Assembly: GCA_977030845.1 (NCBI GenBank)
Contig: OZ365116.1
Location: forward strand, 3,038,001-3,102,000
Length of the DNA stretch: 64,000 nucleotides
Source of the DNA: Fimbriosthenelais zetlandica
Lineage: Eukaryota
Direction of reading: 5' to 3'
Shown: in pieces, positions 1 to 64,000 of the stretch
Numbering within the stretch: position 1 is the stretch's first letter
How the letters are laid out: each line of letters opens with the position of its first letter
Program-made: the position numbers and the translations under genes
Notes under the pieces: generated by a model
The model's input: only the letters and a program-made list of their open reading frames with translations
Databases searched by the model: none
What the model was told of the DNA's origin: nothing

Positions 1-1829
1 TTTAGGACTTATATCGGAAATTACTGGGCACCGCAGCTGTGAAGAACCAAAGTGACCGCTAGCAAGCCCATCAGATTTTCTAATCGAAACGCTTAGCGCT
101 CTCGTAAACCACCCTAGTATGTTCCCGCTATCATGATTTGGCGGGCTATGTCTCCCTCATGGGAAGCTGATGTAGAGGGTCTTGTGATGGGTTTGTTTAC
201 AAGGTTTTAATCCGGTGCTTATCTCATGTTACATGTGACCAAGTACATGAGATTATATCCACATCTGTCACAGCTATACATCGCTTTATAAATGTAATCC
301 TGGGTATGACTCTTACACTGCGGATTTATATGCGATAAACCATTGCGGAGAATTGAACATTTCCCCTTTGGTTTCAATTAAGTTAATCTTATATCTGTAA
401 AGCTAATATCCACCTGCCCCTCTTTGCCTGCTATAATGGTGTTTTAATATAGAAGTTTGTAGAAGTTTGAATGTAGAAGTGTGATCATTTTCTGTCCTCA
501 TTCAGACCACCGCCGCACACCTGTTTCAATATGCCATTAGAAATCATCCAGCCAGCAGCACCGCATGAATTACTTTGACTAATTAACTTCACACTCCATT
601 AATTATTCCTCCAAGCTTCACATAACTCCCTCCTACTTCTATTCAAACGAATAATTACTCCGCTCTTTCCATTTTGCGTGAATTAATCAATTCAAATTGA
701 TCTTCTGACGCCCAGACGCCTGTGTCTTTATCAATTGATACGAGACTAACTCTTGAATTCATAGCCTAACTTCATTGTCATCAAATGTATTAGTTGAATG
801 TCAGGAAAGCTTTTCTCTATTGACAGTTATCATGATTCTTTATTTTAGGGATCAAATGAGGCACGTGATGATTTGAAAGACTTTGTCATGTCCTTGGTTT
901 AATCCTATTTACTAATTACAGCTTGTCTGTGGCAGATGAGTGAGAGAGAGAAAGCCCGACAAAGACTCCCATTCACCACCGCTCCTCCCTTTCTCACGTC
1001 TCATATAAAGTTCTGAGGAGATTTTTAGATTTCATTGTTGGATTAATTTTTCGTAAATCAATCCTCGGGAAGTAGAGCTAAGTCAGAAAAAACACTAACA
1101 ATATTTCTAGTCGATATTTCAGATTGAATTAAAAATTATTTAATGGCAATTTAATTAAATTTTGAAACGGCAGCTTCAATTCAGAGGAGAGTAGAATTCC
1201 CTGGAGTTATTTTGGGGGTTAATTTACTATCCTATCAGGAATAATAACATGATATTTCGTAATTGAAAACTGATTTTGTTTGATTGCATAAGGATATTGA
1301 TTACTTGGTGTAAATCTTAGCTTTCCCCGAAGGAAGCTGAAGAAAATTTGTCGTCTTGTTCTACACCTTATGGCATCATAATGCAACATGTCTCTATGAA
1401 ATCTTTACAAAAAGAAGATTATTCAGGTGACTTTCTGATGGATCAGAGATGGCGTTAGAAACCCTGTTTCCATCAATGTCTGAGCCTGATAAATGTGTAA
1501 AGGTGGAATGTCCCGGGGCTGCCTCAATCCAAGCACATGGTGTAAGATCCGTGACTAAACTGAGCAACCAGTCCTTGTTCCTACTGTACCGTCAGCCTAT
1601 GTTAACTCGGCGGGAAGGTTTCTAGGGAATACATTGGAAAACAGCCCCTCAATAGACTCACTTGATTGATGGTACATGAGCTGCAATTCTGATTTCTGTT
1701 ACCAAATTAAATTGAAGTTCACAAGGACCTTTTCCTGATAGATATTCTCTGCTCAAAGGACCACTTCTGGTGCTCTGTTGATTTTTGTCTTAAAATTTTT
1801 GTTTTCTGAGTAAGTAATGGGGAACTTGC

Positions 1830-2090
1830 GCAGAATGAATAGATTTCGTTGTGAAGTTGTGCAGGGAATTCCTAGCTTAACTTAGACAATTGGCTTCCTG
1901 CAAATTGAGCCAGGTAAAAGGTCCATTGCTGTAAAAATGATAGAGATCTGAGAGCAGTGAGAGGTGGTATAGACCATTATTTGAGAGGTGCTCGTTTGCT
2001 CTAGTATAGGCTTGATATATATATTGAAGAGAGCAGAGAAGATGGCGCCGCGTAAAGCAAAGCATTTCATTGTGTGAGAACTGAGTATAT
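1830..2090 (-). mobile_element. Degenerate LINE (L2/CR1-like) reverse transcriptase fragment
   Basis: GAIFSALFNIYIKPILE resembles GSILSPLLFNIYxKP; downstream W..ANCL(K)L resembles WxxxNxLxLN; frameshifted. Confidence 0.5.
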
Positions 2091-4299
2091 TCATCAGGTG
2101 TACAAACAGAAGTTTCATGCTGTAGTTTGCTCAGGTAAATGTCCCACTTTAAGCTTTATATTTATCCCCCAAACATTACATACATACACCATTTATCCCT
2201 CAGCTTGCCTGCATGTCAATTTGTGACTTGAGTAGTTATGAAGCCTCACATTGCAGGCTGTTTATTATTGATATTGTAGCATCTCCAAATAAAATGCCCT
2301 CCACCTTAGCATCTCTTCTCTGACAAATATATCTCCATCCAACCTTGGTCAACATATGTGTCTGCCTGGCCCTCGGTTAAATGACCTTTTCCTTAGAGTT
2401 TCCCCCTGTGAGACCAACCCAATGAGACTCTAGTCTTTGGTGAGGACGAGGTAGGGCCTGCTCATTCTGCCCTTTGTTCCTTCCTCGTTAGTCGTTTTTA
2501 TACGACTACCAGTTGCGAGTATATAGTTGGTGAGTGAACAATAAGTCCCCGGGATGGTCCCTAAAGGTCGCCTCCTCTCTCCTCCTCTCTCTCCTAATTA
2601 AAAACACATTGTCTGTGTACGACCACTTAGTATGGTGATGACCGGCTTGAAAGCTTCTAACTACTAAGCTGCCAGCTTGAGGCTGACTAAGACCTAACAG
2701 TCTGCCCGCTCTATTTCCCTCTTTTTCTCACTCAGCTTATTCTGAATTCAGCTCTGTATGTCGAAGGCTGTAAAGAACGCCATTGGTGAGGACGACCTCG
2801 AGAATTAAAAAATACTTACAAGAAAAGTTTTGCCTTTATTAAGGTCAAATTTTCCAATAAAAGGTAACTTATTAAATGTATTACATCCAAGAAAAGCCAT
2901 GGGAAAAAGATTGTAGTTTCGAAATGAGAAATTTGAGAGTTACTATGGCGGCCAGCGGATGCGTCATTTAGAACCTCTTTGAACTTGTCCACTTATCAGA
3001 GTACTTTCTCATAATATCGATCTTTTATTGCCTTCCGTAACCATCTGTTTTAATACAAAAACAAATTCACAAAAAGTCAAATTTACTGCTAACTTAAGCT
3101 GAAATTATTTTAATTGAAACTTAATTTTAAAGTGGATTCGGGATCCTTTTAATGGTCTTGCATGGTCATCTTTAGAATATGGCCTTGAGTTTTAATTAGC
3201 TTTCCTTTAGAATGATATTAGAATGACAAAGGTTGGGGAATTTAGTTGAGATGAACGATGACATTTCACACTACTATCAAAGCACTTTAATTAATCTCTT
3301 ATGAAGATGAATAGTTTTAATCATCAAGACTTTTATCACTTACGTTTGAGTGACTTCTGAGTCTTTTCAATTCTAAAGAACTCTCATTTTACTTGTGACT
3401 ATACAAGAAAGTCTATATCTAATTAATCTCAGAGGTTCAGGAATCATTTCAAATTCCTGATGAAAGTTGTGTAACTGAATGAGTTCTCTTGCGATTCCTT
3501 CGTCAAAAAGTTGAGCATATGAGATTGACTGGGGTTAGCTGGCCCATATGGCCTGCTAGGCCTGTGATCTCTGAACTTAGATAGCTTTCCTACTACCAGC
3601 TGCTGCCGAGTCAACGCCTAATCCTGGGATCTAGATCTGCTGCTCCCTGTGTAAAGATCCATCTCCGCTCAAACTTACCAATCCCGCCTTAAGCACCTTT
3701 CATGCTCATGTGGTCTTCCTTGTGAAAGCCTACCATACACAAGTACCCCCTAATACCAATTTTTACTAATACAACTTTTATTGGAGGCAAACTAAAACTT
3801 CTTGACCTCGCTGCAGGTGCTATACTGAAAATTTAATTTTTGATCTTATCAATCATGTGTATATATATAAAGGGAGACTATATAGATTATTCGCTAACAA
3901 TGGTCCTTCCTCAGGTTTGCCATATGCTCAGCATGTATTATTTGGGCAGGAAGGAAGCAGTCACCTGGTATTTCCCCTTATTTATGACCGTGCAGGTGCA
4001 GGACATTCATAATGCAATGTGTTTCCACTATCATTTCTCCTCTAGTCCCCAACTATAATAATCAATTCCAAACTCGGCCAGTAGAGAACCCAAGGAGGTG
4101 TTGGTATGGTTTAATTTCCATTAATGGGACTCAGCCTGATTGAATATCGGCTAAAACGGGCCTTAATAATGTGAAGAGTGTCCCTAAAAAGCCTCTAATA
4201 TGGAGGACAGGGTGATGGTGAGAGCTGGTGGTGGGGGATGATCTTGTCTTCATTCTCGTTATTGCTGGGCGATTGTAGGCAGGAAGACTATGATAAAAC

Positions 4300-4600
4300 A
4301 CGGTGGCTGGCTTGATTCTCCGGGGAGGAGAATGATGTGTCTTCATTTGTCATTCTTCTCACATTTATGAATGTAAAACAGTGTCGTCTGTCTGGGCTTT
4401 CACAGCTGGAATAATTGAGGCTGAACTCAGTATAGAAGATCAGAGCCCAGTCTACATTGACCCATGTGGCAGGCCGACATGGCAATTGTCACAAAGCAAT
4501 AGAGAGGTTATGAAGAAAGCAGCCAGGGCATGGAAATGTGGCTTAAGTCACTTTTGAATAAGTTATCCTTGATGCAGTATACTATAAAGTCCTTTTTGTT
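4300..4600 (-). mobile_element. Degenerate LINE RT fragment
   Basis: Ordered motifs on the - strand: LFKSDLS (~WFKSYLS, 4540-4561), GLPHGSM (~GVPQGS, 4455-4475), DDTVLH (~YADDTVL, 4371-4388). Confidence 0.55.
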
Positions 4601-6012
4601 TTGAATTATCATTTTTCAATAGTGGCTTGGATTGGATTGAAGCAAAGGACATAATATAAAGGAGTATTATATATTATATGAGGATGCAATCACTGTAGCT
4701 GTTACCGTACTATGATATGGTTGCTTGTTTGAACCCTTCACTATGGTCAGTTACTGTATTATGGATGGGAGGGTAGGAAATGGATCAGAATCTGGGCTGT
4801 CTTGTTACTGATATCCCTGCTATGCCTTGCAGGGGTTGCTGCCCATTATAGAGCAGCAAATGTCTGAGATGAATGACCAATACATCTATATTAGGTTCTG
4901 TAATAACCCCTCTCTCTGATAAGGGGCAGGTTAGTGGCAGGGTAAAAGGGTGAGGGTATTGGTGTAGGGCGGGGTAATTGTCAATGATTTATAGCCAGGG
5001 TTTTATGGGGAATGAGGGTTAGGTGGCTTGAGACCTGAAATGTGAATTATCATGAGTTAGAGATCAATCTGGCACTGATTCCATCAACCTGTAATGAAGA
5101 AATGTGGCAATTGCCATCATTCATCCATTATGTACAGCTTCCTAATATCCGTTTGATAATCATTTCCCTGTTATGAAATCATCATAAAATGGCTTCCAAT
5201 CATTGAATGCACAAACTGTATTTGACAAGCGGATGACAGTTCATACACCGGCTCTTGTCCAGCGGCCCGTTTCAGAGCAGATAATGTAACGATGGATCGT
5301 GAAACTGGCTTGAAAGGGCAAAAAGGCACTTCACTGATTTTAGTGCCTCAGCAGACTTTGTTCAAGCCATTCTTACTAAATCCAATGCAAAATCAGTAAT
5401 GATACTTAAAGCTGTTTACCAAATCCATTCCCGAGTAGTTTAGGTCAGGATTATGCTGAGTACGAACCTGTTCACGACATAAATTTCTCAAATTTTACAA
5501 TGGCGTGGAAAGTTGCCAACGGCCATAATTGAATTTGTCTAAAAGCTTTGCTGCTGCATTGAATTAGTATACATATATGTGGAGAAGCAGAGCTGAGAGT
5601 ATCCCGCGAGCTAGAAGTTTGCAAAGAGTGTTTTAACAGTTTTAGTTTGAACTATTTGACTTCTATGTCAACGTTTCAATTTACAATGATCCATTCATTT
5701 TAGGAAAAACAAACTGCCTATAGATATTTGTCGGGCTTGTTAAATGCAGTACCATTGACTTTCATTTAACAAATAGCTTTTATTTTTACCAATATTGTAA
5801 ATAATAATTTGTCCCTCGCATTTCAGGTGAGGCTCTTACAATGCTTTTAGCAACTCAGACTCGGTGCAGTAAGGTAATGTGACAGATGAACTACAGTTTT
5901 CTATTTTTAACAATATATAAAAGGATGGAAGGTGTCCATATGTGATTTTCCCATCACATTAGGTTTTGGATGGATTGAGGGTTGACCTGGTGGAGGTGTG
6001 TAGAGGGCGTGT

Positions 6013-6095
6013 GAGGCAGTGTCAGCTCGGGTGTGGTGGTGGAGGTGGATGAGGCAGTGTCAGCTCGGGTGTGGTGGTGGAGGTGGATGAGGCAG
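6013..6095. repeat. 38-bp tandem duplication (2.2 copies)
   Basis: GAGGCAGTGTCAGCTCGGGTGTGGTGGTGGAGGTGGAT at 6013 and 6051, partial copy at 6089. Confidence 0.9.
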
Positions 6096-6399
6096 CCATT
6101 CTCACATTTTATCCCTGCTTCCTCTCTCTTCCCACTCCTGGTGTTAATACTAGCGGATCATCTCCTCCACACACACACACACAGCTTCTACAAATACAGG
6201 TCCTTCACTCAGATGACTGGAACACAATACGCTACAAAATATAAAACCTATATACATGTCTATTTTTCGGTTTTATTGTGCATATATGTATGTTTGTATT
6301 TTGTCCCTCGAGTTCCTGCATCAAGCCCTTTTGATATCAGATTTACTTGTGTTTGTGACAAAACAAATCTTTGTGATATTTTCTTCCTGAAACTTTCTG

Positions 6400-7060
6400 C
6401 TCGTGAAGAAAAATGCTGACATTGCGAGAAATATCGCCAGAAACATTATTTGAGTTGAAAAAAGTAATATTGATATTAATACGTAATCAAGTCATGAAAA
6501 AGGAGAGTTTTCTAAACATCGTACGAAAAGGTCATATTAGGATGTTGTTACAATGAGAGGTATGGGCATGATTAAACATTCTGATTAAAGTGTATGTGTA
6601 CCAGTCATATTTGATGAGACTGTACATTACCTCTGTTTGTTGCCCATATAAGGTGCTTTTCCATATATGGAAAAACGTGAAAACATTTTTTTTATCGGTT
6701 AAGCTGAGCCTCAAATACTCAATATACCCCGGGCTGTCAGAAATCCGGACTGAAGGTTCACAAATAAGTTCACCACTGGACTTGTTTTGATCATATTTAC
6801 GGACTAAAAATATAATTAAATCCTTCAAGGCCAGATCAATATTACTTAATAATTGTAGGTTTTGCCCCCGTTGGATTAATTTTAGATAAGGATTGAAACT
6901 CAAGGACAGAAAGGGCATTGTTGGCCCTCATCCCTCCAACGAAAATGTCTGGAGTGCAGGTCCTTTTCTTAGGATCTTGTATGATTGCACTGTGTCACTG
7001 CTGGTAATGTCCTTCAATGAAAATTCTGCGGATTTGAAATTGGATAATACAGTGACAATG
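6400..7060 (-). mobile_element. Degenerate LINE (CR1/L2-like) RT N-terminal fragment
   Basis: FSLKDITSSD..K.L.KG.A (~FSFKEIT..DV..K..L..K.PGPD), a frameshifted Y.FRK.SS (~QYGFRKxHST) and VLAIFLAMS (~LxIFLDMSKAFD) at plausible spacing. Confidence 0.45.
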
Positions 7061-8999
7061 AAAAATATTATCCCCAACAATAAGTATTCTAATCGTATGT
7101 AATCCCTTTGCCATTTGATGATAGGCCATATAATGGAGGAATTATAAAGTGCATTATATTTTTTAAAGACGGCTATTATTGCAGCTCTGATATTTCCATA
7201 CAAATTGCCTCTGTAATGCATCTGTGTGTGCGATTTGAGATGGAAATTTCTATGGGTTTTGCTTTGTAAATAACACTTAGAAAATTACAACTCTTTCACT
7301 TACTGTTAAATGTCAAAAGTTAGAAGAAAATAAGCTTCACATATCCAATGAACAACTGGATTGGACAATGGTCGTATTGACTTCAATTTCAGTTTGCAAT
7401 TTTTGCGAACCTTCTGATAGGAGATCGCACTAGTGACTTGTATACAAATAAATATACATGATTGATGAGAGAAAGCTGGCCTGTTTTTCATGCCGGTAGA
7501 CTTGTCGTACAGATATTTGAGTTTGTCTGATTGAGGATCAGTCATTTGTTCTCCCTCACATATTGATTGCTCTTGGCAGGACTCATTCAGAGTGTAGTTG
7601 ACCATGTAACAGTTCCACCCAAACAGAACCAGTCATTACATGGCTTCATTGCAACTACTCCAACAACACCAAACCCCAGATGGGTATGAGAACTATGTGG
7701 CATAAAATGTTCCTATTGTGGGAAGAAAAATACGTTCAAGTGGAAAATACCCTCTGGGGTCTGCTCTCTACTGATGGAATTACAAACCTCTTGTTCGTAA
7801 AAACGGCCAGGAGTCCCTGACGCCTACTGTGTGGCCTAGTAGTGCTGAAATTACTGCACTTCTACTAGTCTGATTCGGAAATTAAACCTGTTTTCCTGAC
7901 AGGATTTATTCATTCACTAAGTACCTATTACCATCTAAACAGCTGAGCTGTTTCCCCAATTAACTTTTTCTCTCGGGTTTACTGCGCTTAAAGGAGGTTT
8001 AAAAATGTTATTCTCTGCCTTTCTCTAATAAATTTGTCAAAGGTCGTGTTGTTCCAGGGGAGTGCCAGCCTCGGAAGAAATGAAAACTAATGTGAAGTTT
8101 GTAGCGGGGAGCATTCCACAGACATTAAATGATGCACATTGATGGTAATTATGGTAATTCTTGTGGAACTCCAGTCGGAATCTAATGTGGAACTGACCTT
8201 TGAAACAGTACAAGCAATGAATAGGATTTAATTGAGAGGACTGGGATGAATGCATGCATAATGAAGTGATCAATGTGACAATGTACATCTCACGCTCATC
8301 CACCCTTCCTTGTTAAGCTGTCAACTCAATAAGTTGACAATCAAAAATCAACTCAATTTGTCAGAATCTAATTTTATCACTGGATATTCCGCTATGTACA
8401 TGTACTCGACATGTTCATAGTCTCAGGTACATGGACTGTTTCCATGAACTACAGCTACAAAACAGGCATGTAGTTATTGTCTATGAGGAATGATTGTCGG
8501 GTGAGATGATAATGTCAAATGTTATGGCTCCATTCTTCTCCAACCTTGGCCTTATCTACCGGTAATTCTGGACATTTCTATGACAAAAAGATTTATTGGT
8601 TTGCGGAGAGAGTTAGCTCAACATTGAACGACATTCCGTGCTTTATAAAGACACAGTGATTAATTATACAGGCTCTTTATTGTGCTTCTCACTTTATTGT
8701 GCTTCTACAAAAGGTTTTTTCTTGAAACAATGAAGCTCATGAATGTGTGCCATTCATGGTGAGGTGGTTACAGATCGTGGACATGTTAATATCCCGCACT
8801 CTGTGCATATTCAAACCCTCTGAGGATCGTTTGGTGGGATGGCTATTGTGCTCGCCCCACATTCCGTGAGCTATGGCTCCTGTTGTGACAACCCTAACTC
8901 CATTGCATGTTCAGCAGACACCAATGACCATAGAGAAATCAGATTCAGCCAGTATTTTGCACATGTGATGGATGTTCCCTTGTCCATGTCATGGAAATG

Positions 9000-10730
9000 A
9001 CACACGGCACTAGCAACAATAAAGTCTCTGTCATGCATCCATTGTCCTGTAGGCCTGGTCATGGTAGTGGACACCTGTGGGAACATTGCCTCCCACTGTG
9101 GCCATCAGTCATGTATTAAATCCCCCACCCGTTATTAGGGTTGTGTACAATGCTTTCAGGTTTTCACACACAAAGGGAAAGTACAATTGTAGCGGAAGCT
9201 CCAGTGAGATTTTGCGTCCTCACCTATGAGAGGTGGTGGGAGTACGTGCAGGCTTGCCTTGGGGAATAAAGATGTCACATAAACTTAGCCATGATAAGGT
9301 TCTCTTCTATCCCTAACATGACATACTCTCTATGTATCAGCTGAATGGGCCCTGCCGGTGCTAGATAACACTATAGGGTAATTCCCCTGTCTTTCTGTCC
9401 ATACCTTGTTGCACCTAGGTCACAGGTTCTGTAATAACCTTCAGTTTGCCTCCCACCTCTTTGTAAAACATCATTGCCTAGTGTCTTTTCATGGCCCTCC
9501 TGAAATGGGTGTAGCAGAGACTGTGTGGTCCTAAAGCTACACATAAAGGACGGCCAATAAGACGGTAGCAGAGGTCTGCACCATGTCGTCACCAGGGTAT
9601 TATTCTTAAGCCAAAAGCTTTCAATTTACTGTACTCAGGAGCTAAGCTCTCTCTTGATACACGCCATCTCCTGCTTCTAATGTCTTTTCAGAATATCTGT
9701 GAACAGTCATGAAAGTTGCACCTAAACTTCTTATCATCGACCCCCTGTGTATTCCAGGACGAAAAGCATATGAGAACATGCCCTTAGATTGCCAAGTATA
9801 ATGGGTTTCCACAGATATTGTCCCTGGTGGACTACTAATTAACTTCGATCATTCAGGTTTTTTCAGCGTATTTTTCATGATTATTTTTCTGCCCCTGCCT
9901 CTCATTATTTCTCCATGTTAAGGAACGTGACGTGCATTGGGAAGATGTTTGTCTGACAAGTCCTAACCTGAGGTACTTCCTCAATGCTACAGAGATCATT
10001 GCAAGCCATTTACACTGGACGCGTCTTTCGTGTTTGGAATCTCATTCCACTGTACTGGATCGTATAATTTGCCCTTCCCACATGCTTTGCTTCAGGCAAA
10101 ACTGCAGCAAATTTGTCCCAGTAAATCCCATAGGAAGTAGTGAAAGGTGGTTTAGCAAATGACTCCTTTCCTTTTTCATGATGTTTTCGACAGAAATTGC
10201 GACAAAAATCGACAGAAACTCATCTTAATGCGTGCTCAGAAGTTTCAGCATGGACATTACTTGCAGGTTAAGATATTTGTTGTTAAATTTGGGATTTGGC
10301 GTCGTCAGACTATTGCTTCATTTAGGACTAACTCAATCCATGCAATCATGACCTGTTCCTGGTCAGCAATCAGCCCGCTAGGGCTCTACTACTATACTTG
10401 GCCCCGGCAATGATTTCGTGGCTTTGGAATGAGTGAGGCTTTCTGGGGAGGCAGTGTAGAGGACTTCTATTGTATTCTAAATCAGTAGTTGGCCTCTGTG
10501 CCGCCAGGGCTCGTCTATGCCTTCTCTGATATTGATGATGATATTAAATTAAACCCCAAGTCTCTCCATCACTGATGATCAGCTGAAGGTGCCACGAAGT
10601 CCCGACCAGAAAACATTTAACATCACAGCAAGTCATGATTAAACTTAAGGTGAACATCTAGAACGAGCGCCTCATCCAAGGGACTCCCATTATTGTGTGG
10701 TGATTCCCTGTAAGGCTACCCCATGAACAC
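9000..10730 (-). mobile_element. Highly decayed Ty3/Gypsy pol (RT-RNase H-integrase) remnant
   Basis: In RT to RH to INT order on the - strand: LDEA.V (~10670), G.F-QLII (~10590), GQV..S..GLIADQEQV (~LGHxVSxxGxxxDPxKV, 10350-10400), DASSV (~TDAS, 10009-10026), weak H..GHEKTL (~9500). Many stops and frameshifts. Confidence 0.4.
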
Positions 10731-11749
10731 CTCGGTGCAATAAACACGTGAAAAACTAATTTAAAACTCGTCTTGAAAGCCATTACACTGTGCAAAGCTA
10801 ACAACATTTAATGGTAAACAGTGTAAATTCTAGTGGCTCTACAAAGCAGAAATTTGAATAACAGTTGGGAAGAAGCTTGTTTATAGATGGTCATTTTAGT
10901 GGTTACCGCTGGTAACTCGACTCTAGATCGGTTCATTAGCAGTACTTTAAACCCATGTTACCGCTCCTGTCACTTTATCATTTTATAACCTGATTGGGTG
11001 ACCAGAGTGAAGCATTTGAAAGCCTTGCTTTTAACAGTAATAGTGTGTTTGGTACTGGCCAGATGACCGGGCCACCTCCTTTAGGTTATTGGAGCACCAA
11101 AGAAGCCATTTATATTAGGGATCCGATCCACATCTTGGGTTTCAGTCAGCTGAGATGAAACACACTCTGTCCTCAGCCACCTTTGGGTTGATTACAAAAC
11201 TGGGGATTGCCTTCACAAGCTCGCTGATAAAGGGCAAGGCATGCCCTAACAGATGTAATCCGTACATTGCTTCTTGACTGAGCTGAGGAGTGACCTCAGG
11301 ACATGAGTGGGGAATGAGAGATGATGAAGCTGTTTCTGACTTCAGATTAGATAAAGTGTGATCATTTCTGACATGGTTGTAAGAAGAAATAATGAGAAGA
11401 CATCACATACTTCCTGATGCACCTTATCAGTGTATATATGTTATTAAATCAAGAGATTGAATAATAAAAATGGTCAATGCACAGACTGAGATAAAACTCT
11501 GAGCATCAAATTTGAATTTCCTTGCTGACTTTTGAGAACTGATTAAATTTAGTGGATTAATTTTTTCCAGTTTTTCTTGGGAAAAACTCTAGTCATTTTT
11601 AATCAATTATCAGATTTAATAATATGGCCTGGCGCAACCTCAGTTCTGAAAGATGATGCTTGTTTGTGTCCTTCAGTGATACACTGTTAAAAAACTTTGC
11701 TGCTGCGATTAGGGCCGGATCCTCCACCTTGACAACAAATTGCCTGCAA

Positions 11750-12110
11750 GAAAAACGTGATGCGTTTGTTTGCGGAAGGTGGCAGTGGCGCTCTTTAATT
11801 GTGAACAATTCGTGACCTGTCCAACGTGAGCAATGGCTACCACGAGTACTGCACGGTTTCCTGAAAAACCGCATCATCTCGAGGTGGATATGACAAAGCT
11901 ATGGATGGTCATTCCATCTAGACCACCTGCGGGTGTCAGTCTGAAGCGAGATGGAATCTCATAGCATGACTGGATATTGACAATGGTATAACATCAAAAA
12001 GCCACCGCGTCATTGTGTGTACCGCCATGAATCACGAGTTGTGTATGGCTGAGGTGATGTTTGGCGGCAGGGATGGGAGGAACTTAGATTGGTACTGCGT
12101 CTATATACGA
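11750..12110 (+). mobile_element. Possible DIRS/Ngaro tyrosine-recombinase remnant
   Basis: RIISRWI*QSY (~TISRWIRxAI), SHSM (~AHSTR) and EVM-LAAG (~EIxxAAGW) in the expected order; frameshifted. Confidence 0.35.
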
Positions 12111-13499
12111 TTGGCAGTCACATCGCTATGGATTGCAGTTTGGTTTATAGCATATATAGCTATTACTTCAGGCCAATGTAGGCACTTGACTTGCTTCAAC
12201 CAGATGGGACTCTTTTTACAGCCAAAACTTTCATTGATTTATGTGACTTCCTCACATCCTATCACTAATGCTTAACTTTATAATAGAATTAAAGATCTTT
12301 CATTTGAAATATTTGATGTGTTGAAATCAAATGTCATTTAATATGCCGACAATTTATGGCATTTTGATAACCCCATTAGCAGCTGGATGGGAAGTACAGA
12401 GACATTCTGACTGTAAAAGCTTGGTGAACGGCAGCTGGGACGCTGGGAGACCATAGATTGCTTTCTACTTGTATAAAATAGAAATATTGTTGATTTTATC
12501 CCCGAGCGATCAATAGATCCAACGGAAAGATGATAGAGGTTCTGATCCGGTCTAGAATAGCCTATTAAAAATAGGCCCTGGCCATCTGCCTCCAGTAGCT
12601 GGCCTCACTATGATTGCTCCGGGCCTCTTAGTGGTCACAGAGTGCCAAAGGCTCACACTTGATGACCAAAGTCTCTATTGGCCAGTATTTGCTGGCTTTT
12701 TTTGTGGAAGCCACTCATTCCCACGGTCCATTCCTTGGATTTGTGCCGATACTTTTGATCTGTTCGCAACATTTATGCAGCAAATACAACACTCAATATT
12801 CATATAACTAGATGGTGTCTTGTCCTGGTATCCTGGCTGTGCGTTCTCTGTTCTCATTATCATTGATTTGACGTTGGAGACGTGTCATGCTCAGGCCTTT
12901 CCTGTTTATGGATATCATATGACGATCTTAACCTTCAAATACATCCGCCTTGCTCATGTCATTATATCATACAGATTATGAATACTTTATGTTGGCAATG
13001 CATGTGTGTGGTTGCTAAGCAATCACCTGTTGTCAAGGAGAGAGGTTGATGTTGGCGCTTCAATGTCCATGGTATACAACCTCTCTGTAATCAAAACCAC
13101 AAACAGTCTTCCTATACCCTCAATAAGTTTGGGGAATAAACCAGTTTCCTGTTCTGCCTGAATACACTAGTTGTTTGCCTGTACTTGGTGAATACACCAG
13201 TTGTTTGTCTGTACTTGTGAAGGACCAGACTCCTGGGAATGACAGGATTTGTTACATGTACAATCTGTCAAAGCCATGAATTGCTCATACCACTCAATTA
13301 TCCATGATCATGTTCCCCCTCGTATGTTTTAACAAGCCTTAAAAGCATGTATTCTACTCCCTTTGGATTTTTACCACTCCCTTTTCTCATTTTACAATCC
13401 ATTTTATGATTTATTAATAGGAATTTAAACCCTGATCATGATAATTGTCGTTTTTGCCTTTCATTTGAGTCTTGTTTTATTGAGTATTCATGGAACCTG

Positions 13500-13790
13500 T
13501 CTTGTGATCTCTGGGGAGAATTTGAGCTCATTGCGGCCATTATTAATGCATCTGGATGGATCAGTATGACAATAATTCTCATAAATCACAGCTAGGAGCG
13601 TGCCTGTGCTGCCTTGTCATTGAGAAAGCTGGAAATATAAATGTGCATGCACAATAAAGCAGGGACTTATATTTCCCAGATGGATGCATCAGATGATGGT
13701 GATCTCTGACATGGGAACATGCTTCATCTGTGTCGGTGAACCAGCTCATCTCATACCACATATTGATCCCCGGGAACCTCCAGATCAGGG
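13500..13790 (-). mobile_element. Gypsy integrase remnant
   Basis: PGIN....CS(T)CQR (~WPGINxDIxxxVxxCxxCQ zinc finger) followed by PDALI..NG(P)Q (~GIPxxLISDNGPQF); needs single-base frameshifts. Confidence 0.4.
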
Positions 13791-16235
13791 TTCAAACCCA
13801 GCACCTCCTACACCACGACCCGGCTTTATTACCGAGGTCGGGTTTCCTTCACTTGTCTCATCTCAACGATTTTACTGTCCAACTTATCTTATTTACTCGA
13901 GCAGAAATCCTCCTGCAGTCTTTTAAGATGATTCCAAGTTTAAAGTCATTTTTCGGTTTTTCTTTCCTTCTGGAGTACTTTACCGCTGGTATTAGGGGAA
14001 AAAAAAAAAAAAAAAAAATGAAAGTCATTTTTATTTCACAAGAAATGATGCTGATTTTCTCCTACACGTCATTTAAATTGATCATTTAGTCCTGGAGTCT
14101 GTACAATATTTGTCAATAGTTGTACCTCGTGTATATTTATATTGTATGATAAATCAGTGTTTTTGTGATGCGTCATCTCCTCTCTAATCCAGCTGGTGTG
14201 CCTTCCTCGTTCGTTATTTCTCCCCTGTCAGATGGATTCATAATTCATTGAAATATATCAAGTTTAGGTCACAAATAACGACACAATATGTCATCATAAT
14301 GACATTAGGTATTTCCTTAATTATGTCACACCCCATAGATTCTAATTACTTCTTAAATGAACCTGTCAGCCCTGGCAAACTCATTAAACTGGCTTTAAAT
14401 TCTCGTCTGGAAAAAAAGACATTTCACAGTTGTTGATGTTGAGGTCATTTGGCAATAGAAGAAACGACGCTTGATGTGAGATGAATGTGCATAATGCGGC
14501 GTATTGATGTTCATTACATTATCATTCACCTCAATAAGTTCAATCAGTAAAAACACTCATCACTGACGCCTCGTTATCTCTATTAATTGGTTTAACCCTC
14601 TCATGAATGGACCCTTGTCCCTGAGGTGAGACTAACTCAAACATTAACTGAGTGTCCTGGTTGATTAGAACACTGAGTTCACGATCAGGTTCTTTCAGGG
14701 TTAACCTAGAGGCATTGCCTGGATATAAGCCTACTTTGGAAGCCACGCTTTTTTGCTTAAACATTTTGTTGTCTTTAAAAAAGTAGCGCATGTTTTTGTT
14801 ATCGTCCTTTGATTGATTTCATAACAATTTAATGAAAACAGTGGTTGTCTACTCATGTAGTCGCTGCTTGAAGTCGCTTTGGTCTGGCTTTAAAAAAGCA
14901 GGCGACTTTTCATGGATGCGTTTAAAAGAAACAATTGCCAAATTCGCATGGCAAGAAAAATGTAAGAAATGGAACGCCTTTCTGTTGTGTCCCCACCATT
15001 GAAGACAGTGTCTGTGGAGTATTTACAAAAAACCATCGTCAGTTAAAAAACGCGTGATTAGCAAATGTGTGGTGCCATTAATGGGCACTTCATCACTGTA
15101 ACTATAATGTAAGCTATGGCCTTCTACATCAAGCTGTCCCATTTACATAATTAAAAACAGCGATTACCACTAATAATGATTAATATCACTCATTTATTCT
15201 ATTCTAATAACGCGCTGGTAGAGTCAGACCAATTCCAACATTATTACAAGTAGCTTTAACTCCATCATCTTGCCATTCCCTCATATATTTTATCACTAAC
15301 TCTATGAGCCATCTCTCTCTTTAAATGATATTTATTGCCGTCTCGATGGGCCAGGATTCAGCCTGTATGCGCACTGATCAGAATATCATCATCTCGCTGC
15401 ACGCTTCAGGGAATTGACAGACTTGCCTTCATTAGGTGTTTTTGTTAATGTCAGCGAGCCTGCTGAATATTCCACCTAGCTCTAGTGGATGTCGCTGACT
15501 TCTCAATGTTAAAGACAAGCTCTTCCTCTCCCCGCAATCCGACATAAACTGCTCTCCCTATTCTGCTTCCTCTCCCCACAATCCTACATAAACTCTTCTC
15601 CCCATTCTTCTTCCTAGTCTCTCGATCCTATATAAACTTCCCTCAATCCTGCTTGCCATATACATATATATTTCCCTAAGCAAACATAAGACTAGACAGT
15701 CATATCTGATCCAGTTCTACTAAGTCATTTTTCCATCCGTTTCCCCCCTTCTGATGGACCCTTATATTTTGTCAGTAGGTTCATTTAACTTGGTTTAAGC
15801 TGAGAGACTACACTCACTGGTTTAACACAATGTCTGGATTACAAGCGTTGTGTCCTGAACCCACTGCTTACGTTCAGTCTACGTTCTTATTGCGAGGATA
15901 AGTCTACGATTCGTCTACAATTCTTCTACGATTTTATTGCACATGTTAAATATGAACGTAGAGTGTTCAGTCCATGAAGAAGATCGCAGAGCACATGTGA
16001 ACATGATCGTAAGAGTTAACTCTACGATCACTCCACGTACTTTTGAAATTGTAATTGGCTCGTAAAGTAGATTGTAGGGAAATCGTAGCTCAGCGGGTTC
16101 ATGCTATTATGTATGAAAAGGAGGCTGAGTTTGAATGGAGAATGTATACATTGTGGATCTGCACCTAGAGAAGGGATACCCATCTCTAATGTTTGTGTGT
16201 TGAGTGTGATATGGTTGGCTGGTGGACCACATTAA

Positions 16236-16465
16236 AGCCCGACATCCACCAGCCCGATTTTCATCCCGATTTTGCGATCTTAAGCGATCACAGACGATCG
16301 GGACCCAAAAAACAGATGATCGGGCTGGTGGATGCCAAAATCTTGGGATGGGCGCCGATTTTTCAATGGCAAATCAATAGAGAAATGATCCGGAACGATT
16401 TTATTTTGATCTTTGCCGATCACAAAAATCGTTGCCCTCAAAGATCGTACAGTGGATGTCGGGCT
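16236..16465. mobile_element. PIF/Harbinger-type (Tourist-like) MITE, copy 1
   Basis: Perfect TIR AGCCCGACATCCAC...GTGGATGTCGGGCT, flanked by a TAA/TAA target-site duplication; 230 bp, non-coding; second copy at 27205. Confidence 0.8.
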
Positions 16466-17729
16466 TAAGCTGTACGGGGGGGGGGTAGAGCTGTTAACGG
16501 GTGATGTAGGACTGTTGATGGCTTCACACCTCCACCATGACCAGTCCAGGCTGTTAATATGACTGGCTGTTAATCTGACCAGCGACTCATTAATGATGTA
16601 ATTAACACTAGTGTCATTATACTAACTATTACCCCCACAGCTGCGATACTTCCTGCTCTATGTCTCATTAAGGTTCACGCTACATTAAACTCATTTCCGC
16701 CATGATACTCACTTTATTAGTGATTGCACTGTTGGAGAACTGGGGTAAAAGTTCACATTAATGATCCAACTAAAAGCTCCAGGCATAATGTAGGGAAAAA
16801 GAGTAGTGCCTTAAATTTTTCAACAGACAAAACAATGTGTTCCTCCAACAAGAGTATATTTTTAGCTTCGATCTATAATGAAACATGACACCTCTGATCA
16901 ACATAATGTGGTTGCATAAAGTAAGATTTTAAAGGCCACGATTGTCTCGCATTCCTCCGGTTTAAATTTTAAAAGGCGATCGTTCAAATCACAGGACATA
17001 AATTACAGGACTGCCTACATCTAAAATGGGGAGTTGGGGTCCTGTATTTCAATTTACAGAACTGAATCCGTGAACCCTATATGGTCCTGTAATTTTACAG
17101 GACACCCTGTAATTTATATGTGCAGTAATGAACTCCTACTTCCTCAATTCATTGCAAAAATTTCTGAAAGAAAATCGCGTTCCTGTCTATATAATCTATA
17201 TAATATAGAGCTAGATAAATCGTCCCGCTAATTGTTATAAAATGTGTGTCTGGTCCCATTTTCCTTTTAGTATGTTCAACATACCCCCTGCTGGTTGGTC
17301 CAGAGGTAGGTAGCTTTAGGGTAGGAGAACTACATGTAGTTGGCTTTTAGAGAAAGGATCCCATGACTGCCTGTTCAGATCATTAAGTCAACAGTCCCCT
17401 CTCCATTCACGTTTTGTTCGTCTTCAATTCAGGAACTGAAGTTATTGGCTATTCCATCCCACGCATCCCATTTCCTAATTGTGATAACCATCTCCATCCA
17501 TTTTATAATGAAAAGAAAGTACCTTAAATCAAATTGCAGCGATTCAATAACATTTTCAATGTTAAATCCAAACGCTTAAAATGTGAATAATCCAAAGTAA
17601 TCCAAAGTGATATCTAAAGCCCCTCAACTTTAGATAATCAGGATTTTTCATCAAAATAGTAACAGTAACTTAATTCCCTGCCGAATAGAATTCATTCACT
17701 CTCTACTGATGACACTAAGAAACTACTTT

Positions 17730-17930
17730 ACTCGTGACTACATATTGGTGGCAGGAGGATTCAATCAATCCCTACAGTGTAAATTATTGTGCATCTCACA
17801 ATAAGTTAGCGTCCCCACTAGGCCCAAAAGTTGAACCTATAACCGCAGAGAAAAGGCCTGTGTCTCATCATCAGTGTGGGTTGCTTGATCATCATTACTT
17901 GATCGGTTCCATGGGAGATGATTATCATGA
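17730..17930 (+). mobile_element. Possible LINE apurinic-endonuclease fragment
   Basis: DYILVAGGFNQ resembles IIxxGDFN; later LLDH resembles xLDLxL. Confidence 0.25.
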
Positions 17931-20184
17931 TATTTAACTTATAATATCACTTCCGAAGAAAACTTGTATCGCCCAAGTGGATGCCCGACGTTGTGTACCG
18001 AGATACCAGCTGTAAGCATGGACAAATAACAAGCCATCATGTCAGAATTACTGGGCTTTAATACATGAAAATGGGCGGTAATATGGATAAATAGGCGATA
18101 ATATTTGTAAATGGGGAGTGAATGTGAGTATTAGGCATTGTCAGCCATCTCAGCGTGGGCTGGTAGGTAAGTCAAGCATCTGTCCTCACATGACTACATG
18201 GCCTCTCTCTCTACATTAATTACTGCAGCTGGTAATCTATTTCATATTCCTGCTGAGTTTCTTCCATTTGTAATCTGTGATTGCTGTCTGTGGCAGACAG
18301 CAAGGCGATGAGACTGCCTTCCCTACCTCATTCACTCTGTCTACAATAGGCACCAAGCCGGGTACTCGCCATCACAGAGGGTCCCCATGCTGGCAACACC
18401 TGCATCTGGTTCACACCTAATTAGCTTTAACTCAACTGCTGCCATTTCCCTTATGTCACTACTGCGACAAAGGTTATGCTTGTGCCCCATGATACCAGTG
18501 GCAAAATATACATCCTTAAGTTCTTGGACACTGACCACAAATCATCGCAGCAGTGGAGTCCCAGCTTTTGCTAGCCCTGTCCTAGACTAAAAATGCAGTT
18601 CCACGGTCATACTGGTATCGCCCATCCCCTGCTTCTGGGAAGGGAATGTATTTTTCGCCATTGTATAGGGAGTAGAGGTTTTTTTCTGAGTGCCCCATGA
18701 TGGGGACAATAGGGGACAGAGAGGGAAGTAGTTTACTGAGGCAGTGTCAGTAATAGGACGGAACATCCCTCACGTTCTCCACCAATCAGCGTGTCCGTAT
18801 TAATAACATATATTAATAACACGGGATAATAGAAGGCATGAATAATAGGGAGATGTTTAGTTGTCTCCTACAGTTATTGCCTGTTGGCTTCATTCAATCT
18901 GCGTAATACTGCTGCATGCCTCCGGCAATTTGCAATAGAGATAAGATATTTATTACTAAAATCGGGTAATAACCGGATTTATAAAGTTAATAGAAACTTC
19001 GTGGATTGCCCTCAGTCCCTTTGTATGCTCATGGCGGAAATATGAAAGGTTATGGTTATATTATTTTTCATTCCTACATTTTATGTATATTTACCAAGTA
19101 TGTACAGAATTGTATTTATCAACTGGCTCCAATGGCTAAAGGTTGTTGATGAAATATCTCCATGAGGGTCTGTGGCGTAAATATTTATTTCTGGACAAAC
19201 CCCGGGTGTTTTATAATGATTTCTTCCTAATCCATCCGTGAATGTCTGTTATAGACAAGGAGGGAAAGTGGGATGAAAGTGAGGTGAATAGCCTCATCAT
19301 TATAGTCCCAGCAGAGGAAAAGCTGTCCTCAAACTCAATGACAGCTTTAACTGACTCTCCTCTCACACAAAGAAATAGTCAAAAACTACTGCAATCTCTA
19401 CTGCTTACCTCTTTAATAAAAAATAAATCACAGGCTGGGAATAAATAATTGGACTGTCATTGTTTCTCTGAACACCTTCATTTAAGAAGTCCTAGCAATG
19501 TCTTTAAAACACTGAACACCTCTAAGAGTTCTCTGATACTTTAATAAATATAAGTAGACGGTCTGCCTATTCCATTCAAGATATTCAGCCTTTGATATTT
19601 GCAGAGAAACATAAGTAAATACATTTGCATTTAAGTTCGCTGACAAGTCACAGAATTTCACATACAGCAATCATGCCCAAAGACTTTCCCCCCAGTAGGA
19701 AGAGTCACTCCCCAACTTGTGTTTTAGTGAATGAGGAATGGTGCCTGGTATGATTTTGTTCTCACTGCTCGCTTTTCTCCAAATCACACGTGATTCACAG
19801 GGGAAATTTGATGATAGAGAAGTCTCCAGTGACAGAGGATAATCATATTACTCTACCTCCAAACATAAAAACATCTAAGCGTGTTTTTAATAATAAAACG
19901 CCACTACTCGCTACAGTATACACAGATGCTGTTTTACTCTAGAGGCCAGTGGTCCAGTTTCTCTTCTGCAATGGTAACCATAAACCTTATTTTCTTCTCG
20001 GATATCTTCTTCCCGAGGGTTTCTTTTTTTTTTATCAAAGAGTTGTATTCTGGATCCCTTTTTCCGTTTTAAAAATGGGAAATTTGATCTGAGCTGATGG
20101 AATGGAGATGTCATGGGAGTTATTCTATAATACAAAAGCCAGTGGGAACGCCCTAAAAGAATCATATATCATCAGTATATTTAT

Positions 20185-21636
20185 CAGTATCGACCCTGTT
20201 TCGTGCAGTATTCCTATCAGAATTCCCCAGGCAGTATCGCCCATTTTTCGTGCACTATTCCTATCAGAATTCCCCAAGCAGTATCGACCCTGTTTCGTGC
20301 AGTATTCCTATAACAATTCACCAAGCAGTATCAACCCTGTTTCGTGCAGTATTCTTATAACAATTCCCCAAGCAGTATCGACCGTTTCGTGCAGTATTCC
20401 TATGGCAATTCCCCAAGCAGTATCGCCCATTTTTCGTGCAGTATTCCTATCAGAATTCCTCAAGCAGTATCAATCCTGTTTCGTGCAGTATTCCTATAAC
20501 AATTCCCCAAGCAGTATCGACCCTGTTTCGTGCAGTATTCCTATGGCAATTCCCCAAGCAGTATCAACCCTGTTTCGTGCAGTATTCCTATAACAATTCC
20601 CCAAGCAGTATCGATCCTGTTTCGTGCAGTATTCCTATAACAATTCCCCAAGCAGTTTCGAACCTGTTTCGTGCAGTAGTCCTATGACAATTCCCCAAGC
20701 AGTATCGACCCCTTTTCAAGCAGTATTCCTATGACAATTCCCCAAGCAGTATCGACCCTGTTTCGTGCAGTATTCCTATGGCAATTCCCCAAGCAGTATC
20801 GACCCTGTTTCGTGCAGTATTCCTATATCAATTCCCCAAGCAGTATCGACCTCTTTTCAAGCAGTATTCCTATGGCAATTCCCCAAGCAGTATCGACTCT
20901 GTTTCGTGCAGTATTCCTATGACAATTCCCCAAGCAGTATCTACCCTGTTTCGTGCAGTATTCTTATAACAATCCACCAAGCAGTATCTACCCTCTTTCG
21001 TGCAGTATTCCTATGGCAATTCCCCAAGCAGTATCGACCCCTTTTCAAGCAGTATTCCTATGACAATTCCCCAAGCAGTATCGACCCCTTTTCAAGCAGT
21101 ATTCCTATGACAATTCCCCAAGCAGTATCGACCCCTTTTCAAGCAGTATTCCTATGACAATTCCCCAAGCAGTATCGACCCTGTTTCGTGCAGTATTCCT
21201 ATGACAATTCCCCAAGCAGTATCGACCCCTTTTCAAGCAGTATTCCTATGACAATTCCCCAAGCAGTATCGACCCCTTTTCAAGCAGTATTCCTATGACA
21301 ATTCACCAAGCAGTATCGACCCTGTTTCGTGCAGTATTCCTATGACAATTCCCCAAGCAGTATCGACCCCTTTTCAAGCAGTATTCCTATGACAATTCCC
21401 CAAGCAGTATCGACCCCTTTTCAAGCAGTATTACTATGACAATTCCCCAAGCAGTATCGACCCCTTTTCAAGCAGTATTCCTATGACAATTCCCCAAGCA
21501 GTATCGACCCCTTTTCAAGCAGTATTACTATGACAATTCACCAAGCAGTATCGACCCTGTTTCGTGCAGTATTCCTATGACAATTCCCCAAGCAGTATCG
21601 ACCGACCCCTTTTCAAGCAGTATATCTATAACAATT
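20185..21636 (+). repeat. 47-bp minisatellite array A (about 31 units)
   Basis: Unit GCAGTATCGACCCTGTTTCGTGCAGTATTCCTAT(A/G)ACAATTCCCCAA, with internal 21+26 sub-repeats that both start GCAGTAT. Confidence 0.97.
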
Positions 21637-22989
21637 ATCGTTTAGTGGAGATGGTTTTCACCTGCTTCTGTCCCAACTGAAAGTTCTTTGCAATATTACC
21701 TTGTGGTTTAAATGATTTAACTATCCCTTCTGTTCGCAATCATATTTCCCCTTTAAGGTAAAAGCCTATAAAATAAATCTGTAATCCTATTTGCGGATGA
21801 TGTGTAAGAATGTGAAGAAAATATGAAAGGAACTGAGTGACACTGTTATTGTGTCTTTAATCTGGATGTGACTTTCCTTAAACACCCCCTTTTAAAGCTT
21901 CACTTTTTGATCTTAAAGATACAACTGCGACAATTCCCACTCATTAAAATTCTGATGTTGTGCCAGCATCTTGCATTAAGTCAAATCTGAAATGAACGAG
22001 TTTGAAAAAAAAAATTCATCAACGAAATGGATAAATTTAGCTTATTGCACATGTTTGTTTTCTTATTCATCATAAAAAAAATAACTGCACGAAGTCAACA
22101 GTATTTTTAATGGCATGCATGTACACCACATGTATGAATGATTTCATGTCTTGTGCAGGATTAAAATGTTGGGTTATTATGTGAAATCTTCGCATTAAAT
22201 CCATCAGTGCTGCTAAAGATTCAGGTTCTCCACAGTCAGTCGTTCAGGCAACATTAAGTCCTAGGTTGTCAGTAAGTATTTTATGTTTTTGAGTAATGGG
22301 GACATTGCTGCTACATATTTATCTATAGGTTGTCCTCTTGTCTGGAGGAAATTCTGGTTGTTGGGACAAGCGGGACAACCAGTTAGCAGCAATGCTGAAT
22401 ATCATGAAATAGCTTATCTTTACATCGGTCTTGTGCTGTTGGAAGGTCACGTTTTGTAGGAAGAAATTACAGGGACATGATGTGTATGAAGTGCATGAAT
22501 ATCATTCCAGGGAGTACCATACTTCCGCCTTTTTTTTTGCGATCTCATTCTGATATGTATTGATGATATATTGGTACACTTCTGATGATTTATACATGCA
22601 CTTTTCTTGAAGCGTTTCTAATAACCCTCACTTATATAAAGGATATCATCAGTCGAGAATCCATATTATCAGTCAACAATTGTGCCCCAGCATTGTCGCA
22701 GAATAAGTTTTCCCCGCCGGGCCTGGAGCAATAGGCAATAAGTCTTCTATACCATTTCTTCATGGTGACCTGGTGTGGGGAAGTGCGGCTTTTGACCGTT
22801 GACTGGCACTGCTTTGACCCGTGCTTCATACTGGACTCTATCAGGAGACAGCAGCTGAGAGAAATGGTCACTCACTTGTCTGCCTTTCTTGCTCCCGCTC
22901 TCTGCACAATGAATAGGCAAATGTCGAGAGCTTTGAGGGCTAGGTCGTATACATAGGGATTGCTTCCCTGCTCACTGCCAAGCAGATTA

Positions 22990-23110
22990 CCCAGACAGGA
23001 TTAGAGATTATCCCTCGTAAATACTACCGTCTCCCCCGATCTTACCCAGTCTATCTTATAATGTGTAAATCTTGACACTTATTGCTATTGTGCTGTCAGT
23101 TTTTGTCTGT
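22990..23110 (-). mobile_element. LINE (CR1-like) apurinic-endonuclease fragment
   Basis: DSTIAISVKIYTL*DRLGKIGG-VVFTRDNL resembles DSxIxIxGYxxxRxDRxxxxGGGVxxYVRxxL. Confidence 0.4.
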
Positions 23111-24289
23111 ATTCTTTGGGTATTTATGATCGTCCCAGGACAGTTGGGTGGTTCACACTTCTTGATCAGAAATGGATGTTCTTGTGAATCAATGTCTTCT
23201 GATTCAGTGGCTTTGAAATGGCTTATGCCTTGTACAGACCAGATCGTTTTTGCAGTCGCGCTCATGACACTGGCGACTTTTTATAGACGCACCTGCTTTG
23301 GTTTTTCTCTGTGTATGAAGCTATAACCGTGAGAGCGCATGCCTAAATCAAGCGAAGTGCATATCCTTAGCAATTCGATTAAAAAATCTAAACTGCACGC
23401 TGGCGATTGCTGCGTTTTTTCTGAAGTCTCATGACGAGAAAATGCTAAAAACCAGAGGCTTTCTCAGTCTGTACCAGCCATAAGTTTCATCCAACTCCAA
23501 CACAATAACTTTAATCAGAATTCGAAGATCAGCCATTGAGTAAACACTGTATTCATTAACAAGTGTAAAAGTGTGATTGGTTTTGTCTCATTGTATTGTT
23601 AGCTAGGATTAAAAGCTCCTGCGACACAAATGAAACCGCCCCGAGCTTGTATTCCCCTCGTGGGCGTATCTCAAAACAAGTGGTAAAATCTGCTGCCAGG
23701 TTTGGCTGTCTGTAAAGACAAGAAGTCGGACTGGAAATAAAAAGTAAATTCAACTGAAAAATCCAAATCAATACTGATAAAAGGGAGGGTAGAGATGGGG
23801 AGATGGGAGTCGTCTTAAGGTCTGTGAGACGAGGCTATCTTGACTTTTCTTAAAGGGTAGTGGACGCCTGGAGATATTCATCGGTCAAGTATCTAACCTC
23901 AGGTCAAGGCCTTTGAGGTCAAAACTGACCGCTTTATTCGGCGGGGCATGAAGCTAGGACCCCAGCTCGCCGCTTCACATCTACTGATTCCCATACTACT
24001 CGCTCTCCCAACAACAGAATCTTATTCAATTTGTGGACTTATGATCAATAACGGCTGGATGGGCTTCACTACCTCGCTACCTTTTAAAAACATTATGAGA
24101 AACTGATAAATAGATTCCTCGAGTCCTTTAAGAGATCTCTTATATAACAGTTATAATGGTTATGTTGGTTTAATGGGGGTTAACGCCACAGATTTCCAGT
24201 TCTCTCATGATGGTAACACTTTGGATACTACATATTCAAATATAATCATACCAGACCTTAAACTTTTCTCGAAGTGAAGCAATGGTTTT

Positions 24290-24575
24290 TATGTGCCTCT
24301 CACCATAGGCAGTGGGAGACATGGCTGGTCTTTCACATGCCTCTCACCAGAGACAGTGGGAGACATGGCTGGCCTTTACATGCCTCTCACCAGAAACAGT
24401 GGGAGACATGGCTGGCCTTTACATGCCTCTCACCATAGACAGTGGGAGACATGGCTGGCCTTTACATGCCTCACACCAGAGACAGTGGGAGACATGGCTG
24501 GCCTTTTACATGCCTCTCACCAGAAACAGTGGGAGACATGGCTGGCCTTGTCACACCTTTCACCATAGACAATAG
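24290..24575 (+). repeat. 43/44-bp minisatellite array B (about 6.5 units)
   Basis: Unit CAGTGGGAGACATGGCTGGCCTTTACATGCCTCTCACCATAGA; unit starts at 24310, 24354, 24397, 24440, 24483, 24527. Confidence 0.95.
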
Positions 24576-25630
24576 GAGAGCTGCATACTGAAATTTCTTG
24601 AATCCTCTTTGCCCTACATTACAGATGCGTATTATTTATTGTAGAGAGTATAGCTCTTCCTGCCTATATGATAGATGCACCTTGTTATTGAGCTGACCAT
24701 TAGTTAATACCCCCCCCCCCTACCCCCCCACCCCCCCTGACCCCGTGATTGGCGTGGTCGTGCTGTCTGTGGTCATGTAGAATCTCTGCCCGCCTTATCA
24801 GACAAAGTGTTGTCATTGCCTTCTCAGGCAGGCTGATGGCATCACGATCACTCCGCTGACATTTGCCTACACTTTTCAATTGGTGCGGGACCACAGGCAA
24901 ACCTAATTTACTCAGAGCTCAGGCCATACAGGCGAGTCACTCTCGCTATGTACTGTCACTTTGTCTTTGCTTTGCATTAGATGCTGAGCGATTGACTCAA
25001 GGAATGGTGTTTGATTTGTCATTAGTTGGTCCTTCCTTCCCAGCTATATAGACAAGTTTAGATGACATTCTCTGACATCGCTCCCTGTATTTCTTCGTTG
25101 TTGATTTGTTCAGTTATTGATTTATTAATGTGGCTTCGGTAAATTTATCTTCCTTGTCCTTCTTGGCAATCTGATATCTCCTACTGTTTGCTCGCTGTGC
25201 CCAGGCCTCTGGCCATAGCTCCCACACTCCCTCCTTTTCTTAGCAATTTCATATTTTCCTCTCCTTATTTGTTCGCACTATGATCCATTGCTCTTCTTTT
25301 TCCTGTCAATTATTACCATCAATAACATTCCCTGACAAAGTTATTGGCAAAAGTTTTAAACCAAGCAGTTTTAATTAAAAAAAGAAAGAAAAAGAAATAT
25401 TTAAAAAAGGAACTATGAATAAATTGATCCCTTTTTTCATTGAAGTTTGATACCTTTGTTCTTGGAAGTTTTTAGTTTTCTCTTATACATTCCTTTATTA
25501 TATTTGCCGCCCTTTCTCCCCATTTCCTCTAAATAATGATGTAACTTTGTTTCATGATTTGTCTTGTGCCGATTGATGTGACACGTGTAATATATAAATG
25601 TATAGAACTGCTGACAGGGCTTCTGTGATC

Positions 25631-25697
25631 CCTCCCCCTGCCTACCCCACCCCCTCCCCCTGCCTCCCCCACCCCCTCCCCCTGCCTACCCCACCCC
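25631..25697. repeat. 22-bp C-rich tandem repeat x3 (G-quadruplex potential on the - strand)
   Basis: CCTCCCCCTGCCTACCCCACCC x3; the - strand has repeated runs of 4-5 G. Confidence 0.8.
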
Positions 25698-25949
25698 TTC
25701 CATCCTCACTCGCGCAGTGTCAGTTCTTGTTATGATCCTCTTGAGAATCTAGCCTGCTAGCTTGGCCCATGCCCCAGACAAACCACCATAGTCCTGAAAA
25801 AAAGACAAGTGTCAAGTCCAAGAAAAGCCTTGGACATGAAGCCACAATCTAAAAACATCTGTCACCCTCACACCACTAAAAGGATTCCTTTCCTAAACGT
25901 TTCCTCTCAGTGGAAATCATGCCTGCTCGTGTCTCAGATGTTATTTGCT

Positions 25950-26230
25950 TGCAGCACGGAGGCTAGAGAACATCAGCTACCTGCTACCGCCTCTCTGGTG
26001 GACTATCAGCACTATGATAGCCGACTATTTCAGTTAAAGTATTCCCAGTAGACCTAAAACCAATAAGGCGCAGTAATTCTTCCTCAATAGCCCTCGGAGC
26101 ACACTTGTCTGTCCATAGCATCGCCAGGCTGCAGATCATCTCCATTTAGCACCGAGCTTTCTCTCCAATATTCAGCCATTATATTTCAATCAGACGGCAG
26201 ATCTTTAAAAAAATTGATATGAAACTGTGT
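25950..26230 (+). mobile_element. Possible DIRS RNase H/methyltransferase-region remnant
   Basis: IADYF (~NxxADxLSR) and AFSPIFS...QIFKKI (~YAFPPxxLIxxVLxKI). Confidence 0.25.
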
Positions 26231-26431
26231 CAGAACTTTTTCTGAACTCAAGCAAGTTATGCAAATGTCTACCTGAGCGAAGTGGCAAACAGTGTAAGGC
26301 CTCCACTTCCAAGTAGCTTTACTGATAAGGTTTCTTATCTTGTGTAGATTGAATTAGTGAACTTATCTGACCTCTGTATTGCCTTTCTTGTGTCCAGGCT
26401 TTATCTAGCTTCGTCCAGGCTTTAATCTACC

Positions 26432-26794
26432 TTAGTCCAGGCTTTGTCGCAGTGTTGTCGCAGTAATAATGGCAGCAGTGGAGTCCTGGCTTTAGTCCAG
26501 GCTTTGTCGCAGTGTTGTCGCAGTAATAATGGCAGCAGTGGAGTCCTGGCTTTAGTCCAGGCTTTGTCGCAGTGTTGTCGCAGTAATAATGGCAGCAGTG
26601 GAGTCCTGGCTTTAGTCCAGGCTTTGTCGCAGTGTTGTCGCAGTAATAATGGCAGCAGTGGAGTCCTGGCTTTAGTCCAGGTTTTGTCGCAGTGTTGTCG
26701 CAGGAATGATGGCAGCAGTGGAGTCCTGGCTTTAGTTCAGGCTTTGTCGCAGTGTTGTCGCAGTAATAATGGCAGCAGTGGAGTCCTGGCTTTA
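26432..26794. repeat. 60-bp minisatellite, 6 near-perfect copies
   Basis: TTTAGTCCAGGCTTTGTCGCAGTGTTGTCGCAGTAATAATGGCAGCAGTGGAGTCCTGGC, in exact register with the 60-nt lines; preceded by short GTCCAGGCTTT proto-repeats at 26392-26445. Confidence 0.97.
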
Positions 26795-27204
26795 GGGTTG
26801 AGCCTGAGGTAGTGAATCACTTCACCTGATGGACGGGGAGGGCGTAATCAAACACGACGACTGTTAACTCGAGGCTCACTCTTGTCTTTCTCTTCATTAA
26901 CCATCCTAGAAGTGGGCCTCCAGCCTCCCCTATAGCTCCCATACACTCCTACCTGTTAAATCTACCGCTAAACATCCCGGAGACTTTGTAACAAGTCTTT
27001 AGTTTAATTTGGATTCAGTTCGTCTGTCAGTCCATTCCAGAGCCTCTCCTTGCTATCTTACACATCATCTATCTATTGATTTTGTAACAAACAGGTGAGC
27101 AGCGAAATAATGTATTAATTATTAATATAAAACATTGGAAGGAAAGTTTTCACATTAAATACAAGATGTGTGGAACTGTTGGGTGTTGGGTAGAGGCAAT
27201 GTTA

Positions 27205-27445
27205 AGCCCGAAATCCACCAGCCCGATTTTCATCCCGATTTTGCCATCTTAAGCGATCACAGGCGATCGGGACCCCAAAAGAAAGATCCGTTCCGATGAT
27301 CGGGCTAATGGATACCAAAATCTTGGGACCGGCGCCAATATTTCAATGGTAAATCAACAGAGAAATGATCCGTAACGATTTTATTTTGATCTTTGCCGAT
27401 CACAAAAATCGGTGCCCTCAAAGATCGTACAGTGGATGTCGGCCT
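27205..27445. mobile_element. PIF/Harbinger-type MITE, copy 2
   Basis: Clearly similar to 16236-16465 over its full length, same orientation, with a short insertion near 27285; TIRs slightly decayed; TTA-like flanks. Confidence 0.75.
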
Positions 27446-28829
27446 TAGGGCTATCATAGTGAGACATGCCATCTCCCTATAACTCTATATCACCACTGGG
27501 TATGAATAACCTATAATGAGACAGGTAATAAGGTTTACCTCCAATAAAGCGATTAGCAGCCATTATAAGGGGAAAGATGAAGGTATAGATTGTATATAAT
27601 GCTGCCAGAGAACTGCATAAACTAGCTTGATTAGTTTACCTTGGCCTTGCAGGTAATGTGACCATTGTCTCTCGTACCAGACTCCTCTAATCTAGCACCT
27701 TATCAGTATGGATATATGGAATACAATCTATCATCTAATAGCTGGAGTCCGGGTCTCGCCATGCAAGCCTTTAATCACATGGCATGTTGTATAATAGCGC
27801 GCTGTTATCTTCTTCCTATCGCTGGGTATCACATTAGGGGTTCCTCTATCGGCCAGCATCTGCATTTATACTCCCTCTTTTAACCACTTAGGAATATTCA
27901 TAGCAGTTCACAACTTAATGAATATACTGTTTCTAGTGCGGTTCCTGTAATGATTTAATTGAAATGGATATGAACAAATGATTACATGTAAGTGACAATA
28001 TCTAGGCAGTTCACTTTCCACTCTGAAGGAGGCCTGAAACTGATAGGGGAAATGGGATAGTAAGAAAGATGGAAAGCACGGAAAGGGACGGAGAGAGATA
28101 GGCATATCTTACATACTTCCTTCAACAGCTCCGATTCAATTGAGAAATAATTAAAAGCCTTTGAGTAACTTTTCGAAACATAACCATGCAATGCATTCAA
28201 TTGAAATTGCAGAAATATTAGCTTGAATTACTCCAAAGAATTCGTTTTTTTCTCATCAAACTTTGAAGAATGTTTTATTGGAACATTTGAACTCCTTCTT
28301 GTCTTTTCTTTCTGTCTCATCATTTTATCCTGCCTTCCCACATTGTGAAACTTTTCCTCGTTATTCGAGCAGACATTACGCGAGAAAATGCAATTTCCTA
28401 TAAAGTTACTGTTGATGAAAGTAAATTAAATCTGGTGAAATACAAGCTAAAAACAATGATTTCATCAACTGTGAAGAAACTTTCTGCTAGCAATATTTTC
28501 TTTTAACTAATTGGCAAATCTGTGAGAGCTTTGCCAGAAGCCAGTATTAGGCCAGATGTGACCTTTGCCAGAGTCAGCATTGAATGCATGGATGATGAAG
28601 AGGCAAATATGATCATTCATCAAACCTCATGTATTCTATATTGCCCCGCTACAGAGAGCTTGTGATCGTATCATATCTTTTATTCCATTCACACCACCCT
28701 AGTCCTCCTGATAATAGAACAATTGGCGGGCCTCATCCCTAATGTATATCCCCTGCTCTCCCCCTGCCTCTCCAATGTTCAGCCACCCTGTGCTTTGACT
28801 TATCCATTGTATTTTTATATTCTTTCCAG

Positions 28830-29021
28830 ATCCTGTTTTACAGTTCCTTATGACAGGCCTACAGCAGCCGTTGCTGGCCACCGTGGCAGCTAACTCCCTA
28901 CAGAGTGTCTGCTCACAGTGCCAGGAGCAGATGATCAACCACTTCCCGGGCCTTCTACAGATCGTCCAGGCCGTCGATTCCTTCAACGTCACAAACGAAG
29001 CTGCCATCGGACTACTCAAAG
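28830..29021 (+). CDS. TNPO3: TNPO3 exon (192 nt, phase 1/1)
   Basis: tttccag|ATCCTGTT...CTCAAAG|gtaatg; (D)[30 protein letters not shown]...EAAIGLLK. Confidence 0.95.
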
Positions 29022-32000
29022 GTAATGTTGATTTCCGTGTCAACCCCAAAGTGACATGTGACAGGGCTAACCTGGAAATGACCATGGAATGTATGCATGC
29101 TGGGATCCATGGTACCAGGCCATTCCGGCCTTCAGTTAATCTACAGCCAGGTGACAGCACTGACACAATGATTAATGGCCCACCAAACTCACTCATTATA
29201 TCCCTATGTCAATTACCAAGGATTAGGAAAAGAAAGGATTTCCTTTACCACTTTTAATACGGGTAATACTGTACTGAATTTAAGTTGGGAGATAATATTG
29301 AATTAGGTTGTTAGAAGTTGTTTAAGGTTTAAAGTATCCATATGTTGTAGGAGTTCTGAGTGTCACTATGGATTAAGAGATAGCGAGGTGTGACAGTGAC
29401 AGTGTGAGGGTTAGATGTCATATATAGGCCTACTTGTAGGTGGCATGTCGGAGTAGTTAATGGCATGTCATTGAGTACATCCCCTGCCTTCACCCTGACT
29501 TAACACCTCAGTGTGAACCCATGTATAGTGAATGATGGACTAGTCCATCATCATTAGCCGCCATTTTGCCCAAGGCTCACATGCTATGTCACGTGAGAAA
29601 GCATACAAAACGGAAGTGATGTCATTGCAATAGGAATGGATGCATCACGGAAAGGCTATACAGTATAAAGTATAGGTACTAAACGGCAACTCAGAGCATT
29701 GTGTGAATACACCATCTTTTGGTTTAGGTTTAGTATTGAAGATCTCTGCCCTCTTTTCATTCAGTATTTAATGTTTCATGACTCCTGGTTCCATGCCCCA
29801 TGATGCTTGCTTTCACCCACTTCGGAGCAATAAAAGTTGCAAACTTAAATTCTCAGGAATAACTAACAGGGCGTTGTAGTGTGAGAGGAATTTAAACTAA
29901 CTTAAATCAATTTCGTTTCCGATGCAAATTGCGTAATTACTCCTGATTGCTTCTTTCATGGAAGAAAAACACAGAAGGAAAACACGGCAGCTTTTGGACA
30001 AAGCGCGACCATTAAAATGCTTCATTACTGCGCGGACTCCCGCTCCATTTAGACCCGTCGCGACCAGGAATCATTTCCAAAAGATTGGCAAAGCCTAAAA
30101 AAAAATCCAATAATTTCCATTGATTTGGTTTCCATATCTTTGGTGATTTGTCTGCTCACATTCCGATTCGTGATCTCAAAGTTTTCATTAATTTGTAAGG
30201 GACGGGTCCATTGACTTTATCTCCGCTCCATCCTGCTATTGGATTGAAATCTTAACACTTGGGAAAATATATTGACGTTTAATGTCTCCATTTTAGCAGA
30301 TTCAAATTGGTAGCATCAGGTTTTATGTCTTTATGTGAAAACTTTTAGTTTTGATTAAGAAAAAATGCGTGATTAATTGGAATTCCGCGCTGGGGTGCCT
30401 GCCTTTCGATTTAGACTCAAGATAAAAAAGGTGTGAGAACGGGTCAGACGTATTGATTTTGATGTCAACTTTTGTCTTGTTTTTTTTTGGAGGGGACATG
30501 GTCTGCCATATTGTTTCTTCATTTCCCACCCTTCATCAATACTTCTGTACACGAAGCTCTTCCGGCCAAGTTATCGGCCTGTTACTAATTAAATTAATTA
30601 GGCAAGTAATGTCTTAGCTAATTACACGGAGTAGAGCCCCCTGAGGTGGAACATTGTATTTGAAATAATTACAAACCTTCCTCCGCTGCCAAGATTCTAT
30701 GAAGACTCTTCCTCATTTGAATTATATATATGAGACTTCTGATCAGTACATTTCAACTTTTATATTTTCATTCTGAATATAATATTTCATCATGAAAGTA
30801 TACCTCAGATGTCATTCCTGGTTTCGTGAATTTAATTTTGCTTCAACTTATTTTGGAGGTCTTGGAGGTAATACAATAAGTCGTGATTACTTGGAGTGCC
30901 TTTAGCGCGGTAATGATGATCCCCTCCTTCCTCCTGATGTCTCAGAGCTGGGCTTACTGGCAGCCCTCACAACTATGTCATGTCATACCTACCCTGCCTG
31001 GGGTGGTCCAAAATACCAGCTCTAATGTAGCTTTAATGATGTCTGATTGTAGGTACGGGCCTCATCCTGGGGAAGATGCCACATGCTAAGGTGACAGACG
31101 GACTTAAACAACTCTGTATCCTGCAGATTGATCCGCTTAAAAAGGTAAAGTCAAAGTATAATGACGGAATAATCAACTCTAATTGTTTACTACAGGGATG
31201 ATGGATGACTATGTAATAAAGTTCCCCACACACTGCGCCGACCCTTCATAAACGGTCGATAATCTGGCAGATTTCTACTGGCCGATAATCTGGCAGATTT
31301 CTACTGGCCGATATGTGCGCTTGGCTTGGTGTGTGAAGGGCTTTAATTGTACATCGATCATCCCTGATTATCTTATTGCTGTTGAATGCTGATACTGTAT
31401 CATTGATACAAATCACAGAGCTTTATGAAAACTTTCTGATCTGATAGAAATATATCAAATGTAAAGTGAGTCAAATGTAAAGTGAAATGCGATTCCCATG
31501 TTATTCCCAAGTATTTCATCCTTCATATTTGTTCAGTGATTAGACGTGAGAAATATCATCGGCTTTATTATAGATTAGATGTCCTCCCTCATTTCTAAAG
31601 AATACAATCAGTTATTCTCCGAAACAATCTATCCTTTCTCACGTGAATATCACCTTTCTGTTTTTCTTTAGTAAATGATATGTTGTTATTGGTTTTTGTT
31701 TTGTTGTAATTCAGATTCTGACTGAGCAAGATTTGTCTAGTAAACCGGTGGCCGGTAGTAAGAATGATCCCACTCTGTGGCTGGATCGTCTAGCTGCCAT
31801 ATTCAGGTAAATTACAACCTTCATCTATCTCAATAAACTGCTGCCTTAGACACACATTGTCCCCGAGACACAAGTTTTTCATGAGTTCTGGCACTCTCCT
31901 GGCAACACTCGTGGACCACGAGTAAAAGAAGTTGTCTTGTAAGACGTCGACGAGGTGGACCAAGTTGCAAATGATTAGTATCATGGGTTGCATTTGTAGT

Positions 32001-35000
32001 ACTTGCACAAAAGTAGCTCTAGGACAAGTTTGCATTGCATTGCAATCAAAACTTTACTTTTTGAATGCAGCATAAAGCTAGCATTATATAAAGTAAGGTC
32101 GTGCTATTTTCCCAGAACTTTTAGCCAAAATTCCCTGAGGAAAAACGTGGAGAATCCGTCAAATGTAAACAGGTAATGATGAGTATGTGAGGTGCCGGCG
32201 GCAGTGGGAACCGCTGCAGTCTTATTCCAACTCATGTCTGCTGATATGTAGTGAGGAAATGAGCAGTGTGCACTGGGATGTATCCGCCATATTACTGACC
32301 ACATGCACCTATGTCACTACCCCTGTTTGCTGATGGTCAGCTGGGGGACGGTGGACCAGCAGGGACGGTCTTATCGTAGTTAGGTCTGCCCTCAGTCTAT
32401 ATAACATTCATGACCTTAGAGGCCTCCAAGCCTAGTCTATTCCTCTCCATTTCATGGCTTAAAAAGACCTTCCCCCACAGCTCCTAACGCTATCTTCCGG
32501 CTTTCACGTGACAAAAAACACAGTATGCGCAGGCCTTATCAGACTGGAGCAATGTTCCCCTTGTAAATTTCCGAATTTGTTCTGGAAGTTTGAAGTGGAG
32601 TAAAATCCCCTCTTTTCTATAGACCTTGTAGAGATATTAAAAATATTTCTCTACGCTAATTGTTAATTAAGCAGGATCAGGGACTGAGTTCCTCCTGATT
32701 GCACTTCACTTTGTAATTGGGTCTGCGTGTAAGAAAAGGTGGAAAGTTTCCTTCTATCTTGGTGACGTATGTTAGAAGTTGGTTTAGTTAAAATGAGTCG
32801 ATGGTGTCTATATGTGTGTCTGTGATATAGAAGCTTCTAGATAGATCCATTATAGAAGCCTTCTGATGTGCCGTGGGTATTTAGCTTATATCTGAGCTAA
32901 TTATCCTGACCTTCCCAGTCTAATTCAGCTGTTGTTACTTTACCTTGCCCCACCAAACGGACAACTTCTACCTGTCTTCTCCAACTTCTCAACCCAGCAA
33001 GCGGAAGTTTTGTCTCTTCCATTCCAAAGTCTCCAAATTAGATTTTCCAACAGCATATTTCAATTTTGCAGACTTTGCTATATTGCAGTAAACAGGAGAT
33101 GCCTGTGGTGAGAAGAAAATGTACATATTGACTTTGAATGTTTGATGATACAATTTACAGCTAACATCTGTCAGTGGTGTGAAGTGACTGCCTCTCTGAC
33201 GTCCCTGGAGTAAGCCATACTCTTGACGTCTGGAATATTTAGCTTAGCTGCCAATCACAGCCTTCCAACCTGCTTCATGTTACTTTATGATAAAATACAT
33301 TGGGGATCTAAATACCCGGCGGTCCTTAACTCCTGGAGTCTCAAATCAATTGTTTGGCTTCAGTATGTGAGGGATGAGTCGCTGGTCTTGTACCCCTTCT
33401 CCTCCCACAGTGGATGTAGGATGGCACAGCTTTCTCTGACCACACTCATTGTGTTTGCGCTGGATGTTTTCTACCTCCTCTCATTTTTGTGACTTTTGGA
33501 TCATGAGAAATGCCTCTGGGATGAGATGATTTATGTAATGTGTGTCTTCTGTCAATAAATCACCGCCATTTTTCTGTCTTTGCTGGCTGTCTGGGGACAT
33601 GGTTTTGTGGCACTGATCTCTTCTGTCACTGCGCGTTCTCGTTGGGAAGTCAGTTGATAAGACTACAATAATGGACTCACTGCAGGACAGTCGCAACAGT
33701 CGTGACAAGGCTGTCGCAACATTACGATGGCTGTCACAAGATTGGAAACATGGTGAACAACATGGTGAAACCTTGAATCCATATTTTCGTTTTCACTTGT
33801 CTGAAGGTTGATTTTGTCCTTCTGAGTAAGATTCCAGTTTGCTGTGTGCAATGCAACCATTATGGAAAGTTTCCAGATGAAATGTCATTGGGAATATGAG
33901 AATAATTCCATGATTCCAGGATGGGACTTGTAGCTGTAGTTGGGGAAGTTACATTGGTAACTGTATTTGTCCCCTGAGTGCTCTATCTAACACTGAGATT
34001 ACTCTCCTCCATATCTACAATCAAACTTTCCACTGTTCACTTCATATTTATACCAAGTGCTTTTGGCCCACTGTGAATATTACACTTCCCACTACTGTGA
34101 AGCCCCATTTGAACCAGATTTTAGCCAATTTACATCAAAATTCAGTTAATTAAACGACCGCGGCTCAGGCAAGATGGCAATCGGAACAAACAACTGCAAG
34201 TTGTCATTTCATTCTAGGTTGCCTGGAGACCGATTTTCATCTCAGTAAGATTTATAAAACCCCTTTCTCTTCCTGTCTGATTTTTTAGAAGGCAGTTGTT
34301 ATCTAGACAGGCTTGTGTCAGGGTTGGTCCCATAGTTCTGACCGCTTTAGAATCAGCCTTTCTTTAGGTAGAATCGTTTGTGAGATAGCAGTGTTGGGGA
34401 CGACTGGAGCCTACAGCCTGAGGATATGATTTAGTGATGAGACTCGGTGATACAATCATTCCCACTCTCTCATTATCTCCTCATTCTCCTCAGATGCTTC
34501 AGTCTCAAACTTGTCCCGGTGGCCAGTGTTATCTTCGCTTTCTTTCATTTCCTCGTCTTTATCCAAACTTCCCCATTACAGGTCCATTAAGAATCTAATT
34601 GTGTCAGCGTCTCAGTTTTTAAAAACTTTGTTTGGCGTCGTCCTTCGTCTGAGATTTTATGACAAATTTGTCCTCATTGAAGTTTGCATTTGGACCTTAT
34701 TAAGAAAGTTTGATTCAGAGAGATAAAGATGCAAAAAAGACAGCGAAAGACAGGGAGGGTGGCAGACAGAGACAGAGGGGGAGACAGAGAAAGACAGGCA
34801 GACGGATATTTCTCCATACACAGAATCTCTGTGAGAGAAACTCTGTGAGAGAAATATGTTTGGAAACGTCACCATCTGCCCGTGCTGAGGACTGTACAGA
34901 GATTGCTTTGTTTCTCCCACAGTTCCTCCCACTTCCTCTTCCCTAAAGCATTCACTTCCTCACAGCAGCCTTGCCTATTAACTGATATTAATTATTTAAT

Positions 35001-38000
35001 GTTTCCTCTGCATCACCAGCCCAGGTGATTTCTCAATGGATAACCAGGAGGACTCCATATGGCAGGGCAATTCATTCACAGTATATACTCGTATATCCCG
35101 CATTCTGATTGTAAAGCTTGATAGCGGATGTCGTAAATACTATCCAGTTCAATGACCTAGGCAGCTGATCATTTTGTTAGTAAATGGTATGAAAAGGTTC
35201 CACTTGGTCTCAAGACATCAACTAAGACATTCTGCCTAAAGAGACCCTCTCAATATGTTATCACTAAATGTTAAAAACCAAATGTTATAACAACACTAAG
35301 AAACACTCCCTAAAGCGACCACCTCACAATGTGACTGCTATAAAAGTTTATATTTATTTTTCAGACATACCAACCCATCAACATCAAACGGAGAACAGCA
35401 TCCCTGCCAGCCAGTCGTCTTGGAGGTAAACATTAAGCGTATTAAGTTACTTGTTTTAGATGGAACAGCGAGATGGCTTAATGGCGATTCTTAACGATTT
35501 CTAAATCCAAGAATAAATTAAATCCTCGGGTGTCTTGTGAAATGTATATCCTTGCTTTTGATCTCCCGAAACCATTGCCTGTAAATTGTCCTTTATAAAG
35601 TTTCCACATCCATTCCCAGTCAGACAATGGCTTCGTTTTGTCCTTGAATCTTTTGAAATGTCTTAAATGATTTAATGTTTTAACGTTATTTTCAGTTGTG
35701 GCCCGTTTTGTCAGACACTTGTAACAAATATCAGGCAGATTTACGCATCATTGAGCGCTGCTGTAGATGTATACGGTTCGCTGTTCGCTGTTTAGGAAAG
35801 GGTTCAGCCACACTCCTTACCCCACTCGTCACCCAGGTAAATAAACCTCCCATTCTCATGGCAACAGGTTCGATACTGATTGGGGAATTGTTATAGGAAT
35901 ACTGCACGAAACAGGGTTGATACTGCTTGGTGAATTGTTCTAGGAATACTGCACAATACAGGGTTGATACTGCTTGGGGAATTGTTATAGAAATACTGCA
36001 CGAAACCGGGTTGATACTGGTTGGTGAATTGTTATAGGAATACTGCACGAAAAAGGGTTGATACTGGTTGGTGAATTGTTATAGGAATACTGCACGAAAC
36101 AGGGTCGATACTGGTTGGTGAATTGTTATAGGAATACTGCACGAAACAGGGTTGATACTGGTTGGTGAATTATTATAGGAATACTGCACGAAACAGGGTC
36201 GATACTGGTTGGTGAATTGTTCTAGGAATACTGCACGAAACAGGGTCGATACTGCTTGGGAAATTGTTATAGGAATACTGCACGAAACAGGGTCGATACT
36301 GCTTGGGGAATTGTTATAGGAATACTGCACGAAACAGGGTTGATACTGCTTGGGGAATTGTTATAGGAATACTGCACGAAACAGGGTCGATACTGCTTGG
36401 GGAATTGTTATAGGAATACTGCACGAAACATGGTTGATACTGCTTGGGGAATTGTTATAGGAATAGATCACAAAACAAGGTTGATATTGCTTGGTTTCTT
36501 GCATTTTTCTCGTCATGACACTTCAGTAAAGAAAACGCCAGCAATCGACAGCGTGCAGATTAGATTTTCTAATCTAAGAGATATCCTGTTTTAATAACTG
36601 ACGTTTGCATTTACTTTTGATTCAGTGGATCCAGTTCTAAATACTTTAGTTTAAGTCATTTTCCCATAAACAGTGCTTGAAGACGGCCATGCAGGCGGCT
36701 GTTAATTTGCCTTTCTATTTATAAAAATCCAATCAGGTCAATATTCCATTCTTCCAGGGGAAATCTTTCCATTTGACAAAAGGGAGATTGCTTCTGGGAA
36801 CCCTCAAGGGGCTCATTGGATGAAGCATTCTTCCACTCAAGAAAAGACAAAAGGCTGTAATTTTGTTAAATTTCCTTTAACCTGGGGAGGCGTAATAGAC
36901 ATGCCTTATTGGGGAGATCCTCGTGTAGTGGGTTGTTTTTTGCTTCATGTCGGCTTGAGGAAGTCATTAACCGCCGTTTCTGACTTATACTCAGTGGGAT
37001 GGGAAGTAAAGGGGAGGCATTTTAGATAAAATATCTCCATATCTGTTCACGTGGAAGTGTTTGTGGTGGGAAGATCGAAATGAGATTGAGATAAATGGGA
37101 GGAGATGGCTTTTACGTCTCATTTACTCCACCCATCACTCATATTACTTAACACAAGTCAGTGGCGGATACACAGCCAGTTATGTTCAGCTCCACCAACA
37201 ATTTATACACCTTCATTTTGGGAGAGTCAATAATTTTTAAATTACTGCAAAAGAAAGACACCTGCACAGCAGGATGGTCTCATGGGCGCATCCCGGGGGC
37301 ATTGGAAATAGTGGAAGAGACACTTATATAAACGAGGCGGATGTTTAGCGAGGTTCATCAGTATAGGCAGGCTTTTTAAAGTGAGAGTTTAGAAGCTTTA
37401 AACAAGATATATCATGATGGAGCAGAGGTGAATATAAATATTTCCCTGACAAAAACTGTAACCACCTCGTTTATCAGGCTCTATTATATTAAGCATAACT
37501 TAAAGTTTTAACTTTGAATACCAGTGGAATTTCAGCTGCAGTCTTATGTTGCAAACTGCTTTAGACTTGTTGAATGTGTTAAACATTTTGAATAGGTTTG
37601 GGATAATTCATATACCTCTCCTTCAAGGTCTCTTCTTTTTCCACTTTTGATTTTTTCATTTGAGGGCATTGTTGTGGTTACAAACAAAGGCCTTGACAAC
37701 AGTGGTGGAGTCTATGATAAAGGCATCAGCTGCGGCTTTGTCTGATATATCAGCACTTCTCATTATCTCTCCTCAAAAACTTCACTTACAATGAGATGAC
37801 AATGAGAGTGCGGGATTAAACATTTGTTTGCACCAGGATAACTAAGTTCCCATCCTGCCATCTTTTCAATACAGAAACAAAAAACCTCATGTGTCCCCTA
37901 CAGTAGTGCTTTGTCAATCCATTCACTCATATTCTAGCCTCCTTCCTGTTACAATAAAATGACAGTAATTCAATTAAAATATACTTGATAGCTGGGAATA

Positions 38001-41000
38001 TATATATATTATTTCTTTTCAAGGATGTGAAAAGGACTCATATACTGCGAGGTCTTCAGTATAGGTCTATATATAATAAAAGGTTCTTTAGAAATTACTG
38101 TAGCAAGCAAGATATGAATATTTACATTAAAACTAGATAATAAAAGGAAATATGATAGGCATATCTATATATATCATAGTGTTCATAGAAGTCAAACAAG
38201 GTCAATGTCTACTGTTCAAATATCTAATGACGTGTTTTAGCCGATGTATCTCCCTTTACCATGGCCCCGCTCGTTAGCTTTTGTCAAAGATTAACCATGT
38301 GTTTTGGAAATGTATATAATTTACGACATTTGGGAATATTAATCAGCAAATATAGCATATATTACCCATTGGTAAATTGGCGATCAGGTGCTTGCTGCCT
38401 TATCTTACATATAACCGCTGTTGCGTCGTAATCTGTATTATTATCATGCTTGGTAATGTGTATTACTATTTTGCATTACTATATTACTTGGTAATGTTTA
38501 TGACTATTTTTTAATCATGATGGAGTAATATGTGGTGTATTTTCAGATGGTCTCGTTGTATACCGTGCACCAACACTCGTGCTTCTTGTACCTGGGAAGT
38601 ATATTAGTGGACGAGTATGGCACTGAACCTGGCTGTGTTCAGGGCTTACTGGACATGCTCCAAGTAAGTACATCCCTGCTCTCACCTCACCTCCATGTCC
38701 ACCCCGCCAGCCGTCACTACTCATCTACTCACGGCTTTAATCTACAACCACCTTCACTTTACAGGGTTCTCAACCCATGACCTCTGACTTGATTTGGGTT
38801 TTCTGGGGTCGCGCCCTTTTCTGACCACAAAGACAGTAATGTCTGTGAGTTAGAGACCATCCCTCTTATTGGCTTATTACGATCCCTGACAAAACTAGGC
38901 TCACTCTTTAAAGATTTTTGAAAGATCGTTCTTGAAGTACAACCAGTATTTTCATCTGCTCAATCTTATAGCATCATGCCATATGAACTGAGGTTTTTAA
39001 CACAAATGGAATGTGAAATATACTTTGTATCTTCCCATATGGATCACTTTGAATATTTTTCCATGCCATTAAATGTAAAGATGAAAGTGTTCAGTGCTGG
39101 AGATGATGACTTTTACCTCTCCATCTCCACCATCTCCCCTCTCTGTCCTCACAGATTCCTTCCTCTCAAGAGGAAAGCTTTCAGCTCCTCGCTCCATCTG
39201 CTGGCCCTCATTAGAAGCTCCACAGTCACCCCTTGCTATGGTGACATTTTATTTAAGGCCGAGATTCTTAAAATGGCATATCTCAGAATAACTTTGTACT
39301 TAATCTTAGGATGATAGAAAACTTGTATTTGTCAAGAAGTTTCCCGCTTTAGCTATATACAAATTGTGGTCATTACAGCGTTTTAAATCTTAAGATTTTA
39401 CATTCTGCCTCTCATCAAAATTGTCAATGTTTCGTACTGTATTAGCAAAATCTTTTTGTAGTCAATCGGTTGGAAAGTCAACTCAGTACATTTCAGACTT
39501 AAACCTGTCCCAACCCGACTCCATTTTTAAAGAGAAAAATTGCTTGAACCGCCAGCACTAAATTGCCAGGCCCGCTTCTCAATAGGCAGTTCCTGTTTCC
39601 TGCGTTTTTCACTGGCTACATGAAGATTTAACTACTTTCAGGCTTTCTGTGCACCAACTTTCAAGATTTTGGAGGAGACGAATGGACTGCGGAACCATCC
39701 AGACACGGTAGATGACCTCTTCAGACTCTGTCTGAGGTAAGAACCCCTCTAACTATACATCATACACTCTCTATACCTCCACTCATCCCCCTAACCCCTC
39801 TATACCCATCACCTTCCTCCCCCATTAAGACCAGCTAATTTCATATGAGACCTTCCCATCTCTATGATGTCTCTATCTCGGACATATTCCGTGAGAGCGT
39901 CTTACCTTTTCACCAAGGAGGAACACGAGGGCTTTTGTAATTACACGAGTGATTTGATGATGAGGATATATTCCCCGGAAGTGCTGGGAGCACTTCCTTT
40001 GTCACCAGACATACCCTCCATGTTATATGAGAGAGGGCTTGGGCAAAGGAAGTACATATACTCGGTCCTCTGCACAGTTCTAGATTCCTATGAACCATTC
40101 TTTTCAATGAATCTATTTTCTTTTGATCTTCTCTTTCTACCCTGATTCTTTTCCCCAATTTCATTGCTGTCTATAAGCGGCATTTCTTGCACTGCAATTG
40201 ATCTATGTTTAATTAATTCACTGGAATATCTTTCATTCTACGCGACCATCTGTTCGTGCATACTTGCTATGTGGGTTTGCCTCTATTAATATTTTTTCTG
40301 CATATTTAAGCCATTAATTGTTTCGTGATGAATACAGGGATGAGAATCTTTCAGGTTTTTTCCATTAGCCATTCTCCTCCATGTTAATGTTATTAGTTGG
40401 GATATAGCTGAACTCCTGGCCTCCCTGTAATAGAAGCGTCACATCCCAGTCAGGGCTAGATCTATCGGCTGTAGAACCTGCTTTGTTCTGGCCCTCCTCC
40501 CCACCCAGCACATTACCATAACCTTCTATAACAACCTTCCACACTGCAAAAAACACTCCTTATAGAATCCTTTAAGGCATTTTTCCATGGCTAAGAACGG
40601 AAATTAGTTTCTTAAATGTGCAAGCTTCCTGGAAGATAACTGGAAATAAAGCATATTGTTCGGTTTTGAAGGATCAAGTCCTTTTTCATCCGAATTCTTC
40701 CGGTCCTAACTCGATTCCCACTTGCAGTGGCATGGATGCGTGAGAGCATTTATTAATTTCAGAACGTATTTAAGATTTGGTTTCTTATTTCTTTCTCATT
40801 CTCGTCTTTTAATTCTTTCTTATACCCAAATGCCTTTCTCACGTCCTGCCCACTCTGCCCACTGATCCCAGCAACTTAAATGTGAGAAGGAAAGGTCAGT
40901 CTTGCTTCAGTTTATAAAGGAGCAGACCTTCAATGATATGCCACATCTCAAGTCAATGAGGATGAGTGTTGACGTTTTTCATCTTGTATAATCAAGCATG

Positions 41001-44000
41001 GATCCTGCCATATTTAGATGATTACCTCTGGTCAAGGAATCAGGCAAAAAGGGTCAGCTAGCCACTCTCCAAGTCTGTCCCCCTTGCGCTGTTTCCCCCC
41101 AATTCACCAATAGCCTTGCTGTGAACAGATACCCTTCCACCCACTGCTCATCTGCCTTTGAGTATTCCCTGATGGGAAATATTTCTATCTGCACCCAATA
41201 TGGCATGCATCCCAGGTTGGTTCTGTACTCCCAGAGCAGGCTGTACCATCTATTTTCTCCACTTATCTGACAGCCTTTCAATATGACCTTTCCTGTTCAT
41301 ATCACATCTATATTGGACCTTAATGTCGACATATTGAATTACATTTCCATATCAATCACTCTACGTCCGTCAACTTTGACACCTCAATATTGGCACATTT
41401 CAACTCATTCCTAACCACATTCGATGTATGCTGTCCGAGAAAGAGGGATTGAGCTTGAAATATAGGAAACTTTTAATATGGCCACCTGGATCAAATTTGT
41501 TATTAGTTACTGTTATTAAATTTCAAAATACTTTAATGAAAAAAGATTGAAAGAGGGATCAAATTTTTCTGAGGATCTTGAAAGATGGATCAAATGTTTT
41601 GGAGGAACTTAAATTTGCTGCCTTTCGAAATCCATAAAAGTTTTAATAAGCTCTTAATACGCTGAACAAAAACCTTTTTTTAAAGTCTAATTATTGCTTT
41701 TCCTGATCCTAATAGTTGTGCCTGAGTCTCTTATTAAGTCCAATCTCTAGGTCTTATTTCAGCCCAGTGATTCCCTGGTCCCATTTCGTCTTTGGAATAG
41801 TTCTTGTTGCCTGACCAAAGTGCTATTCCATGTCATGATCGGAAAGTTTAGGTAACACCAGGGACAGTAAATGCACAAGGCCGTGGTCATAATCACAGCT
41901 TCCTTCACACTCCTCAGTTTTATGTCCTAAGTTACTCTATAGAGTGGTGGCTGGCTCCCTTGTCCACTTGTTTTTCCCACTATCTCGATTGTCCCCTGTG
42001 AATTATGGGGCAATATATTGTCTGACCAGTCCAGCTCTGTGCCCATTGTGTCGCTGAACCAACATTCTCCCCGGTTCTTGCCATATATCAGAAGTCATTG
42101 CGTGACATCCGGACTCAAAGCTAATCATAAAAGATCATGATTTGGTCGGGAGCATTTTGCCTTATCATTTGACAATAAAATCGCGTTCTACTGAAATGGA
42201 AACCGTCCATTTGTGGAGGGCAAACAAAGAAGTTTGCAGGAGGCAATCTTTCTGTCTTTTTATAATCAAATCTTGCTTTGTTACAATCAAATCAGAAGGC
42301 GGGGTTGTAGGGCCTGAGGGAAATTTTCTCACATGACACGAGTTCTTGGAGGACTTGGCGTTATGCACTGAATTGGGCCATGAACTGAGAGTGCACTCTG
42401 GTCAGGTGTTCCCAGTAGTCATTCAGGCCAAATGACTTGTAGGCCAACCCCAGGGGAGAGGACTCCTTTATATGGCCCTCTAGTGAGGCTGGGGTGTATT
42501 GGGGTTATCTAGAACCTTCTATTAGTAAGATAGTAGACTATAGACGTACCCTTACTATGTTACACAAAGGTTATCAGCAGACGTCTGATTCAGGTCAGAC
42601 ACTGCACTGATGGTCAAGGTTCCGATACATTCAAGCCACAAATTGTATATAAATCAATGTAAGCATCTCTCTAGCGTCTCTCTATAGTTCCAGAGAGACT
42701 GGTGTAGTCTCTCTCATACTTCCTTCTGATGTCATTTAAGCAGTAACCGTGACATGGCTCATTTGTTTCGAGAAAAGCTTTTAAAGAATCATGTTGACGA
42801 GACCCTTGTAGGTCAATGCCCCTGAGAAACTGGGTATTTTATGACCCCCAGTAGTTGTTTCTCGTTATCAATTGCATACAAATTGGATAATTTGGGTTTT
42901 CATTTGCTTAGCTTAGGCATAAGGTTATTGGTGTGGCTCTAAGAGCTCAGTGAGAACCTAGTGTTAGCCCCACGATAAGAAACCCATGAATATAGAACTA
43001 ATAATAACGTTAGTCTCTCTCTGTCTGCCCATAACTCAGGCTGTTGGCTTATCTAACCGCTTTATGTACATGGATGTATTTATGCATTTGCTAGTGGAAT
43101 CCTTTGGGAAAGTTCAACTCCCAAGCTTTCTCCAACTTTGCCATTGTTCTTCACCCCTGGTTCTGCTAATTGGGTTATCAAAGGCCAGCCATACCTCCCA
43201 CTGTCTGTAGTGGGAAGCATGTCCAGCCATGCCTCCCACCTTTCATTGTTCCCATGGGATAAATATGAAGTTCATTATATAGTACAAATGTACACCACTT
43301 TTTGCGATATTATAAAAACCTCCTCTGAATGCGTAGTTATCATTGTTATTGCCTTCTATGTATGTTTGTAAAGTGGCTTTTTAGCTCTATCCAGGTTTAA
43401 TGGACTGAATATTGTATGTTTTTCCATATTACAGATTCATACAAAGAGCTGCCGTACCGTTCCTCCAGTCGCCCATGGCTAAACCCCTACTATGCTGCGC
43501 CATAGCCGCTCTCTCACTGGATCACCGAGAAGCCAATTCCTCCGTGACCAAATTCACTTCAGAACTCTGCAAAGCTTCTCGAGAAAAAGAGGTGAGTGAA
43601 AAATGATCGATGATTTCTTGGCGTGAGGAAGATTTCACTGATGACTCATTCTGGTGAATGATTTGTGGAGTTCCACCTCAATTTGCCTGCCAAAATCCTC
43701 GCTATCATTTCACAACATTCATTATTAGCTAAAGATCAGTTTTGAAGTCATCTAGTGCTTGAAAGTTTTCTGGCGTAGTTATTTGTGGGTTAATTATCAC
43801 AAAATATTAAAAAGCTTCCCCGAATTTCGTCCTCTCTCTTTCATTTCTCCTTGTATTGGCTTGGTTCTCTCTCTCCTCTCTTGTCTCTTCTCTCCTTTCC
43901 TTCTCCACCCTTGCTCTTCCTGTCTCACTTTCTTTCTCCCATCTTTTCTCTCCCTGTTCTCTCTCCTCACCCCTCTATAAATTAGAAATTAATTTTCTGA

Positions 44001-47000
44001 AAATGTCTCTTCATTAATTAGAGAAGTCGGTGATTTCTCTGGCCGCAGACTGCCTGAGTTTGGTCCGTATCACGTTACAAACACCATCTAAAATAACCTT
44101 ATTTACAGCTCCCTCCAACACTACTCTTACTTCACTATTTGACTTCTCAGCTTCTCTCTTGCAAAATCAAATATGAAATTACACTGCTGATTATTATCTG
44201 GTGATTGCAATACATAATTGGAAAGGCTCTTCACAACTAGTTCAGAATGAAAGCTGATACTTTATTAATTTCACTTGAAGGTGACCTTCCAATTTGCTCC
44301 TCTTTCGCTTGGGGGATTTAAATAACTGTGAGGTATTAGATTCTGTATTTAGTTTACTCCGAAGGGAACCTAAGTAGTTTAGCAACAGAAATATGATTTA
44401 CATCAGAAGTTATGATATAAGTCTGAATGATACTAGATAGTTTAGATGTTAGATTAATTTTGCTCTAACTCGCCAGAGTGAAATACTAAAGGTGCTCTTC
44501 TATTTTCTGTAATCGAAATTGAGATATAACCGAGAAGGACTTTCAAATCAATCCTGTAAAAATACTGGCGTTCTGTCGTATCGTATTGATTTTCAGGCAG
44601 GTCTGGTTAGTCTGATGATATTTTTTGGTTGTATTTTTCAGGATAAGGAGGATTTTGAGGCACGATCAGCAACCATCAAGCAGATCTTCAGCGAGCATGG
44701 TCAAGCCCTGACACAAGCCATCCTTAACGCCTGTATATTCCACCTACCGTCCTTCATGATATCTGACCAGGCTGAAGTCCTGTATGAACTGATGCTGGTG
44801 GATAGAGCTGTAAGTAATGTGATTCTCTATGATTAACCTCTCTACTCCAGACTAGTCCTCCTCTCATCACAGTTTGTCACAGGAAAGTCGCCATCTACTC
44901 TCACAATGTAGTGGGTGGGTCCAAACTCATAGGTCAAGTACACAAGCAGAGAGCGAGACATGGATGGCCTTTTACACGCCTCTCACCACAGACAGTGGGA
45001 GACATGGATGGCCTTTTACATGCCTCTCACCACAGACAGTGGGAGACATGGCTGGCCTTTTACATGCCTCTCACCACAGACAGTGGGAGACATGCCCGGA
45101 CTTTTACAAGCCTCTCACCACAGACAGTGGGAGACATGGCTGGCCTTTTATATGCCTCTCACCACAGACAGTGGGAGACATGGCTGGCCTTTGACAAGCC
45201 CCTCACCACAGACAGTGGGAGACATGGCTGGCCATTTACATGCCTCTCACCACAGACAGTAGGAGACATGGCTGGCCTTTTACCAGTCTCTCACCACAGA
45301 CAGTGGGAGACATGGCTGGCCTTTTCATGTCTCTCACCACAGACAGTGAGGGATATGACTGTTACCTATGTAAATTAACAGGCTGTATCATGGTAGTAAA
45401 AATACTGTAGTCTGTAAATATGGTACACTCAGGAGCCGCCATATTCTCCCTCCTCAGCCAATCGACGTAAACTTTATACCATCATCCTGGCCCCCGGGCG
45501 GTGTGTCGAGGCGACATTAATCTTATTTGGTGATGGCTTCACTACTTTGACCATATCTTGGTAACATCGGTCATGTTCCATCAAACAGATGACTGTAGCT
45601 GGAGCTGGCTTTATTCTGGCGGAACCTCAGCTTCCTCCCTACATATCAATTATACACTAATCTCCATTAGAGATATTAACAATTATTTTGAGCTCAGGAT
45701 GTTTGTTACATTTTCAGAATAATTTTTAAGCTAAGACACTCAGAATTTGTAGGATATAATTAATGGCCTGAACGCTACTGAGATGAAATATTAATATAAA
45801 GCTTGTTGCTGAAAGTCCATTATATATTTATATGCTGTCTAGAGGCGATCAGGTGAACTTCAGCTGATAACTGAAATGATAAAGGACGAACTTTAAACAA
45901 ATCTTTTCTGTCCACGCTTCAAATTTCAGCTTAGTGGGGTCACTTAATAAGAATTAGAGGCTTTATTTTGATGTGGTACTTTAGAAGTTTCCAACTCCAT
46001 TACATTTCACCAATGATGAGCGTCCTTCACTAATGACAGTAGTTCTAAGTGATTATCAGCATCAAAATAAATTTAAAAATCTCTATTTGAAACTGATAAT
46101 CTCTAGCTCGGCCGACCGGTGGCGTCATTGCTGACTTCGGCTTAAATAAATCCCTTGTGAGATTTGCTGAAGAGATTATAAAGAGAGAATTGTGACATGA
46201 TTTTCGATATTTGAAGATTTCAACTAGGAGACAATCCGTTAACTTGTATTTGGTTTTGCGCCTTCCTGAGATAACTGAAAACCCAGTAAACCTTAATGGG
46301 TTTGAGGACGAACCGTTCTCTCTCAAAACCAGAGATCTATATGTTTTTGCCATCATTTAGTTGACATGACTGTCCAGGGTTGGTGTCATGTCTTGACATC
46401 AAGAATGCCATGACATGGCATCCGTTGACACATTCAATGAAACTTGGATCAAAATTTGTTGGCGCATCCCTAAATGAAATCATCTGAAAAAGAGGATAAT
46501 TGACTGACGACATTGTTGAGTGATTTTCTTGCGGTTTTTTCAAGATTCTCAAACAATATGGCCATCAATTGCATGAAAACACTGCCTCCCATTTCAGGGT
46601 TTTTACGGGCTTTCACACCCTTGTGGTAACACTCGTGAACCATGAGTGGTCTGTAAAACATGGAGGGCCAGGGTAGGCATGGGTGGGATCGTGGTGCATG
46701 GTGAAGTTCAGAGAAAACTCAGGGAAAACTCAGGGAATTCTGTTGTCATGAACTCGGAACCCTGGCAAATGTTTCCCTTGTACTTTCAAACTTGGATACC
46801 CAAGAACCGCCCAAGAGTGTCTCGCTGTCCCCCAAAGTGGATGAAAACACAGAATGATTGAGTCTCCAAGAGATATAATGTAGCATCAATATAGGTGCAA
46901 GGGATAGCTTGAACGGTATGAACATGAGCTTTTGATATACAAAGTGGTAAAGTGCTTATATAAGCAACAAAGGTTTTATATGAGCTTCAGTCATATGATT

Positions 47001-50000
47001 CCAGTAGATCCCGTGTTTAATCATTCCATCTTTATGGTTATTTTATAGGGGCTATCAGATTTAATTGGCTCTCTGAACCCCCACCGATCCCTTCTCATCC
47101 CCACCTCCGAAAAAAAAGTCTATTTGTCTTGCAAGATTAATTACCAGCTAAGTCCCTTGGCCACCACCAGGGGGTATGAAGATAAATGTGTTTTGTACCC
47201 CTGGGGAAAATCTGGCTGGCAGCGAGAGAGAAAGATGAGCTTCCGAAAAATTCGTGATTGTTAAAGATGGTTTACTTTTCAATCAGTCTTGTATTCCTCT
47301 TCAGAAAGTCCACACCGGCAGTTTTATGTACTGCTGTTAGATTGAAAGCATTGTTTTGGTCTGGCAAGTAGTTCTTTATAAAGAATGAAGACCGTAAGTT
47401 ATCCTATCGGACTTGACTGATCAAATCAAGCGTGAAAATGACAGCTATTCCGGGCGTGTCATGCATAGAAATGACAGCCTGTTAAAGCTATCTCTGTCAG
47501 TGATTAAGTCAGAGTGACACCTCCTCACCCCACTCTGTCAGTTTTACTACTGACAAGAACTTTTTATCCTCTTTTATTACGTTTTTATTACAACCTTTAT
47601 CTTCACGGTAGATGTGAAATGTTCCTCCTTCGTAATTTTCTGTAAATTATCGATGTACTGTGCCTTATCGATGTAAATTTTACATCGATAAGGCATCAAT
47701 TCCATTGACTGATTTTCCACAGTTTGATCAAAATGTCATCGTCGATAAATCAAACTCAGACATTGATATCGCTGATCAGTCTTACCAAGACATCTCCCTG
47801 TCAATTCTTCATTTGTTTCCTCATTTTCTTCAAGTGAAAAGATATTTAAATTGTCATCGTGTCATGGACTGTTTCTCATTCTCGTATGCGTGTTTTTTAA
47901 GGCTTCTAACTTCTCCTTCATCCCTTTCCATTCTACTGGAAAGCAGCAAATGCAATACAGTACAATAAAACCCTTTTAGATTTAGGGTTTTGCATGATGG
48001 AGTAACCCTGAAGTACACATAGATGAATGAATATGAGGTTTTCACAGGATAAGATTGCCTTCCCCCACCTCCATCAATTCTCATGCCCAGCATTCAGACC
48101 AGGTCCAAACCGTTATCACCTTTTCCACTTTTTGTGTTGATGTCATTTACATTATTTCCACTTGACGCATTCCTTCAGGACCAAGTTTCAATTGATGTCT
48201 TTGATTTTGAAGATTGTGCTTTAAGGCAGATAGAAGCATTGCTGGGTTTGTCACACTGTCCTGAACCAAGTAAATGTATCATCTTGCGTCCTTGTTTGTT
48301 CTTGAAGTGCTTGATTTTGCAGACACACGCAAGGCAAACGTGACCTGTTTTCTTTTGTTTCCATTCAACCAAGTGACCCTGTCTCCTCAACCAAATGTAG
48401 TCTTTTAATGAACTTGAGTTCATTCAAGGACTTGCTGTCCCTTGTATCTTCCTTTAGACCTCACAGACTTTGTGACAGGCCCTTTTTAAGGTCACTTATT
48501 CAATAAGATGTTTCTTCTCATCACTCGTGCATTGAAGGTTAAAAAATGCCATTCTGAAGTTGTGTTTCTTACTGGGCATCCTTGTTCCTTTGGAGAATTG
48601 ACTTTAAAAGATTCAAAAAGCACATGAGCAAGAAGACAATCTTAGTACTACGCCTTCGATATTACTGTAAAAATTCAACATGATTTGCTTTTCTATCAAA
48701 TATTTTTGAGTATTTGAAATAATTCTCCACTCCTTCTTTCGACGTCCCTTTTAAAGTTCTCTAATTTCTTCTCCACGGGAAAGGTGAAGGCACCTCACTA
48801 ATTAATGAGAAAGCTGTTTGATTTAGTACAAACATGTAATTAATGGTAATTACAAATGATGGAGAGGACCGCATAGAAACATAGAAGCTTTTACTGGGCA
48901 CTTTCTTAAAGGCAGGATCTACCATCCAGTGATCAGTCCTTTACCATCGGTGATTCTATGGCAAGGCGCCTTTTAAACCAAAGTTTGCCAACCATATGGC
49001 TGTGATTGCGAGTAAATGTTACCCTTTTAATGGAATAAAACCTTATGAAAGATAATTCAGGACTAATTGCAGCTATTTTAAAATCATTCGTCTTTGAGGT
49101 ATATTTTGCTTAGAATACTTTTCTTGATGCTTCCACTGGCAAGCCTTGCTCCTTTGATGGGGAAAAAGCTCACTTCATGTGATGAATTATAGAATGAGAT
49201 AAAACATGGGGAGAATGCGGAGATGGCATCATTCTTATAATAAATACAGAGCCTGTCTCCTCAGGCTTTGTCACATGAAGTGGGAAGAAATCTGTCTGGG
49301 GGGCCACACGGCATTCCCCTCTCTGACAACTCCCCTGCTCTCTGCCCCAGCTCTCTCCAAGTCCACAGATCTCGCTGCAATCCTTTGTCTTTATTCATAT
49401 AAACACTTTTTGTCACCAAATGCTCCGTCCACTGCTTTGGCTGAACCAATTGTCCCATTGTACTTTCCTTTGCATCCTGGATAAATCGTCCTAGAGATAA
49501 GCCCATGACTTTGAAGCAACTATAATATAAAACTTTGCCAAGCCCCTAGACTGTGCTTAGCAATCGCATTGGATCTCCAAGGGATGTTGTACATGGGGAA
49601 AGATACTTTATTTCACTTTTTTCGCTAAATAAATGCTCTCCTGCTGCGTCGATGGAATAGGGATTTTCTACCTCAAAGTTTTACCTCTAGTTCTCCAGTA
49701 GATTTAGGAATTACCAAGAGGCAATCTACTTAATCCCATTTTCGCTTCATGGCATGTAGTCTGGCACTAGTTAACCTTATCAAATATTATTCTCTAAGCC
49801 CTTGTAAAAAGGCCTTGGCTTTGTAGGAAATCCAAAGGCATTGTCCATACTCTATCTATAGTCCCATCTGTTTTCCTCTCCAGCAAGGCCTAATCATGTG
49901 AAAGTTGGGAATGATTTTTCTTACTTTTCTTTGTATAAATTAATTTCTCTTGTATGAATTATTTCATCTGCTGGCTTGTAGCTTTATCAATTAATGTTGA

Positions 50001-51020
50001 CACTTTTATTTTCAGACATTCTGTAAATGGTTAGAAGAATCATTGAAGGCTCTACCTGGTGAGTCTGGATCAGGGACTATAACGGCCACCCATAAACAAT
50101 TAACAGATTACCATAAAGCTGTCACAAGGTAAGCTTACCACTCATTATAAACCCCTTACCCACCCACTGCCCAGAAGTTACCTCCCACAATTATGTTTTA
50201 AGAAACTTATTTTGTCCACATTTTCCCATCTTCAAGGTTGAAAACTGCAGCTTCATTTTGAGAATTATTGGGCAATCGGTGGGGGGTTGCTTTGGCCTAT
50301 TCTTGCCCTGATTATTCATCGATTTGCCCCCATAGATGAGCATATCTCTGGTAAAGAGCAGCTCATCTAACAGGCTAATAATAACTAGTCTAACTCACGG
50401 ATAATGATCAGCATTGATATCAGATACGCTGAATGCTCACATATATAGGCCTACCGTATAGCTTCTAAACACCCAGCTCCTATACCGTATACCATCTAAA
50501 AGACACAACATTCAGACTGATTCCCAGTCTTTTAAATTAAATCAAATAAGCTGTGCCAAGGATTTATTAGCTTTTATAACTTTACAACAAAAATTGTTGG
50601 GTTTGATTTTAAACTCATAGTCACGAGGAGGGAAATTTCTTACTTACTTTCTTTAACATTATATCTCTCCTGATTTCGCTTACCTTAATTGATCTATCTG
50701 TTCATAGAGTGTCAAATCTGTGGCTTACTGTAGTATTTGAATGGCATACAATAGTATAATTATCCATATATACTGGGAAACAATCTAAGATCCATCTAAG
50801 TAATGACAGTCCCCTCGCCTGAAGGATAAAGTAAATCTTATCAACAATATAAGTAGCTTATTACATTGTGTATGGTGAAGATACTTGTTTTTTTCCATCT
50901 CAATGTACGGATGATCCGTTTCCTATCTAATCCATATACTTCATCTTTCTACTTAACAGTGCTGAAGATTTGAAGAGTGTTAGCCGTGCGACACGGGAGT
51001 TCGCCCGTCTATATAGGTAA
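28830..51020 (+). CDS. TNPO3: Transportin-3 (importin-beta family SR-protein import receptor), 5'-partial gene, 11 exons, about 429 codons including stop
   Basis: join(28830..29021,31053..31144,31715..31806,35365..35425,35696..35836,38547..38663,39642..39736,43435..43591,44642..44809,50016..50128,50960..51020). All introns are GT-AG and the phases chain without a frameshift. Diagnostic peptides: [88 protein letters not shown], matching the C-terminal half of human TNPO3 as I remember it. Confidence 0.96.
31053..31144 (+). CDS. TNPO3: TNPO3 exon (92 nt)
   Basis: gattgtag|GTACGGGC...AAAAAG|gtaaag; (G)[30 protein letters not shown]. Confidence 0.92.
31715..31806 (+). CDS. TNPO3: TNPO3 exon (92 nt)
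   Basis: ttcag|ATTCTG...TTCAG|gtaaat; [30 protein letters not shown](R). Confidence 0.95.
35365..35425 (+). CDS. TNPO3: TNPO3 exon (61 nt)
   Basis: tttcag|ACATACC...TTGGAG|gtaaac; [20 protein letters not shown]. Confidence 0.95.
35696..35836 (+). CDS. TNPO3: TNPO3 exon (141 nt)
   Basis: tttcag|TTGTGG...ACCCAG|gtaaat; [47 protein letters not shown]. Confidence 0.97.
35863..36494 (-). repeat. 47-bp minisatellite array A' (about 13 units), reverse complement of array A
   Basis: Unit TTGGGGAATTGTTATAGGAATACTGCACGAAACAGGGTCGATACTGC is the exact reverse complement of the array A unit; starts about 27 nt after the TNPO3 donor at 35836. Confidence 0.97.
38547..38663 (+). CDS. TNPO3: TNPO3 exon (117 nt)
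   Basis: tttcag|ATGGTC...CTCCAA|gtaagt; [39 protein letters not shown]. Confidence 0.97.
39642..39736 (+). CDS. TNPO3: TNPO3 exon (95 nt)
   Basis: tttcag|GCTTTC...CTGAG|gtaaga; [31 protein letters not shown](R). Confidence 0.97.
43435..43591 (+). CDS. TNPO3: TNPO3 exon (157 nt)
   Basis: ttacag|ATTCATAC...AAAGAG|gtgagt; [52 protein letters not shown]. Confidence 0.95.
44642..44809 (+). CDS. TNPO3: TNPO3 exon (168 nt)
   Basis: tttcag|GATAAG...AGAGCT|gtaagt; [56 protein letters not shown]. Confidence 0.95.
44952..45350 (+). repeat. 44-bp minisatellite array B' (about 9 units), same family and orientation as B
   Basis: Unit starts at 44993, 45037, 45081, 45125, 45169, 45213, 45257, 45301; begins about 140 nt after the TNPO3 donor at 44809. 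Confidence 0.95.
46050..46660 (-). mobile_element. Degenerate hAT-like (ZNF862/KIAA1586-type) transposase C-terminal remnant
   Basis: [11 protein letters not shown] (~RFxD...FDP), GFSV...KT (~ERGFSxxxxIKT) and FKPKSAM...RAR (~FDPxxAIxxW...RR) across three frames. Confidence 0.35.
49200..49800 (-). mobile_element. Possible L1/Tx1-like LINE remnant
   Basis: [20 protein letters not shown] resembles WDxVCxPKxxGGLGxxxL; weak zf-RVT-like stretch further downstream. Confidence 0.3.
50016..50128 (+). CDS. TNPO3: TNPO3 exon (113 nt)
   Basis: tttcag|ACATTC...ACAAG|gtaagc; [37 protein letters not shown](S). Confidence 0.96.
50960..51020 (+). CDS. TNPO3: TNPO3 last coding exon (61 nt to the TAA stop)
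   Basis: ttaacag|TGCTGAAG...TATAGGTAA; [19 protein letters not shown]. Confidence 0.93.
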
Positions 51021-54000
51021 TAGATAAATCCTCATCAATCCATCTTCACAAGGAAGACGCGAATTAACTCAGATCAGGGGGAAGAGGTAAAACCAGGTAG
51101 AAGAGAAGTATATCATTGTAACGTGCAGTACTGATACCGAGGGACATCAATAAGCGTATCACTAGTAGTGATTTGAAATCAGTCAATTCAGTGATTAAAT
51201 CAGGTGAGAGAGTATGGAACCAAAGACCATTCAGGGACCCATATCTCTACCCGTCTATGATTCATTCATGACAGTAGAAAATCATTAATTGTCCCCAGTG
51301 TTTCGCCATCCATCAGGACAATGGATGCCTTATTTTCGCTGCTCGCGCTTGACAAAATAAAAGCGGGGAAAATACAGAAGGCTAATATATTTTCTTCATG
51401 AAAAAATACAAGCATCGATTTCATTTCGGAAAGCTGATCCATTTCCTTTTTAATTAAAAGTATGGAAAATGGATCATAACTTTTTTGTAACATAATCATT
51501 TCAAGTAAGATTTGTTAACCTTGTTGGTTTAACATAAGGAAGAGTTGAGTGGGTGTGAGGGAGTATGTAGCCTTCTGGTTTTCGGATGTATATGAGATAT
51601 CGGATGTATATCTATAAAGTATCATGTATCCATGGCCATCGTTTTTGTAAGATGGCCGTTTAGTAATAGTCACAAGCCCCAGGTGATTATAGTGCGTGCA
51701 TGTAAATGTAAAAGGACATTTGTCTAGGGCTCCAGGCCATGACAACTAGAGGGCAGTTTTTTTTGTAAGGCTGGAATGTTTCTCATGAATCTAGTCGAAG
51801 GGGACTAGCGATATATATATAACATTGAAAACTGCAAATCATTTCTCTTCAGCGCAGCTACAATTTTGGACGACTTGTGTGTTCGTTTTGTTATTAGTTC
51901 AGGGTTGGAGTTAAATAATAGAGTCCTAAGATAATTGTGATGAATGGGTGCCTTCTGATGGTGTTAAATCTTACAAAATATATGGAAAAGCTTTCTCTGG
52001 GGGTGAGGTGTTAAAAAATTCAGGTCTGCGAAAAATTTAAATGAATTGCAGTGAAATTATGTGATGCCTTTGTCACTTGAAGACTGGACAGCTGAGTGTT
52101 GATGCTTGGTGTACAGAGATTACATTATACTCGTCTTTCACAATGCCTCATGATGGCAAGAAGACATCTCAACCTTGATAATACCTGTCCACGTTAAAGG
52201 TGCAGTCAAATATAGATTGTATGAGTCAGAATAATGTATATCAGTGTATTTTATGGTGTGTCACTTTAACAAGTCCCATGTGCCTCAAAGATTAGACCCA
52301 GTAGAATTAGTTCTATACCTTGGATAGGAATGCTTTATTTTGGCATTGATATCCCCTAATATCCGGGTATAATAGAGAGACCCGCGGGTATTGGTTCAAT
52401 GATTCGCTCCGCCTCTGTAGACTTTAAGGTATAAACAGTGTTAGATTTGCATTCTAGGGAGAATGAGGAGGGAGGGAGGACCGTGATTGTAAGATGCTTG
52501 CCGGTGGAATCATTTATTAATATTATAAGATAAGATGTCCCTCATCCCAGCCCCGTCCGTCTGTCAATATCAATTGGCAGTCATCTCCTTTCCTCTGTTT
52601 ACCTGTTCATTGTGTTGGAGAACGGACCGGAAGTAATCCCCAATGACGACAATATTTCACCGTAAAATAAGGCATGGTAATCTAAGCCATCTATTCCTTC
52701 CGCAATCCTTAAAAAATTAGTAATGAGGCATGGAAATCAAAGCCATCTATTCCATCTGAAATCCTGAAAAAAATTAATCCTTTTACATCTCCTAGTTTGC
52801 CAGGGATTTTGGGGAATTAATGATAAAGTCAATGTGTAATTTCAAAGTTTTGAACTTCGAGAAAAGTAAAGATAAGAGAAAGAGTTTAAGGGTTATCATT
52901 CGTTTGGAAGGCAGTCTATGTTCCTTTACTGATTGAACTGATTGATTTAAAAACATACATTTTACCAAATCTAAAACATTAATCAGATTCTGAATTATAA
53001 ATGGCCGGAAGTAGATACACCTTAAATATCTTTCAGCAAGGTTCATCTTCCTCTCCACGCTTTATTGTGAATCCATTTATCCTTTACAAGATTATTCTCT
53101 CTTCAGAAGAAATCCCTCTAAAAATTCTGTTCAAAACAATTGGGAAAAGATTCTGTTTCATTTGTTTATTCATAAAATAATTAGAAATCTTTCAAGGATG
53201 ATTGATGACAGAGCTTTCAAACAATCTGTTCCTGAAGAAGCAGTTTGAAAGCAGATTCAATTCCATTTCTTGGTCAGTTTTTACTTAAATCTTGCCATGA
53301 TATTCATGGCTTGGCCATTGCTGAAGTCTTGGCTGCCCGATATTATCCATCATCAAAGCAACTTATATCTTAATATACTTCAACTCACATTCCCCATAAC
53401 CCTGCAAGTCTAGATCATAATACCCCCAATGCACAATCACCCCTGACAATCTAGTATACAAGTGCTGAAATATCTATACATCTCAGCCGGAATTCATGTA
53501 TCAAATCCACATTAATCTATATAAACTATATGCCTCACATCTCCACAAATGTATAGATGGTCTTGTAAGCCACAGATCTAAATTTACCGTGTTACCTGGG
53601 GCAAGGTCGTATAAAAAGTAGATCTGAAGAAGAGAGAGGGAGATGCTTAGCTCATATGTGGAGATTGGGAGTGAATATATAAGAGATCACAGCACCGAGC
53701 CTTGATAACTTGATACCCTATGTGTATGTTGAGGAGGCCTCTTGATAATATATACATGTATGTATTATGCTTCACTAAAAACTTCTCATAACTGTGACCA
53801 AGATTTCATGATGTGTATAACTATCTGAAAGTAAGAATGTAAGAATCATCCCATTGACTTTTTTCATAATATATTTTTATTCAGGATGATCTTGGCACTA
53901 TGACACAGACGGTATCGTGGCTAAGCACAAAAAACTGCACACTGCAGCTTTAGAATGAAACTAATAATAGTTATCCACACCATTAATTTAAAACTATTTA

Positions 54001-54794
54001 AAACGTCGTGGAGATACCAAACGTATCTGTTTGTAAAATAGGAATTGGTGTCCTATTCTGTGGATGTGTATATGTTCGGAATCAAATGGTTTTTTCTAAT
54101 CCGGTTCTGATTGAAATGAGCAAATGTTTTAGTGGCTTGTACTGTCTAAATTATTAGTAAGGACCGAAAATATAAAAATAACATCCTCGGTGAATAAAAA
54201 ACAATATTCATTAAAGTGCTTATGAATATGAAAAGTTTTAAGTGACGCCCACATTATTTTTTTTAAGATTAATCTTATTTCCCATACCTGCCCTCTATGG
54301 CCCTTCTTAAAGAGGGGGCTAAATGACAAGGAAAATGTTTAAAATTGTTTTAAATTTAATGTTGAGTTCAAAACACTTCCACATGTCTTGCTTTGAAGGA
54401 TAATATTTTTATTTATCCATGTATCCATGTCACAATGGTGTAGGATCGTACTGGGATGATTTACTAACATTCATAATGAATGTTTTAGTCATTTTCTTCA
54501 TCACCCCTTCACCTATCACATTCTTTCATTTCGTTTCAATGTACCCTATATTTTTCATCTAGGAAGTAACAGTGTATGTTTGTATCAAGCGGTTTTCGGT
54601 GTATCATTTTATTTTTTTGTCTTCCTCACTTCATTTCTCGATGTAATTTGATTTTATACTCGATGTAAAACTTTTAAAGAGAAATAAAGACAAAAGTCAC
54701 CAAACTATCATAGATAAATGTTTAGGACAATCCTTGATATACTACCGTTAGACAGCAGGTCGGTTCATATGGGAACCGCTGAGAACATGTTTAG

Positions 54795-54889
54795 TTCACC
54801 TCCCTGCCACTGACGTCGCCACTGTAATGGCTGCCATCTTGGATTTGAGATAACACAGGCAGTGGCGCCATCAGTGGCAGAAGGGTGAA
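54795..54889. mobile_element. 95-bp foldback element / tiny MITE
   Basis: 30-bp arms TTCACCTCCCTGCCACTGACGTCGCCACTG (54795-54824) and CAGTGGCGCCATCAGTGGCAGAAGGGTGAA (54860-54889), about 5 mismatches; the loop contains YY1-like GCCATCTTGG; no clear TSD. Confidence 0.55.
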
Positions 54890-55455
54890 TCTATGATTGC
54901 GATCGTCACCGGACATCCTTAAAAAACTTAGATAACAAATATTTAATAACCAAACACTTAACCTCTTGGTAAACTCTTGGAAAACGTCTTTTATGACCGA
55001 AAAACATGCGAGTATGGTAAACAAAATGTCACTAAATGTCTTTACTTCTCCAGGATGTCCATAGAGGGCGCCCCTAGCATAGCCTATATAATATAGGCCT
55101 TGTGATTGACCCTACTTTGAATATTATTCGCACATCTATTTGTAATTCTTCATGTGTATAGGCCTATTTAAAGTCCAGACGTGTTGGTCTAGTATTACGT
55201 ACGCAGACTTTAGCGGTATCATCAAAGACGGTATAATTGCCACATTTGAGGTAGTACTTCCTGCAGCAGGTACACGCCTGTCCTCCCCTTATACTGGCTC
55301 CACACTGAATGAAATAATCAGCACGCTGCTTCACGGCAAATAAACCAGACGGATTCTTATCGCATTTACCATCACAGGGATCTGTAAAACGATTGGAAAT
55401 ATGAGAACAATTGTATGTGATTCATATTGTAGCTTAGATATTGATCAATTATATT

Positions 55456-55480
55456 TTTATTTAGGCTACGGATATTTATT
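55456..55480 (-). terminator. Two AATAAA polyadenylation signals of the LU-like gene
   Basis: TTTATT on the + strand at 55475-55480 and 55456-55461, i.e. AATAAA on the - strand downstream of the stop at 55592. Confidence 0.55.
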
Positions 55481-55591
55481 TACTTTCTGTTTGAAAGTAC
55501 CCTCATTTTTATCTAGTTTGAGTTATGGTTATTTAGGATAGGGCTTGCTCTTCTTATAGTTCTAATTTCATTTCTAGTGCTAGGACTACTA

Positions 55592-56367
55592 TTAGGAAAC
55601 TCTTGCTTTAACTATAATTGATCTTTTTAGTGAGTTACCATAATCATCATCTGGTGGTTGATCCTGGTAGTCCTGGTCGTCCTCATAGTAATCATACGAC
55701 CCTCCATAATCACCACCATCTCCTCCATAATATTGCTGCCCATAATCAGAGTAATCAGTGTCATTGGGATCCTCATAATTGTCTCCATCACCATTTCCAT
55801 AGTCGCCTCCATCAGCCTGACCATTGCCATAGTCCGCATCATTTCCTTGACCATTTCCATAGTCCACATATCCATAGTTAGCGCCATTGCCATAGTCTGC
55901 CCCATTGTCATTGTCATTGCCATAGTCTGCCCCATTGTCATAGCCATTGCCATAATTTGCCCCATTGCCATAGTGTTCGCCATTGCCATGGTCTGCCCCA
56001 TTGCCATAGCCATTGCCATGGTCTGCACCATTGCCATAACCATTATGTTGGGCTGTTTTAGGTTGGTAAGGGTAGAGACTATAAGCCAACAATTGGCTGC
56101 CTAAATGATTATACCAGCTGTAAGGTGCCACTGGTAGACCGTAACCATAGTAACTGTTATAGTCAGCCTGCTGATTCCCACTGTCGTGGTTATTGTACTG
56201 GTTAACATGGTGATTCCCATTCTCGTGGTTATGGTACTGGTTACCATGGTTTGGGTAGTAGGAGTAGTCATAATTAGAATACTGACTACTCTCATCTGTT
56301 AGTCTTCCATCTTGATCATTCTGGGTGTCAGAGGTGGGTGGGGGGCTTCCACATCTGTCATGATCAC
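55592..56367 (-). CDS. Secreted LU-like gene exon 4 (776 nt, low-complexity tail)
   Basis: tttttgtacag|GTGATCAT; 258 open codons continuous with the ORF-track entry 55592..56131; Asn/His/Tyr-rich block, then GNG repeats, then DY-rich block, ending LKRSIIVKARVS*. Confidence 0.88.
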
Positions 56368-56565
56368 CTGTACAAAAAGGTGATCAGTTAGATTTTAAAT
56401 ACATATATATAGACTTTGAAATAAATATACAAATGGCAATAATAATGGATTTATTAATTGGAGAGAGAGACGGAGAGGAGCAGATAGAGACATGTAGATA
56501 GAGAGAGTAGATAGAGACATGTATGGAGAGAGAGGGGGAGAAAAAAGGGGAATAGAAAGAGAGGT

Positions 56566-56611
<46 letters not shown>

Positions 56612-57594
56612 AGACAGAGATAAATAGATAGAAAGGGGTGGGGGAGGGAGAGGTAAAACATAAGACTTTACCTAGCTGTCCACTGTTACAATTATCACCG
56701 TCACAGAACCACCAGAGTGAGGTATCAGGACCCTGGAACTTACAGTTGACGTATACGTTAACATCGCCAGGTAACTTCTCCCTATCAGCGCATCCTCTGT
56801 ACACCACTGCTCAAAACATGGACAAACAATTCGAGATACATTTTGAAAACACATTCCTTTTGTGAATTTCTATGAGAAATTGATAATTTATGGATGTAAA
56901 ATAGTGTGGAGTAAATAGAATATATCTTACATCCATTGAAATCTTGTCGTATAAAGCAGCGACCTTTGTCGCATGGCACGACCATCTTGTCTATTACCCC
57001 AATGCCATTGAGGCTGCAGTCGGGATATCCCACCTTCACGTAGGTGTCATTGTTAACACCTTTCATGTAACCTGACGGTGCGTAGTTACAGTCAAAACAT
57101 CCATAACCTATAACGACAAGTGATATGTATAATCTATAACAATAAATGACATCCATAACCTATAACGACAAGTGATATGTTTAATCTATAACAATAAATG
57201 ACATCCATAACCTATAACGACAAGTGATATGTATAACTTATAACAATAAATGACATCCATAACCTATAACGACAAGTGATATGTATAATCTATAACAATA
57301 AATGACATCTATATCTTATAACGACAAATATCTGTTAAGGAACAGACCTAAAGGCTAAAGTTCCATTAGTCCTACTGTTTGGTTTAATTTAACAAGTTTC
57401 TCCCGTTCTTTTCCAAGTATTAAAAGTGTAAAATGTTGATTTATATATAAGCCCTGTATGATAGTATGTTTTGTGAATGTTTTTCTTTGAGATTGAGAGT
57501 AGACCTATACTTTACCACTGGTGGTGGAAGCATCGTGCGCCCACACTGTACAGGTAAGAAACCATGTCAGCGAGATCCACGTTCTCGTCTCCAT
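55592..57594 (-). CDS. Putative secreted 388-aa protein: signal peptide, Ly6/uPAR (three-finger)-like Cys-rich domain, Gly-Asn-Tyr-Asp low-complexity repeat tail
   Basis: complement(join(57594..57516,57107..56931,56806..56672,56367..55592)) = 1167 nt, three phase-1 GT-AG introns, open throughout. Starts METRTWISLTWFLTCTVWA; Cys pattern CFDC..YPDC..PCDKGRCF..RGC..NC..FCDGDNCN; tail has GNGYGNGAD(H/Y) repeats then acidic YD-rich sequence; AATAAA signals 112 and 131 nt after the stop. The gene model is solid; the family label is inferred from the Cys pattern. Confidence 0.85.
56460..56650. repeat. GA-rich low-complexity tract with a (GA)n core in intron 3 of the LU-like gene
   Basis: Pure GA run at about 56571-56606 inside a purine-rich tract. 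Confidence 0.9.
56672..56806 (-). CDS. Secreted LU-like gene exon 3 (135 nt)
   Basis: ttgagcag|TGGTGTAC...CAGCTAG|gtaaag; (L)VYRGCADREKLPGDVNVYVNCKFQGPDTSLWWFCDGDNCNSGQL. Confidence 0.88.
   Translation of the reverse strand, partial: WCTEDALIGRSYLAMLTYTSTVSSRVLIPHSGGSVTVIIVTVDS
56931..57107 (-). CDS. Secreted LU-like gene exon 2 (177 nt)
   Basis: gtcgttatag|GTTATGG...AATGGAT|gtaaga; (G)YGCFDCNYAPSGYMKGVNNDTYVKVGYPDCSLNGIGVIDKMVVPCDKGRCFIRQDFNG. Confidence 0.88.
57097..57325. repeat. 52-bp tandem repeat (4 copies plus a decayed one) spanning the exon-2 acceptor of the LU-like gene
   Basis: Minus-strand unit GTTATGGATGTCATTTATTGTTATAGATTATACATATCACTTGTCGTTATAG; ttatag|GTTATGGATGT junctions at 57107, 57159, 57211, 57263. 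Confidence 0.95.
57516..57594 (-). CDS. Secreted LU-like gene exon 1 (signal peptide, 79 nt)
   Basis: ATG at 57594, METRTWISLTWFLTCTVWAHDASTTS, donor G|gtaaag; phase 1 matches the next exon. Confidence 0.75.
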
Positions 57595-58191
57595 CCTCGT
57601 CAAATCATGTATGAGTCCACAGTTCTCCACTCCTACCCTTGTTATCAACTGTTACCGCTTTTTTCTGGACGCTTTTTGCCCAGGTAACATCTGGCCCCAC
57701 CCCCCTCCCCTCCCTCCAAATCTCCAAATTTTGGATTCATCACAGAGGTGGGTAGAAGTGAGGTGGCAACACATGCAAATAACATGCTCAAAAATGTTTG
57801 TTACAAGTAAATTTAAAAGTAGGATAATCATTAATTTTACTTTATATATATCAAAAGTATCATGTACATCGTATCCGCAATATACTAAATATAAAACAAT
57901 CGATAAAACAGATAAGATAGATTCATAGATAAGAGAAATTAACATGGGAAGTCTCTATTTTATTTTAGATAAATTTGAATCAGCGCGAAAAAGTTATTGT
58001 TACGGCGCCAGTTTTATTGGACTCGTGATCACCAGAAATTGGGTTTGTGGAAACTTGCCAATATTAACAATAGGGGGCGCTTCACATGTGTTACTAGTGA
58101 GCTGTAGACCTAAAAATAAAACTAAACCAGCGGTCACATTGAAGTGGGGACATGTGTCTCTCTACATCGCGATCTGATAGTCAATGTATTG

Positions 58192-58368
58192 ATAGGGAAT
58201 GTATTGGGGTAGGCCTATCAGACTCATCTATTATAGGGGATATATTGGGGTAGGCCTATCAGACACGTGTACTATAGGGAATGTATTGGGGTATCAGACT
58301 CATCTACGGTAGGCCTACTATAGGGAATGTATTGGGGTATCACACGCGTCTACTATAGGGAATCTATA
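58192..58368. repeat. Imperfect 33-46-bp tandem repeat in the divergent intergenic region
   Basis: About five copies of TATAGGGAATGTATTGGGGT(AGGCC)TATCAGAC... Confidence 0.8.
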
Positions 58369-59004
58369 TGGTAAGGTATCAAGTAGGCCTATACATGTGT
58401 AGGCATACAAACAAATAATTCAATCTTAATTTATTCAAGATATGATATACAGTTTTGTTGGGTGAATCATAGCGGTGAAGGTGGCTTTATTGTAGTAGGA
58501 TGGCCAATAGGCCTAGCATTATGTAGAATGATTTGGCGCTTGGATGCGACCATCTTGCCACAACAGCTGGTCCGCTAATATTTGGCGCCAGGAGTTTAGG
58601 AATTTGATGCTGAACTCATTGAAAATCCCACCTTTTTCTGTAATAAAGCCAAACCAAATAATCTCTAAAACATACCCGTTTAAAAAAACTCAAGAATTTT
58701 CTGTGGGGGTGGGGGTTTTGGGGGGAGGGGTTGGGGATAGGGCCTAGGCCTACTAGGAGATATGAACATTGAATTTTAGCCTAATAAATGCATTCAAACA
58801 ACTCAAATAAGTCCCCTTTACCTCAAAGTTATGAAGTTAGTTATTTCCAATAGATATCATACCTAAAAACTATTTGGGGATATCTAGGCCAATGTACAAA
58901 GAGTGTAGAACTCTTTGGTAGGCCCTTTGTATATCAGTTAGTTCCCCTTGCCGCCACTGAGGGCGGCTATGTGCTAGGATGCTCCGCGAAGCATCCAGAC
59001 CAAG

Positions 59005-59091
59005 TGAAGGTCAAGGTCAGGTGAATGTCAAGGCCGGGACGGCGGGGAGTGAGTGGCAGAGATAAAACATCACTATTCTTACTGAAGGTCA
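59005..59091 (+). promoter_or_regulatory. Cluster of extended nuclear-receptor half-sites (ERRE / NR5A type) upstream of MPC1
   Basis: TGAAGGTCA 59005-59013, TCAAGGTCA 59011-59019, TCAAGGCCG 59028-59036, TGAAGGTCA 59083-59091; ERR consensus TNAAGGTCA, NR5A consensus YCAAGGYCR. Confidence 0.6.
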
Positions 59092-59103
59092 GCTCATCTC
59101 AAC

Positions 59104-59144
59104 ATGGCAGGACAACCTCTGAGTTGGGGCAAGTATTTCTTTAG
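59104..59144 (+). CDS. MPC1: MPC1 exon 1 coding part (41 nt)
   Basis: aacATGGCAGGA...TTCTTTAG|gtgagt; [13 protein letters not shown](S), phase 2. Confidence 0.85.
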
Positions 59145-61102
59145 GTGAGTACACGTCTTACATAGCTATATTCTGTAAAATTCGCCGGTAAATCAAGAAG
59201 TTTACGCAATGCCAGGGTCACGGGAGAGGCCCTCAGCCAGGCTCAGGCCCTGGCTGCAGCCTGCTGACTGTAAACTGTGGACCCCTCCTACCAGTATCAC
59301 AGAGAACCATTTATTAAACCAAGAGAGATTAAAAACATTTGCCCCCAAGTTGTCTTGAACTTGGAGGACACTGTATAGCGTAGCCATAGACATAGGGCAA
59401 TCTGTGACCAGAGACTGGCACTGGCAGTCAATGTCAATGACACTATGTCAGTATGTGCCCCCCCCCCCCCCACCCCCCAGAACCCTGACCCCAACCCCCG
59501 GACTGAGGTGGACCAGAAAAACCTGGGGATTCAGATTTGTCAGTAACAGTATCTTAATTCACCACCTCAGGAATTATATTACATTATACAGGTTCATTAC
59601 AGGAAACCATATTAAAACCTCGGGATTTCAGACTAATAGTAATAATTTTTAGGACACCTGCGGGTTGGAATTCAGACTAAGATTTTTAATTTTATATAAG
59701 CTGGGAGCACCACCCAAGTCCAAGACAAGATAATCTAACTCAACATAAATCCACGATTATATAATGAATGTTCAAGAATCAATCATGTTTTTTTTTCATT
59801 TGTGATTTCCACTCCTACAACTTCTCACTGATTGGCCGACTCTACAGCACTGTAAGTATAAAATATTCTCCTGGTATAAACTTATTTTGCTTGAAAAACT
59901 GTAGGCCTATCCGAAACACAGTTCAAAGATAAGAATATCATAGCGATATGCATGGTCTTGGCAAGTCCTCGATCGATAAAAAGACCTATTTTGGCATTGT
60001 ATTTAACACACCCATTTTGAAAAATATGCAATGCAATAGAATGTATGCATGGAATTTCTTTTGTTTGTTTTTACTGGTTTTAATTATGTCGGTCCTTTTT
60101 TTCAGCATTTCTGGGGGCCTGTAGCTAACTGGGGGTTACCCCTAGCTGCCATAGCCGATGCTCAGGATAACCCAGAAAAAATAAGTGGAAAAATGACAAC
60201 AGGTGAGTTTATCTTTCATGTATTCATCCTGGTTGGCTATAGGTGTTACTATAACATCTGACAAAAAATGAGGCGGTTTGCTGGCACATGACTTTTACCT
60301 GTATACTGAGTCATGCACCAGACATTTCCGAAACTAGTGTTCTGCTCTAGTTGGCCCTGGCCTCTCATGCTGACATGCATAATACCTTCCTTCTCTGCCA
60401 AATTTACAATGAATACACATCTGCCATATCTGTACCTATATATTTGATTTTAAAAGTGAATGTAATGCCTGTAAAATTCAAGAATATTTATTCAGCATAT
60501 TTATTTGTATATCTATATTTTAAATATATTTTGAATAAATTATATTTGATTTTAAAAGTAACCTAGATGAAATTCAAGGGCAAGACATAGATTTCTTTTT
60601 CAGCATATTTATGTGTAAACCATCAGCATGTTTTTAAGTGTATCGTTATTTTCCAGCCCTGTGTATCTACTCGGGCTTGTTCATGCGGTTCGCCTGGAAG
60701 GTGCAGCCCAGGAATATGTTACTCTTCGCCTGTCATTTCACTAATGAAATCACACAACTAGTGCAGCTTACACGATTCTTCGACTACCAGTCAGTATACT
60801 TATTTTTTTAATGCTAATCTTTAATTATCGTTAATTATCGAGGCCTCTGATTAGTTCACACCTTCATATACTTATCACCTTTCACAGTTTCTCAACCTCT
60901 AGACATTTCACTGTAATTTTACGGTCTCGTAACGTCATCTTGTCGTAATTTCTTTTAAAATCGTGACATTTTTCTTCATTTCAGTTATAGGCAAACTCCT
61001 GAGCAGCAGGCAGCCACAGTGACATTCTTTACAGAGAAGGCAGCAGCGAAGAAACTAGCGGTGGAACAGAAGGCAGCGGCTAAACAAGGGATGAAACAGT
61101 AG
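59104..61102 (+). CDS. MPC1: Mitochondrial pyruvate carrier 1, complete, 130 aa, 5 exons including a 4-nt microexon
   Basis: join(59104..59144,59848..59851,60106..60202,60657..60789,60985..61102) = 393 nt. [95 protein letters not shown]... The [12 protein letters not shown] and [19 protein letters not shown] signatures identify MPC1 rather than MPC2. Confidence 0.96.
59848..59851 (+). CDS. MPC1: MPC1 4-nt microexon (CACT)
   Basis: ctcactgat (branch-like)...tctacag|CACT|gtaagt; supplies AG+C = Ser and ACT = Thr, restoring the frame to S-T-H-F-W-G-P. Confidence 0.92.
60106..60202 (+). CDS. MPC1: MPC1 exon 3 (97 nt)
   Basis: ttttttcag|CATTTCTGG...ACAACAG|gtgagt; [32 protein letters not shown]. 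Confidence 0.97.
60657..60789 (+). CDS. MPC1: MPC1 exon 4 (133 nt)
   Basis: ttccag|CCCTGTGT...TACCA|gtcagt; (A)[43 protein letters not shown]. Confidence 0.95.
60985..61102 (+). CDS. MPC1: MPC1 exon 5 (118 nt to the TAG stop; alternative acceptor at 60991)
   Basis: catttcag|TTATAG|GCAAACT; (H)[38 protein letters not shown]. Confidence 0.8.
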
Positions 61103-61665
61103 ATGAAAAATGCCTCACTCTCTAACAGCCTCGAACTCTCAACCTTCTCACTCTCTCATGAACAGCAATCTTCGAAGAACGTCCAAACCCAGGGAAAATA
61201 TCTGCTAATTTGGTCTTTATACTCAAAACCGCCTTAATTCAAAACTTGAGATTCACATGAGTTTTCTAGATACTTTATTGGTGATTGCAAAACATATCTA
61301 AAGTAGAAATGTCAGACGGGGTTTAGGACGTGGTTTTGGATTATAACTAATTGTTTCATCGCTATGCAAATCATAATAGTATTTGTAGATTTCTGTTATG
61401 CACGAAGCCTGATGGTTAATGAGTGTTTATGAGCATTAGACAATGATCTATATGGTAATTATTGTTACTGAGATAGCTACTCTATTGTAGCTTGAATTAT
61501 GACATCTTTATATATAATTCTACACATTATATAATACTTGTACACTAGTGAAGTTATCCGTGATAGTTGGAAGTATTAATGACATTATTCACGCTTTGAG
61601 ATTGTTAATGTAACTTGGGCTTTATCAAGAATGGCGTAGATCTCTCTAATTATTAGGTAAAAATA

Positions 61666-61879
61666 CAGTCAAACCTCACTGTAGTGAACACTGTGGAACT
61701 GAGAAAAAGTATTAACTATTTGAATATATATACTGTATTCAGAGGGAGTCGTATACGACACCTCAGGAAGGTCGGACTGTGGGAAGGTGTTCACTAGATG
61801 GAGGTGTTCACTATATGGAGGTGTTCACTATATGGGGGTGTTCACTATATGGAGGTGTTCATTAATGGAGGTTTTACTG
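61666..61879. mobile_element. Tc1/mariner-pogo-type MITE with an internal 17-bp tandem repeat
   Basis: TA|CAGTCAAACCTC...GAGGTTTTACTG|TA (12-bp TIR, 1 mismatch, TA TSD); about five copies of GGTGTTCACTATATGGA at 61786-61870. Confidence 0.8.
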
Positions 61880-63584
61880 TATTCATTACAATATATTCAC
61901 ATATACAGATACATCGGGTCAGTAAACAATCTTGCCATTTGTAAATATTTCGGATTATCAGGGAAAGATCCAGCTAGATGACCGTGATTCAGAATTCAAC
62001 CAAATTATATAACCTTAAATAATCATTCAAAAATGTGAAAATAATAATGAGGTGAACAAAATGCTTTTGTAGAGATTAAGCTGTTTGGAGATATATATAT
62101 ACCGGGTTATATAAATTCTACTTAATTTGGGTGATGGTAGGAATAACTGAAATTCAAAATAATAGAGATTTAGAGGACTTGCCAGAGATTAAAAAACCTG
62201 CAGAAAATATTAACAATCAAACTAAACTATCTTTGGTTATGATAAATGTAGGTGGCTTCATCATTCATTGAAGAGTCCCATAGAAATTAAAAACAAATTC
62301 ATAATTGAATCGAAGTGTAAGTGGAATATTTCCGTAGAACTTTTTCAAGTAATCTTTCTGATATTTTTGTCCAACCTAAACCTCTGTGTTCACAGTTCTA
62401 ATGTATTTGAAAACTTGAATTATAATCAGGATTATAATAGAAGATTAGGGTGGAGTTGGGGTGTATACGTACAGCCGTAGACTAGAGATGGAGGTGCCGT
62501 CCATTTGTACAGCATCAGGGCCAGTAATCAATGTCCTCAAAGCTAAAATAGAAAATCTCTTTTGTGTGAGGAAGTTTTAAACTTGCTTCCTCAGACAGAT
62601 ATCTTTATACCACGCAAAGATGTGAGTGTTGGATGTTAGATCTCAGATTTTACACTTTGTGAACTTCTATCCGGTTGTAGAACACCATATGGAGTGTCAG
62701 TATTGCACCGTGAGATGGTCGTGTTATTGAGTATGGTCGTATTATTAAAACTTCTCAAGTTATTGGTCGGATTTTGAAATGCTCGCTTTAGTGAGATGCG
62801 AGACTCCACAGTTGGTTGCCATTACATGTAATGTAAAACATATTTAATAATTATTAATATTTAATACCAACTGGTTAGAGGGTTTATCAGCTTTATAGGA
62901 GTTCTTACATGACTGGACATAATAAGTATTTTTCACTTTGTAAATGTATGTTTGAGAGACGAGGAATGAAGCGATTGTCTAATTTCTATTCAATTTCTAA
63001 CCAAGAGCTCAGTGTAATCGTTTATATATAAACGAATGAAAGGCGTGATATTGTATTTTTTTTTATTTGGCAAGAGTGAAAGACGTCATTTTGAAATAGC
63101 AAAGATAGAAAAATTTCTATCCTGATCACAATGTAGTAGCGTAAATAGTTAATGCTATTTACCGTGTTTATAATTATACAAATTGACATTGATCGAAAAC
63201 TTTATATTATTGATGAATGCACTACAAATAAGATAAACTCTAGATGCCTTACAAAGTGATGAACGATCAATGGTCAATTTTGGCACAAGGTGAGAGAGTT
63301 AGCGGTGATTATTTTGTATTAATTATTAACATTTATATCACATAATGCCTACAGATGCTTCACACTAAGCCAGTTTTTCCATCGGTTGATCACATTTGAT
63401 ATCCGACCACTGAGTTCTTTAGTTCCAAATGAAAACCAGCTAAAAATCTTGGAAGAAATTTGATGAAAAATGTTACAAATTTTGGTGGGTTTTAGAGAGT
63501 AACTGGAGCCTAAGAGGATTCCAGTTTAGAGGCAACCGATGGTAAATTGGGCTGAGTGTGAGCCCGCCTATAATGAGAGTATAT

Positions 63585-63761
63585 CTATAACCTGGGGGTT
63601 GTGGCATGTTTTAACATGGGGTGAGTGACCGGCCATTCCCCGTCATCACCAGGATGTGAAGCACCTTCCTTTACTGGGTCCTCCTCCAGTTGATAGATCG
63701 GCATCTTCTTCCCCGTCACATTCAGTAACTTTAACTCTAACGGTCCTAACTGTAGGAAGTC
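63585..63761 (-). CDS. Possible terminal exon of an unidentified gene entering from beyond the window
   Basis: GC-richer block after pyrimidine-rich acceptors (ttgttatctag| at 63761, ttcctacag| at 63749). Frame A: DFLQLGPLELKLLNVTGKKMPIYQLEEDPVKEG...PRL*. Frame B: RTVRVKVTECDGEEDADLSTGGGPSKGRCFTSW*. No homologue recognised. Confidence 0.25.
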   Translation of the reverse strand, partial: DFLQLGPLELKLLNVTGKKMPIYQLEEDPVKEGASHPGDDGEWPVTHPMLKHATTPRL

Positions 63762-64000
63762 CTAGATAACAAAATACAGAAATCATATCTCAATACCAAG
63801 GTTGTTATCTCAAAGTTTTAAGAACCTTTTAACAAATATCCTGAAATTTAAAGAGAATTTATTATTGATAAGATAATAATTCAGCCTTCAAGAATGTAAT
63901 ACAAAGAGATCGTGGCAGACTTCTGAAGTTGGGAATATCTTTAGATGAATTGATGGGTCCATTACTTGGTTCACTATACTTACGCCATATTCTTCGTTCT

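Follow-up and report, generated by a model that had tools for sequence, protein, structure and literature searches.

A probable chitin-anchored matrix protein of Fimbriosthenelais zetlandica with a Ly6-type head, an acidic repeat spacer and a CBM14 domain

What kind of protein joins a cysteine-rich domain to a long stretch of Gly/Asn/Tyr/Asp repeats is the question raised by a gene on the minus strand of the window analysed here, a stretch of 64,000 nucleotides of Fimbriosthenelais zetlandica DNA (contig OZ365116.1, positions 3,038,001 to 3,102,000). The initial annotation had proposed a secreted structural or matrix protein of 388 residues, encoded by four exons, ending in a repeat tail, a combination that it did not recognise. 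Our analysis of the sequence and of structural models favours, with moderate confidence, a secreted, chitin-anchored structural matrix protein derived from a five-exon gene, in which a Ly6-type head is followed by an acidic spacer and a CBM14 domain. Such a protein would most likely coat or harden a chitin-based structure, and we infer its secretion, its chitin binding, the role of its spacer and the tissue in which it acts.

The four exons of the original model were recovered by reading and translating the sequence; they lie on the minus strand at 57594-57516, 57107-56931, 56809-56672 and from 56367 onward, and all are in phase 1 with GT-AG introns. Exon 1 carries the start codon and a signal-like leader and ends with the phase-1 donor GTG/GTAAAG. 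The leader, which had rightly been described as hydrophobic, translates as METRTWISLTWFLTCTVWA/HD, the slash marking the probable signal cleavage after VWA at residue 19, and in the family alignment it corresponds to the Owenia and Lingula signal peptides, just ahead of the start of the head at GYG..C. Exon 2 (56931 to 57107) encodes the first half of the head with five cysteines (CFDCNYAPSGY to CDKGRCFIRQDFNG) and exon 3 (56672 to 56809) the second half with four (VVYRGCA to WWFCDGDNCNSGQL). Exon 4 (55639 to 56367) adds the tenth head cysteine (GDHDRCG) and a spacer of 237 residues, and ends in DDDY at a phase-1 donor. Intron 1 contains a 52-bp tandem repeat of 4.4 copies (57097 to 57329, minus strand), which carries the exon-2 acceptor TTATAG/GTTATGG four times; the frame is open from the most downstream copy, which gives the exon start at 57107.

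The two gene models part at the end of exon 4. If the frame is read on to the stop at 55592, a protein of 389 rather than 388 residues is obtained, the last 14 of which are NSLKRSIIVKARVS. A comparison of splice sites identified G/GTAACT at 55639/55638 as the best phase-1 donor within exon 4 and 55381 as its sole compatible acceptor. The exon that begins there, 257 bp downstream and in matching phase, had been missed; this fifth exon (55164 to 55381, minus strand, with the stop TAG at 55166-55164) encodes a CBM14/peritrophin-A-like domain with eight cysteines. It could be argued that the 389-residue model is complete with its repeat tail, and that the CBM14 exon belongs to another gene or is a relic, as the frame does remain open to 55592, AATAAA-like signals are present downstream and the donor GTAACT is an imperfect consensus lacking the usual G at position +5. 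We regard this as quite improbable, however, since the 14-residue tail shows no conservation in any relative in the family alignment, the CBM14 exon is intact (E 1e-26 against the family profile), and the gap ahead of it offers neither a start codon nor a signal sequence nor a further exon with which it could form a gene of its own. In addition, every relative with both ends known links head to CBM14 with an intron at the same point, and a phase-1 intron at the position of the exon 4-5 join is common to relatives from three other genomes. The last 14 codons and stop of the shorter model (55592 to 55638, minus strand) are most likely the non-coding beginning of intron 4 (GTAACT...), its C-terminus being probably an intron read-through. 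Judged from these comparisons, the revised gene probably consists of five exons between 57594 and 55164 on the minus strand and encodes 446 residues.

Judged by sequence comparison, the locus is a real gene and not a chance open reading frame, because exons 2, 3 and 5 match other members of a family with 49-56% identity in the alignment and also in a profile scan of the species' own genome, with E-values of 1.6e-9 for exon 2 and 8.7e-12 for exon 3 (head profile) and of 1.0e-26 for exon 5 (family profile). By inspection, a hydrophobic C-terminus is absent from both the 389- and the 446-residue model, which is consistent with a secreted form and upholds the earlier remark that a GPI-like or transmembrane end is lacking.

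The head contains cysteines at residues 30, 33, 57, 72, 77, 92, 108, 121 and 126 and ends in FCDGDNCN, followed by a tenth cysteine at residue 137 in DRCG; translation bore out both of these features as first described. All ten cysteine columns are conserved throughout the family. The comparison with Pfam models of three-finger domains that had been proposed as a check (QVR, UPAR_LY6) gave a divided answer. QVR (PF17064; Ly6/uPAR-like) was matched by 11 of 11 family heads over profile positions 2-86 of 86, but always below threshold, the best relatives scoring 22.4-24.6 bits at a gathering cut-off of 27.3 bits (24.8 bits for PF00021), and own-genome scans with PF00021 and PF17064 did not hit the locus itself. 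The Pfam models DUF7622 and DUF753 were likewise matched by all 11 heads below threshold. The three exon pieces of the locus, when searched separately against Pfam, gave no match even at E 10 because the head is split across exons, and the head profile gave only chance-level matches to PDB sequences. The Lingula relative has a model in ESM-Atlas with a pLDDT of 0.61 for the whole protein, and the structural neighbours of this model are all three-finger clusters with TM scores of 0.50-0.74, namely QVR, Ly-6_related (TM 0.74), UPAR_LY6, Toxin_TOLIP and TbetaR2. An AF2 model of the whole Owenia protein P0007, made from a 16-row alignment, had a pLDDT of 47 and was too poor for a fold search. The full-length profile matches and these neighbours make a divergent three-finger domain of the Ly6/uPAR type (QVR-like) the probable identity of the head, as its cysteine pattern had first suggested.

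Like the head, the Drosophila Quiver/Sleepless family (QVR) and the Ly-6-related proteins of C. elegans begin with CxxC, contain an RGC motif and end in C-x4-CN. Among the Pfam models QVR fits best, and Ly-6-related forms the ESM-Atlas structural cluster closest to the Lingula relative (TM 0.60-0.74). The head differs in that the score is below the cut-off, the C-terminal motif reads FCDGDNCN here and FCxGDLCN in the family, so that C-x4-CN is kept and the first cysteine of the CCxxxxCN pair is replaced by Phe, and family heads carry an extra conserved cysteine about 10 residues after CN. That QVR is the nearest model might suggest a signalling modulator, a prototoxin that targets channels or receptors and for whose function the remainder of the protein is irrelevant. 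This is highly improbable given that no GPI or transmembrane anchor is apparent here or in any relative, and that CBM14 and low-complexity sequence of structural appearance accompany the head in every case.

A functional parallel may be offered by insect Retroactive (Rtv), a Ly6-type three-finger protein of the chitin cuticle with ten cysteines, required for the organisation of chitin filaments and for Knickkopf trafficking, in which aromatic loop residues are predicted to contact chitin (PMC3561106). Rtv and the predicted three-finger head each comprise about 100 residues with ten cysteines, and Rtv acts in a chitin matrix, as our protein would; we consider kinship at the level of the superfamily. 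Rtv, in contrast, is small and single-domain, carries a hydrophobic anchor region at its C-terminus and possesses neither a CBM14 domain nor a low-complexity spacer.

The domain encoded by exon 5 follows the layout PCDGKC..NPSGLF..FIQCG..CTCC..KC..FDD..KVC. It aligns with positions 1-48 of the 53 in the Pfam CBM_14 model (PF01607) at E 0.0058 and 17.2 bits, the gathering cut-off being 22.1, and 12 of 13 family members match the same model, the best with E 2.4e-5. The exon-5 family profile finds Avr4, CBM14, Der p 23 and CHIT1 in the PDB. An AF2 model of exon 5 alone (pLDDT 80.9) has five strands, the CBM14 fold being a distorted, disulfide-locked beta-sandwich of one three-stranded and one two-stranded sheet; in a Foldseek search of the PDB the best 12 matches are all CBM14 with probabilities of 0.98-1.00, the next one dropping to 0.12, and the best 30 matches in the Swiss-Prot part of AFDB are also all CBM14. 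ESM-Atlas features and structure agree with this assignment. By fold, then, exon 5 encodes a CBM14 (peritrophin-A) chitin-binding domain, chitin binding itself being predicted. It has the fold and the aromatic-rich beta-hairpin motifs of Avr4, the chitin-binding domain of chitotriosidase, peritrophins, obstructors and Pif, but differs from them in its cysteines, of which there are eight here and nine in the family consensus, including a CxCC cluster, compared with the canonical six that form three disulfides, and the copy in the window is below the Pfam cut-off. CBM14 (ChtBD2) proteins also dominate the proteome of a chitinous annelid tube (PMC8476170), and Pif is a component of the mollusc shell matrix.

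This exon changes the place of the repeats, which had been taken for the terminal tail of the protein and are most likely a spacer ahead of a conserved domain. Nor is the combination confined to this gene. The layout of head, linker and CBM14, with the same intron positions, is found in about a dozen genes of Owenia fusiformis, in one gene of Lingula anatina, in one marine metatranscriptome sequence, in an orthologue from an ENA genome (L015), which has a GNEHYG-repeat spacer, and in a second gene of Fimbriosthenelais zetlandica. A phmmer search of 1.84 billion proteins with exon 2 retrieved this family alone at 45-51% identity, plus one unrelated repeat protein; the latter, the top match P0001, resembles bacterial gliding-motility proteins and aligns with 30% identity over 36 residues. 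In Owenia P0007 and Lingula P0021 a phase-1 intron lies directly ahead of the (N/S)PC..KC domain and another at NG/xVYRGC, and the phase-1 intron after NG at the end of exon 2 is common to Owenia, Lingula and L015. Exon 4 of L015 starts with GDSEDRC and ends in DY in phase 1, followed by NPCDGTC. The Tara metatranscriptome protein P0022 contains head and CBM14 within one spliced message; P0037 was rejected as a transcript, being genomic read-through.

The low-complexity part, in turn, varies freely in place and composition when family sequences are compared. The spacer of L015 consists of G/N/H/Y/D with GNEHYGHG repeats and a charge of -16, that of the Fimbriosthenelais zetlandica paralogue is near-neutral and made of Q/P/S/T, and linkers are short in the members from Owenia and Lingula. 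PKHMPSYPQ repeats occur in P0018 of Owenia, and P0005 has a His-rich tail. On this comparative evidence the family is a conserved lophotrochozoan (annelid/brachiopod) group without named members, which always pairs both folded domains. A literature search found no paper on LOC106163944, on XP_013397119 or on Ly6 combined with chitin-binding and shell matrix, nothing specific on chaetae, chitin-binding and proteomes, and no described CBM14 protein with a Ly6 domain. The domain combination is new, its parts are known.

A CBM14 domain alone is no proof of a structural role, since soluble proteins of immunity and digestion and toxin-like ones contain it too; among the Foldseek matches are, besides Pif, soluble or gut proteins, namely chitinases, Avr4, peritrophins, EHEP and scoloptoxins. 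The product might be a soluble lectin of mucus, gut or immunity, functionally comparable to VCBPs or peritrophins, which recognises the chitin of gut mucus, fungi or prey and uses the head as its effector or receptor-binding end. Protein binding is a classic function of three-finger domains (PMC3561106), and the apparent absence of a membrane anchor would fit such a function as well. We nevertheless consider this reading unlikely, because the low-complexity parts resemble structural or adhesive sequences (G/N/Y/D here, GNEHYGHG in L015, PKHMPSYPQ in P0018 and the His-rich part of P0005) and because a number of paralogues like that in Owenia is typical for families of matrix proteins. Both the structural-looking repeats and the paralogue number are as such still compatible with a mucus or peritrophic role.

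The spacer of the window gene is composed of 18.6% G, 16.5% Y, 14.8% D and 13.9% N and has a net charge of about -37. Behind the head it begins with an N/H/Y block, continues with ten GNG motifs (residues 243-322) and ends in an acidic D/Y/G block, the order that had already been recognised. At the DNA level the core of the array, of the GNGADYGNGY type, extends from 55883 to 56044 on the minus strand with a period of 30 bp, 5.2 copies and 83% matches. As a protein homology query the spacer part of exon 4 gave no match, and a search of the species' own genome with it returned weak low-complexity matches only. By its composition and position it is a disordered, strongly acidic segment, internal between two folded domains.

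The charge of the spacer, in which Asp makes up about 30% of the final 45 residues, invites the reading of a calcium-binding biomineral matrix protein, with an Asp-rich region that would either nucleate calcium carbonate or phosphate on a scaffold of chitin or inhibit its formation. The CBM14 fold matches do include acidic proteins anchored on chitin, such as Pif, and Lingula, which has a chitin-phosphate shell, possesses a family member. Acidity is not a family-wide property, however, considering the near-neutral spacer of the own-genome paralogue, the charge of only -16 in L015 and the short linkers in Owenia and Lingula, and no mention of the Lingula member was found in the main text of the paper on the genome and shell proteome of that animal. 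Owenia is not known to have a mineral skeleton, which likewise speaks against a mineral-related function, so that we hold this explanation to be rather unlikely.

A different comparison is with the squid beak, where Gly/His/Tyr repeat proteins (HBP, GHGxY) phase-separate and infiltrate chitin before being cross-linked (PMC6884462). The His-rich beak proteins, which occur with chitin-binding beak proteins, and the Gly/Tyr- and Asp-rich proteins of the mollusc prism layer have in common with our protein short Gly/Tyr(/His/Asn) tandem repeats together with a chitin scaffold, a resemblance which is compositional only and does not reflect homology. The GNEHYGHG repeats of L015 belong to this comparison as well. 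Here, in contrast, repeats and putative chitin anchor are placed in one chain, and the repeats of the window gene are Asn/Asp-rich with little His.

Taken as a structural matrix protein, the product would be fixed onto chitin fibrils by its CBM14 domain after secretion. The acidic Tyr/Gly-rich spacer would then occupy the space between fibrils, where self-association, binding of cations and cross-linking of Tyr are possible, and the three-finger head may provide a second contact, either with a partner protein or, as proposed for Retroactive, with chitin itself. The net effect would be to organise or harden extracellular material based on chitin, for example that of a chaeta, tube lining, shell, cuticle or jaw. 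The earlier proposal of a secreted matrix protein gains a concrete chitin anchor from the CBM14 domain, its role staying a prediction from sequence and models.

For gene annotation, these results imply that an ab initio model ending in a repeat-rich 'tail' may miss a further exon. For chitin-based biomaterials, a natural one-chain design combining an anchor with a presumably phase-separating spacer would be relevant.

Whether chaetae are homologous between phyla is disputed, and few of the proteins that shape and harden the chitin structures of annelids and brachiopods are known. As a speculative extension, to which we assign a low probability, the family might represent an old lophotrochozoan toolkit for the chitinous hard parts common to both groups, i.e. 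chaetae and by extension tubes and shells. CBM14 would pin the protein to nascent fibrils, and the head would order chitin in the manner of Retroactive. The local material properties would depend on exchangeable cassettes, which are acidic G/N/Y/D in the window gene, G/H/Y in one relative and P/Y/K/H in Owenia, and would act through coacervation, binding of metal or Ca2+ and cross-linking of Tyr. If this were true, three-finger domains would have been recruited to chitin organisation either independently in arthropods and lophotrochozoans or before their split. A conserved, expanded and still unnamed family that couples a predicted chitin anchor, a three-finger domain and swappable material-like repeats would provide concrete candidates for the proteins that shape these structures.

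Translation of the four exons proposed in the initial annotation (minus strand, 57594-57516, 57107-56931, 56809-56672 and 56367 onward) gave an open frame with GT-AG junctions and phase-1 introns throughout; read to the stop at 55592 it has 389 residues, and not the 388 stated there. The proposed leader is present as METRTWISLTWFLTCTVWA (minus strand), as is a head of nine cysteines (30, 33, 57, 72, 77, 92, 108, 121 and 126) ending in FCDGDNCN; a tenth (137) lies in GDHDRCG, where exon 4 begins. This exon continues with an N/H/Y-rich block, ten GNG motifs encoded in a 30-bp tandem repeat (55883-56044, 5.2 copies) and a D/Y/G block of about 30% Asp, in line with the order of blocks described earlier, and we agree that there is no hydrophobic C-terminus.

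Intron 1 contains a 52-bp tandem repeat (57097-57329, minus strand; 4.4 copies, 94% matches) which duplicates the exon-2 acceptor TTATAG/GTTATGG four times (57269, 57217, 57165 and 57113); the frame is open from the last copy only and each upstream copy would add a multiple of 52 nt. Much of intron 3 is occupied by an (AG)n microsatellite, some 25 units long (56554-56620), and AGAGACATGT-type short repeats.

The 3' end had to be revised. On a rough donor matrix, G/GTAACT (55639/55638), directly after ...DDDY, ranked first among the phase-1 donors of exon 4; its score of 6.3 lies within the range of the gene's three other donors (5.05-6.8). An acceptor of matching phase (ttttacag, 55382/55381) lies 257 bp downstream and is the sole one to hold open the frame of a fifth exon, which has 72 codons, the pattern (D)PCDGKC..NPSGLF..FIQCG..CTCC..KC..FDD..KVC and a TAG stop at 55166-55164. 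The relatives P0007 (Owenia fusiformis) and P0021 (Lingula anatina) have a phase-1 intron directly before the equivalent PC..KC motif and a second one at NG/xVYRGC, a position identical to that in the window. In the orthologue locus L015 (ENA ERZ25767047), an extra intron precedes GDSEDRC as in the window gene; a phase-1 GTGAGT donor closes the large low-complexity exon after ...KKDY, and the next exon carries NPCDGTC. In addition, the metatranscriptome protein P0022 (MERC marine catalogue, ERR1711872) carries head and C-terminal domain together in one message. The last 14 residues of the shorter model (NSLKRSIIVKARVS) are conserved in none of the compared relatives. On the fit of donor and acceptor, the introns of the relatives, the P0022 message and the unconserved NSLKRSIIVKARVS, the gene is taken to comprise five exons and 446 aa, and a complete protein stopping at 55592 is unlikely.

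Exon 5 matches CBM_14 of Pfam with an E-value of 0.0058 (17.2 bits, below the cut-off of 22.1), and 12 of the 13 family C-domains match as well, the best with 2.4e-5. Among PDB sequences the C-domain profile found Avr4 best (6bn0, 4z4a); the weaker matches include EHEP, a polyphenol-binding protein of Aplysia, as well as Der p 23 and the CBM14 of chitotriosidase. An AF2 model of exon 5 from a 13-row alignment (pLDDT 80.9) has five strands, and its top 12 Foldseek matches in the PDB are all CBM14 structures (probability 0.98-1.00; next match 0.12), including Avr4 with chitohexaose, CHIT1, Blo t 12, Der p 23 and EHEP. Its best 30 Swiss-Prot AlphaFold matches are likewise all CBM14 domains, from chitinases, peritrophins, Pif, obstructor-E and similar proteins, and in the Atlas features and structure of the C-domain are concordant. 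Sequence and structure matches both point to CBM14, a chitin-binding fold, for exon 5; the domain has extra cysteines (8 in the window, 9 in the family consensus).

The head is divergent. A Pfam search with the window exons taken separately gave no match, and scans of the genome with the UPAR_LY6 and QVR profiles did not find the window locus. Exon 2 was compared with 1.84 billion proteins in a full HMMER search. Of the seven matches, six come from one family (45-51% identity; Owenia fusiformis and ENA assemblies), to which a second protein search added Owenia paralogues, Lingula LOC106163944 and P0022. The alignment of 11 heads has ten conserved cysteine columns, of which nine are invariant and the other is kept in 90% or more of the sequences, and the motifs CFIR.D.NG, YRGC, (W/Y)(Y/F)FC and LCN. 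All 11 match the whole QVR profile (PF17064, Quiver Ly6/uPAR-like domain) and DUF7622, and eight match DUF753, but the scores are 22-25 bits against a cut-off of 27.3. The head passes the threshold of no Pfam family. No PDB sequence was matched by the head profile, and a poor AF2 model of P0007 (pLDDT 47) was set aside. In the ESM-Atlas model of the Lingula protein, the structural neighbours of residues 20-134 are all three-finger families (QVR, C. elegans Ly-6-related with TM 0.74 over 109 residues, UPAR_LY6, Toxin_TOLIP, LYPD6B and the TGF-beta receptor II ectodomain). Membership of the superfamily, as a divergent Ly6/uPAR three-finger domain, is therefore well supported, as the initial annotation had supposed. 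In contrast to canonical Ly6/uPAR domains, a single cysteine replaces CC before x4-CN, and an extra conserved cysteine follows about 10 residues past CN.

The window protein has two disulfide-rich extracellular domains, one with a chitin-binding fold. Its signal-like leader aligns with the signal peptides of the relatives and there is no membrane anchor. Since the anchor is absent and CBM14 is obligatory, a Ly6-type signalling modulator is unlikely.

Nine full members share 19 conserved cysteine columns, 18 of which are kept in the window and 18 in its paralogue, and the folded domains of the window share 43-56% identity with those of relatives, with 56% reached by both L015 and Owenia P0016. 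By contrast, low-complexity parts vary in both location and composition. The window spacer, of 237 aa, separates the two domains and is rich in G (18.6%), Y (16.5%), D (14.8%) and N (13.9%), with a charge of about -37; that of L015 has 192 aa (Y/G/N/H/D, GNEHYGHG repeats). Owenia and Lingula members have a linker of 10-15 residues (Y/S/H/K), and any low-complexity sequence of theirs stands after CBM14, as P/Y/H/A repeats for example. As the folded domains are conserved and the spacers differ in place and composition, head and CBM14 are the constant parts and the spacer is a fast-evolving cassette. Acidity is a trait of the window gene and not of the family; a specifically Ca2+-binding biomineral protein is possible for this one gene, but the family does not share its acidity.

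A second intact gene lies 17 Mb away on the same contig (G000:C27:20177424-20179700, L028 about 1868-4250, minus strand), with a near-neutral Q/P/S/T/Y-rich spacer that may reach about 390 aa; an extra intron splits the first half of its head and none separates head and spacer. In a third copy (G000:C1:45489620-45490800, L029 about 2130-3276, minus strand) the head and CBM14 exons can be recognised, but the latter contains a TAA stop; this copy is probably a pseudogene or truncated variant. Two further loci, G000:C21:8799406-8799708 (E 1e-8, 194-aa open frame) and G000:C27:10921700-10922026 (E 3e-8, 292-aa open frame), each match almost the entire head profile within a single exon; they are head-only relatives and may lack CBM14, like Owenia P0023 and P0024. 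In ERZ25767047, contig ctg38855 carries near-identical CBM14 exons 7 kb apart (L015 1063-1266 and 8105-8296), so the family has been duplicated in tandem there; P0003 and P0006 lie on the same 2-Mb contig as L015. Owenia P0018 (418 aa) has about eight PKHMPSYPQ repeats, which recall mussel foot protein decapeptides, and then an acidic end. In the partial model of Owenia P0005 (416 aa), two tandem three-finger heads precede a long His-rich tail, and CBM14 is absent.

We suggest that CBM14 would anchor the protein on chitin, with the disordered Tyr/Gly-rich acidic spacer between fibrils, where it could self-associate, bind cations and be cross-linked, and that the head may provide a second valence, to a partner protein or to chitin. 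Precedents support such a chitin-anchored matrix protein. The organisation of chitin filaments and the delivery of Knickkopf in insects depend on Retroactive, a 10-Cys three-finger protein whose loop aromatic residues are proposed chitin contacts (PMC3561106); in the chitinous tube of a siboglinid, no structural components are more abundant than ChtBD2 proteins (PMC8476170); and Gly/His/Tyr repeat proteins of squid beak phase-separate and infiltrate chitin, with cross-linking later (PMC6884462). Also plausible is a soluble lectin of gut or immunity that recognises chitin, because CBM14 by itself implies no structural role.

The initial annotation regarded the protein as apparently undescribed. 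Both domains and the concept of a chitin-anchored low-complexity matrix protein are already known, but no description of a Ly6-type and CBM14 fusion, or of its conserved family, was found in the part of the literature that was searched. Members are named 'unnamed' or 'uncharacterized' throughout, and the precomputed Pfam annotation is empty for every one. The family is present in an annelid and a brachiopod. Annelids and brachiopods have chitinous chaetae in common, and for this reason chaetae, as a guess, are an attractive candidate site; Lingula chaetae are mentioned in PMC4595640. Candidate sites on an equal footing are the lining of the tube or gut, the shell, the cuticle, the jaw and the egg coat. 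The family would be of greater interest if a chaetal or chitin-organising role were shown.

What the first reader, a model, noticed from the sequence alone, without database searches (positions are those of the whole stretch)
59848..59851. 4-nt microexon is required to make MPC1 and could act as an on/off switch for mitochondrial pyruvate import
Seen: exon 1 ends in phase 2 (TTT AG|gt) while the HFWGP exon starts in phase 0, so they cannot join directly. The one solution I found in intron 1 is tctacag|CACT|gtaagt, with strong splice sites and a branch-like CTGAT about 16-20 nt upstream; it gives the conserved S-T-H-F-W. Skipping it yields [19 protein letters not shown] (TAG at 60122-60124), a likely NMD target. 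Recalled, to verify: human MPC1 also has a 4-nt second exon plus 97- and 133-nt exons, the same sizes as here. Inference: an ancient bilaterian frame-shifting microexon that automated annotation probably misses, and a candidate post-transcriptional metabolic switch.
Basis: partly seen in the sequence, partly recalled or inferred. Interest (0 to 1): 0.8.

Follow-up and report, generated by a model that had tools for sequence, protein, structure and literature searches.

The report
Four-base coding exon of MPC1
The four bases CACT are very probably a real exon that the mitochondrial pyruvate carrier gene MPC1 needs to stay in frame; it is the same tiny exon already described in human MPC1 and is older than animals, but nothing indicates that it works as an on/off switch.

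Summary
On the + strand lies a five-exon MPC1 gene with coding exons of 41, 4, 97, 133 and 118 nt. Exon 1 ends in phase 2 and the HFWGP exon starts in phase 0. CACT at 59848-59851 (ctctacag|CACT|gtaagt) restores the frame and supplies the conserved Ser-Thr.

The site pattern YAG-YACN-GTAAGT occurs once in the 64-kb window, against 0.01 expected. It also occurs exactly once in the matching intron of nine other animal loci.

Exact protein-to-genome mapping found the same 4-nt exon in:
- an annelid, a brachiopod, a bivalve, a snail and a tick
- a sea urchin, a hemichordate and an eel
- the placozoan Trichoplax
- the fungus Allomyces

So the exon predates the animal-fungus split, not just Bilateria.

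The human 4-bp exon 2 is already published (Koh et al. 2023, PMC9929638). It is constitutive there, and no skipped mRNA appears even when nonsense-mediated decay (NMD) is blocked. The switch idea therefore has no support; a tapeworm and one fungus have fused the 4 nt into exon 1.

Several automated models in other species do miss the exon. No RNA run was listed for this genome, so inclusion here is inferred, not shown.

The parts
59104..59144 (+). MPC1 exon 1, coding part (41 nt, [13 protein letters not shown] plus AG). It ends in phase 2 before the donor gtgagt.
   Evidence: The W-x-x-Y-F motif and the AG|gt phase-2 end match Lingula, Diadema and the other orthologues.
59145..59847 (+). Intron 1 (703 nt).
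   Evidence: It holds a single AG|YACN|GY site.
59768..59847 (+). Intronic ATG whose open frame runs through the acceptor into the microexon (M...GRLYST). This is a likely trap for gene predictors.
   Evidence: The same kind of false N-terminus appears in the Biomphalaria and blue tit models.
59782..59828 (+). Pyrimidine-rich tract set back from the acceptor. The best 20-nt window is -66 to -47 (16/20 Y); the proximal -23 to -4 has only 12/20.
   Evidence: It parallels the human tract at -67 to -43 (PMC9929638).
59828..59832 (+). CTGAT branch-like motif (A at -17). A second yTnAy motif has its A at -21.
   Evidence: Use as a branch point was not tested.
59840..59847 (+). Acceptor ctctacag.
59848..59851 (+). 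4-nt exon CACT. It supplies the third base of Ser (AG+C) and the Thr codon ACT.
   Evidence: The orthologous 4-nt exon was found in 10 other species.
59852..59857 (+). Donor gtaagt, a perfect match to the consensus.
   Evidence: GTAAGT is identical in nine other animal loci.
59852..60105 (+). Intron 2 (254 nt).
60106..60202 (+). Exon 3 (97 nt), [12 protein letters not shown]..., starting in phase 0.
   Evidence: Pfam MPC PF03650, E 2.8e-11, profile positions 16-46.
60122..60124 (+). TAG that comes into frame if the 4-nt exon is skipped.
60657..60789 (+). Exon 4 (133 nt).
   Evidence: Pfam MPC, E 6.8e-13, profile positions 49-91. 734 library hits.
60985..61102 (+). Exon 5, coding part with stop. 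The acceptor at 60985 gives D-Y-H-Y, as in Lingula N-Y-H-Y.

Best explanation
This is the MPC1 (mitochondrial pyruvate carrier subunit 1) gene of an invertebrate, probably a lophotrochozoan. CACT at 59848-59851 is its obligatory second coding exon and the orthologue of human MPC1 exon 2.

Shown from sequence and comparison:
- Exon 1 ends two bases into a codon and exon 3 starts on a codon boundary. Four bases are therefore needed, and these four give the conserved Ser-Thr before HFWGP.
- The same 4-nt exon sits at the same place in ten other species, from a blastoclad fungus to an eel. Its sequence is YACN. The donor is the perfect GTAAGT in all nine invertebrate animal loci checked, GTGAGG in the eel and GTTCGT in Allomyces.

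Inferred from the human work and from the architecture:
- The exon is included in essentially every transcript.
- A perfect U1-binding donor, together with a pyrimidine tract and probably a branch point set about 50-70 nt upstream, would let both splice sites of a 4-nt exon be recognised without clashing. Alternatively the two short introns are removed one after the other.
- The exon has most likely stayed separate only because removing it needs a precise intron loss, which did happen in tapeworms and some fungi. A regulatory role is not needed to explain it.
For: - Gene model and frames.
- Pfam MPC hits on exons 3 and 4.
- Uniqueness of the site.
- Exact spliced mapping of annotated orthologous proteins onto their genomes gave these coding exon sizes:
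  - Owenia 83+/4/97/133/121
  - Lingula 53/4/97/133/112 (two loci)
  - Mactra 68/4/97/133/175
  - Ixodes 68/4/16/81/133/22
  - Diadema 170/4/16/81/136/19
  - Anguilla 71/4/97/133/19
  - Trichoplax 68/4/16/81/188
  - Allomyces 68/4/16/81/136/97
- Biomphalaria and Glandiceps carry the same site although their models miss it.
- YAGYACNGTAAGT occurs once, on the gene strand, in each of the nine animal loci L003-L011.
- No other exon ending ...ST|GT with an MPC-like peptide lies in the 30 kb upstream.
- The human 4-bp exon is constitutive and depends on 67 nt of upstream intron plus a strong 5' splice site: PMC9929638.
- The pyrimidine tract is displaced here and in six other animals.
Against: - There is no transcript evidence from this genome. 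No sequencing run was listed, so read laying could not be used. The spliced junction was not found in metagenome contigs.
- Constitutive inclusion is carried over from human and mouse cell lines.
- The branch point and the order of intron removal are untested.
- Owenia, Lingula, Trichoplax and Allomyces do not show a displaced pyrimidine tract (in Owenia no tract stands out at all), so that feature is not universal.
Confidence: 0.9

Rival explanations
1. Regulated switch. The 4-nt exon is skipped in some tissue or state. The frameshifted mRNA stops at 60122-60124 and is destroyed by nonsense-mediated decay, which turns pyruvate import down.
For: - Skipping does create an early stop with two exon junctions downstream.
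- The exon 1 donor and exon 3 acceptor are both strong, so direct joining is physically possible.
- The exon has been kept separate for a very long time.
Against: - In human and mouse cells no skipped form is detectable, even with cycloheximide or with MPC1 induced by PGC-1alpha (PMC9929638).
- The perfect GTAAGT donor in nearly all animals checked points to selection for full inclusion.
- Hydatigera (and, judging from protein similarity alone, its cestode relatives) and Tieghemiomyces have fused the 4 nt into exon 1.
- None of 19 public contigs with the generic skipped junction is an MPC1. In the same source (JGI), 23 of the 27 MPC1 proteins listed carry ...MST-HFWGP. This is a weak test, because assemblies drop rare forms.
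Confidence: 0.06
2. The real N-terminus is different. Transcription starts inside intron 1 and translation begins at the ATG at 59768. The open frame reads through the acceptor into CACT, so there is no 4-nt exon in that mRNA. This form would be an alternative isoform or the only one.
For: - The frame is open from 59768 to 59851 and flows into the gtaagt donor.
- GenBank and RefSeq models of two Biomphalaria species and an Ensembl-derived blue tit model have exactly this form.
Against: - The peptide it adds is pyrimidine-tract translation (runs of Phe, Cys, Ile) and resembles no MPC1 N-terminus.
- Exon 1 at 59104 encodes the conserved W-x-x-Y-F motif and ends in the conserved phase.
- For Biomphalaria glabrata another database entry has the normal ...EFRDWILST N-terminus.
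Confidence: 0.03
3. Chance look-alike. The gene is a decaying copy or uses an unseen exon outside the window, and CACT is not spliced in.
For: No RNA evidence was available for this genome.
Against: - All five coding pieces are intact with canonical sites, and the protein is 65% identical to Owenia MPC1 over 120 residues.
- The site is expected 0.01 times per 64 kb and sits exactly where ten other species have it.
Confidence: 0.01

Closest known systems
Human MPC1 exon 2, the 4-bp microexon (Koh, Shin and Kim 2023, Mol Ther Nucleic Acids, PMC9929638)
   Same: - Same gene and same position, between a phase-2 exon 1 and the exon that starts with His of HFWGP.
- Same length.
- Strong donor.
- Pyrimidine tract set back from the acceptor: -66 to -47 here, -67 to -43 in human.
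- A vertebrate (eel) shows the same 4/97/133 series as this window.
   Different: - The flanking introns are short here (703 and 254 nt), against more than 12 kb and 3 kb in human. Intron definition or stepwise removal is therefore easier.
- The TGTCTG direct repeat described in human was not seen.
- Inclusion, branch points and dependence on the 67-nt region are measured in human and untested here.
Recursive splice sites and RS-exons (e.g. Blazquez et al. 2018, PMC6224609, seen)
   Same: An acceptor is followed almost at once by a consensus GTAAGT donor. After exon 1 is joined, a 5' splice site is rebuilt right at the junction. Koh et al. report that the human site still splices when the exon is cut to 0 bp.
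   Different: Four bases are kept in the mRNA and are coding and essential. No evidence here bears on the order of the two splicing steps.
Neuronal SRRM3/4-dependent microexons (3-27 nt)
   Same: Very short exon that is deeply conserved.
   Different: - Those exons are nearly always multiples of 3, alternatively spliced and tissue-specific.
- This one is 4 nt, shifts the frame and sits in a housekeeping gene.
- No TGC motif lies in the last 28 nt before the acceptor.
Other short frame-shifting coding microexons in human (TNNI1 4 bp, KSR1 and TMEM237 5 bp, MUSK 7 bp; PMC9929638)
   Same: Constitutive coding exons whose length is not a multiple of 3 and whose loss would shift the frame.
   Different: Different genes. 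Only MPC1 kept full inclusion in shortened minigenes in that study.

Membership tests
Mitochondrial pyruvate carrier family (Pfam PF03650), MPC1 branch | Significant match to the MPC profile | tested here: met
   Exon 3 peptide E 2.8e-11 and exon 4 peptide E 6.8e-13, both above the 27-bit cut-off.
Mitochondrial pyruvate carrier family (Pfam PF03650), MPC1 branch | MPC1-type [12 protein letters not shown] motif and best matches to proteins named MPC1 | tested here: met
   The joined model has the motif. The nearest full-length relatives are named MPC1, and Owenia matches 78/120. Lingula MPC1, used as a stand-in for this orthologue group, scores 130 bits against solved MPC1 chains and about 35 bits against MPC2 chains.
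Orthologue of the published MPC1 4-bp exon 2 | Exon of exactly 4 nt between a phase-2 exon end and a phase-0 exon start, giving Ser(third base)-Thr | tested here: met
Orthologue of the published MPC1 4-bp exon 2 | Same neighbouring exon sizes as vertebrate MPC1 (97 and 133 nt) | tested here: met
   Anguilla 71/4/97/133/19 against window 41/4/97/133/118. The human sizes themselves were not checked.
Orthologue of the published MPC1 4-bp exon 2 | Constitutive inclusion in mRNA | not testable with these tools
   No sequencing run was listed. The included junction is absent from metagenome contigs.
Orthologue of the published MPC1 4-bp exon 2 | Distal pyrimidine tract and distal branch points upstream of the exon | tested here: inconclusive
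   The tract is at -66 to -47 here and is similarly displaced in six other animals, but not in Lingula, Trichoplax, Allomyces or Owenia. Branch points cannot be read from sequence.
NMD-coupled regulatory cassette (unproductive splicing switch) | A detectable skipped isoform whose level changes with conditions | not testable with these tools
   No reads were available. In human it was tested and not met (PMC9929638). No skipped MPC1 contig was found in a public collection.
Neuronal SRRM4-type microexon | Frame-preserving length (multiple of 3) and a UGC enhancer next to the acceptor | tested here: not met
   The length is 4 nt, and there is no TGC within 28 nt upstream.

The most novel reading that the evidence does not exclude
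The 4-nt MPC1 exon was already a separate exon in the common ancestor of animals and fungi, together with a 16-nt exon right after it. It has been kept that way for about a billion years because occasional skipping serves as a frameshift-plus-decay brake on pyruvate import in some cell state that the human cell-line work did not sample.

The first half, the great age, is well supported here. The second half, a selected regulatory use, is only not excluded.
Probability: 0.06. Interest if true: 0.75.

Novelty: already known. Interest (0 to 1): 0.3.

Why it matters
- For annotation: without the 4-nt exon, MPC1 is called as a truncated or false-N-terminus protein. That has happened in several public genomes, and this window carries the same trap (the intronic ATG at 59768).
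- For biology: the exon itself is known from human.
The same 4 nt, in the same phase, with an exon 1 coding part of 68 nt and a following 16-nt exon, are found in Trichoplax and in the fungus Allomyces. That makes it one of the shortest exons traceable to before the animal-fungus split. I found no paper saying so in the library searched.
- It also offers a natural series of very short-intron versions of the 'exon island' that Koh et al. propose as a splicing tool.

Tried and rejected
- RNA evidence: two run searches listed nothing, one on the whole gene asking for RNA runs and one on the last exon plus downstream sequence asking for any kind. Read laying could therefore not be used.
- Junction search: an exact search for this species' exon1-CACT-exon3 junction in metagenome contigs found nothing.
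- Skipped-junction search: the generic pattern gave 19 contigs, none of them MPC1.
- The full-length spliced protein has no reference, so I did not type it into the database tools. As a result I could not look up whether this genome's own annotation holds the exon, and could not find its closest relatives. I used the exon-4 peptide instead.
- The top exon-4 hits are unnamed ORF fragments, and the cluster look-up gave no organism. The species stays unidentified.
- Other frame-restoring exons in intron 1: 112 formal candidates, none but CACT with good sites or a conserved product.
- Another upstream exon ending ...ST|GT: none is plausible within 30 kb.
- Conserved CSTF2-MPC1 head-to-head neighbourhood: seen in Owenia, Lingula and Ixodes, but tblastn found no CSTF2-like sequence in the window.
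- No cnidarian, sponge, insect, plant or MPC2 locus could be fetched.

Full report
**What is in the sequence**

On the + strand between 59104 and 61102 lies a compact gene.
- The ATG is at 59104. A stop lies six codons upstream in the same frame.
- The first coding piece runs to 59144 and ends TTT AG|gtgagt, two bases into a codon.
- The next recognisable piece, 60106-60202 (97 nt), begins CAT TTC TGG GGG CCT on a codon boundary behind the acceptor tttttcag.
- Then come 60657-60789 (133 nt) and 60985-61102 (118 nt with the stop).
- The peptides of the 97- and 133-nt exons hit Pfam MPC (PF03650) at E 2.8e-11 and 6.8e-13. They cover profile positions 16-46 and 49-91.

Exon 1 and exon 3 cannot be joined directly. 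Doing so gives [19 protein letters not shown] and then TAG at 60122-60124. Reading exon 1 on into the intron gives AGG TGA at once.

The four bases CACT at 59848-59851 are flanked by ctctacag and gtaagt. Putting them in gives a 393-nt frame and a 130-residue protein with ...[18 protein letters not shown].

**Is it more than chance?**

- Formally, 112 AG...GT/GC segments in intron 1 restore the frame without a stop. 'The only solution' is therefore too strong as written.
- CACT is, however, the only AG|YACN|GY site in the intron, which is the only way to obtain Ser-Thr.
- A bare YAG-N4-GTRAGT is not rare: 3 matches in the window against 1.9 expected.
- The full YAG-YACN-GTAAGT occurs once in 64 kb on both strands, at 59845-59857, against 0.01 expected.
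- No other place in the 30 kb upstream ends an open frame with Ser-Thr before a good donor and carries an MPC-like peptide.

**Comparison with other genomes**

A search with the exon-4 peptide and two searches with full-length relatives gave named MPC1 proteins. For twelve of them I fetched the genomic locus. I mapped each protein onto its DNA with an exact spliced-alignment script that takes the solution with the fewest exons.

| Species (group) | Coding exon sizes (nt) | Site of the 4-nt exon |
|---|---|---|
| This window | 41/4/97/133/118 | ctctacag\|CACT\|gtaagt |
| Owenia fusiformis (annelid) | 83+/4/97/133/121 | cag\|CACT\|gtaagt |
| Lingula anatina (brachiopod, two loci) | 53/4/97/133/112 | cag\|CACT\|gtaagt |
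| Mactra antiquata (bivalve) | 68/4/97/133/175 | TACT |
| Ixodes scapularis (tick) | 68/4/16/81/133/22 | CACG |
| Diadema antillarum (sea urchin) | 170/4/16/81/136/19 | CACG |
| Anguilla anguilla (eel) | 71/4/97/133/19 | CACG\|gtgagg |
| Trichoplax (placozoan) | 68/4/16/81/188 | CACG\|gtaagt |
| Allomyces macrogynus (blastoclad fungus) | 68/4/16/81/136/97 | ccaccag\|CACC\|gttcgt |

- In each intron only one candidate had both a YAG acceptor and a consensus donor.
- The pattern YAGYACNGTAAGT occurs exactly once, on the gene strand, in each of the nine animal loci L003-L011.
- Two lineages lack the split. The cestode Hydatigera has 63/97/133/91, with the 4 nt fused to exon 1. The fungus Tieghemiomyces has two exons and keeps only the phase-1 intron after the 97-nt block.

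The 4-nt exon is therefore not a bilaterian invention. It was present before animals and fungi parted, next to a 16-nt exon that has since merged into the 97-nt exon in this genome, in Owenia, Lingula, Mactra and Hydatigera, and in the eel.

**What is already known**

A full-text search found one paper on the subject: Koh, Shin and Kim 2023 (PMC9929638). It reports the following.
- Human MPC1 exon 2 is 4 bp and is constitutively included.
- No skipped transcript is seen in several human and mouse cell lines, not even after cycloheximide or when MPC1 is induced by PGC-1alpha.
- Inclusion depends on 67 nt of upstream intron and on a strong 5' splice site.
- The pyrimidine tract lies at -67 to -43, and the main branch points lie at about -68 and -64.
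- Splicing persists when the exon is shortened to 0 bp.

The paper mentions cross-species conservation of the exon and its proximal intron. I did not see which species its supplementary figure covers. I confirmed the 97- and 133-nt sizes only in the eel.

**How it most likely works here**

Shown: the four bases are required for the frame, and they are the conserved orthologous exon.

Inferred: they are included in essentially all transcripts.

The architecture resembles the human one.
- The donor is a perfect GTAAGT.
- The richest pyrimidine window lies at -66 to -47 (16 of 20), while the last 20 nt before the acceptor are only 12 of 20 pyrimidines.
- Ixodes, Diadema, Glandiceps, Anguilla, Biomphalaria and Mactra show the same displacement. 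Lingula, Trichoplax and Allomyces do not, and Owenia has no marked tract.
- A plausible reading is that moving the branch point and tract away leaves room for U1 at a donor only four bases from the acceptor.
- With introns of 703 and 254 nt, stepwise removal is an equally good possibility. Removing intron 2 first would turn the 4-nt exon into a 101-nt one.
Whether it or a distal site is used cannot be told from sequence.

**The switch idea**

- Skipping would indeed give an early stop with two exon junctions downstream.
- Everything available argues against regular use:
  - the human and mouse data;
  - the near-universal perfect donor;
  - the loss of the split in tapeworms and a fungus without loss of the gene;
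  - the absence of any MPC1 among 19 public contigs carrying the generic skipped junction ATGAG-CAYTTYTGGGGNCC, while 23 of 27 MPC1 proteins from that same source carry ...MST-HFWGP.
- The last test is weak, because assemblies drop rare forms.
- In this organism the idea is untested. No sequencing run was listed, and the included junction was not in metagenome contigs either. I put the idea at about 6%.

**Annotation**

- The Glandiceps talaboti RefSeq model shifts the exon 1 donor by 4 nt and reads ...LMRL-HFWGP. An unannotated atcatcag|TACT|gtaagt lies at L009:8026-8029.
- The Biomphalaria pfeifferi and B. glabrata models start at an intronic ATG and read through the acceptor into CACA.
- The Trichoplax sp. 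H2 model starts in the intron before HFWGP.
- A zebra finch entry has a frameshifted exon 1 joined to exon 3. A Kryptolebias entry and a blue tit entry show similar errors.

This window has the same trap. An ATG at 59768 opens a frame that runs through the acceptor into CACT. I could not check this genome's own annotation, because the spliced protein has no reference and I did not type it in.

**Organism**

It was not identified.
- The best full-length match is Owenia (78 of 120 identical).
- The short N-terminus (..[10 protein letters not shown]) most resembles Lingula (..SEWIKYFC-ST).
- A lophotrochozoan is likely.

**Verdict**

A real but already described feature. The 'metabolic switch' reading is unsupported.

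Noticed in passing
L012:1149-1152 and L011:5886-5889: The same 4-nt MPC1 exon is present in the fungus Allomyces macrogynus (CACC) and in Trichoplax (CACG). In both it is followed by a 16-nt exon, and the exon 1 coding part is 68 nt, as also in Ixodes and Mactra. This places two consecutive microexons before the animal-fungus split. I found no paper stating this.
   Followed up: partly
L009:2072-2075 and 8026-8029: The Glandiceps talaboti RefSeq MPC1 model uses a donor shifted 4 nt and gives ...LMRL-HFWGP. A perfect unannotated atcatcag|TACT|gtaagt lies in the intron.
   Followed up: yes
L003:4001-4063; proteins P0138, P0268, P0090, P0087, P0104, P0150: Public MPC1 models with false N-termini caused by the microexon. 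Both Biomphalaria species start at an intronic ATG. Trichoplax sp. H2, zebra finch (frameshifted exon 1), blue tit and Kryptolebias are also affected.
   Followed up: partly
L004:1-6008, L005:1-2916, L006:1-2920, L010:1-1535: A CSTF2-like gene (RRM_1, CSTF2_hinge) lies head-to-head just upstream of MPC1 in Owenia, Lingula and Ixodes. This may be an old shared promoter region. tblastn found no such sequence in this window.
   Followed up: partly
L001:3001-3063: The cestode Hydatigera taeniaeformis has lost the intron between exon 1 and the 4-nt exon (63-nt first exon ending AGC ACG) but keeps the phase-0 intron before HFWGP.
   Followed up: yes
P0061 (Rhizomucor pusillus): The annotated protein has five extra residues (VCGKP) exactly between S-T and HFWGP, at the position of the conserved intron. 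It is probably a mis-set splice site. The locus was not fetched.
   Followed up: no
window 59459-59480: A long C run (about 20 C with one A) inside MPC1 intron 1.
   Followed up: no
window 61785-61875: About five tandem copies of a unit of about 17 nt (ggaggtgttcactata-like), some 700 nt downstream of the MPC1 stop codon.
   Followed up: no
L005 and L006: Lingula anatina carries two near-identical MPC1 loci with the same neighbours on two contigs. They are haplotigs or a very recent duplication. Isoform X2 (P0023) starts inside intron 2 and lacks S-T.
   Followed up: no
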